Below, one piece after another: positions 1-32,000 of a DNA stretch of 32,000 nucleotides. The translations under genes and the position numbers were made by a program. This DNA comes from Candidatus Saccharimonadota bacterium. GTDB taxonomy: Bacteria > Bacteroidota > Bacteroidia > Cytophagales > Amoebophilaceae. Under the pieces are notes generated by a model. It saw only the letters and a program-made list of their open reading frames with translations, ran no database searches and had not been told where the DNA came from. How positions within the stretch are numbered: position 1 is the first letter of the stretch; each line of letters starts with the position of its first letter. The stretch is taken from contig NZ_OZ239769.1 in assembly GCF_965196625.1 (NCBI RefSeq), forward strand, positions 960,001-992,000. Reading direction: 5' to 3'.

Positions 1-591
1 GAACGAATAACCAATATAGAGATAGCTAAATAACAGATTAAAGCCTCCTGTAGAACTGTGTTTCCCATTTTTAGGTGAGAAAGTAGTTTTCATTCCAACG
101 GTAATCCCTTTTAAATTACCCATGTTACTTAAATGATAATTTATTCCTATGGAAGGAAATGGCATCAATGAAGTATGATATTCTGCAGTTTCCCAATCTT
201 GAGCGCTATATGCACTAATGTATAAATCCCCATGCAATGAAAAATATTTATTTACATAATATCTATAGTTTCCACCTAACCCTACTGCGAAGGCTGCCCT
301 ATCATTACAATCTTTAAAAGTTATAGCCATTGCAGACCAGGCAAAAGAACTACCATCTTCTTTGTTGCGGTTATCATAGACTATCCCGATGCCTGGATTA
401 ACTACAAAAGCGCCATTTTTATCTAAGCCACGTGGAGCTTTTCGATAGGCTGGGTTAGAAGCATTAGCTCGTATATGATAGGATATTCCTGGAATAAATA
501 AACCTATTTCACCCCCAAGCGCATTCATTGAAAACAGAGCCACTGATAGGAGCATAACCCCTATTTTTTTTAAAAACGTACTGTTAAGCAT
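1..591 (-). CDS. outer-membrane beta-barrel protein, 3'-partial at window edge (PagL / acyloxyacyl-hydrolase-like)
   Basis: This ORF is absent from the ORF track because it runs off the window. The ATG is at 589-591 on the minus strand. My translation MLNSTFLKKIGVMLLSVALFSMNALGGE... shows a signal peptide followed by an alternating aromatic/Gly beta-strand pattern. It ends ...GGFNLLFSYLYIGYSF at bases 3-1, a terminal Phe typical of OMPs, so the stop must lie just outside the window. The INYHLSN motif resembles the HxSN His/Ser motif of the PagL lipid A deacylase family. Confidence 0.6.
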   Translation of the reverse strand, partial: MLNSTFLKKIGVMLLSVALFSMNALGGEIGLFIPGISYHIRANASNPAYRKAPRGLDKNGAFVVNPGIGIVYDNRNKEDGSSFAWSAMAITFKDCNDRAAFAVGLGGNYRYYVNKYFSLHGDLYISAYSAQDWETAEYHTSLMPFPSIGINYHLSNMGNLKGITVGMKTTFSPKNGKHSSTGGFNLLFSYLYIGYSF

Positions 592-648
592 CTTTCATTC
601 GTCTGTCAATTAATATGACATACCTTTACTTTATTATGCTGCTTTTAT

Positions 649-2175
649 CTAATTGCTCATAGAAACCAAAAACTCTTCATTATTACGTGTACCCCGCATT
701 TTCTTCAGTAGAAAATCCATTGCTTCTGTAGAGCTCATATCTGCCATGATGTTACGCAATATCCAGATGCGCGCCAGCTCCTCTTTTCCAATCAACAGCT
801 CTTCATGTCTGGTTCCAGAAGCAGGTACATCAATAGCTGGATAAATACGTTTATTGGCCAACTTGCGATCCAATTGCAATTCCATATTACCGGTACCTTT
901 AAATTCTTCAAAAATCACCTCATCCATCTTAGAGCCTGTATCAATAAGGGCCGTAGCCAAAATGGTCAATGACCCCCCATTTTCTACATTACGGGCAGCA
1001 CCAAAAAACCGTTGTGGTTTATGCAGGGCATTGGCATCAATACCGCCAGAAAGTATCTTTCCAGAAGAAGGGCTAACCGTATTGTGTGCCCGAGCGAGTC
1101 GGGTAATAGAGTCCAATAGAATCACAACATCCCGACCACATTCTACCATTCTCTTTGCTTTTTCTAAAACAATATTAGAAACTTTTACATGCCGCTCAGC
1201 CTGTTCATCAAAGGTTGAAGCAATTACCTCTGCTTTTACATTTCTAGCCATATCCGTCACCTCTTCTGGGCGCTCCCCAATGAGTAGCACAATCAAATAA
1301 ACCTCTGGGTGATTGGATGCAATCGCATTAGCGATCTCTTTTAACAGCACCGTTTTACCAGTTTTAGGTTGCGCTACAATCATACCACGCTGCCCCTTAC
1401 CAATAGGAGAAAACAAATCCATAATGCGGGTTGAATATTGACTGGCTCCATTGGAAATATGCAACTTATCATGTGGAAAAAGCGGCGTAAGGTGTTCAAA
1501 AGGAATGCGATTGCGCCCCTCCTCTGTGGTTACACCATTCATACAAATGACCTTTAAAAGGGCAAAGTATTTTTCTCCTTCTTTGGGTGGACGTATTTTA
1601 CCACGAATGGTATCGCCCGTTTTTAGGTTAAACAATTTGATTTGAGAGGGAGATACATACACATCGTCTGGACTGGCTAAATAGTGATAATCAGATGAAC
1701 GTAAAAAACCATAGCCATCTTGCATAATCTCTAATACACCTTCGCATTCAATAGTAGTATCCAAGCTATGCAATATACTTGCTTCTTTTTTACTCTTTTC
1801 AAACGAGGGGGGGGCCTCCTTTGGTTCTTTAGTGGAGACAACACGTTCAGTTACAACTGATTTTTCTGACTCTGCAGCCTCACTGCGCTTACCTTGTAGA
1901 TTAGATTCCGCTTGTGCTTCTACTGCTCTAGCCTTCACATAACCCCTCTTGGGCAATACAGGTGGGATGCCTTCTTTTGCAGGCAATGGTGTAACAAGCG
2001 GCTCATTATGCTTTTTTTGAGCCATCTCCCCTACAGGAAGTACCGCTTGCTGATCCAGTATTTTATAAATAAGTTCCTCTTTTGAAAGTGTTTTATAGCT
2101 TTTAACTTTAAATCTTTCTGCTATTTCGCGTAGCTCAGAAATAAGTTTTTGATTGAGCTCTCCGATATTATACAT
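649..2175 (-). CDS. rho: transcription termination factor Rho with extended N-terminal insertion
   Basis: The 508-aa ORF has an N-terminal Rho_N helix ([19 protein letters not shown]). It has a cold-shock-like RNA-binding domain ([15 protein letters not shown]...[16 protein letters not shown]). The Walker A is AQPKTGKT and the Walker B region is [19 protein letters not shown]-rich insertion of about 90 aa (roughly residues 45-135) lies between the N-terminal helix and the OB fold. Confidence 0.97.
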
Positions 2176-2756
2176 GATTGAGTTAGGTGTAAATTAAATA
2201 AAGCCCATTAAAAATAATATGAACCATCCTAATGATTATTCTTAAAAATAAGTAGCAGCAACCTACTATTACATAGGCATGTAAGCTTAAGTATGTCAAT
2301 ATGCATTCAAAGAATACTATTTTTCAATTGATAATCAATCTATAAAATAAATTATCCAATACAACGCTTCAATACTCCACCATAAAGCTATTGTTAAGCA
2401 CCAATAACTTATGGTTATAGCACCCTTTATATTAACTATTTTTAGTATATTTTAGCTACCAAGCAGCAGCAATATCTGCATTAAATAGCATATTACCTTC
2501 TTATTTATTCTGATTTCGTTTTTAAATCTAGTAAGATATAGTCAAAAATAAGGGCATTTTTTTTAGATACAGAATATACAGCTAATTAATAAGGAATGAA
2601 TATCAATGTAGGACTCCGAATGCAGCCCCATGGCCAACTAACATGAACAATTATACAACTATAATTTGAAAAAGTCAAAAAAAGCAACCATTTTAAGCAA
2701 AAACAGATCGTTTTATTTAAAGTTATGTAGTTTTAAGCCAATCTTATGCTATATTA

Positions 2757-2838
2757 GACTTCTTTTGAAACGCTACTTCTGCTGAGGCACCGGGTCGACA
2801 AGCAAATTACCAACAGAAGTAGCACTTCAAAAGAAGTC
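2757..2838 (+). promoter_or_regulatory. long near-perfect hairpin in the serS leader (28-nt arms, 26-nt loop)
   Basis: The left arm at 2757-2784 is gacttcttttgaaacgctacttctgctg. The right arm at 2811-2838 is caacagaagtagcacttcaaaagaagtc. The arms are complementary at 25 of 28 positions. The hairpin ends 16 nt before the serS ATG, and no T-run follows it. Confidence 0.5.
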
Positions 2839-2854
2839 TTAAGAAACAAATAGA

Positions 2855-4126
2855 ATGATCGACTTACATCGTATAAGAACAGATAAACAGGCAGTAATAG
2901 ATGGCCTATATAAAAGAGGGTTGTCTAATGCAGAAACGCTCGTTGAAGCCATATGCAAGCTAGATATCGCAAAGCGGGCCACACAATCCGAGCTAGACAA
3001 CCTAGCTGCTACGCTTAATAAGCTGAATAAAGAAATAGGAGATGCATTGTGCCTACAAGGAGAAACGGCTTTATGGGAGGCCCAAAAAAGCGAAGTGCAT
3101 CGCTTAAAAGAACAGGTCAAAGCATTAACGAAAAGGTTTCAGGAATATAAATCATCTCTATTAGAGCAGCTCTATGCACTGCCCAACCTGCCTCATGCAA
3201 GCGTACCGAATGGCAAGCATGCTGACGACAATCTTATTATCTATCAAACGCCATCAAGTGGCAGAAAGCAAAATTGGGCCCACTGGGATTTGGTTAAAAA
3301 ATATGACCTAGTAGACTTTGAACTGGGCAATAAAATTACAGGTGCTGGCTTTCCAGTATATAAGGGAAAAGGTGCTAAGCTACAACGTGCTTTAATCAAC
3401 TTTTTTTTGGACCAAGCATCAAAAGCGGGCTATATAGAAGTTCAACCTCCTATTTTGGTAAACGAGGCCTCTGCCTATGCAACAGGTCAACTGCCTGATA
3501 AAGAGGGGCAGATGTATTTGATTCCATCGGAACAATTGTATCTGATACCTACTGCAGAAGTATCTATTACAAACATCTATCGTGATACCATGGTAGCAAC
3601 GGCTGCACTCCCCATCAAACATGTAGGGTATACGCCTTGCTTTAGGCGGGAAGCAGGCTCTTGGGGAGCTGATGTACGTGGACTCAATAGGCTACATCAA
3701 TTTGACAAGGTAGAGTTGGTTCAGATTTGTCATCCTGACCATTCTTACGCCAACCTAGAAGAGATGTTAGCCTATGTACAAGGATTAGTAGAACAGCTAG
3801 GGTTACCTTATCGTATTCTAAAACTTTGTAGTGGAGATTTAGGGTTTTGCGCTGCTATGACCTACGATATAGAAGTACATGCTATAGGCCAAGATAGGTG
3901 GCTAGAGGTAAGTTCAATTAGTAATTTCGAAAGCTTCCAATCCAATAGATTATCATTAAGGTATAAAGACAAAAATAAAAAAAGTTGTCTTTTACATACC
4001 TTAAATGGCAGTGGATTAGCTCTTCCACGTATACTAGCGGCCCTATTAGAATGGAATCAAACCCCAGAGGGCATCCAAATTCCAAAGGTTTTACAACCTT
4101 ATACAGGATTTGATATCATTGATTAA
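2855..4126 (+). CDS. serS: seryl-tRNA synthetase
   Basis: The 423-aa ORF has an N-terminal coiled-coil tRNA-binding arm. Class II aaRS motifs are present: YTPCFRREAGSWGADVRGLNRLHQFDKVE (motif 2) and NGSGLALPRILAALLE (motif 3). Confidence 0.97.
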   Translation: MIDLHRIRTDKQAVIDGLYKRGLSNAETLVEAICKLDIAKRATQSELDNLAATLNKLNKEIGDALCLQGETALWEAQKSEVHRLKEQVKALTKRFQEYKSSLLEQLYALPNLPHASVPNGKHADDNLIIYQTPSSGRKQNWAHWDLVKKYDLVDFELGNKITGAGFPVYKGKGAKLQRALINFFLDQASKAGYIEVQPPILVNEASAYATGQLPDKEGQMYLIPSEQLYLIPTAEVSITNIYRDTMVATAALPIKHVGYTPCFRREAGSWGADVRGLNRLHQFDKVELVQICHPDHSYANLEEMLAYVQGLVEQLGLPYRILKLCSGDLGFCAAMTYDIEVHAIGQDRWLEVSSISNFESFQSNRLSLRYKDKNKKSCLLHTLNGSGLALPRILAALLEWNQTPEGIQIPKVLQPYTGFDIID

Positions 4127-4352
4127 AAAATCCTTATTAAGCAGTTTACCAAATCGTTTGTATCGATGCACCTCATCGCATCTACTGGAAGCTCCCTCCA
4201 GTAAGTGGTTTTACTGCTTGCCCCAAAAAACACATCCAACATGTCGATCCAATCCATATATGCTATCGCTTTATAAACACATTTACAATATTTTCTGCAT
4301 TTTAATGATCATTATGATGCATCGCTAGATAGTAGTAAACTGAGTTGCGATG

Positions 4353-4384
4353 TTAAGAAAAGAAATCCATGTTTCTTTTCTTAA
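4353..4384. terminator. perfect 13-bp stem-loop between serS and the decayed region
   Basis: The sequence is ttaagaaaagaaa (4353-4365), loop tccatg, then tttcttttcttaa (4372-4384). It is AT-rich and could serve either strand. Confidence 0.4.
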
Positions 4385-4389
4385 AGATT

Positions 4390-4718
4390 CTAAAATAGAG
4401 GTGCTACCTGACGGCCTTTTAATACTTTGAAAAATGAGCTAAGCACAGAAAGTACTTCTTCATAGTGCTCCTTTTCGCAAGAAATAAGTGGGCTATCATA
4501 TTCATCGATTAAGATAATAGGGGTAGGTTCATAATGATCCAGTTTACTGAACAAATTAATTACTCTACTTAAGTAATCTTCGCATGCTTCTTCTACTGAA
4601 ATATTTATCTTATCCTCTACCTTATAAAGCTCGGCAATATCATATAATTTTCTATTGAGACTCTTTTCTAATGTCCCTGGATTGCCTTTGGATACTTCCG
4701 AAAAGTTTAACCAGGAGA
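4390..4718 (-). pseudogene. fragment of an AAA-ATPase-like (PF09820-type) gene, same family as 27804-29573
   Basis: My minus-strand translation reads ...NFSEVSKGNPGTLEKSLNRKLYDIAELYKVEDKINISVEEACEDYLSRVINLFSKLDHYEPTPIILIDEYDSPLISCEKEHYEEVLSVLSSFFKVLKGRQVAPLF*. It carries the IDEYDxPL Walker-B-like signature seen in the intact paralogue (YMLIDEYDTPL). It stops about 300 aa early, and its 5' side abuts a group II intron 3' end. Confidence 0.6.
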
Positions 4719-5306
4719 GTAGACCGGTGGAACTTCCCCACCAGCCCCTCGCAGAACTGCACCGAAATCTCTCGATTTATGCAGCTCCCATTATTTAGCC
4801 TTTGATCTCTCTCATAATCTCAACCCAAGCGTCCAATGATAGAATATAGATGGAGAACCAGCTCTCACTTTTCCTAGAAATTGCTTTGCTAGATTTTCGT
4901 GACCTCGTAGTTTCTTATACTTGGCCTGGACCCACCTTACGAGATATCTCTCTATATTAACGAGAGGTCTGTACATCGCCGATTTATAAAACCTGCCGTA
5001 GTACTGATACCAGCCTCTGACTTTGGGATTTATTTTCTTTGATATTGACTCCAACGTGGTCCACGTGATGTGATGTATTCTCCATGATTTTATGACTCTC
5101 TGAACCTTGATGCTAGCTTTCCTACTAATTGCGGGTAAAAAAGAGACAAAATATTGTCCCAACTTATTCTTTGCTTGTCTAGGTCTAAAAGTGTAGCCTA
5201 AGAAGTCAAAGCTTTCGTTTGGAAATGCCTCTTTCCTGGAATCGTCCTTGCAATACACTATTTGTGTCTTTTCAGGATGAAGACGTAATTTGTACTTGGC
5301 CAGCCT
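4719..5306 (-). mobile_element. group II intron 3' remnant (RT/maturase C-terminus + domains V and VI), 5' part deleted
   Basis: The open frame 4812-5306 translates as ...AKYKLRLHPEKTQIVYCKDDSRKEAFPNESFDFLGYTF...RGWYQYYGRF... This matches RT domain 7 plus the maturase X domain. It is followed by a 34-nt domain V at 4754-4787 and a domain VI-like hairpin ending ...GGTCTAC near 4719. RT domains 0-6 and intron domains I-III are absent. Confidence 0.8.
4754..4787 (-). ncRNA. group II intron domain V
   Basis: The minus strand reads GAGCTGCATAAATCGAGAGATTTCGGTGCAGTTC. It has the canonical 34-nt D5 shape: a GAGC...GTTC closing stem, the AGC catalytic triad position, a 2-nt bulge region and a GAGA tetraloop. 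Confidence 0.75.
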
Positions 5307-5548
5307 CTAAAAAAAGAAGAAAGATTTTGCGCAAATGCTTTGTTCCATATCTATTGCGATCCTGTTTTTCTTAAAAAGAAATAAAATACTTTAGTAGGAT
5401 ATGGTTATTTCATGGTATTCAAAGGTAGGTTAGGTATATACAGGCGGACTAGTTTTATTGCTTTTTACTAAATAATTTCTTAAAATTGTGAAAACTCTCT
5501 TAATAAAAAAGAGACATATCTATAATTATAATTTAAAAAAAAACAAGC

Positions 5549-6583
5549 ATGAAAAAGTATTTAGTTTTGGTGCCTCTTATTGCATCCTGTAGTGGGGTAA
5601 GAGAGCCTAATAGTATGATGAAGAATCAAGAAGAAGGTAGTCAGGGGGAAGGATTGAGTAATGTAAATCTAAAAAATATTAATAATCAAAAATTGACAAT
5701 AAGTGGTCTGGTTGCACACAAATTAGCCAGTAAATGGCTTGGTAAGAAGCAGAATGAACTAAATCTAGATGATATTATAAAACACTTTAAAGAAATTAAA
5801 GAGAATCTTAAATACGTTAAATTGCCACAGACAGACTTTTTTAAGAAAAAATTTATTAATGCTTTGCTTAGTTATCATAAAAAAGATATTAGTACGTATC
5901 ATTTGATTCCTGAATCAGAGAGAAATAATGGTGATTTACAACTCATTCAAGCGTTATTAGAAATATTGTTGAATAATCCAGATATTGACGTTAATAATGA
6001 AAATTACTTTGGTAATTCCGCTCTCACATTAGCAATGGATATAGCTGATCCAGACGAGGATGATAGTAGAGACGTAATTTATATAAATTCATTCAAAATA
6101 TTGTTGAATCATCCAAATATTGACGTTAACATAAAAGATGGTAATGGTAATACCCCACTTGTTTTAGCAATAAGGCATATAAGTAGTGGGAAAGAATTAC
6201 ATGTAGAAAATGGGGTAAATGCAATCAAAATGTTACTAAATCATAAAAACATTGATGTTAATAAAGCAGGTAAGAGCGGACTGGTTCCTATCTTATTAGA
6301 ACTAACGAAAAAAAACACAAATATAGATGTATTAAAAATGTTGCTGGAGCACCCAAGCAATAATTTTAAGATCAACTCCGTAAATGATTCTAATCATACC
6401 TTGCTTAAAATAGCAATAGACTATTGTAATTTGGAGGCAGTCAAATTATTCTTGAGTTATCCAGATATTCTGGTTCGCAAAGAGGATTTGGATTTTGCAA
6501 AATCACGATATGATTATTGCAAGAGTGAAAAAACTAAGGCTATATACAACATGTTACTGAGCCATAAAGGTAATAAGGGATAA
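5549..6583 (+). CDS. ankyrin-repeat lipoprotein (eukaryote-like repeat protein)
   Basis: The N-terminus MKKYLVLVPLIASCSG is a signal peptide with a lipobox Cys. There are about 5 ANK-like repeats with a recurring LLNxPNIDVN...GNTPLxLAI pattern. The repeats are also visible at nucleotide level, for example 5971-6010 versus 6101-6140. Confidence 0.85.
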   Translation: MKKYLVLVPLIASCSGVREPNSMMKNQEEGSQGEGLSNVNLKNINNQKLTISGLVAHKLASKWLGKKQNELNLDDIIKHFKEIKENLKYVKLPQTDFFKKKFINALLSYHKKDISTYHLIPESERNNGDLQLIQALLEILLNNPDIDVNNENYFGNSALTLAMDIADPDEDDSRDVIYINSFKILLNHPNIDVNIKDGNGNTPLVLAIRHISSGKELHVENGVNAIKMLLNHKNIDVNKAGKSGLVPILLELTKKNTNIDVLKMLLEHPSNNFKINSVNDSNHTLLKIAIDYCNLEAVKLFLSYPDILVRKEDLDFAKSRYDYCKSEKTKAIYNMLLSHKGNKG

Positions 6584-6652
6584 ACAAGGTCCTTTGTTTT
6601 AAGTCTGTAAATTATTTTTTGGTTTCTTAGATTCTATTTTCATATTTAATTA

Positions 6653-6703
6653 AAAAATGGGCCATAGCACTATTCCAATTGTGAATTGTAATGGCCCATT
6701 TTT
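6653..6703. terminator. bidirectional stem-loop (13-bp perfect stem flanked by A-run and T-run)
   Basis: The left arm aaaaatgggccat is at 6653-6665 and the right arm atggcccattttt is at 6691-6703. It lies downstream of the ankyrin gene and has oligo-A/oligo-T flanks. Confidence 0.6.
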
Positions 6704-6712
6704 GTCTCATAT

Positions 6713-6850
6713 AGTGTGGCTTTGATATAGAGTGGCTAGCAATGTACTGTTTTGGAACAAGTTCATTTCCCACCTGAATTAAGGCTCCCCTATTCCCGCA
6801 ATACAATGCGCTCGGTTGTCTCGTCTAAGCGTCGTTTTCTAAGAGGGTTC
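6713..6850 (+). mobile_element. possible group II intron 5' fragment (diverged copy of the 17415-17821 segment)
   Basis: The segment starts GTGTG at 6713-6717, 9 nt after the terminator hairpin. The stretch tagagtggctagcaatgtactgt resembles tagagaggctagtatgtaccagt at the 5' end of the minus-strand segment ending at 17821. GC is locally elevated and there is no ORF on either strand. Confidence 0.3.
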
Positions 6851-6868
6851 GCCTTGGATATAGGAAAT

Positions 6869-8140
6869 CTACCCCTCTTCCTGGCCATATCTACTGGTTA
6901 AACTCAATGAACCAGATTTTTTATCAACTAGATTATACGTGGCATAAGCAGCTAACACCGATTTTCCAGAAAAGGCATTACCAACTTCTATTACCTCCTG
7001 GACATGAGGATATTGTAATATTTCAGTATGATAGGCTTGATTTTATATTTGCGATAAGGCCAGTTTAACTGAATTTTCCAGTTCTTCTTCTTTCCAAACC
7101 TGTTTAAATTCTAATAGCAGCGCCTTGGGACCTTCTTTTTTAGGTATTAATAAGAGATCGTAACGACCCAAACCACCTTCTCGATTGGAGCGTATATAAT
7201 GGGTGATACCCAAACTGGCTAACATCCCTAACACAAGACCATCGTAAAAGCCTTCTGATGTGCTACTTTTTTTTGTATAAAAATAGCTAACACTACGACG
7301 TAAAAAGTAACTAAGCTGTTCTACAAAAGCAGAAACCTCACCAACTACTAAATGTTTCAAAAAAGAATCATATTGTCGCTTTCGCTCAAACTGATTGACG
7401 AACCATTCTTGAAAAAATGTACTATAGAGTCTCCATATTTCATAGTTGGGTACTCTGACTCTACAATCATATACATTCGTATAGGCACTTAAATTACTTT
7501 TCTAAAAGGTCAAATAGCCAGCAAATAATAAAAGGCTCCAAAAAGATGTGTCATCTTTATCTAGGATATCAAAAGAAAGATGTTTATTAATGGATATATC
7601 TAAGGATTCCCCTCGCATTAACTGTTCAAATTGCTCTTTGATATCCGTATGAGCAGTAAGTATCTTTTGTTCAATTAAGTTATTATTACCCGTATTCACC
7701 CAATAGACATCAAAACGACCCGACTTATTGATACAAGAAATAATAGACCATGGATTATACATCACCAAGTTGTCTACTTTATAGCCATTATACCAGTTTC
7801 TTACTTCTTCCATGGAAGTACTAAGGCTTTGTCCTTTAAATAGAGATGAAACTTCATCTTCACTAAAGCCAAAGCGACTACTATACTCTTCGTCCAGCAA
7901 GGTATAAGTTTCTAGGTTATTCAACCCAGATAGCATACTATCCTTAGAAACACGCAATATGCCGGTTAATAGGCCTCTTTCCAGCGCAGTATTACCTTTT
8001 AGCGCATTACTAAATAGATTACGCATAAACTTGACCATACGATTCAAGTATGTCTTATTACCATAAGCTTTATTGAGTGGCGTATCATATTCATCTATTA
8101 GCATATAGACCTTTTGACCATGATGTTGGTAGAGGATTTG
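6869..8140 (-). pseudogene. AAA-ATPase-like / PD-(D/E)XK (PF09820+PF08011-type) gene, N-terminally truncated with two in-frame stops
   Basis: The track pieces 7502-8104 and 7043-7360, plus the untracked tail 6869-7042, are all in one frame. They are collinear with residues ~168-589 of the intact paralogue at 27804-29573. TAG at 7502-7504 replaces the Gln of ...YLTFQTSN. TAA at 7043-7045 replaces the Gln of ...QIQTQAY. The first ~165 codons are missing, and the break abuts the stop of the 8141-10216 gene. Confidence 0.85.
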
Positions 8141-10216
8141 CTAACAAGTTCCTTCACAAACCTGGAGCGCCTGGTTGGCTGCTTGTACCAATTCTTCTAC
8201 GATTTTAGCATTCAAATATTTCTTTCCAAGTTCAATATCTATTGTAAGGGTTTCTTGCGCCATATATTTTACCTCCTCTAAGTGTATATAATCCTTGGCA
8301 TGGCGCAAATCATAAAGTCGTTCAGCAAATTTAATGCAGAGCACAAAAAGTTGTTCTCGGTTAATGATGCGTTTGAGTCGATTCGCCACATAGAGTCCAC
8401 ATGGCTCCATCTCCTCACGTTTATTGAGGGTTACAATGCTTTCTACAAAATGGTAGACATCCATGCTATAATTGGCTTTAACATAAGCAAGCGGTAAACC
8501 TGCATAACGTACCAATCCATATAGCACACTGAAATAAACTGGTCTTGGTTGATAAGGCACCCATTCTGCTACCAACTGGGCAACATCTAACGCACGCACA
8601 TAAAATAATTGTCCTGACGCATGCCGTCTAAAACCATAACAACGCCTTACCAGTAGGAAAAGCTCATCTAATACAATTGTACGCATATCAGCCACCGTAC
8701 AAAGATTGTTATAGGCCTTCGTTAAGGTTACCATAGACTGCTTAAATTCCCTACAACTAATAGAGGGATCTGAAGGCTCTATTTTGGTAATCATTTCATC
8801 ACGGACCGCCGCTACATTACAAGGCACCACTATAAGCATAGGCCTTTTATGAGAAACCGGAAATTGCAAGTAACCATAGTGGATACGAACGATCCGTTCT
8901 ATATTCCGCTTTTCTATACTGGTCCACTCTGATTCTTTCTGCACCGCACTATTCCAACTACATGCACTACCTACCGTAACATCTTGATAGTGATTTCTAA
9001 TTTTAGGTAGAGCCTCTTGAGCAATAGCCGCATTGCTAATGACCAAAGCTATAGCAGGAAAACGCACCTCTTCAGCAGACTTATCTTTAGAAGTCTCCCT
9101 TGGCGCATATTTTAAATGGGTGGTATATAACTGCATCACTACAGAGGCATCTTTTGAAGCATCTAAGCTGGCAATATTTAAAATAACAGGCATCAATAAA
9201 GCAACCATTTGGTTGACATCGCATATAATTTTTTCAGGAAGTTTATCATCTCTGGGCTCTATTAACAGCTTGGGAATAGAACGCTCCTTGCTTTCCAATT
9301 CTAATGCAACCTCTAACTTCCGGATCAATTCATCAAGGCTAACCTCAATGGGTATCAAAATGATATGATTTCTAGATCTGGCCCGTTGCTTTAAAAAAAT
9401 GTCCCAAACCACAAAATTCTTGGTAATAAGATCTAAATCTTCCTTATAAAGCGGCCTATTATCTAAATAGGAAATAAATTGTGTAGCCTCTTTCATTACT
9501 TGGTCTATAAAAATAGGCGCTTCCTTTGGATGGTTACGAACCGTCTCTAGATCCGAATATAAATCAAAACCTGCTTGCCTTTCTTCTTCTTTCGTTTGTT
9601 TTTCTTTTATTTTGCTTTTTAAATAGCAGCCATGATATTTATAGCCAGCCAGCTTGCGCTTATTGTAAACAATAATAAAAAAAATCATTACACTCAACGC
9701 CAGCAAAGATGTTAAAAATCCAGCTGATTCCGATAACAATAGATCTATACCGCTACAGTATATGGAATAAATAATTACCAATAACATAACGGATACGAGC
9801 CTTACGCTTATACGCAATGGCAATACAAGTAAGGTTACGGTCAAATGGGCTACAGATAAAGCCAACGTAAAAACAGATGGAAGCTGAACCAGTCCTGACC
9901 AGCTCCAAAGCACATTAATAGGAAGACAAAAAACTACACTGATCAACCAACGTCGACCAATTTTCCAAGATGGAACCTCTTTTTTAGAATCGATTGCATA
10001 ACCTATAAGCGAAATAGCCGTAATAAATTGAAGCAGGTACCAGTAAATAAAACCCTCGCTTACATAATCTAATATAGTAGTGCATATAACGTAACAGCCT
10101 ATCATCCCCATCATAGCATCACTTGGCTTCAGCTTAGACAACCTTTCTTTTGTAAAAGAAGATTTCAGCAAGAAAAAGATTAATATTACAACAAAAGGTA
10201 GAATATTAAACGACAT
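8141..10216 (-). CDS. polytopic membrane protein with degenerate histidine-kinase-like and degenerate RelA/SpoT-HD-like cytoplasmic domains (paralogue A)
   Basis: The 691-aa ORF has about 5-6 hydrophobic helices in its first 190 aa. A DHp-like box FISYLDNRPL has Tyr at the phospho-His position. An N-box-like segment is ICDVNQMVALLMPVILNIASL, and IERIVRIHYGYLQF resembles a G2/lid region. The C-terminal RRHASGQLFYVRALDVAQLVAEW...VLYGLVRY...FVLCIKFAERLYDLRHA...AQETLTIDIE is collinear by eye with the SpoT HD domain, but the H, HD and ED residues are replaced. It is about 60% identical to 12239-14431 (estimated by eye). Confidence 0.7.
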   Translation of the reverse strand: MSFNILPFVVILIFFLLKSSFTKERLSKLKPSDAMMGMIGCYVICTTILDYVSEGFIYWYLLQFITAISLIGYAIDSKKEVPSWKIGRRWLISVVFCLPINVLWSWSGLVQLPSVFTLALSVAHLTVTLLVLPLRISVRLVSVMLLVIIYSIYCSGIDLLLSESAGFLTSLLALSVMIFFIIVYNKRKLAGYKYHGCYLKSKIKEKQTKEEERQAGFDLYSDLETVRNHPKEAPIFIDQVMKEATQFISYLDNRPLYKEDLDLITKNFVVWDIFLKQRARSRNHIILIPIEVSLDELIRKLEVALELESKERSIPKLLIEPRDDKLPEKIICDVNQMVALLMPVILNIASLDASKDASVVMQLYTTHLKYAPRETSKDKSAEEVRFPAIALVISNAAIAQEALPKIRNHYQDVTVGSACSWNSAVQKESEWTSIEKRNIERIVRIHYGYLQFPVSHKRPMLIVVPCNVAAVRDEMITKIEPSDPSISCREFKQSMVTLTKAYNNLCTVADMRTIVLDELFLLVRRCYGFRRHASGQLFYVRALDVAQLVAEWVPYQPRPVYFSVLYGLVRYAGLPLAYVKANYSMDVYHFVESIVTLNKREEMEPCGLYVANRLKRIINREQLFVLCIKFAERLYDLRHAKDYIHLEEVKYMAQETLTIDIELGKKYLNAKIVEELVQAANQALQVCEGTC

Positions 10217-10490
10217 TACAACTTGTTAATAAAAAAGAAAAAAACTAAAAATTATACTAAATTGCCCCAAAGAGCAGACAGAAAATCAACATAAACTGTC
10301 CTTAAAATTATAAAACTAAACCTAATAATTATACAACTTTGGATGGTCCTATCCAACTTACTTTGAATAAAAAAGCTATATTTGCCAAATAGGCAAAATA
10401 ACAATCGGACAATAAAAAGCAGGCAATGCTTTACTTTTTTCAATTATATTTACTACATTTGTAGTGGCATGTAATGAATTAGTTAATTTC

Positions 10491-10562
10491 TGTCCGGTAG
10501 TGTAATGGCAACACGTCTGGTTTTGGTCCAGAAGACTCTAGGTTCGACCCCTAGCCGGACAA
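10491..10562 (+). tRNA. tRNA-Gln (anticodon UUG)
   Basis: Manual cloverleaf: acceptor TGTCCGG/CCGGACA with U1:A72, D arm GTGT-AATGGCA-ACAC, and anticodon arm TCTGG-TTTTGGT-CCAGA giving anticodon TTG. The T arm is CTAGG-TTCGACC-CCTAG and the discriminator is A. No CCA is encoded. Confidence 0.9.
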
Positions 10563-10603
10563 CTTTGAATCCAAGTAGCATACTGCATAAACAAAAATTT
10601 AAG

Positions 10604-11956
10604 ATGGTAGGTTTCAAGCATAGTCGTGGCTTAATAACATTAGGGCTTTCTTTTTGCACATTACTCATCACACATGATATGGTGTTGGCAACAGGGGCAA
10701 AAGGGAAAAAGGATAAAAAGGTGGCAGTTGTATCTCCTACTATAAAAGAAAAATCGCCTGAGTTGGGTAATGCCAATAGCGCTGCGAACAAGCAGCTGCA
10801 AAGTGAGCTAGAATCAGAAAATGCATTGAATCGCGCACGCTTAGAAAAACAGCTTTCAGCTATTATTGCTCAAATTGAACGGCTACGTGTTGAGAAAGAG
10901 CTCCAGCGCTTGGGCAAAGAGGTAGCAGATGAAAATGCGCGGCGATCGCATGAAAAAGCCATGCTTTTACTCAATATGGAAAAAGAAAAACTTACCATGG
11001 AGTTAGAGCTAGCAAAGGCTAGGTTTATGCAACAAATGGAGTCGTATGATAGCGAACTAATTAAACTAAGTAAAAAAATAGAATTAGAAAAAGGACAAAC
11101 GCAGCTGCTCCAAGAGACTACCCACCGGGTACAAGCAGAAATAGAAGCCTTAAAAGCCAAAGCAGTACGAAATAACCATATTGCCAAAAGGCCTATTTAC
11201 CTGAAAGACCCATTGGTCAAACGAACGAATACCTTAGTGCTTTCTGATCGATGTATTGAATTAAACGGCTATATTATTCCCTGGAAAGCAAATTATATCG
11301 TAGACCAAATTAATTATTTTAACAATAAAAATAGTGATCATCCTATATTTATTATTATTGGTAGCTCTCCAGGTGGTTGTATAAGTGCAGGATGGAATAT
11401 TTTACAAGCGATAGAACATAGTAAAGCACCTGTCTATGTAATCGTAAAAGAATGCGCTGCTTCCATGGCAGCGCTGATCACTACATTGGCTACTAAATCT
11501 TATGCTTATCCAAATGCCATGATCTTACATCATCAGCCTTGGTCCTGTGTTTGGGGTAATCTAAGAGAAACAAAAGAGCATTATGAGTCCCTTAAGGAAA
11601 TATGGAAGCGTTTAGGGGGTAGAGTAGCCAAAAAAATGGGCATATCTCTTAAAGAATTTGATAAAAAACTTTATCAAAAATCGATGTGTGGGGACTGGAA
11701 GGAATATGGGGACAGTGCTAAAAAGCTTAAATGGGTTGATTATGTGATCAGTGGTATTCAAAATAGTGCGGTTAGCATGCTACCAGATGCAGCCGACTAT
11801 ACTTTTGAAAAATTTATAAAGCAATATTATGGTTTTGATGCAACAAAAGGAAAAGACCAACTTGCAGAAGAGCAATATTACCAATCTATAGCGCCCCATG
11901 ATTTTGACTATAGCTACAGGCCTGATAGAAAGGCGCAGATGATGCGCAAAAAATAG
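10604..11956 (+). CDS. signal-anchored coiled-coil protein with C-terminal ClpP-fold (S14-like) serine protease domain
   Basis: The track ORF starts at 10505 inside tRNA-Gln, so I moved the start to the ATG at 10604 (MVGFKHSRGLITLGLSFCTLLITHDMVLA, a signal/anchor). A heptad-rich region of about 180 aa follows (ELESENALNRARLEKQLSAIIAQIERLRVEKELQRL...). The ClpP-like core is IIIGSSPGGCISAG...ECAASMAALI...MILHHQPW...GDWKEYGDSAKKLKWVDYVI, with Ser, His and Asp all present. Confidence 0.75.
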   Translation: MVGFKHSRGLITLGLSFCTLLITHDMVLATGAKGKKDKKVAVVSPTIKEKSPELGNANSAANKQLQSELESENALNRARLEKQLSAIIAQIERLRVEKELQRLGKEVADENARRSHEKAMLLLNMEKEKLTMELELAKARFMQQMESYDSELIKLSKKIELEKGQTQLLQETTHRVQAEIEALKAKAVRNNHIAKRPIYLKDPLVKRTNTLVLSDRCIELNGYIIPWKANYIVDQINYFNNKNSDHPIFIIIGSSPGGCISAGWNILQAIEHSKAPVYVIVKECAASMAALITTLATKSYAYPNAMILHHQPWSCVWGNLRETKEHYESLKEIWKRLGGRVAKKMGISLKEFDKKLYQKSMCGDWKEYGDSAKKLKWVDYVISGIQNSAVSMLPDAADYTFEKFIKQYYGFDATKGKDQLAEEQYYQSIAPHDFDYSYRPDRKAQMMRKK

Positions 11957-11982
11957 GCTGCTTTTAGATCAATGCTAGGCTC

Positions 11983-12024
11983 ATGTGGTACTTTTTGATT
12001 TTTACAAAGCAGAAAGTACCACAT
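11983..12024 (+). terminator. 12-bp perfect stem-loop downstream of the ClpP-like gene
   Basis: The arms are atgtggtacttt (11983-11994) and aaagtaccacat (12013-12024). The stem starts 27 nt after the stop codon. Confidence 0.5.
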
Positions 12025-12238
12025 AAAATTCCTCATCCTCCCTCCTGCTGAACTGGAACTAAAAAGTTAGCAATCAAATCATTCCAAAGACTAATGTACT
12101 AATCTTTATTTCATAGATTAGATTTTTTTAAAATTCCAACTAAAATACTTGAATTTATTCTTATTATTGTATGGGACATGTATTTCATTTTATCTAATAT
12201 TTTGGAGTTCTTTTTAGCAACTTATAACCTATTTTACA

Positions 12239-14431
12239 ATGTCATTCCATATACCCTTTCTTATGGCATTACCCTTTTTGCTATTGGTGCTAGCAGCGGC
12301 TTTTTACCTTAGTAGAAGTGCTGCTCCCTCTGGCGAACACCGTTTAAACCACAAACAATTTGCTTATGAAATCAGGGCGATTCAACAAGCCATTACACGA
12401 AAAAAAGCCCGCATAAAAAAAAGATTACAAGCTGCTTATATAAAAGAAAGGTTCGCTAAACTAAGGCCAAGTGATGCTATGATGGGGTTGATAGGCTGTT
12501 ACGTTATATGCACTACTATATTAGATTATGTAAGCAGAGAACTGACTATTTATTGGTATATATTTCAACTTTTTATAGGCATTTGGCTAATAGGCTATGG
12601 CATAGCGCCTAAGAAGCGGGTCCCATCCTGGAAAATTGGTCGATCTTGGTTAATATGTACGGTTTTTTGCCTGCCCATAAATGTATTTTGGCATTGGTGG
12701 CATGTACAAGATGCTCAATTTGCATTAACCTTATCTATAGCCCACCTATCTGCCACTTTATTTGTACTGCCTCTGTATATAAGCATCAAAATAGTAGTCT
12801 CTACATTAGCAGTAATCTTTTACGCAATTTATAACATTGGTATTGACCAACTTTTAATATCAAATGATTCTTTGCTTTTTCTATTAGGGTTTGGCCTAAT
12901 CGTTTTTAGCATTATTATTTATAACAAGCGCAAAATAACTGCTTATACACTTTATAACCGCTACTTAAAAAGCCAAGTAAACCTAGCAGAAAATAAAAAG
13001 CATGAAGCTTCCCAAACTACATTCAATTTAGATGCAGAAGATACGGATAAAAACCCAAAAGAGGTTGGACCTTGTGTAGAAAAAGCCATGCAGGGCGTTA
13101 CTGAATTTATGTCCTATTTAGACCATAAGCCTCTTTATAAAGAAGATATCCAAAGTATTATCAACCATTTTGTCACTTTTACTACTTTTTTAAAGCAACG
13201 GGCCAGATCTATAGACCACATACTCTTAACCCCAAATGAGATTACTATAGATGAATTAATCTCTAAACTAGAAGCTGCTTTACAAGCTAAAACTGCACCC
13301 ACCCCAAAGATCGTAGTAGAGATAAAGGATGATGCCATTCCTAAAAAAATCATATGTGATATCAATCATATGATCCAATCATTGGTCCCCATTGTTTTGC
13401 GTACTGCCAACCTAGATGTTTCAAAAGGTGAATTGGTAAAAATTCAATTACATACTACGCACTTAAAATATGCACCAAAAAAGGGGCAAGAAAGCAACTA
13501 TCATTCGGAAATGAACTTCCCAGCTATAGCGCTGGTGATCAGCAGCGCTACTACGCCCATAGCCATATTACCTAAAATTAAAAGCTGCTATAAAGATATT
13601 ACAGAAGGCAGAGAGCTGAAATGGCACAGCAATCAGACAGATTCAGAACGTATACATATTGAAAAACGGATCATAGAACGAGCCGTTCGTGCCCACTACG
13701 GTTACCTACGCTTTCCCCTTTCCAAAAAAAGGCCTATGCTAATGGTATTGCCTTGTAATGTAGCATCTGTCCGTGATGAAATGATTTCCAGAATACTTCC
13801 TTTGAATGTTCCTATAACCCAAAAAGAAATTGAACAGTCGATGGAAGTTTTTATAAGATCTTATAACCATCTTTTAGAGATATCGGAGGCGCGTAAAGCT
13901 GTAATAGATGAGATACTGCTATTAATGAGGAGGTGTTATGGTTTTAGGCGCCATCTATCCGGACAATTGTTGTATATCCGCGCAATAGGTATTGCACAAT
14001 TGGTGGCAGAATGGATAAGATTCTATCCAGAACCAATTTATGTTGTTTTGCTTTATGATTTAGTGCATTATGCCGATTTGCCACTTTCTTATATTAAGGC
14101 CAATTATGATTTAAATATTTACTCTCTTATAGAGAATGTTTTAGCAGTAAATGACCGACAAGGTATGGAGCCATGTGGGCTTTATATTGGGAATGCCCTT
14201 AAACAAGTCATCAATCGAGAACAGCTTTTTGTGCTTTGCATTAAATTGGCTGAGCGTCTTTATGACCTACAACATGCTAAAAGCTATACCGAGCTAGATG
14301 AACTAAAATACATGGCCCAAGAAACCCTTACAACAGATATTGAGCTAGCAAAGAAATACTTGAATACTAAAATTGTAGAAGCATTAGCAAGCGCAGCAGA
14401 ACAAGCACTACAAGTCTGTGAAAAAAAATAA
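12239..14431 (+). CDS. polytopic membrane protein with degenerate HK-like and degenerate RelA/SpoT-HD-like domains (paralogue B)
   Basis: The 730-aa ORF has the same architecture and motifs as 8141-10216: FMSYLDHKPL, ICDINHMIQSLVPIVLRTANL, IERAVRAHYGYLRF, and RRHLSGQLLYIRAIGIAQLVAEW...CIKLAERLYDLQHA. It has about 39 extra N-terminal residues. Confidence 0.7.
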   Translation: MSFHIPFLMALPFLLLVLAAAFYLSRSAAPSGEHRLNHKQFAYEIRAIQQAITRKKARIKKRLQAAYIKERFAKLRPSDAMMGLIGCYVICTTILDYVSRELTIYWYIFQLFIGIWLIGYGIAPKKRVPSWKIGRSWLICTVFCLPINVFWHWWHVQDAQFALTLSIAHLSATLFVLPLYISIKIVVSTLAVIFYAIYNIGIDQLLISNDSLLFLLGFGLIVFSIIIYNKRKITAYTLYNRYLKSQVNLAENKKHEASQTTFNLDAEDTDKNPKEVGPCVEKAMQGVTEFMSYLDHKPLYKEDIQSIINHFVTFTTFLKQRARSIDHILLTPNEITIDELISKLEAALQAKTAPTPKIVVEIKDDAIPKKIICDINHMIQSLVPIVLRTANLDVSKGELVKIQLHTTHLKYAPKKGQESNYHSEMNFPAIALVISSATTPIAILPKIKSCYKDITEGRELKWHSNQTDSERIHIEKRIIERAVRAHYGYLRFPLSKKRPMLMVLPCNVASVRDEMISRILPLNVPITQKEIEQSMEVFIRSYNHLLEISEARKAVIDEILLLMRRCYGFRRHLSGQLLYIRAIGIAQLVAEWIRFYPEPIYVVLLYDLVHYADLPLSYIKANYDLNIYSLIENVLAVNDRQGMEPCGLYIGNALKQVINREQLFVLCIKLAERLYDLQHAKSYTELDELKYMAQETLTTDIELAKKYLNTKIVEALASAAEQALQVCEKK

Positions 14432-14554
14432 GTGCGCATCCGACTTCGAATCCTTATGCGCATAAATGATGACAAGCAAATTGGTTATTATCATAAATTG
14501 ATTGTTTTGATAATAGTGGGCATAACAGCGTATAATTTAAAAAGGGTGATGTAA

Positions 14555-15715
14555 ATGGATATGCGACAATCTCCTTCCGGTCAAATTATACAATCACTCA
14601 AAGGCTATCATGCTTTCGTACCCTATGCGCTACCACCCAAATTTGAATGGAATACTAGGCTAGTCAACAGTTTGTCTCGTGCTGATTTTTTGCTTGGAAA
14701 ATTAGCACGAGAAGGCAGTAGATTACCGAATCCTCATCTTTTAATACGTCCATTCATCACCCGCGAAGCAGTATTATCTAGCAAAATTGAAGGTACCGAA
14801 GCCACTTTGGGAGAAATCTTAGCTGCTGATGCAGGTGCCCATGTAAACCAAAACGCCGACGCCCTCCAAGAGGTACAGAATTACATTAGGGCACTTGATT
14901 ATGGGCTCAAGCGCTTAGCAGCGCTTCCATTATCGTTACGCCTTATTAAAGAAATACATGCGCACTTAATGGAAGGGGTTAGAGGAACACATGCCACACC
15001 GGGCGCATTTAGGACGAGCGAGAATTGGATTGGCCTACCGGGCTGCACACTGCATACAGCAAAGTTTGTACCTCCACCACCTGAGCATTTAATGGATTCT
15101 CTAGGCAAATTTGAAGATTTTTTACATGACAGATCATTACCCCCATTGATTCATATGGCACTTTGCCATTATCAATTTGAAGCCATTCATCCATTTTTAG
15201 ATGGGAATGGGCGTATCGGAAGACTCTTGATTACACTGCTGTTGATTGAGCAAAATATCCTTCCTTTACCTTTATTATATTTATCTGCATTTTTTGAAGC
15301 AACACGCAATGAATATTATAAACAGCTTTATAATGTTACCTTGAAAGGGAGCTGGCACGAATGGTTCACTTATTTTTTAAATGGCATAGCCGTTCAATCT
15401 GAGGATGTTTTATCGCGTACTGAACGGATAAATGCATTATTAACGCAATGGAAAATGGACCTTGCAAGAGGGAGCTCCCAAGTACTCATAGACATGGTAC
15501 AGCTTTTGGCTGTAAATCCTTATTTTACCATCAACAAAGTGGCTAAAGATCTTAAGATTTCATACAGCACTGCACAAAGAGGGGTGCAAAAACTTGAGGA
15601 TGCCGCCATTATTAAAAAAACGCGTAACAACAAACGGGATAAAGTGTACTGTGCTATTGACCTATTAAATATCCTGGAGGAACCTACAAGAATCAACGCC
15701 GATATTTATGCATGA
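14555..15715 (+). CDS. Fic family protein (AMPylase-type), class II with N-terminal inhibitory motif and C-terminal wHTH-like region
   Basis: The canonical Fic motif HPFLDGNGRIGR is at 15188-15223. The inhibitory (S/T)xxxE(G/N) motif SSKIEG is at 14777-14794. The total length of 386 aa is typical of the Fic_N + Fic + wHTH architecture. Confidence 0.92.
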   Translation: MDMRQSPSGQIIQSLKGYHAFVPYALPPKFEWNTRLVNSLSRADFLLGKLAREGSRLPNPHLLIRPFITREAVLSSKIEGTEATLGEILAADAGAHVNQNADALQEVQNYIRALDYGLKRLAALPLSLRLIKEIHAHLMEGVRGTHATPGAFRTSENWIGLPGCTLHTAKFVPPPPEHLMDSLGKFEDFLHDRSLPPLIHMALCHYQFEAIHPFLDGNGRIGRLLITLLLIEQNILPLPLLYLSAFFEATRNEYYKQLYNVTLKGSWHEWFTYFLNGIAVQSEDVLSRTERINALLTQWKMDLARGSSQVLIDMVQLLAVNPYFTINKVAKDLKISYSTAQRGVQKLEDAAIIKKTRNNKRDKVYCAIDLLNILEEPTRINADIYA

Positions 15716-15848
15716 AAACTGTAAAGTGAAGCCGTTACAATAAACCCTTAAGCTTTCTATTAAAAATATCCTTTCTTTTTTAGAAAAAGTCTACATTCGG
15801 CTTATTTCTTTTGGTTTTTATTTTTATCCCTTTTAGTAGTGTATCCCT

Positions 15849-16235
15849 ATGGCCATCAAATCAATCGGCCAGTTAAGTGCGGCAGATATTGCAGCTATCA
15901 AGCGTAAATGCAAACATACCTTTTTTGATCAAATCAATAAGCTCATTAACTGGTCATCGATAGAAGAGGCTCTTCAATTGTATTATCCTAAAGGCCTACG
16001 TTTATCAGGAAAGCCAGCCTATAGCCCACTCCTTTTATTTAAAATGCTCTTGCTTCAGGCTTGGTATGGAATGCGTGATTACCAAGTAGAAGAGGAAGTC
16101 AATGACCGTATCACTTTTAGCGGATTTTGTGGTATTTCTATGGATAGTTCTGTTCTAGACTAGAGTGTGTTAAGTAGATTCAGAACTGCCCTTACAGAGA
16201 AGAAATCCCTAGAAAAGTTATTGAAAATCATTGAG
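15849..16235 (+). mobile_element. IS5-family transposase N-terminal stub (DUF772-type), inactivated and truncated
   Basis: The sequence PAYSPLLLFKMLLLQAWYGMRDYQVEEEVNDRITFSGFCGI is the InsH/IS5 N-terminal domain. An in-frame TAG at 16161-16163 is followed in the same frame by SVLSRFRTALTEKKSLEKLL. The DDE catalytic domain is absent. Confidence 0.8.
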
Positions 16236-16708
16236 GTATTTAGGGGATGGTATGCCAAAAATGTACTAAAATGATAATGAAAATCAATAAGTAATAAGAA
16301 TTATACCTCAAGAACACTAAAAAGCAAAAAAAATAACCCTAGAGAAATAACTAAAAATTATAAGATCCATCTATGGAAACGGACTCAGTATATTTTACCC
16401 TGCTCATACAATTATAATTTGTAAATATTTCAAAAACCTAAACATTTGATCTGAGTTCAAGTATCAAAGCATAAATTTTTTGAGCCATTCACCAATAGCA
16501 TATTTCTACTAATTTTTTTATATTAAAAAATAAGTTTTTGATTGGTTTGCTTGGAGTTTTAATCTCCAAATTTAACGCACAAAGGAGCTTACGATTTTTT
16601 ACCGGTTAATCCAGTATACAAATTTCTATTTCAAATAGAGTAAGACAAGCAGTATGCAGTATATAGTATCTATCTTTCTTCTTAATTACTTTAATTAAAA
16701 CCATTATT

Positions 16709-17362
16709 ATGTATAAAACAGTATTACAAAGATCTATTCTACACGTAAATTCTACTTTACATATTACCTTATTTTATATAACGGCTGCAGCTAACTGTAC
16801 CCCCGTATCTAAGCAAACAGAAAACGCATCCACGCCGCCTACAACAATATCCCACAAGGGAGCAGCAGCACCAAAAGAGCCTATCTATAATGCTCCTAAT
16901 CAAAAAGAAATTAAAGAGCATAAGGAGAAAGAGAAGGAGAAGGAAATAAAAAAAGAAGACGAAGATAAGGAATGTGACTCCGAGTATGGTACATCTGATA
17001 AGGAGAACTATGAACTTGATTATGACGATAGACTAGACCTGGAAAGAAGGGAATTAAAAAAAAATCCATTGAAAAAATATACAGAAAAAGTAAAAGAAAC
17101 AGTAACAGAACCTTTCAAAAAGAAAACGGCGGAGCTCTATAAGCTAAAACACGAACAAATTCAAATTGATAATCAACTAAGAGATATAGATCAAAAGATG
17201 ACTCAGAATTCTAGCCCTAAACAGATAAGGGAAATGGTCAAAGAACGCAACCGCCTTGAAAAGGAGCGAGAAAAAGTGGTCGAACAAAGAAAAAAAGAAG
17301 AAAAAAAATTAGAGGAGTATGCTAATAAAAAAGAACAAAAAAAAATGAAAAAATCCCAATAA
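16709..17362 (+). CDS. secreted or membrane-anchored Lys/Glu-rich low-complexity protein
   Basis: The 217-aa ORF has a hydrophobic N-terminus (LHITLFYITAAANC). The rest contains KEKEKEKEIKKEDEDKE and a charged, coiled-coil-like C-terminus. I recognise no family. Confidence 0.5.
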   Translation: MYKTVLQRSILHVNSTLHITLFYITAAANCTPVSKQTENASTPPTTISHKGAAAPKEPIYNAPNQKEIKEHKEKEKEKEIKKEDEDKECDSEYGTSDKENYELDYDDRLDLERRELKKNPLKKYTEKVKETVTEPFKKKTAELYKLKHEQIQIDNQLRDIDQKMTQNSSPKQIREMVKERNRLEKEREKVVEQRKKEEKKLEEYANKKEQKKMKKSQ

Positions 17363-17414
17363 GCCATCATCAAAATCATTTTACCAATTCTATATCAAGG
17401 GTATAGATTTGAAT

Positions 17415-17821
17415 AGATCGTATTTCTTCAGCCAATGGTAGGGTCGAGCAATGGCGCGGTAGTATTACCCCCGTTTCCATTGCCCGCCTCATTAAGCGCA
17501 GCATACAGATCTCCCGTACTACGTTTTCCTGATCCCTTCTTATCATCGCCTATGGCCTATCTAATAGTTTTGCTTTCAGCGTTGACGCTTACACCACCTT
17601 GAACTATAGAAACCCATGCTTTAGACATATTTTGTCAGCTTTAGCTTTGATGTATATGCTCCTTCTCAGGTCTTGTTATGTTAGGTGATTTTATCATACC
17701 ACATTTACATCCCTTATTATTCGAGCAATGTTATCAGCAGGGCGCCTTCGCTCCACAGCTATTAACTTTTAGTCTAGTAGGACTTTCACCTACTGGTACA
17801 TACTAGCCTCTCTAGACACAC
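17415..17821 (-). mobile_element. probable group II intron 5' fragment (domain I-III region), ORF and 3' domains missing
   Basis: The minus strand starts GTGTGTCTAGAGAGGCTAGTATGTACCAGTAGGTGAAAGTCCTACTAGAC, which fits the GUGYG 5' consensus followed by nested hairpins. About 400 nt have visibly higher GC than the flanks, and no ORF of 60 aa or more occurs on either strand. The lower boundary is approximate. Confidence 0.45.
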
Positions 17822-18000
17822 GCATCAACTTAAGGAATATGTATAATAATTTTTGATTGATTATAAGGTATTTTTATCTTACTTTTTGCTTTTTTTGGGG
17901 CAATTTTGCGATATAGTTGAATGAATACAATATTTATGTATAAAGTTGGGGTAGTGTTGCCAAAAGGCCAAATAGATATAAATTAAGGTGCGAGGGGTAT

Positions 18001-18092
18001 GCTGGCCGCCGATAAAAAGTTTGGCACACAGTAAAGGTAAGGAAACGAACTACAAGTCTACTGAAGCGCCAAGTTTTTTATCGGCGGCCAGC
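18001..18092. repeat. GC-rich palindromic element, complete copy (25-nt arms, 42-nt loop)
   Basis: The left arm gctggccgccgataaaaagtttggc is at 18001-18025 and the right arm gccaagttttttatcggcggccagc is at 18068-18092. They are complementary at 23 of 25 positions. Half copies occur at 29605-29655 and 31920-31960. Confidence 0.8.
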
Positions 18093-18358
18093 AGCGATTT
18101 AACTTAACGCAATAGGAACAACCGCCCATAAAATAATATTTTATATTTATAATCAATAAGATATACTAATTAAGTTGACACCATTGGCTGAATGAAATTG
18201 CTAGACCCTACTATAGGTTGCAAAAAACTAAAAAATTTATTATAATAAAATTATCGTATAGTTAATAACTATTCAAATTATACCGATGGTTATTGCAGAA
18301 TAGCCATTCTAAAATGTAATAATCTTAGTTCTAAACATTAATTAAAACAGGATCTACT

Positions 18359-18484
18359 ATGAATATTGAAAATATAATCGCCGCTATCGCACCATCTGAT
18401 ATTGCTAAAGCGGAACAACAAGTACTTATTATGGAAAATGAGCATCAAGATGCTAAATTTAATATGCTTGCTTTTTCAGAATAA
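18359..18484 (+). CDS. 41-aa small ORF, candidate precursor peptide
   Basis: The ORF runs from ATG at 18359 to TAA at 18482-18484 and encodes MNIENIIAAIAPSDIAKAEQQVLIMENEHQDAKFNMLAFSE. It lies 180 nt upstream of, and co-directional with, the HExxH and ABC genes, and a hairpin follows it. The ORF track omits it because it is under 60 aa. Coding status is unproven. Confidence 0.35.
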   Translation: MNIENIIAAIAPSDIAKAEQQVLIMENEHQDAKFNMLAFSE

Positions 18485-18535
18485 ACAGTATTGTTTGTAC
18501 TAGTATAGGTGAATAAGAATTCTATCTACAATCAG

Positions 18536-18558
18536 TAGCATTGAGTCATTCAATGCTA
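18536..18558 (+). terminator. 9-bp stem-loop after the small ORF (possible attenuator or leaky terminator)
   Basis: The sequence is tagcattga, loop gtcat, then tcaatgcta, followed by ttggtttatt. Confidence 0.35.
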
Positions 18559-18665
18559 TTGGTTTATTATGTATTATGCAAATTAAAAAAAGTAGCATGT
18601 TTTATTTTTGAATTGCATATAGTTTTTATTTTATTTTTAAAAAAAATAATATTATATACTTTCAT

Positions 18666-19544
18666 ATGTTCAATCTATTCGGGATAGAAGAAACTATTAA
18701 AAATGTTTATATCCTATCCAAAAAATTTATGAATTGCAGTAATATATCTAATACAAATGAATTAAAGCCATTTTATCTTAAGTTTTTAAAAGATCATCAA
18801 CCAGCCCAACCTATCCCAGATACATTATCTGTATCTTTTATTGCAGATACTACTGGAATATGGCAGAAATTAAATCCAGAAAGTGATGACAATGCATTAG
18901 ATGATATGCATCAACAGTCTATGGTTGGAGAAGCTTATCCAACTCATGAACAAGAACAACATCTAGAAGCACTTAAACTAGGGTATCTCTAGCTTACGGA
19001 ATCAAATGCTGAATTAAAAGAACTCTTTGATCTAATCATCCATACTGTATTTTTGAGAAAAAGCAGAAAAATAGATAAGTATACTTCGTTTGGCGGATCA
19101 TCTTCTGCTGGCATAGGTCTGATTTGGATAAGTGGTCACGGAGCACTAGATCGAGAAGATATTGCTGAATTACTATTACATGAGTTAACCCATCATCAAC
19201 TATTTATTGACGAGCGTTGTCATATGCACTATAACTATGCAGCGTTGTGCAAACCAGAAAACTTCTCTAGCTCTGCTATTTTAAACAAAAAACGGCCTTT
19301 AGATAAGGTTGTCCATAGCATTATTGTGGCCACAGAGATTATCTTAGCAAGGAATAGATTTTTGCCTCAGCAAGAGACAAAAGTTCATGGAACTTCGAAG
19401 AATTTAATGGATAAAACATTGACTGCTATTAAAGAAACTATGCGTATGGCTAATATTAATGAGCTACTAAGCGAAAGAACATGGAAGATACTGGAAACAG
19501 CAGAGGCATCTCTAAGAAAAATAAAGGATAAATTACTATCCTAA
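18666..19544 (+). pseudogene. HExxH-motif putative peptide-modification enzyme (HEXXH-domain / aKG-HExxH hydroxylase-like), one in-frame TAG
   Basis: The track ORFs 18666-18992 and 19053-19544 are in the same frame (offset 387 nt). They are separated only by a TAG at 18990-18992, and the intervening codons LTESNAELKELFDLIIHTVF are open. HELTH is at 19179-19193, and KRPLDKVVHSII lies downstream. Confidence 0.6.
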
Positions 19545-19594
19545 ATCATCTAATATTCTAGTAGAAAGCGTAGCATTTTAAGAAAAATAAACAT

Positions 19595-20980
19595 ATGCAT
19601 TACTTATTTAACAATAAGTTTTTTATTTACAGTGTTTCCTTAGTTTTCTTACAACAAGTGGTTATTGGATGTTCCACTTACTATATTGGGTTAGCAGGTC
19701 AGGCTATTGCGTATAACCCAATGATTGTCCTTAGATACATCACGCTATTTTTTTTATTAATAGCCTTGGCCTATCTCCTAGGAGCATGTTCTCTATTCTT
19801 TCAGACTAAGTTGTCTAATTTTTGTTGGGAGCATTATTACAAGAAAATTTTTCAGGAATTAAGTAAGGATATTAGCTTAGCAACCGACCATAATAAAATA
19901 AAAACTCAGAACTGGATAGCTGGGGAGTCTTTCCAAACTTTTCAAGAAGCTAGCCACATTTTTGTAGATGGCGTTTCTGTTTTTTTGAATATACTTTTTA
20001 CGATTATCGCCTTTAAATGTGTATTAGGCATAAAGGCATCTCTAGCAGTTTGCTCGGCTTTGGTTCTTGCTGCACTATCGATGAGGCTAGCAAAGCCCTT
20101 GATCTATAAACTATCCAATCAAATACAGTCGCAGAAACTAGATGCTTTACATGCTGTTCATCTCATTTGGGATAATCTATTTTTTGGTAATAAACATTAT
20201 GAACAGGCAGCACAGCGCATAGCTAAACAGCCTATAGAACAACTATTTGTATTGATACAACGGCATAAGATAATAGAGCAACTATTTAGCTGCCTACCTA
20301 TTTTAATCGCTATCTCGATCATCATTATAGTAGCACGACATCAGGTACTTAGCCACCTGGGTTCTTTAGGAGCACTTGTAGCGATACTTCCACGATCTTT
20401 GCAGTTATTGCAAAATATTCATACACTCTGTACTAGCTTAAACAATATGGTATTCTTGCATACCAAAATCGGTAACCTTGATAGATTTGTGGAACAATTG
20501 CCTAAGCAACCATTGACTGGTCCATTAGATTGTGCAGCTATCATGTTTAATTGTCTTAAAGGTCCTACTAACCAAGCTTGGAACGCAAAGTTATTTCTAG
20601 ATCATGTTAATCGTGGTGATCTGCCTCAAGGAAGATTTCTAATAACGGGCAGCAATGGGAGTGGTAAATCATCTCTATTAAGACGTATTAAAAAAAAATA
20701 TCCTGAAGCGATTCTATGGGGGCCTAACATTATCCTTGGTATAAAAAAGATAGAAGGATCAATTGGAGAGCAGCACTGGCAGATTTTGCTAAATATTTTG
20801 CAAAACAGTGAAAGTAGCTTACTATTACTGGATGAGTGGGACAGTGCTTTAGATCACTTGCATACCAAAGCTATCGATGAACGACTTGATGCGCTTGCGC
20901 ATGATCATACCATACTTGAAGTGCGTCATAAACATATGAATTATGTTTCTATTGAAAGCTGTGACAAAAAAAGTTATTAA
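19595..20980 (+). CDS. ABC exporter, fused permease + compact ATP-binding domain
   Basis: The 461-aa ORF has about 290 aa with 5-6 hydrophobic helices. It then has Walker A (GSNGSGKSS), a signature-like SIGEQ, Walker B/D-loop (LLLLDEWDSALD) and an H-loop candidate (EVRHKH). Only about 30 aa separate Walker A from the signature. Confidence 0.75.
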   Translation: MHYLFNNKFFIYSVSLVFLQQVVIGCSTYYIGLAGQAIAYNPMIVLRYITLFFLLIALAYLLGACSLFFQTKLSNFCWEHYYKKIFQELSKDISLATDHNKIKTQNWIAGESFQTFQEASHIFVDGVSVFLNILFTIIAFKCVLGIKASLAVCSALVLAALSMRLAKPLIYKLSNQIQSQKLDALHAVHLIWDNLFFGNKHYEQAAQRIAKQPIEQLFVLIQRHKIIEQLFSCLPILIAISIIIIVARHQVLSHLGSLGALVAILPRSLQLLQNIHTLCTSLNNMVFLHTKIGNLDRFVEQLPKQPLTGPLDCAAIMFNCLKGPTNQAWNAKLFLDHVNRGDLPQGRFLITGSNGSGKSSLLRRIKKKYPEAILWGPNIILGIKKIEGSIGEQHWQILLNILQNSESSLLLLDEWDSALDHLHTKAIDERLDALAHDHTILEVRHKHMNYVSIESCDKKSY

Positions 20981-21025
20981 CCTTCTTTATTAAGCCTTAC
21001 CCACTCTGTCTCTTTAGGTTATAGC

Positions 21026-22045
21026 CTAGAGCGTGTCGCGATAAGAGGCATCCTCTTCGATCCGACTGCGCACAAGGTGTTCAATACCGGCCTGCAATGG
21101 AATAGATGGCTGCCATCCTAGTGTTTCTTTAACCCTTGTACAATCAAGTGCATAGCGTCTATCCTGGCCTATTCTTTCAGCAATGAAATGGATAAAAGAA
21201 GTGTACGATTTCCCACTTAGTAGTTTCAAACGATCCAGGATTTCACAAATCATCGATGCAATTTCAAGGTTGGTCCGCTCTTGATTGGCACCAATATTAT
21301 AAGATGCCCCACTTTCACCTTTGTGAAAAATGCAATCGATAGCCCTACAATGGTCCTCCACATGCAACCAATCCCGAATACTACTTCCATCTCCATGCAA
21401 TGGAATAGGCTTCTGTTGTAATGCATTTTCCAGAACCATAGGCATAAGTTTTTCTGGATATTGATGCCGTCCATAATTATTGGTCGAACGGGTAATAACG
21501 GTATCTAACCCATAGGTATGGGTATAACACCTCACTAGACATTCCCCTGCAGCCTTGCTGGCACTATAAGGATTCGTTGGCGCAAGCGGATCGGATTCTG
21601 TAAATGGTTTATTATGATCATCTAAGGCACCATAGACTTCATCGGTAGAAACATATACAAAGCGATGATTGAGCTTTCGTGGCTGACTTGGTCCTTTAAA
21701 CCAATGGCTATAAGCTGCATGTAACAGTAGGCCAGTCCCCTCTATATTGGTCTTTATAAAAAGATGGGGATCAATAATTGACCTATCTACATGCGACTCA
21801 GCAGCGAAATGAATAACCGCATCAAAGTTAAATTTTTGGAATAATGACAAGACCAATGCAAAGTTGGTTATATCTCCTTCTACAAAATAGTAGTTTGGCC
21901 GCTCCTGAAGTGCAAAAGATATACGCGCCGCATAGGTAAGTTTATCTAGGTTAACAATGTAATAATCAGGATATTTTTTTAAAAACAATTTAATACAGTG
22001 GGCACCTATAAAGCCAGCTCCACCCGTTACCAATAAATTGCGCAT
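21026..22045 (-). CDS. rfbB: dTDP-glucose 4,6-dehydratase
   Basis: The N-terminus is LVTGGAGFIGAH (Rossmann fold). The catalytic region is STDEVYG...YSASKAA (YxxxK). The length of 339 aa and the overall pattern fit the RmlB family. Confidence 0.92.
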   Translation of the reverse strand: MRNLLVTGGAGFIGAHCIKLFLKKYPDYYIVNLDKLTYAARISFALQERPNYYFVEGDITNFALVLSLFQKFNFDAVIHFAAESHVDRSIIDPHLFIKTNIEGTGLLLHAAYSHWFKGPSQPRKLNHRFVYVSTDEVYGALDDHNKPFTESDPLAPTNPYSASKAAGECLVRCYTHTYGLDTVITRSTNNYGRHQYPEKLMPMVLENALQQKPIPLHGDGSSIRDWLHVEDHCRAIDCIFHKGESGASYNIGANQERTNLEIASMICEILDRLKLLSGKSYTSFIHFIAERIGQDRRYALDCTRVKETLGWQPSIPLQAGIEHLVRSRIEEDASYRDTL

Positions 22046-22075
22046 GGAATGGTCATTTTATATTTTGGCCGGAAG

Positions 22076-22164
22076 CGGAGTAGGAGGGATTCGAACCCCC
22101 GGTACCTTTTTCAGGGTACACCCGTTTTCGAGACGGATACCTTCAACCACTCAGACACTACTCC
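22076..22164 (-). tRNA. tRNA-Ser (anticodon CGA)
   Basis: The reverse complement is GGAGTAGTGTCTGAGTGGTTGAAGGTATCCGTCTCGAAAACGGGTGTACCCTGAAAAAGGTACCGGGGGTTCGAATCCCTCCTACTCCG. The acceptor stem is 7 bp. The anticodon loop CTCGAAA gives anticodon CGA. A long variable arm (TACC.../...GGTA) and the TTCGAAT T-loop are present. Confidence 0.9.
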
Positions 22165-22201
22165 AGTCAACGATAGGGATCAAGCAATAGTATAATCCCC
22201 C

Positions 22202-23197
22202 CTACTTCAATCTCCTTTTAGCAAACTTTATAACGCTACGCAATGCTTTAGGATGCGCAAGTATAGCCTTAGACTTTGGAACAGGTATGTTCCATACATA
22301 AGCACTATGAAAAGCATCTTTAATAAAAAATCTTGTGAAATTTTTCTTGCTTTTCTTGCTTTCAGACAAAATACCAAACGCATGCTGACTAAAAAGTGGC
22401 ACCTGCATATCATGGTAGCTATTATTAGGATATGCTTCACCCACCACAAAAAAAGTATAGAGCGCATTTAAAGCCTTAAAACAATGTCCGCTTCCCTTAG
22501 GTAGCAACGCCTCAAAATTACCTTGACCCCCTCCTATTGCTAGGATAGGAACTTTTTCATCAAAAAGGTTTTTTTTAACCTCAGCTAAAAAATCACTACC
22601 TGGCATTAAGTCTTTACCTCCAGGGAAAAGACATACGGATTGGTTGTTTTCTACATTTACCATAAGCTGCTTTTCAAGCTCATTTTCAGCATAACCAAGA
22701 CCAACTGCAAGCATACGAATATCATCTACAACAGAATCTGTCAAATGCTGTGAGAGCACTGCAGGGTCTACCCTAGCACCAGGAGCCCCTTCCCATGGCG
22801 TAGCTAATGTAACCAGACCTCTTATACGTAGAAGATGTCCATATTGCTTTAGAAACGAATAAGCACGTAGGCCACCTTGACTATGACCGACCAGCAGGAT
22901 GGATTTGCTAGCTAAATCTTTTACCTTCTTAGAAAGTTCTCGATAGACCATTTTAGCTTGTTGTTTTATAGACAACTCTACGCTCTTCATACCTTCCACA
23001 CTGGTCGGCGCAATGATCGCATAAGCAGGAAGGGCTTTCTTAAGGCCTTGCTCCATCGTACTAAAAGAGGAAACTTTGTTGCCTAATCCATGAAATAAAA
23101 CAATTAATTTATCATTTTGATTTTTTGCTTGGGAAAAAGTGGGAACAAATAATAAACAAAAGAGCACCAACCTAGATATATAAAAGACGTATGACAT
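22202..23197 (-). CDS. secreted alpha/beta-hydrolase (lipase/esterase-like)
   Basis: The signal peptide is MSYVFYISRLVLFCLLFVPTFSQA. The nucleophile elbow is GHSQGG. The length is 331 aa. Confidence 0.75.
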   Translation of the reverse strand: MSYVFYISRLVLFCLLFVPTFSQAKNQNDKLIVLFHGLGNKVSSFSTMEQGLKKALPAYAIIAPTSVEGMKSVELSIKQQAKMVYRELSKKVKDLASKSILLVGHSQGGLRAYSFLKQYGHLLRIRGLVTLATPWEGAPGARVDPAVLSQHLTDSVVDDIRMLAVGLGYAENELEKQLMVNVENNQSVCLFPGGKDLMPGSDFLAEVKKNLFDEKVPILAIGGGQGNFEALLPKGSGHCFKALNALYTFFVVGEAYPNNSYHDMQVPLFSQHAFGILSESKKSKKNFTRFFIKDAFHSAYVWNIPVPKSKAILAHPKALRSVIKFAKRRLK

Positions 23198-23252
23198 AAG
23201 TGTATAAAAATCAAGTTACATATGGAATAAAATTCAAAACCAAAAAAATGCA

Positions 23253-24365
23253 CTAAAAAGTAATAGGCATAATTAATAAGAGCAACTGCTCCTGTTTATT
23301 TTCCATTTTAGGAAAAATTAAAACTGCTTTATTAGCCCCCCAGAAAAAGAACTCTACTTCTTCTGTGGTGATACTAGTAAGCATCTCTAGTAAAAGCTTT
23401 GCATTAAACCCTATTTCTAGGGGTAATCCTTCATATGTGCAAATAAGTTGTTCTTGTGCCTCATTGGAAAAATCCAAATCTTCTGCTGAAATGGTCAATT
23501 GATTATCTACAAGGGCCAATTTTACCTGATGGGTAGCCTTATTGGCATAAATCGAAACCCGCCTCAGCGCACTGACCAAAGCAGACTTGCTGATAGTAAG
23601 CTTACTGGTATGTTCCTTAGGTATGACATTTTCGTAGTCTGGATATCGTTCATCTACCAATCTGCTGATGACACTAATGTTATCAATAGTAAATTGAATT
23701 TTATGTCGATCAAAAACAAAACCAACCTTTTTATCTTTGCTAGTCAATAGGCTATTCAAAAGCATCAATGCCTTTTTAGGGACAATAATTGGACTTTGGG
23801 TAGATGCTGCCAGGTCTTCACGAATATAGCGAACCAATCGATGTCCATCCGTGGCGACAAAAGTAGCCATGGCATGGGTGAGTTCTATATATACACCAGA
23901 CATAGCAGGTTTTAACTCATCATTACTGGTTGCAAATATGGTTTTTTGTAAAATATTTTTCAAGACATCCACTTCTACCTCTAAGGTTATACCATCATCT
24001 AAAGTAGCTAGTTGTGGAAAATCACTGGCACTCTCCCCTGCCAATTTATACTGCCCATTATCAGATTTAATAGAAACCGTATAAGCATTTGGGTCAACTG
24101 CCAATTGAATAGGTTGTTCGGGCAGATTTTTAACCGTATCAAGCAACATACGAGCAGGTATGGCCACACTGACTTGCGCATCGGATTGAATCGCCAAAGC
24201 AGCACTAACAGAAGTCTGTAAATCTGATGCGGTAACGACCAAACGATTATGATCTATCTGAAAAAGAAAATTTTCTAAAATTGGCACAACTGGATTACGG
24301 GTTATCACTCCACTAATGGCAGTTAGCTGCTGTGACAACAAAGCCGATGATATGGTAAACTCCAT
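23253..24365 (-). CDS. dnaN: DNA polymerase III beta sliding clamp
   Basis: The 370-aa ORF begins MEFTISSALLSQQL...VVPILENFLF... It has a three-domain beta-clamp length and pattern, including TDGHRL and a C-terminal LIMPI. It ends with TAG at 23253-23255. Confidence 0.96.
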   Translation of the reverse strand: MEFTISSALLSQQLTAISGVITRNPVVPILENFLFQIDHNRLVVTASDLQTSVSAALAIQSDAQVSVAIPARMLLDTVKNLPEQPIQLAVDPNAYTVSIKSDNGQYKLAGESASDFPQLATLDDGITLEVEVDVLKNILQKTIFATSNDELKPAMSGVYIELTHAMATFVATDGHRLVRYIREDLAASTQSPIIVPKKALMLLNSLLTSKDKKVGFVFDRHKIQFTIDNISVISRLVDERYPDYENVIPKEHTSKLTISKSALVSALRRVSIYANKATHQVKLALVDNQLTISAEDLDFSNEAQEQLICTYEGLPLEIGFNAKLLLEMLTSITTEEVEFFFWGANKAVLIFPKMENKQEQLLLLIMPITF

Positions 24366-24666
24366 AGTTATTTTTTTATGATTTGTAGATGGGGACTATG
24401 CTGCTACCAAGGGAGTTTTTATCTACCTTTTTGATGCTTCACAGCTACTGAACGAAGGCTATAGCCATTTTGCATCTCCTAAAATAAATAAAGTACACCC
24501 CTGTGCTTCACAGCTATTTATAGTGCCTACCTAAATTAGGCTTGTAAAAGCAATACAATTTAAAAAAAAATTTTAAAAAGTTTGATTTTTGCCTGCTGAA
24601 TAATAAGTCAACTTTATTTTTTTCCAAAAAGGGTTCCTCATTACTTAATAAAAAAGAGGGAAATAG

Positions 24667-25164
24667 CTATTTACTAGATGCCTTTTCTAATACAATAAAT
24701 TCATAATCAAATGGATTTATCTCATCTGCTTTAAAAGAACGTATCCCAGATTGCACCCATTCTTTTCCGAGTAAAGGGAAATAAGTATCACCAGGTAGCG
24801 TAGCATGGACCTTTGTTAAATAAATTCTATGGGCAATCGGTAAGGTTTGTTCGTAAACTTTTCCGCCTCCAATAACAAATAACTCCGATTCTCCTTTCGA
24901 TTTTGCTAAATCTATGGCTTCCTCGATATTGCGTACTACATGATAACCTATAACGGATTGCTCCATTTGTGTACTGACTACTATACTAATCCGATTGGGT
25001 AAAATACGCCCAATAGCATGAAAAGTATGGCTGCCCATAAGCAAATAATGGCCTAGGGTATGTTTTTTAAATTCTTGCAAATCAGCAGGAAGATGCCAGG
25101 GAAGCTTATTTTGATTGCCAATTACCCTATTTAGTGACATCGCTGCAATAAGAGATATAATCAT
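24667..25164 (-). CDS. folA: dihydrofolate reductase
   Basis: MIISLIAAMSLNRVIGNQNKLPWHLPADLQEFKKHTLGHYLLMG...VIGGGKVYEQ is canonical DHFR. The track ORF begins at a TTG at 25194. I prefer the ATG at 25164, which gives the usual MI(S)LIAA N-terminus. Confidence 0.9.
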   Translation of the reverse strand: MIISLIAAMSLNRVIGNQNKLPWHLPADLQEFKKHTLGHYLLMGSHTFHAIGRILPNRISIVVSTQMEQSVIGYHVVRNIEEAIDLAKSKGESELFVIGGGKVYEQTLPIAHRIYLTKVHATLPGDTYFPLLGKEWVQSGIRSFKADEINPFDYEFIVLEKASSK

Positions 25165-25296
25165 AGCCCGCTTAAAATATCTAGAATAAAACAATTTATT
25201 TTGATTTATTCAATGAACACTGCTATATTTGTTGCACGCCAAAGGTTGAATGGGTGGATGATACATCCATTAAGCATTATACATTCTATAAAAAAG

Positions 25297-25370
25297 GGGG
25301 GATTAGCTCAGCTGGTTAGAGCACTTGCTTTGCAAGCAAGGGGTCATCGGTTCGAATCCGATATTCTCCA
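25297..25370 (+). tRNA. tRNA-Ala (anticodon UGC)
   Basis: The sequence is GGGGGATTAGCTCAGCTGGTTAGAGCACTTGCTTTGCAAGCAAGGGGTCATCGGTTCGAATCCGATATTCTCCA. It has the G3:U70 identity pair, and the anticodon loop TTTGCAA gives anticodon TGC. It is not adjacent to any rRNA in this window. Confidence 0.9.
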
Positions 25371-25428
25371 CTTATTTATCATGCTAAGCCATCAAAAAGA
25401 AAATCCATCCTAGCAATTTAATCATTAT

Positions 25429-26193
25429 ATGATAAAAATACGAACCCATGCTGAGCTAGCATTATTGGAGCGGGCAGGCCATATTGTAGCGCTTTGCCAT
25501 GACGCTTTAAAGCGTGCGGTTCAACCGGGTGTAAGTAGCCTAGCCTTAGATACAATGGTAGAAGAAATCATTCGGAGCAATGGTGCGGAGCCTGTATTTA
25601 AAGGGTACCGTGGCTTCCCAAATGCTACTTGTATCTCTATCAATGATGGTGTAGTACATGGCATACCAAGCAATCGATGCTTGCATGAGGGGGATATTGT
25701 TGCGATTGACATAGGTGTAAAATACAAAGGCTATATTGGAGATAGTGCTTGGACCTATCCTGTAGGAAATATTTCTGATGCAAAAAAATTTTTATTAGCC
25801 CATACCGAAAAAGCTTTATGGGCAGGGCTAGCTGTCATTAAAGCAGGCATTCGTCTTTCTACCATTTCTCATGCTATAGGTCAGTATGCGACACAGCATA
25901 AGCTTAGTATTGTAAAGGAGTTGGGTGGGCACGGTGTAGGCACCATGCTACACGACCCCCCTCAAATTCAAAACTATGGCAAACCCAATCAGGGGCCTAT
26001 TTTAAAAGCTGGCATGGTATTGGCCATAGAGCCTATATTAAACCTTGGTCATCCAGCCATTAAAACTTTGCAAGATGGTTGGACCATTGTTACCAAAGAT
26101 GGAAAAGATTCCGCCCACTTTGAGCATACGATTGCAGTTGAAGAAGAGGGATATGCCATTTTAACCACTTTAATGCAAGGCCCCAAACATTAG
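25429..26193 (+). CDS. map: type I methionine aminopeptidase
   Basis: The 254-aa ORF carries the metal-ligand pattern DIVAIDIG...DSAWT...GHGVG...LAIEP...FEHT. Confidence 0.95.
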   Translation: MIKIRTHAELALLERAGHIVALCHDALKRAVQPGVSSLALDTMVEEIIRSNGAEPVFKGYRGFPNATCISINDGVVHGIPSNRCLHEGDIVAIDIGVKYKGYIGDSAWTYPVGNISDAKKFLLAHTEKALWAGLAVIKAGIRLSTISHAIGQYATQHKLSIVKELGGHGVGTMLHDPPQIQNYGKPNQGPILKAGMVLAIEPILNLGHPAIKTLQDGWTIVTKDGKDSAHFEHTIAVEEEGYAILTTLMQGPKH

Positions 26194-26261
26194 ATTGTAC
26201 GGTATGCCCTTCTAATAGAAGAAGACCCTTATCGTAAAAGCTATCTTTATTGATTCAAGCT

Positions 26262-26933
26262 ATGAGACAGAAGTGCAAGCGTTTTGAAGCCAATAAATCG
26301 TTGGATCATCTTATAGAACCAGGAAAATCGATCTATAAAAATATCAAAGGGCAATGGAATCGCTTATATTTTCAAAACGATTATCCCATTACGCTAGAAA
26401 TTGGTTGTGGCCATGGTGCCTATACCATTGGGTTGGCTAAAATATTTCCGGAAAGAAATTTTATAGGTATTGACCTCAAGGGAGATCGATTGTGGAAAGG
26501 CGCACAAGAAGCAAAAATATATGGCTTACAAAATGTTGCCTTTTTACGTGCGCAGGCAACCCATCTTTTAGATTTTTTTGAAGAAAATGAAGTAGCTGAG
26601 ATTTGGATTACCTTTCCAGATCCTAGACCCAAAACCAGGGATATAAAACGTAGGCTCACCAGCCTCCGCTTTTTAAAACTCTATCAAACGATGCTTATAG
26701 AGGGCAAGCGCGTGCACTTAAAAACAGATAGCAACTTACTGTTTCAGTATACATTGGATGTGCTGCAAGGGCAAGGCATACAACCCTATGATTATACCAG
26801 AGATTTATATGGTTCTATATTAATAGATAACCACTTTGGAATTCAAACGACTTATGAAAAACGATTTATACCGCAGGGGATGCCCATCTACTACCTATCT
26901 TTTGTCTTAAAAGCTGCCAACCTTACGCTTTAA
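26262..26933 (+). CDS. trmB: tRNA (guanine-N7)-methyltransferase
   Basis: It has the SAM-binding segment LEIGCGHGAYTIGLA and the TrmB pattern WITFPDPRPK...KRRL. The track start at 26250 is a TTG. The first ATG is at 26262, and either start is possible. Confidence 0.88.
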   Translation: MRQKCKRFEANKSLDHLIEPGKSIYKNIKGQWNRLYFQNDYPITLEIGCGHGAYTIGLAKIFPERNFIGIDLKGDRLWKGAQEAKIYGLQNVAFLRAQATHLLDFFEENEVAEIWITFPDPRPKTRDIKRRLTSLRFLKLYQTMLIEGKRVHLKTDSNLLFQYTLDVLQGQGIQPYDYTRDLYGSILIDNHFGIQTTYEKRFIPQGMPIYYLSFVLKAANLTL

Positions 26934-26949
26934 AAATAGCACCCGTTTT

Positions 26950-27492
26950 ATGTCTACTAAAGATATTGTATATATTGCGCTATTTGCTGCTATCTTTGCT
27001 GCTTTAGGGGCAATGCCCCCCATATTATTGCCTTTTAGTCTAGTCCCCATAACGGCGCAATCTTTAGGACCTATGCTAGCAGGTAGCATTTTGGGGGCTA
27101 AAAGAGGTGCTTTGGCCGCTATTTTATTTATCATCATTATGGCCACTGGACTTCCTATTGTGGCAGGTGGCCATGGTGGCATAGGCGTTGTGATGGGCCC
27201 ATCTGGTGGTTTTATATTGGGTTTCCCTGTTGCTGCATATAGTATTGGCCTATTGTTTGAAAGGAACTGGAATAGATTGAATCTAATTTGGGCTGCTGTA
27301 TATATCCTATTGGGTGGGATAGTTTTACTCTATATTTGTGGCTTGCTATGGATTAATATATTATTTGATATTCAGCTACATAAAGCTTTTTTATCTTTTT
27401 GTATATTTATCCCAGGAGATCTGATGAAGGTGATGGTCGCAACGACTACTTCAATGGTGATTAAAAGGGCTTATCCTTTGATTAAAGTGTAA
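26950..27492 (+). CDS. bioY: biotin transporter BioY (ECF S-component type)
   Basis: The 180-aa ORF has 5-6 TM helices. The BioY-like core is PITAQSLGPMLAGSILGAKRGALA...GGHGGIGVVMGPSGGFILGFP. No adjacent ecfA/ecfT or bioMN genes are present. Confidence 0.88.
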   Translation: MSTKDIVYIALFAAIFAALGAMPPILLPFSLVPITAQSLGPMLAGSILGAKRGALAAILFIIIMATGLPIVAGGHGGIGVVMGPSGGFILGFPVAAYSIGLLFERNWNRLNLIWAAVYILLGGIVLLYICGLLWINILFDIQLHKAFLSFCIFIPGDLMKVMVATTTSMVIKRAYPLIKV

Positions 27493-27803
27493 ATAGACCT
27501 TTTGCATAAGCTATTTCTAGTGGCCATTTTATCTATTTTCCTCAAATACATTTAACTTCTATTCGGTTTAATACTAAATTAGTAGGTAGTGCATTAAGGG
27601 AATTGGAGTTTGATAGGGTAAAGCAGAGCATGCATAATTTAAACCACAAAGGGACTTTTCTAATCGATTATTGCTGATTATCAAAATTAAAAAATAGGCT
27701 AGTCCAAAACAACTCACGTTAATAGCATAATCAGTATATATGTTGTGATAACTATTGACAAGTTGGTATCAATAGACCAAATCATTTTAAATGTTCCTAT
27801 AAC

Positions 27804-29573
27804 ATGATGAAAAAATTACCAATTGGAGTAAGTAACTTTCATAAGTTGGTATCTAACGATTACCTATTTTGCGATAAAACAGCCATGATTGCTGAATTTC
27901 TCAATAAGGGTGACGAGGTTACGCTCATTGCCCGCCCTCGTCGATGGGGCAAGACACTCAATATGTCTATGTTGTGCCATTTTTTTGCATCAGAGGTGAA
28001 TGGACTCAGTACAGCAGGCTTATTCGATGATTTAGCGATTAGCAAAATAGATGGTGGTAACCACATTGCACAACATCAAGGTAAGTATCCTGTGATTATG
28101 CTAAGTTTTAAGGATGTTAATGCAAGTGATTTCCAAGGGGCGTACAATGCAGTCTATGAATTGATTTTAAAGGTGTATAGTAGCTATACTTATTTATTCA
28201 ATAGTGATAAAATTAATGAGCTACAGTTAGAGCAGTTATATGTTATTCGAAAAAGACAAGCTAATCAACAACAATTAGAATCTTCCTTAGAGCTCCTTAG
28301 TCAATGTCTCTACCAACACCATGGTCAGAAAGCATATATGCTCATAGATGAATACGATACCCCACTCAACAAAGCTTATGGTAATAAAGAATACTTAGAC
28401 ACTATGGTCGCATTTATGCGTAACCTATTTAGTGCTGCTTTAAAAGATAATGATGCATTAGCAAGGGGCGTTTTAACGGGCATATTGCGTGTGTCTAAGG
28501 ATAGCATGCTCTCTGGATTGAATAACTTAGAAACCTATACCTTACTAGATGAAGAATATAGCTCTCACTTTGGTTTTAGTGAAGATGAGGTTTCATCTTT
28601 GTTTCAAGCTAATGGTCTTAACACTTCCATAGAAGAAGTAAGACATTGGTACAATGGCTACAAAGTAGGGAGCTTGGTTAGGTATAATCCTTGGTCTATT
28701 ATTGCTTGCATCAATAAAACGGGTCTTTTTGATGTCTATTGGGTTAATACGGGTAATAATGATTTAATTAAGCAGTTGATTGGCGCTTCTAATGATAACA
28801 TCAAATCGAAATTTGAACAACTTATGCAAGGAGAGGCGTTAACCGTTCCTGTAGACAAACATCTTGCTTTCGACTTGTTAGATAGAGATGAAACTGCTTT
28901 ATGGAGTTTACTTTTATTTGCTGGTTATTTAACCTTTCAAACGAGCAACATAAGTGCAGATAGTGATTTATATGATTGTACGGTTAAAGTGCCAAATGAT
29001 GAAATACGTAGACTATACAATAGATTCTTTAAAGAATGGTTGAGTAGTAAGTTTATGGACCAAGGGGTGTATAACTCCTTTTTAGAACATTTAGTAGTTG
29101 GTGCAGTATCGACTTTTGTAGAAGCATTAAGCTTGTTTTTACGACAAAGTGCTAGTGCTTTTGATACACAATTTTCTAGAAAATCAGAAGGGTTTTACCA
29201 TGGTTTTGTCTTAGGGATGTTGGCTAGTTTAGGTAGAACTCATTATGTAAAGTCTAATAGAGAAAGTGGATTAGGGCGTTATGATCTGTTATTAATCCCT
29301 AAAAAAGAAGGTTCAAAAGCAATTCTACTGGAGTTTAAACAGGTTCGGAAAGAAGAAGAACTGGAAAGTTCAGCTAAAATTGCTTTACAGCAGATACAAA
29401 CGCAAGCTTATCATACCGAACTATTGCAATACCCGCATGTTAAAGAAGTAGTGGAATGCGGTATTGCTTTTTCTGGAAAGTCGGTTTTAGCGGCTTATGC
29501 TACCTATGATTTGATCGATAAACAGTCTAGTGATATTATTTTAACGAATAGATATGGCCAGGAAGAGGATTAG
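27804..29573 (+). CDS. AAA-ATPase-like / PD-(D/E)XK nuclease-family protein (PF09820 + PF08011-type), intact copy
   Basis: The 589-aa ORF begins MKKLPIGVSNFHKLV...ARPRRWGKT, a P-loop-like segment. The Walker-B-like segment is YMLIDEYDTPL. The C-terminal nuclease-like motif is GRYDLLLIP...ILLEFKQV (D...ExK). Confidence 0.8.
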   Translation: MMKKLPIGVSNFHKLVSNDYLFCDKTAMIAEFLNKGDEVTLIARPRRWGKTLNMSMLCHFFASEVNGLSTAGLFDDLAISKIDGGNHIAQHQGKYPVIMLSFKDVNASDFQGAYNAVYELILKVYSSYTYLFNSDKINELQLEQLYVIRKRQANQQQLESSLELLSQCLYQHHGQKAYMLIDEYDTPLNKAYGNKEYLDTMVAFMRNLFSAALKDNDALARGVLTGILRVSKDSMLSGLNNLETYTLLDEEYSSHFGFSEDEVSSLFQANGLNTSIEEVRHWYNGYKVGSLVRYNPWSIIACINKTGLFDVYWVNTGNNDLIKQLIGASNDNIKSKFEQLMQGEALTVPVDKHLAFDLLDRDETALWSLLLFAGYLTFQTSNISADSDLYDCTVKVPNDEIRRLYNRFFKEWLSSKFMDQGVYNSFLEHLVVGAVSTFVEALSLFLRQSASAFDTQFSRKSEGFYHGFVLGMLASLGRTHYVKSNRESGLGRYDLLLIPKKEGSKAILLEFKQVRKEEELESSAKIALQQIQTQAYHTELLQYPHVKEVVECGIAFSGKSVLAAYATYDLIDKQSSDIILTNRYGQEED

Positions 29574-29604
29574 TACCCATAGAGGCTGTTCCTATACACT
29601 AGGC

Positions 29605-29655
29605 TGCTGGCCTGCCAATAAAAAGTTTGTCGCGCAGTAAAAGCAAGGAAACGAA
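29605..29655. repeat. left-half copy of the GC-rich palindromic element
   Basis: The sequence gctggcctgccaataaaaagtttgtcgcgcagtaaaagcaaggaaacgaac aligns with 18001-18051 with about 8 mismatches. No right arm follows. Confidence 0.65.
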
Positions 29656-29943
29656 CACGAGTGGGTGAGTTCTGTTTTATCTTCTAGAAAGCGCCTATCT
29701 GATCTCACTGATCATAGTGACCAGCAATGTCAATAGCTTGTGCTGCACATAAAAGTGCAATGGCTAGTAAGTTAATAGTGTCTAACGTTTTAGTTATAAA
29801 GCCAATTTAATACAAATAACCTAAATTTTTTAGGGTTATGATTAACATAGCAAATAGTGGAGAGATTCTGCTGAGTAGAAAGAGGAACATAATATTTCAA
29901 TACTTCTTGCATCAGCTCTTGAAAAGTTAAAAACATCTCTCTT

Positions 29944-31257
29944 TTAAGAGTACATGGTTTTCTTATTGTATTTTTTTAAAAATCGAACAAACAGGATACT
30001 GCCTGATATTAAAAAAGCAGCAATTTTGCTTATCCAAACAGATGGAATACCAAAGTTTATTACTTTGATAAGTAAATAACACAAGGGAATACCTATTAAC
30101 CAATTGCTTATTGTAGCAATCAAAAATGGGAAAAATGTATCTTTTAATCCCCTTAAAAGTCCTAAGCTGATCGTATAAAACCCATCTGCAAAAATTAGCA
30201 ATATAGCTAAAGGAATAGAGGAACAAATCATGCTATAGTCTGTTGTACTCCCCTTATAACATACGGTGAAAATGAAAAATGAATAATGGACTATAAAAAA
30301 AGCCAATACTAACATAACCATGCCAGTAGCCCCATAATATATCCAAATAGATTGTTTTTTTTTCTTGTGATTGGAACAACGTGTTTGCTTTACTAAAGTA
30401 GAAGCAGCTAAAGAAAATCCCCAACTAATCCCAATAGGTAAGCTAATAATGTTGTCTAATATAGCATTCGCTCCTTTATGTAATGCCCCAAGGCTTCCTA
30501 TCATAAGCCCTGTAAAAGAAAAGAAAAAAAATTCTAAAAATAGTTGGGTGCCAATAGGAATACCTAAAGTTAATAGCTTTTTTATATATTGCCTATCAAA
30601 GTAAGACAGGGCCAATCGATAGTTAAAATCAGTTTCCAATCTTTTCCATACATAGGGCATCAAAGACAACGCCATAATAAACTTACTAGATAAAGTCGCT
30701 ACACCTGCTCCAATAAGACCATTTGTAAAATTTCCTATGTTAACATGTATAAATAAATAATTCAGTATGATATTGGAAATCAATCCAATCATAGTTGCTA
30801 TGAAGATAGGCTTTGTATTCCCTAGGCCTTCTAAATAGCGACAAAAAGTATTATAGACCATCGTAGGAAAAATAGAAAAAGCCAGCCATCGCATATAGTA
30901 GGGAACCATCGCTACTGCTTGTGTATCTTGTTTAAGATAGGGCAACCAATGGATCATATATAATAAAAGGCCACCAAAAATGATTGACCCAAGTAGATTA
31001 ATAGATAAGCCATTAAAAAACCATTTCGTATTTTCATGTATGGTTTGGTGATTGAGTTTTTCTATAAAAGGCTGCAGCCCATACGCAATACCAGCAGGAA
31101 AAATAGAGAAGACAACAGCTAGATCTATACTTATAGAAACAGCAGCTACTGAAATCATACCCAAATGAGCAATCATAAGTAAGTCCGTAATGGGCATTAG
31201 ATAGTGAACCATCATACTTAGTATGATCGGAATAGATAGTTTCAAAAAATGGATCAT
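29944..31257 (-). CDS. MATE family efflux transporter
   Basis: The 437-aa ORF has about 12 hydrophobic helices. The N-terminus LKLSIPIILSMMVHYLMPITDLLMIAHLG matches the MATE pattern (LALPxxxSxLxxxLxxxVDxxxVGHLG). Confidence 0.85.
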   Translation of the reverse strand: MIHFLKLSIPIILSMMVHYLMPITDLLMIAHLGMISVAAVSISIDLAVVFSIFPAGIAYGLQPFIEKLNHQTIHENTKWFFNGLSINLLGSIIFGGLLLYMIHWLPYLKQDTQAVAMVPYYMRWLAFSIFPTMVYNTFCRYLEGLGNTKPIFIATMIGLISNIILNYLFIHVNIGNFTNGLIGAGVATLSSKFIMALSLMPYVWKRLETDFNYRLALSYFDRQYIKKLLTLGIPIGTQLFLEFFFFSFTGLMIGSLGALHKGANAILDNIISLPIGISWGFSLAASTLVKQTRCSNHKKKKQSIWIYYGATGMVMLVLAFFIVHYSFFIFTVCYKGSTTDYSMICSSIPLAILLIFADGFYTISLGLLRGLKDTFFPFLIATISNWLIGIPLCYLLIKVINFGIPSVWISKIAAFLISGSILFVRFLKKYNKKTMYS

Positions 31258-31295
31258 TTGAAAAACTTTATTATTTGAAATTAAGCGTATGAGAG

Positions 31296-31878
31296 CTATA
31301 TAAATGGTTTAAATTCTTTTAGATAATTAAAATCTTTGACTAAATCAGTATATTTTTTATTACCTATTATAATCACCAATGCAGTATGATCATGCATTAA
31401 TAATGATGAAGGGCGCTCCGTTTTTTGATGGGCTACTATCCTATAATCCATTTTTAGTATCTTACTCTTGATCTTTGGTAGAGTTAACCGGTTTATAATA
31501 CCTGTTTGAGTAGGAATCTGTACCCATGCCGTATAACAATAATCTTGTTTATTTAATGAAATGGGTAAATCCATTGAACCTTTCTGCTATAAATGTCATT
31601 TATATTTAACTGTTTCACACAACAAGAAGGAGGAATGACTACACGATAGTAATAATCCATTTCTCTGTATATTGTTTCATTATCACGAAGATTCATCTCT
31701 TTAATAATGCATTCATTTTCATAAGTATACATTTTTTTATTTTTAGTAGGTCCGAATAATGGTGCGATAGTGTTACCCTATTTTCATCGCCTGCTACATC
31801 AAACATAATGTTAGACAAGCTGACGGCCTTATTCCAGCTCTTTAATAAGATAACCTTATTAATATAAACGTACGACAT
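31296..31878 (-). pseudogene. fragmented hypothetical gene (three consecutive same-strand ORF pieces in different frames)
   Basis: The pieces are 31693-31878 (MSYVYINKVILLKSW...), about 31560-31735 (KKMYTYENECIIKEMNLRDNETIYREMDYYYRVVIPP...) and 31296-31574. The first frame switch coincides with a 7-nt homopolymer at 31732-31738. I recognise no family. Confidence 0.3.
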
Positions 31879-31919
31879 GCCGTTTTTCTAATCCGCTGGA
31901 CAAACGTTCGTCAGCAAAC

Positions 31920-31960
31920 TACAAGCTTACTGAAGCGCCAAGTTTTTTTATCGGCGGCCA
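31920..31960. repeat. right-half copy of the GC-rich palindromic element
   Basis: The sequence tacaagcttactgaagcgccaagtttttttatcggcggcca aligns with 18051-18090. A possible degenerate left end (gctgg) is at 31895-31899. Confidence 0.65.
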
Positions 31961-32000
31961 TTACACATTAAATTCACGCCATTGAAGCGAATGCAATTAA

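Follow-up and report, generated by a model that had tools for sequence, protein, structure and literature searches.

Genes A and B of the analysed window, a 32,000-nt stretch of DNA, quite probably encode Cardinium-clade proteins that descend from symporter-histidine kinase fusions of the sodium:solute symporter family (SSF) and are doubly dead, with neither the kinase motifs nor the catalytic residues of a SpoT-type HD domain. Gene A (8141–10216, minus strand) encodes 691 residues and gene B (12239–14431, plus strand) 730 residues, each with a hydrophobic N-terminal helix, ~6 transmembrane (TM) helices, a pseudo-histidine-kinase region, and a pseudo-SpoT HD domain. Both open reading frames have exactly the positions and strands given in an initial annotation of this DNA, and every sequence segment quoted there is present in the two proteins. 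BLASTP aligns the two proteins over 674 residues at 55% identity (72% positives), where ~60% identity had been estimated by eye. The genes do point away from each other, as the annotation described, but it did not mention the 483-residue ClpP-like gene between them. Mobile-element debris is abundant in the window, including AAA-ATPase fragments at 7043–8104 and a transposase fragment at 15849–16163.

A and B are anciently duplicated, divergent paralogues that have been selectively maintained. A 'hypothetical protein' of an insect symbiont, the Cardinium endosymbiont of Nabis limbatus, matches B at 100% identity, and the close homologues of B are all from Cardinium (42/42). Orthologues of A in other Cardinium genomes are 76–87% identical, and those of B in seven other genomes 67–85%. 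Nucleotide identity between the two genes is ~70% outside a single tract, compared with 68 of 69 nt within it (10058–10126, minus strand, in A; 12467–12535, plus strand, in B). This tract in B is 84–90% identical to the orthologues of A but 71–80% identical to B's own orthologues, making A the probable donor and B the probable recipient of a gene conversion.

The gene between A and B encodes a ClpP-fold serine protease (10505–11956, plus strand; PF00574, E = 2.8e-22) with a signal-peptide-like N terminus and a coiled coil. Its true start is probably M34 (~10604), judging from the starts of its orthologues. In an alignment with ClpP, the serine in AASM and the histidine in HHQP fall at catalytic positions, and dN/dS between orthologues is ~0.27. 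In eight of eight genomes the gene immediately precedes the B orthologue in the same orientation, and it adjoins no other paralogue.

Between orthologues, dN/dS is 0.11–0.25 for A and 0.12–0.20 for B at dS values of 0.53–0.69, and 0.04–0.11 for the HD part. The cluster of A, the ClpP-like gene, and B is conserved across genomes, with full-length orthologues syntenic in seven to eight of them, in a core neighbourhood that runs from Rho and SerRS to an epimerase and DnaN. Because of this low dN/dS and the conservation of the cluster, A and B are, as far as sequence comparison can indicate, functional pseudoenzymes under strong conservation, in line with the initial argument that their retention implies function. 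Members of the family are also expressed in cEper1 (PMC5698495). Were A and B instead neutral relics, either pseudogene-like leftovers of a symporter/HD family or mobile-element cargo that has not yet gained stop codons, the debris in the window, the loss of every catalytic residue, and the truncated family fragments in other genomes would be expected, and SSF/HD fragments in one Cardinium strain have indeed been proposed to be MITE-like elements, akin to mobile-element debris (PMC12039267). The dN/dS values largely refute this explanation, however, and it also conflicts with the full-length syntenic orthologues in a core neighbourhood and with the invariance of the residues that replaced the catalytic ones. 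We therefore consider it highly improbable.

The C-terminal domain spans residues ~515–689 in A (8150–8674, minus strand) and 555–729 in B (13901–14425, plus strand). Pfam HD_4 matches A with E = 0.0073 (16.5 bits, profile positions 4–145 of 156) and B with E = 1.6e-4 (21.8 bits), each match spanning nearly the whole profile at a score below the gathering threshold of 27.2 bits; several Cardinium paralogues carry a precomputed PF13328 match. A profile of the family detects Rel in the PDB with E = 0.0044 (HMMER). With Foldseek, the AlphaFold2 (AF2) model of B matches RelSeq (1vj7_B; E 5.2e-4, TM-score 0.47, rmsd 4.4 Å, 205 columns) and B. subtilis Rel (8acu_A), and the domain can be aligned with catalytically intact relatives. 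The HD alignments first drawn by eye were thus recovered by HMMER against Rel, by HD_4 (positions 5–145 of 156), and by comparison with intact relatives. Together, the profile matches and the model show an all-helical HD fold that shares common descent with the Rel/SpoT hydrolase domains.

None of the five catalytic elements of this domain (the metal ligands H...HD...D, the catalytic ED, and HN) is retained. The motifs of A read HASGQLFYVRA, VLYGLVRYA, and KFAERLYDLRH (0/5), and in B the histidine is replaced by R581, HD by Y606-D607, ED by H-Y, the aspartate by E672, and HN by Y675-D676. A motif census of the family counted 82 dead, 73 intact, and 22 partial sequences, where the dead class consists of A, B, and 80 Cardinium-type sequences, and scored both A and B at 0/5, as the annotation's claim that all metal-binding and catalytic residues are substituted in both copies had anticipated. 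The Cardinium clade instead carries a near-invariant signature, HxSGQLxYVRA / LLY[DEG]L / KLAERLYDLRH, and the residues that took the place of the catalytic ones do not vary in 37 sequences that are 35–100% identical. Of the 185,579 species genomes covered by the phyletic survey suggested at the outset, only those of Cardinium and a single Amoebophilaceae MAG carry this dead signature; the A/B clade is restricted to Cardinium and Amoebophilaceae relatives. The substitutions predict that A and B have no (p)ppGpp hydrolase activity.

The middle domain corresponds to residues 270–520 of B (13046–13798, plus strand), with a DHp-like hairpin followed by a CA-like α/β domain, and to the collinear residues ~227–480 of A (8777–9538, minus strand). 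Foldseek searches used two AF2 models, one of the whole of B and one of its middle domain alone, and in both DHp-CA kinase modules ranked first: the top matches were RetS, ZraS, HK853, CckA, and DivL (E 1e-5 to 1e-7), and the top 50 of 147 matches at E ≤ 1e-3 were all kinases. TM-scores for the middle-domain model are 0.4–0.46, and the rmsd is high because the relative orientation of DHp and CA is poorly fixed; model confidence is pLDDT ~70, and falls below 50 at residues 254–329 in the DHp part.

Pfam HisKA and HATPase_c gave no match at E < 10, whether in A and B or in the middle domains of 14 members searched on their own, and hhalign found no significant direct match between the Cardinium middle domain and kinases, so the kinase origin becomes visible only through structure and a chain of intermediate sequences. 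Taken literally, the annotation's condition of a significant profile match to a kinase would have gone against its claim, while these two routes do reveal a kinase. In the first step of the chain, the Cardinium middle domain aligns with that of Amoebophilus-type relatives (probability 99.4, E 5.7e-21), and in the second the Amoebophilus-type domain aligns with the HisKA+HATPase_c core (probability 96.7, E 4.1e-10, 233 columns). Over their full length, the Amoebophilus-type proteins align with SSF-HisKA-HATPase_c kinases across 907 columns (probability 100), reaching the end of HATPase_c. Both steps keep one register, which places D374 on the N-box aspartate, the post-G1 segment LPxIKxxY on 'ELxxIFxxF', and AHYGY on the post-G2 'aHgG', and a weak, independent HMMER match to the DHp of ThkA falls in the same register. 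Fold and homology chain together show a DHp hairpin and CA sandwich that share common descent with histidine kinases.

One might suppose that this is an α/β domain unrelated to kinases, whose AlphaFold model looks Bergerat-like through convergence; the absence of direct profile matches, the modest pLDDT and TM-scores, and the large rmsd would fit. Such convergence would not account for the significance of the transitive alignment at both steps in one register, its extension at full length to the last HATPase_c columns, the in-register ThkA match, or the exclusively kinase matches among the top 50, and we regard it as very unlikely.

The kinase-derived core has no conserved H, N, G1, or G2 motif, and the annotation's reading of a dead histidine kinase stands on the fold, the homology chain, and this loss. 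Three mappings place the phospho-histidine position of B at K271 (MAFFT), K274 (ThkA HMMER), or P278 (hhalign chain), and no conserved histidine occurs at this stretch (B 271–278) in the 37-member family alignment. The annotation had assigned the position to the tyrosine of FMSYLD/FISYLD, but this residue (Y293 in B) lies at the hairpin end of helix 1, 15–22 residues downstream of the mapped site; its N-box-like and lid-like (post-G2) segments, on the other hand, were reproduced by profile-profile alignment. The N-box asparagine column holds R388 in B, asparagine in A, and serine in the orthologues of A; the G1 aspartate column is serine in B, and G2 is replaced by non-glycine residues, in B by ...IERAVRAHYGYL. 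The N-box asparagine, G1 DxGxG, and G2 GxGxG are unconserved across the whole family, Amoebophilus type included.

Strict conservation of R581, Y606, E672, Y675, and D676, and the acidic residues that remain around the former metal site (D/E607, E672, D676), are what a functional site would show, and at least one domain might therefore still be enzymatic through non-canonical residues, for example as a metal-independent HD phosphohydrolase or an atypical nucleotide-binding CA. Against this, every metal-binding histidine of the RelA/SpoT hydrolase site is replaced, as is its catalytic ED pair, the CA-like domain lacks the Mg-binding asparagine, the G1 adenine-binding aspartate, and both glycine-rich lids family-wide, and no Pfam catalytic family scores above threshold, which makes residual catalysis quite improbable.

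Neither A nor B matches PF00474 (sodium:solute symporter) in Pfam, and the 13-helix SSF/LeuT-fold domain is absent from both; PF00474 is present in the paralogues P0029, P0036, and others. The membrane module of A (residues ~1–190; 9647–10216, minus strand) has hydropathy peaks at residues 3–21 and 92–185 and aligns with the TM module that lies C-terminal to the symporter domain in the symporter-fused paralogues. In B, residues 3–42 (12245–12364, plus strand) form a single hydrophobic helix, a symporter relic with 35% identity to TM1 of P0036 (residues 4–43). Since the final symporter helix of P0029 is about as good a match, the position of the deletion junction is ambiguous. The following linker and ~6 TM helices of B (residues 46–235; 12374–12943, plus strand) align with P0036 476–554 and P0029 483–576, and the AF2 model places membrane-module helices at 5–25 and 79–235, in agreement with hydropathy. 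These alignments indicate that A, B, and a third short paralogue group lost the symporter by internal deletion and kept one N-terminal helix with the downstream membrane module. The 'membrane sensor' of the annotation is accordingly a genuine membrane module, but is better read as the remnant of that deletion.

The full family plan is an SLC5/SSF symporter, ~6 TM helices, a kinase-like core, and a SpoT-like HD domain. Its history quite probably begins with genuine SSF-HisKA-HATPase_c sensor kinases of the kind that Rickettsiales, for example Ca. Megaira, possess. In Amoebophilaceae, the kinase core has lost H, N, G1, and G2, and a SpoT-type (p)ppGpp-hydrolase domain with intact motifs occupies the C terminus; the Amoebophilus relatives, which include proteins named Ca. 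Amoebophilus asiaticus, have both the symporter domain and the complete, intact set of SpoT motifs. The Cardinium clade exchanged all five catalytic elements of the HD domain for the new signature, and A, B, and the third short group then lost the symporter.

Parts of this plan have counterparts elsewhere. SLC5sbd-histidine kinase fusion sensors are known in Rickettsia (Driscoll et al, 2017; PMC5615194). These fusions and those of Ca. Megaira share the order of symporter, ~6 TM helices, and DHp-CA with the Amoebophilus-type relatives, but have bona fide HisKA/HATPase_c and no HD domain, whereas in A and B the core is dead, a dead HD domain has been added, and the symporter is missing. The DHp-CA modules of RetS, DivL, and the kinase-related domain of plant phytochromes signal without a canonical phosphorelay, and RetS acts on GacS by DHp heterodimerisation (PDB 7n0e). 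Among the structural matches RetS ranked first or second, and DivL and phytochromes also matched; RetS and DivL nevertheless retain recognisable HisKA/HATPase_c signatures, while A and B have none by Pfam and differ in their flanking domains. E. coli RelA contains a pseudo-hydrolase domain that has lost its catalytic residues and kept a non-catalytic role. It resembles A and B in having a RelA/SpoT-type HD fold without catalytic residues, but is a soluble, ribosome-binding protein with an active synthetase and TGS/ACT, whereas A and B are membrane proteins with a C-terminal HD domain and no synthetase. Hydrolase-only RelA/SpoT homologues, termed rickSpo, occur in 14 copies alongside Rel in Ca. 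Amoebophilus asiaticus, and were treated as small single-domain hydrolases, with the symporter, TM, and kinase-like parts absent from the main text (Atkinson et al, 2011; PMC3153485). A and B end in a domain homologous to the HD domain of the Amoebophilus rickSpo proteins, with the same fold and motif spacing and no synthetase, but rickSpo proteins keep RxSGEPxxxHP / HD / ED / D / HN, all of which A and B have lost. The family has been noted in the literature as expanded 'symporter/spoT' genes, but we found no account of its architecture of dead kinase and dead hydrolase. The annotation's view of an undescribed family thus holds for the double-dead architecture but not for the HD domain, which is the published rickSpo, or for the expansion.

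The likeliest mechanism, though one to which we give less than even odds, is that A and B are non-enzymatic membrane signalling or scaffold subunits. The DHp-like hairpin would mediate homo- or heterodimerisation, plausibly with symporter-bearing paralogues in the way that RetS acts on GacS, and the remodelled, metal-free HD pocket would bind a ligand or partner. B may also be functionally coupled to the predicted-secreted ClpP-fold protease encoded just upstream. The signal-peptide-like N terminus of the protease, set against the expected cytoplasmic location of the soluble domains of B, counts against such coupling.

A broader reading, which we think rather unlikely, is that the Cardinium HD pocket is a receptor for (p)ppGpp, a nucleotide, or a phosphorylated metabolite, that the family forms a one-component 'transceptor', and that A and B are RetS-like modulators. 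If so, the symporter would sense a host-supplied solute and signal through the dead kinase core to the SpoT-type domain. In Amoebophilus this domain would be hydrolytic, tying host nutrient supply directly to the stringent response, while in Cardinium it would be purely sensory or scaffolding, with A and B modulating the transporter-bearing paralogues. Such a pathway would be undescribed.

The initial annotation's coordinates and strands for the two open reading frames under study, gene A (8141..10216, minus strand, 691 aa) and gene B (12239..14431, plus strand, 730 aa), were confirmed exactly. The encoded proteins share 55% identity and 72% positives over 674 residues (BLASTP). The genes are divergent and non-adjacent, and are separated by a gene for a 483-residue protein with a ClpP protease domain (10505..11956, plus strand; PF00574, E=2.8e-22). 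B matches, at 100% identity, a protein of the Cardinium endosymbiont of Nabis limbatus annotated as 'hypothetical protein', and Cardinium is also the source of its 42 close homologues (42/42). Within a 69-nt tract (10058-10126, minus strand; 12467-12535, plus strand) A and B are identical at 68 of 69 nt, compared with ~70% for the remainder of the pair, and B is closer there to A orthologues (84-90%) than to its own orthologues (71-80%). This near-identity, and the resemblance of B to A orthologues, indicate a strain-specific A-to-B gene conversion between the inverted paralogues.

The domain between the membrane module and the HD-like domain was originally read as a dead histidine kinase core. 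Pfam searches gave no HisKA or HATPase_c match, even at E<10, in A, B or 14 isolated middle domains. Taken literally, this is the absence of a significant kinase profile match by which the initial annotation proposed to reject its own reading. Two independent lines, structure and homology via intermediates, support the dead kinase core. The AlphaFold model of full-length B contains a confident α/β domain at residues 333-517, and in Foldseek searches of the PDB it matches DHp-CA modules first, led by RetS (1.9e-5) and followed by ZraS, HK853, CckA, DivL, and EnvZ. When residues 262-527 were modeled alone, the top 50 matches were all kinases (best 1.2e-7), with 147 matches at E<=1e-3. After Ca. 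Amoebophilus asiaticus, the family members with an intact HD domain have as their nearest relatives true SSF + HisKA + HATPase_c sensor kinases of ~930 aa; a Ca. Megaira plasmid encodes one of them. When the profile of the Amoebophilus-type family is aligned with that of these kinases, the match spans 907 columns, up to column 928 of 930, where HATPase_c ends. Even without the symporter and transmembrane parts, the Amoebophilus-type middle domain matches the HisKA+HATPase_c core (probability 96.7%, E 4.1e-10, 233 columns), and the Cardinium middle domain matches that of the Amoebophilus type (99.4%, E 5.7e-21). A non-kinase origin is contradicted by these two profile steps, which are significant and register-consistent, and by the fold. 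Therefore, the middle domain is a kinase core by descent.

The profile-profile register places the invariant D374 of B at the opening Asp of the N-box, R388 in the Mg-binding Asn column of the N-box, and a Ser in the G1 Asp column. LPKIKxxY aligns with the kinase 'ELxxIFxxF', and IERAVRAHYGYL with the helix and 'aHgG' downstream of G2. Because this register positions the segments likewise, the N-box-like and lid-like assignments made from sequence, and the statement that a DxGxG box is lacking, hold. The proposed H-box, with Tyr at the phospho-His position, does not: Tyr293 of FMSYLD is located at the hairpin end of helix 1, 15-22 residues beyond the phospho-His column. That column is occupied in B by K271 (MAFFT), K274 (HMMER alignment to ThkA), or P278 (hhalign chain), in a stretch of low conservation and low pLDDT where the family alignment shows no conserved His. 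Because the kinase motifs are absent throughout the family, Amoebophilus type included, the kinase died earlier than the hydrolase.

The C-terminal domain descends from the RelA/SpoT hydrolase. In Pfam, HD_4 matches B (E=1.6e-4) and A (E=7e-3) below the 27.2-bit cut-off, with the match covering profile positions 5-145 of 156, while a 37-member family profile matches the hydrolase domain of the solved GTP pyrophosphokinase 9s6k_B (E=0.0044) in the register first proposed. The HD-like region of the B model (pLDDT about 80-93) matches RelSeq 1vj7_B (Foldseek E 5e-4, TM 0.47, rmsd 4.4 Å, 205 columns), and also B. subtilis Rel. Searching 1.84 billion representatives exhaustively with an HMM yielded 283 relatives. 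Distant members of ~1150 aa carry a sodium:solute symporter domain and a strong HD_4 match (E 1e-26 to 1e-30), and those aligned keep the full SpoT set, RxSGEPFYLHP, ALLHDxVEDT, KLADRLHNMRT, and ETLxFFVPLA. A, B, and all other Cardinium-type members have HxSGQLxYVRA, LLY[DEG]LVxY, and K[LF]AERLYDLRH in place of SpoT motifs. Among 177 HD domains, 73 retain all five catalytic elements, 22 are partly degenerate, and 82 retain none. These 82 are the Cardinium-type clade and include A and B, so the claim that every metal and catalytic residue is substituted in both copies is correct. The loss is a fixed state of the whole clade and not sporadic decay. Arg replaces the first His, Tyr the His of HD, Glu the Asp, and Tyr-Asp the His-Asn, and these replacements are near-invariant across 35-100% overall identity. 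Outside the clade, ~22 members have lost some but not all elements (P0128, P0103, P0125, P0173, P0085, P0095, and ~16 others), and therefore hydrolase inactivation seems to have been repeated several times in the family.

Cardinium genomes also hold paralogues of ~1170-1200 aa that have a symporter domain at the N terminus (P0029, P0036, and others). Residues 46-130 of B match the linker and transmembrane module downstream of the symporter in these fused proteins, and residues 3-42 match their extreme N terminus (35% identity), or about equally well the last symporter helix. This pattern suggests that A and B arose by in-frame internal deletion of almost the entire transporter, and the remaining membrane topology would be preserved under either reading of the junction. 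In CP101107 the B orthologue (10001-11989 of locus L001) is called from the residue-68 equivalent, with a separate 50-aa ORF just upstream (9825-9977); this strain may encode the N-terminal relic helix separately or do without it.

Neutral decay of A and B is contradicted by both substitution rates and synteny. Orthologue dN/dS is 0.11-0.25 at dS 0.53-0.69 (Nei-Gojobori, three genomes), with 0.04-0.11 in the HD-like domain and 0.12-0.32 in the kinase-like part. Between A and B it is about 0.27, although at a dS above 1. Other Cardinium genomes share the order A(-), ClpP-like(+), B(+), including some with IS elements inserted. The ClpP-like gene is the immediate upstream neighbour of the B orthologue in 8/8 genomes, and is beside none of the other paralogues among 59 loci. 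In a survey of one genome per species across 185,579 species, the dead signature K[LF]AERLYDL turned up in seven Cardinium genomes (55 loci) and one Amoebophilaceae MAG, and nowhere else. A and B thus show purifying selection, a conserved linkage to the ClpP-like gene, and restriction to this clade.

The ClpP-fold protease has a coiled coil, a signal-peptide-like start, and the catalytic Ser and His; its ORF in the window is probably over-extended at the 5' end, as orthologues begin at the M34 equivalent. Between 10100 and 12400 there are six terminator-like hairpins (1.9 ± 1.3 expected from shuffles), several of which fall within the coding region of the ClpP-like gene but on the other strand. 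The core surroundings (Rho, SerRS, the A/B cluster, epimerase, hydrolase, DnaN) are interrupted in the window by strain-specific insertions. An ankyrin-repeat gene (5549-6583, plus strand) between SerRS and A is missing at this position in CP101107, where SerRS and the A orthologue are immediate neighbours. A Fic_N + Fic/DOC gene with a C-terminal winged-helix domain (14555-15715, plus strand), immediately downstream of B, looks like a strain-specific insertion, because CP101107 has a Transposase_31 gene there instead. Beside A, an AAA-ATPase_like (DUF1703-type) gene is present as two adjacent ORF fragments (7043-8104, minus strand; pieces 7043-7360 and 7502-8104; the domain scan covered the latter, which matches PF09820), and an intact copy with PDDEXK_9 lies 20 kb away (27804-29573, plus strand). 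The family is an expanded, mobile-element-like one reported for Cardinium (PMC12039267).

The reading in the initial annotation is supported except for the H-box and an overstatement of novelty, as it did not recognise the architecture as a described family. Fourteen Amoebophilus proteins were classified as 'rickSpo' hydrolase-only RSHs, alongside one Rel, with symporter and membrane parts unmentioned (Atkinson et al, 2011; PMC3153485). An expanded 'spoT / sodium glucose cotransporter' family has 18 copies in Amoebophilus and 2-7 in Cardinium (Brown et al, 2018; PMC6232779), and SLC5sbd-kinase fusions are known in Rickettsia (Driscoll et al, 2017; PMC5615194). These proteins are part of a gene family that is among the largest and most strongly expressed in Cardinium and Amoebophilus, and for which the literature gives 12-19 'putative symporters of unknown function'. 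In the searchable literature we found nothing on a dead kinase core, on a Cardinium HD domain stripped of its catalytic site, or on symporter-less derivatives. A and B represent a new form of a known symbiont protein family that lacks functional characterisation: both enzyme domains are catalytically dead and the transporter is gone.

The fold and descent of both domains are recognisable and all catalytic motifs are lost; residual enzymology with non-canonical residues, while conceivable from sequence, lacks any support. A and B would act without catalysis. In the most economical model, the DHp-like hairpin would still dimerise, with itself or with the symporter-bearing paralogues. The signalling of RetS, the kinase that is the best structural match to the kinase-like core, depends on DHp heterodimerisation instead of phosphotransfer. 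The near-invariance of the replacement residues suggests that the HD pocket is now a putative binding site. We hold this combination of dimerising hairpin and binding pocket tentatively, as a possibility well short of an even chance. The architecture suggests that the Amoebophilus-type ancestor was a transporter-coupled alarmone hydrolase, and the intact Amoebophilus form predicts a direct, testable tie between solute uptake and (p)ppGpp turnover. If Cardinium makes no (p)ppGpp, substrate loss would account for the relaxed constraint on the catalytic residues.

These findings bear on both pseudoenzyme evolution and symbiont physiology. Cardinium manipulates arthropod reproduction. A stepwise series is visible in living lineages, in which kinase chemistry was lost, an alarmone hydrolase was gained and then lost, and the transporter was lost last. 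Because every remnant stays under strong purifying selection through these losses, despite a shrinking endosymbiont genome, the family is a natural test case for the roles of pseudoenzyme domains after catalysis. Hydrolase activity in Cardinium should not be assumed, and the annotations 'hypothetical protein', 'HD domain-containing protein', and 'spoT' are therefore misleading for metabolic reconstruction.

Follow-up and report, generated by a model that had tools for sequence, protein, structure and literature searches.

The locus at positions 18286..20990 (forward strand) of the analysed DNA, a stretch of 32,000 nucleotides referred to here as the window, is likely to be a horizontally acquired and now degenerating copy of a minimal RiPP-type cassette. 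Three co-directional elements, a small ORF, a HExxH frame and an ABC gene, are found at the positions at which the earlier note had placed them. The cassette extent was obtained through blastn of the window against Cardinium L001 together with pairwise alignment: it is the only block common to both, with 84-86% nucleotide identity, and the flanking regions are unrelated. The surroundings described previously were also recovered, namely a palindrome upstream (18000-18093, 26-nt arms that are 92% complementary) and, beyond the ABC gene, rfbB on the reverse strand (21026-22045; TIGR01181 390.7 bits, cutoff 365.1). The description of the region as an AT-rich island proved weak. GC content is 0.30-0.34 over 18001-20000 and 0.30-0.43 elsewhere in the window; the ABC gene (GC 0.36, GC3 0.31) has the same composition as neighbouring genes; and low GC3 (0.19) is limited to the peptide gene and the 5' part of the enzyme gene, the remainder matching the genome. 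The idea of a foreign composition was dropped accordingly. In the ORF-poor stretch of about 1 kb upstream (17376-18358), an Rfam scan returned no RNA family. A sigma-70 promoter scan was uninformative (11 sites, 17 expected), Bacteroidota promoters lying outside its coverage. Between the precursor and enzyme genes, a terminator-like scan and RNA folding revealed a hairpin of about 15 bp with a U-rich tail (18530..18574, forward strand; -27.4 kcal/mol, z = -2.9), whose sequence is kept in Cardinium L001 and, in part, in L008. This hairpin may act as an attenuator or stabilise the transcript.

The enzyme gene (18666..19544, forward strand) is a pseudogene in this genome. It had been described as a frame of 293 codons; translation and alignment demonstrate that the frame is split by a premature in-frame TAG at codon 109 (18990..18992, forward strand), so that the ORF finder yields one piece of 108 aa (18666-18992) and another of 163 aa (19053-19544, TTG start), and an intact coding sequence is lacking. 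The TAG aligns with CAT (His) in the intact orthologue, and codon 109 falls in core helix 93-113 of the single-domain AF2 model. Since 11 of the 22 listed window ORFs end in TAG, the interrupted enzyme ORF among them, this codon is not reassigned; its read-through as a coding feature was ruled out, TAG being the normal stop for half of the listed ORFs.

It can be observed that decay of the cassette extends beyond the window. The ABC protein matches one from "Cardinium endosymbiont of Nabis limbatus" at 100% identity, which places the window in this insect symbiont, in keeping with the reduced, host-associated Bacteroidota genome proposed earlier. The 2.7-kb cassette is common to three Cardinium lineages, in which it occupies different chromosomal sites with unrelated flanks, and the lesions differ in each of them. 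The window lineage carries the nonsense codon in the enzyme gene, Cardinium L001 has an ABC gene frameshifted by four indels (+1, +16, -1, +1), and Cardinium sp. TP combines a frameshift in the HExxH gene with an IS insertion, the original 5' end of its ABC gene having been replaced beside IS transposases. All three lineages retain an intact precursor gene, which may reflect chance, the target being small, or a residual role. Among Cardinium copies, dN/dS is 0.13-0.26 for the precursor and 0.29 for the HExxH gene, and the value for the ABC gene is 0.19 between the window and Cardinium sp. TP. At the level of codon comparison, this range of 0.13-0.29 across the three genes shows past purifying selection.

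Production of a secreted modified peptide, as implied by the earlier note, is not supported here, given the stop in the core helix of the enzyme and the disabling lesions in two other Cardinium lineages, and the cassette of the window Cardinium is most likely a decaying relic. The principal alternative is that the cassette still functions, the TAG being a sequencing or assembly error or the enzyme working as two fragments or from a restart, with the peptide, modified or unmodified, exported into the insect host cell. We consider this unlikely. The precursor and ABC genes are intact, every invariant residue is retained and the dN/dS values lie well under 1, all of which would suit a working cassette, but the independent disabling lesions in two other Cardinium lineages are those expected under relaxed selection. 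The sole lesion in the window is a substitution, not an indel; however, two positions distinguish TAG from the CAT of the orthologue, which is atypical of a read error. Although the 163-aa C-terminal piece has been annotated as a protein by NCBI (P0002), a restart at the TTG at 19053 would also drop the N-terminal 129 residues, and the stop interrupts a helix within a fold that is compact and consists of a single domain (pTM 0.89).

With regard to the identity of the decaying enzyme, translation of the frame starting at 18666 (forward strand) contains HELTH (19179-19193, residues 172-176) followed by RPLDKVVHS (19293-19319, from residue 210), the two elements already recognised in the earlier note. 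Residues H172, E173, H176, P211 and H217 are invariant in 26 homologues and R210 is conserved in at least 90%, all being present in the window sequence, while H241 is invariant or nearly so across the same homologues. Independently of any residue mapping onto 8s5f, the HExxH and RP…H residues are presumed to be ligands of Fe or alpha-KG. The window C-terminal piece reaches 57.3 bits with TIGR04267, for which the curated NCBIfam cutoff is 40, and the intact 292-aa Cardinium orthologue (P0001), to which the window gene is 84% identical, reaches 58.1 bits. Pfam holds no model for the enzyme, its Aminopep and DUF6055 matches remaining below threshold. Because a sequence-profile search of the PDB gave ChlH with an insignificant match only (E 0.64), below spurious GGA1 matches, a fold search was needed. 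The structure was modelled with AF2 from the intact orthologue rather than from the interrupted window gene, resulting in a compact single domain (pLDDT 87.8, pTM 0.89). The top Foldseek match in the PDB was 8s5f, the ChlB HExxH alpha-KG oxygenase (E 1.9e-8, TM 0.55-0.57), at a structure-based identity of only about 15%, followed by SjiH (E 5.5e-7), on which a literature search returned nothing relevant. The proposed placement in the HEXXH peptide-modification family thus stands: judged by profile and modelled fold, the window enzyme is a degenerate member of the aKG-HExxH peptide beta-hydroxylase family (TIGR04267).

A zinc metalloprotease or leader peptidase, within a plain export module for an unmodified bacteriocin or pheromone, is a very unlikely alternative identity for this protein. 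HExxH is the classic zincin motif, but the RP…H elements conserved downstream of it are family-specific, and the weak matches to SprT and aminopeptidase models are set against a score above the curated cutoff of the aKG-HExxH model. The cassette encodes no separate protease, and PflC has latent hydrolytic activity on truncated substrates (PMC12636437); nevertheless, the ChlB HExxH and SjiH folds are closest, ahead of the best zinc peptidase (4l7a, E 1.3e-2) by five to six orders of magnitude.

The third element had been described as a fused permease-ATPase exporter. An apparently intact ORF of 461 aa (19595..20980, forward strand) with an exporter fold is indeed present, whereas the ATPase part falls short of the Pfam ABC_tran model (19.2 bits, gathering score 25). 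Six TM helices (residues 8-296) are followed by an NBD of roughly 130 aa, to our knowledge among the smallest ABC ATPase domains. It contains Walker A (GSNGSGKSS, 20648-20674), Walker B (LLLLDE, from 20825), an SxGE signature-like motif, the D-loop SALD and H445. Walker A, the Walker B-Glu, SALD and the His are invariant in the family alignment, whose invariant columns are retained in the window protein by definition; of the signature only SxGE/Q is left, and a Q-loop could not be recognised in the sequence. An AF2 model (pLDDT 87.4) matched MsbA, ABCB8, TmrAB, TAP, McjD, PCAT1 and HlyB in Foldseek (E 5e-9 to 2e-7). The protein is accordingly predicted to be a half-transporter that adopts the type IV ABC exporter fold and whose putative ATPase domain is unusually small. 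Neither Pfam nor the AF2 model indicated an N-terminal peptidase domain or a C39 domain.

The 41-codon ORF quoted in the earlier note is present at 18359..18484 (forward strand), and encodes a peptide made up of a leader at the N-terminus (MNIENIIAAI…) and a core at the C-terminus (…FNMLAFSE). Practically all of the loci examined have a conserved small ORF immediately before the HExxH gene, orthologues occurring in Cardinium, Photorhabdus, Pectobacterium, Xenorhabdus, Bdellovibrionota, Actinomycetota and further groups. Across many phyla, in about 25 loci, these peptides have a common motif at the C-terminus, Φ-x-M-Φ-[A/S/T]-Φ-polar, most often …M[I/L]AFD, and the precursors have the N-terminal motif M-x-I-x-x-I-I/V in common. 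A short conserved precursor gene of leader/core organisation thus adjoins the enzyme gene, as in RiPP clusters, and from this conservation the 41-aa ORF is judged to be a true gene. Short ORFs are common in AT-rich DNA, several overlapping ones occurring in the same region, but the notion of a chance ORF beside two unrelated larger genes has a negligible probability and is refuted by homologous peptides at the equivalent position in over 20 loci of different phyla, with common leader and core motifs, and by the excess of synonymous over non-synonymous change among Cardinium copies. The Cardinium peptides end in AFSE or AFAE, without the Asp of the AFD found in most family members; this could signify altered or lost chemistry, or simply a subtype without the 360-aa gene described below. 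No model in NCBIfam or Pfam covers the precursor peptides, and a literature search on the core motifs MIAFD, MLAFD, NMIAFD, NMLAFD and MVAFD yielded nothing relevant.

The arrangement of peptide, HExxH enzyme and exporter recurs in unrelated phyla and is therefore more than chance. The genes are syntenic in about 25 loci, in which the HExxH gene is followed by an ABC gene, a gene for a 360-aa cupin-like protein, or both. The order HExxH, [360-aa gene], ABC was found in Gammaproteobacteria, Bdellovibrionota, Armatimonadota, Alphaproteobacteria and one endosymbiont (L033). Presence of the cupin-like gene, for which NCBIfam and Pfam hold no model, goes with a precursor ending in Phe-Asp. Copies in Enterobacterales lie among resolvase, Tn3 and toxin-antitoxin genes, and a search for plasmid carriage gave three distant matches only, on Acinetobacter plasmids and a Ralstonia megaplasmid. 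Consistent with the previous description, no protease or other class-defining RiPP enzyme was found among the neighbours checked; neither the cassette nor these neighbours include a leader peptidase, whether as a gene or as a C39 domain on the transporter, and a housekeeping protease possibly serves this purpose. The interpretation as precursor, tailoring enzyme and exporter had been exposed in advance to three tests, all of which were examined: whether the HExxH protein scores only as a generic zincin (TIGR04267 57.3 against 40; 8s5f E 1.9e-8 against 1e-2 for a peptidase), whether the small ORF is conserved (it is kept in relatives from other phyla, with a common C-terminal motif) and whether the genes are syntenic elsewhere. 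As it survived each of them, the interpretation is right for the gene family. The locus belongs to an uncharacterised, horizontally spread minimal RiPP subfamily. A literature search on Cardinium and RiPPs returned nothing relevant.

The following process may be proposed for an intact cassette. In a precursor of about 40 aa, an N-terminal leader would precede a C-terminal core 6-8 residues long (Φ-x-M-Φ-small-Φ-polar). This peptide would be bound by the stand-alone Fe(II)/alpha-ketoglutarate HExxH oxygenase, which would oxidise one core residue, either by beta-hydroxylation or by a PflC/PosC-like alpha-hydroxylation leading to C-terminal cleavage and amidation. In many lineages the 360-aa cupin-like enzyme would add a second step, and a homodimer of the compact ABC half-transporter would export the product. 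Regarding its history, the window cassette was probably inherited from an ancestor common to at least two other Cardinium lineages, and would have remained under purifying selection for most of the time since. Subsequently, a nonsense codon would have truncated the oxygenase in the window Cardinium, for which reason the modified product is most likely no longer made. Unlike the oxygenase gene, those for the precursor and the exporter remain intact in the window.

A more far-reaching version of this proposal, which we advance only tentatively, would regard the trio as a new and widespread RiPP class with the oxygenase as its sole class-defining enzyme. Taken jointly, it would have the oxygenase acting on the invariant Met-Φ-small-Φ C-terminal motif, possibly through PflC-like oxidative C-terminal cleavage and amidation rather than simple beta-hydroxylation, with a CDO-like cupin partner specific for terminal Phe-Asp. 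Intracellular symbionts would have passed the cassette among themselves, and ancestral Cardinium would have used it in host or microbe interactions before losing it.

The finding is modest for the window genome itself, since the locus is probably non-functional. Nevertheless, a Bacteroidota lineage with an obligate intracellular life at one time took up and maintained a putative secreted-peptide cassette, the closest intact relative of which was found in another endosymbiont, and its lineage-by-lineage loss through different lesions is a clear example of ongoing gene decay. Furthermore, the reaction scope of the enzyme's family (beta-hydroxylation, backbone cleavage) is still being mapped, and hosts of the subfamily include culturable Photorhabdus, Xenorhabdus, Pectobacterium, Serratia, Klebsiella, Streptomyces and Nocardia, so that its chemistry is directly testable.

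The loci compared here make up a minimal RiPP subfamily, so far uncharacterised, for which a precursor motif can be defined. The ChlB/ChlH-type alpha-KG-HExxH peptide beta-hydroxylases (TIGR04267 / IPR026337; PDB 8s5f) were reportedly described by Morishita et al. in Nat Chem in 2024. The window enzyme resembles them in its family HMM match, its HExxH and RP…H elements, its best structural match (8s5f) and its position beside a ribosomal precursor peptide; in contrast, the window-family enzyme stands alone as the only modifying enzyme, and the window gene is interrupted. The exporter shares with the type IV ABC peptide exporters McjD, PCAT1, TAP, TmrAB and MsbA the fold, with six long TM helices and a C-terminal NBD, as well as Walker A, Walker B, the D-loop SALD and the H-loop. 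It is, however, 100-120 residues shorter, without a C39 peptidase domain, and carries in TM6 a motif, LPRSLQL, that is specific to its family. The distance from Walker A to the signature-like SxGE/Q is only about 40 residues, and hence the helical subdomain and Q-loop are largely missing. Enzymes of the aKG-HExxH type act on RiPP precursors by hydroxylating Asp, His, Phe, Gln or Pro, and are also capable of cleaving an ARMD motif at the C-terminus (PMC12636437, PMC13060819). PesO (nitrilobacillin, PMC13060819) and BpmH (biphenomycin, PMC12257519, PMC12707348) are likewise tailoring hydroxylases of this type in RiPP clusters, but are accessory to class-defining MNIO or AS-like enzymes and M16/TldD peptidases, which are absent from the window cassette. 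PflC/PosC of Pseudomonas (PMC12636437), compared here from their description rather than by sequence, are stand-alone enzymes, as in the window family. Their site of action lies close to the C-terminal end of a precursor with a leader, at a conserved motif (ARMD) similar to that of the window family in its small residue and terminal Asp, and their cluster encodes transporters and no protease, like the window cassette (PMC12636437). Unlike the window cassette, the PflC/PosC clusters further contain genes for an MNIO-nitroreductase fusion and a GNAT, and their precursors are long and NHLP-like with Gln runs (PMC12636437), whereas precursors of the window family have about 40 aa and the motif Φ-x-M-Φ-A-F-D/S.

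Three co-directional genes, as claimed in the earlier note, are present on the + strand, as both the raw sequence and a list of its ORFs show. The precursor ORF of 41 codons (18359-18484) encodes MNIENIIAAIAPSDIAKAEQQVLIMENEHQDAKFNMLAFSE, the enzyme frame starts at 18666 with HELTH at residues 172-176 and with RPLDKVVHS starting at residue 210, and the ABC exporter ORF of 461 codons occupies 19595-20980. Both flanks were found as described, namely a palindrome upstream of the cassette with arms of 26 nt each (18000-18025 and 18068-18093) and rfbB on the - strand (21026-22045; 390.7 bits on TIGR01181). The supposed AT-rich island is enriched in AT, but only mildly. The middle frame, however, is not open over 293 codons: translation of 18666-19547 revealed an in-frame TAG at codon 109 (18990-18992), so that the mechanical ORFs are of 108 aa and 163 aa, the second with a TTG start. 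Since TAG terminates 11 of the 22 listed ORFs in the window, including the enzyme frame, it counts as an ordinary stop in this DNA. The ABC protein shares 100% identity with P0053 and the 163-aa fragment 99% identity with P0002, both proteins of ‘Cardinium endosymbiont of Nabis limbatus’, the latter already named ‘aKG-HExxH-type peptide beta-hydroxylase’ in NCBI.

The family assignment of the enzyme is carried by both profile and fold. Its C-terminal piece scored 57.3 bits on TIGR04267 (mod_HExxH; NCBIfam), for which the cutoff is 40 bits, and no zincin model among the NCBIfam and Pfam profiles was significant. A second Cardinium encodes an intact 292-aa orthologue, P0001 (84% identity), and homologues of 30-51% identity are distributed in Photorhabdus, Xenorhabdus, Pectobacterium, Serratia, Klebsiella, Alcanivorax and many metagenomes. 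Across 26 aligned homologues, H172, E173, H176, P211, H217, E224, R229 and H241 are invariant, and R210, D213 and K214 nearly so. The confident AlphaFold2 model of P0001 built on this alignment (pLDDT 87.8, pTM 0.89) was searched against the PDB with Foldseek, where the closest fold was the ChlB HExxH alpha-ketoglutarate oxygenase 8s5f (E 1.9e-8, TM 0.55-0.57), with SjiH at E 5.5e-7 and the best metallopeptidase at 1.3e-2; by sequence alone, ChlH was barely detected (E 0.64). The window enzyme genuinely belongs to the aKG-HExxH family, as had been guessed, rather than being a generic zincin only, though its gene is broken. In this family HExxH binds Fe(II), alpha-ketoglutarate is required, and His, Asp, Phe, Gln or Pro in RiPP precursors is beta-hydroxylated, while PflC and PosC also remove a C-terminal ARMD tetrapeptide oxidatively to leave an amide end (PMC12636437, PMC13060819).

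The conservation and synteny predicted for the small ORF were both borne out. In Photorhabdus africana and Pectobacterium polaris, a 43-aa ORF (…MESEEVSVLGPMNMLAFDA) precedes the enzyme gene, and downstream of the latter come a 360-aa gene and then a 445-aa ABC homologue. A scan with one genome per species gave 25 further loci, which tblastn and ORF extraction sorted into three arrangements. The order HExxH, 360-aa gene, ABC recurs in four species of Xenorhabdus and several Bdellovibrionota; HExxH is followed by ABC without the 360-aa gene in two uncultured proteobacteria, in one member each of Fimbriimonadia, Hyphomicrobiales and Bacteriovoracaceae, and in Cardinium; and HExxH is followed by the 360-aa gene, without this type of ABC gene, in Nocardia, Streptomyces, Thermoanaerobaculia, Saprospiraceae, Steroidobacteraceae and Acidimicrobiia. 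In virtually all loci a small ORF lies directly 5' of the enzyme gene, sharing an N-terminal leader motif, M-x-I-x-x-I-I/V-x-x-V, and a motif Φ-x-M-Φ-[A/S/T]-Φ-polar, most commonly …(N/I)M(I/L)AFD, at the C-terminus or one residue away; its Met is invariant in the 19 distinct peptides compared (19/19). A chance ORF is excluded for the 41-aa peptide, and the claim withstood all three refuting conditions that the earlier note had set. In the Streptomyces and Nocardia loci (L031 6001-8264 and L032 6001-8217), three tandem HExxH paralogues follow one precursor ending …MFALDQA or …MFALDKV, another way in which this family has been elaborated.

The 360-aa partner, directly after HExxH in the related loci L004-L028 and absent from Cardinium, matched no Pfam or NCBIfam model, and a profile of 14 sequences gave a weak cysteine dioxygenase match (E 0.008) around an invariant H-D-H motif; judged from these sequences, it is probably a cupin metalloenzyme. 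The peptide ends in [A/S]-F-D(x) in 16/16 loci with this gene versus 1/9 without it (Fisher p 8e-6, uncorrected for phylogeny). In Cardinium the peptides terminate in AFSE or AFAE; in the closest intact non-Cardinium cassette, L033, which also lacks the cupin gene, the end is AFEE.

Sequence models yielded just fragmentary P-loop and Walker B matches for the ABC protein (ABC_tran 19.2 bits, cutoff 25). Its homologues nevertheless form a coherent family of 440-460 aa with invariant Walker A (GxNGxGK), a signature-like S-x-G-E/Q motif, Walker B LLDEWD, a SALD-type D-loop, an EVRH H-loop and the TM6 motif LPRSLQL. Walker A and the signature-like motif are ~40 residues apart, a Q-loop was sought and not identified, and a C39 peptidase domain is absent. 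In the AF2 model (pLDDT 87.4), six long helices span residues 8-296 and residues 317-445 fold as a small alpha/beta domain; the model matches the solved exporters MsbA, ABCB8, TmrAB, TAP, McjD, PCAT1 and HlyB with E values near 1e-8. The protein is therefore a type IV ABC half-transporter whose NBD is unusually small.

The mechanism proposed for intact cassettes begins with the leader, through which the ~40-aa precursor would bind the oxygenase; a C-terminal core residue would then be altered by Fe(IV)=O chemistry, and an ABC homodimer would carry the product out of the cell. The target may be the terminal Asp, or Phe or Asn, through beta-hydroxylation, residue types that are precedented or nearly so; alpha-hydroxylation at the conserved small residue might instead release the last residues, paralleling cleavage at the Ala of ARMD; or the invariant Met could be oxidised. 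Leader removal, if any, would fall to a protease encoded elsewhere or to latent hydrolytic activity as reported for PflC. Between the precursor and enzyme genes, a hairpin of ~15 bp with a U-rich tail (18530-18574) exceeds shuffled sequence in folding stability (z = -2.9), and L001, the locus of another Cardinium genome, has kept it. A partial terminator past the precursor gene is a common route to more precursor than enzyme, and the hairpin is a possible attenuator.

In Cardinium, the cassette is most likely a relic. By blastn, the window and L001 have only the block 18286-20990 in common (84-86% nucleotide identity), everything outside being unrelated, and in a third Cardinium lineage the neighbours differ again. 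Each of the three lineages carries a different lesion. Here, TAG replaces CAT of L001, at an alignment column variable across the family (H/Q/E/K). In L001 the enzyme is intact and the ABC gene bears indels of +1, +16, -1 and +1, split into three ORF calls. In Cardinium sp. TP (L008) a frameshift near codon 175 disrupts the enzyme gene, and the contig ends just inside the ABC gene; elsewhere among the assemblies of that lineage, rve or DDE transposase genes precede the ABC ORF, whose first ~15 codons are swapped for unrelated sequence. Directly past the precursor stop codon, L001 also has a 139-nt insertion (7691-7829, opposite window 18489), and Cardinium sp. TP a different, longer one at the same site. 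Pairwise Nei-Gojobori estimates among the Cardinium copies gave dN/dS of 0.13-0.26 for the peptide gene (few sites), 0.29 for the enzyme gene (dS 0.28) and 0.19 for the ABC gene (dS 0.50). These low values indicate past purifying selection, acting through most of the divergence, and therefore recent lesions. In the P0001 model, a single compact domain, the stop falls inside the helix of residues 93-113, so that a working split enzyme is possible though unlikely. In this genome the pathway has most probably been lost at the enzyme step.

A trio of 40, 297 and 453 aa on a Logan contig (L033; 68% nucleotide identity) is the nearest intact relative; the glyQ and glyS genes of this contig cluster with ‘unidentified bacterial endosymbiont’. 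In Enterobacterales the cassette is set among resolvase, Tn3 and toxin-antitoxin genes. Both observations fit, and are consistent with, horizontal spread.

Around the cassette, ~1 kb (17376-18358) adjoining a Lys/Glu-rich 217-aa ORF contains no ORF >60 aa and no Rfam match at the gathering threshold; its last 73 bases (18286-18358) belong to the shared block. The palindrome (18000-18093) is a dispersed repeat, probably a REP- or MITE-like element: its arm motif GGCCGCCGATAAAAA is found again near the window end (31945-31962, -), and related copies were recovered by blastn both at another place in the window (29614-29656) and in Cardinium sp. TP (L034 10136-10182). Further away, an Rfam group II intron catalytic domain (4714-4789, -; 45.6 bits, gathering score 40) adjoins a 148-aa ORF (4812-5258, -). 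A Fic-type adenylyltransferase-like protein (14555-15715, +; E 5e-55, below the equivalog cutoff) and an ankyrin/AnkG-like protein (5549-6583, +) are host-interaction candidates typical of intracellular symbionts. A 483-aa ATG ORF (10505-11956) overlaps at its 5' end with a tRNA-Gln of the same strand (10491-10563), and its gene therefore probably starts further downstream.

The interpretation in the earlier note was largely right. The enzyme family is known, its annotation pre-existed, and the locus here is degenerate; the presence of the cassette in an obligate symbiont is mildly surprising. Literature searches found no description of a subfamily of minimal precursor/HExxH/compact-ABC cassettes, and this wider subfamily is a worthwhile target, attractive for RiPP enzymology. 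Among characterised aKG-HExxH oxygenases, that of ChlB is fused to radical-SAM domains, and those of Bpm, Pfl/Pos and Pes act alongside MNIO or AS-like enzymes. In the present cassette no other modifying enzyme accompanies the oxygenase, which has a precursor family of its own and a compact ABC protein as dedicated exporter.
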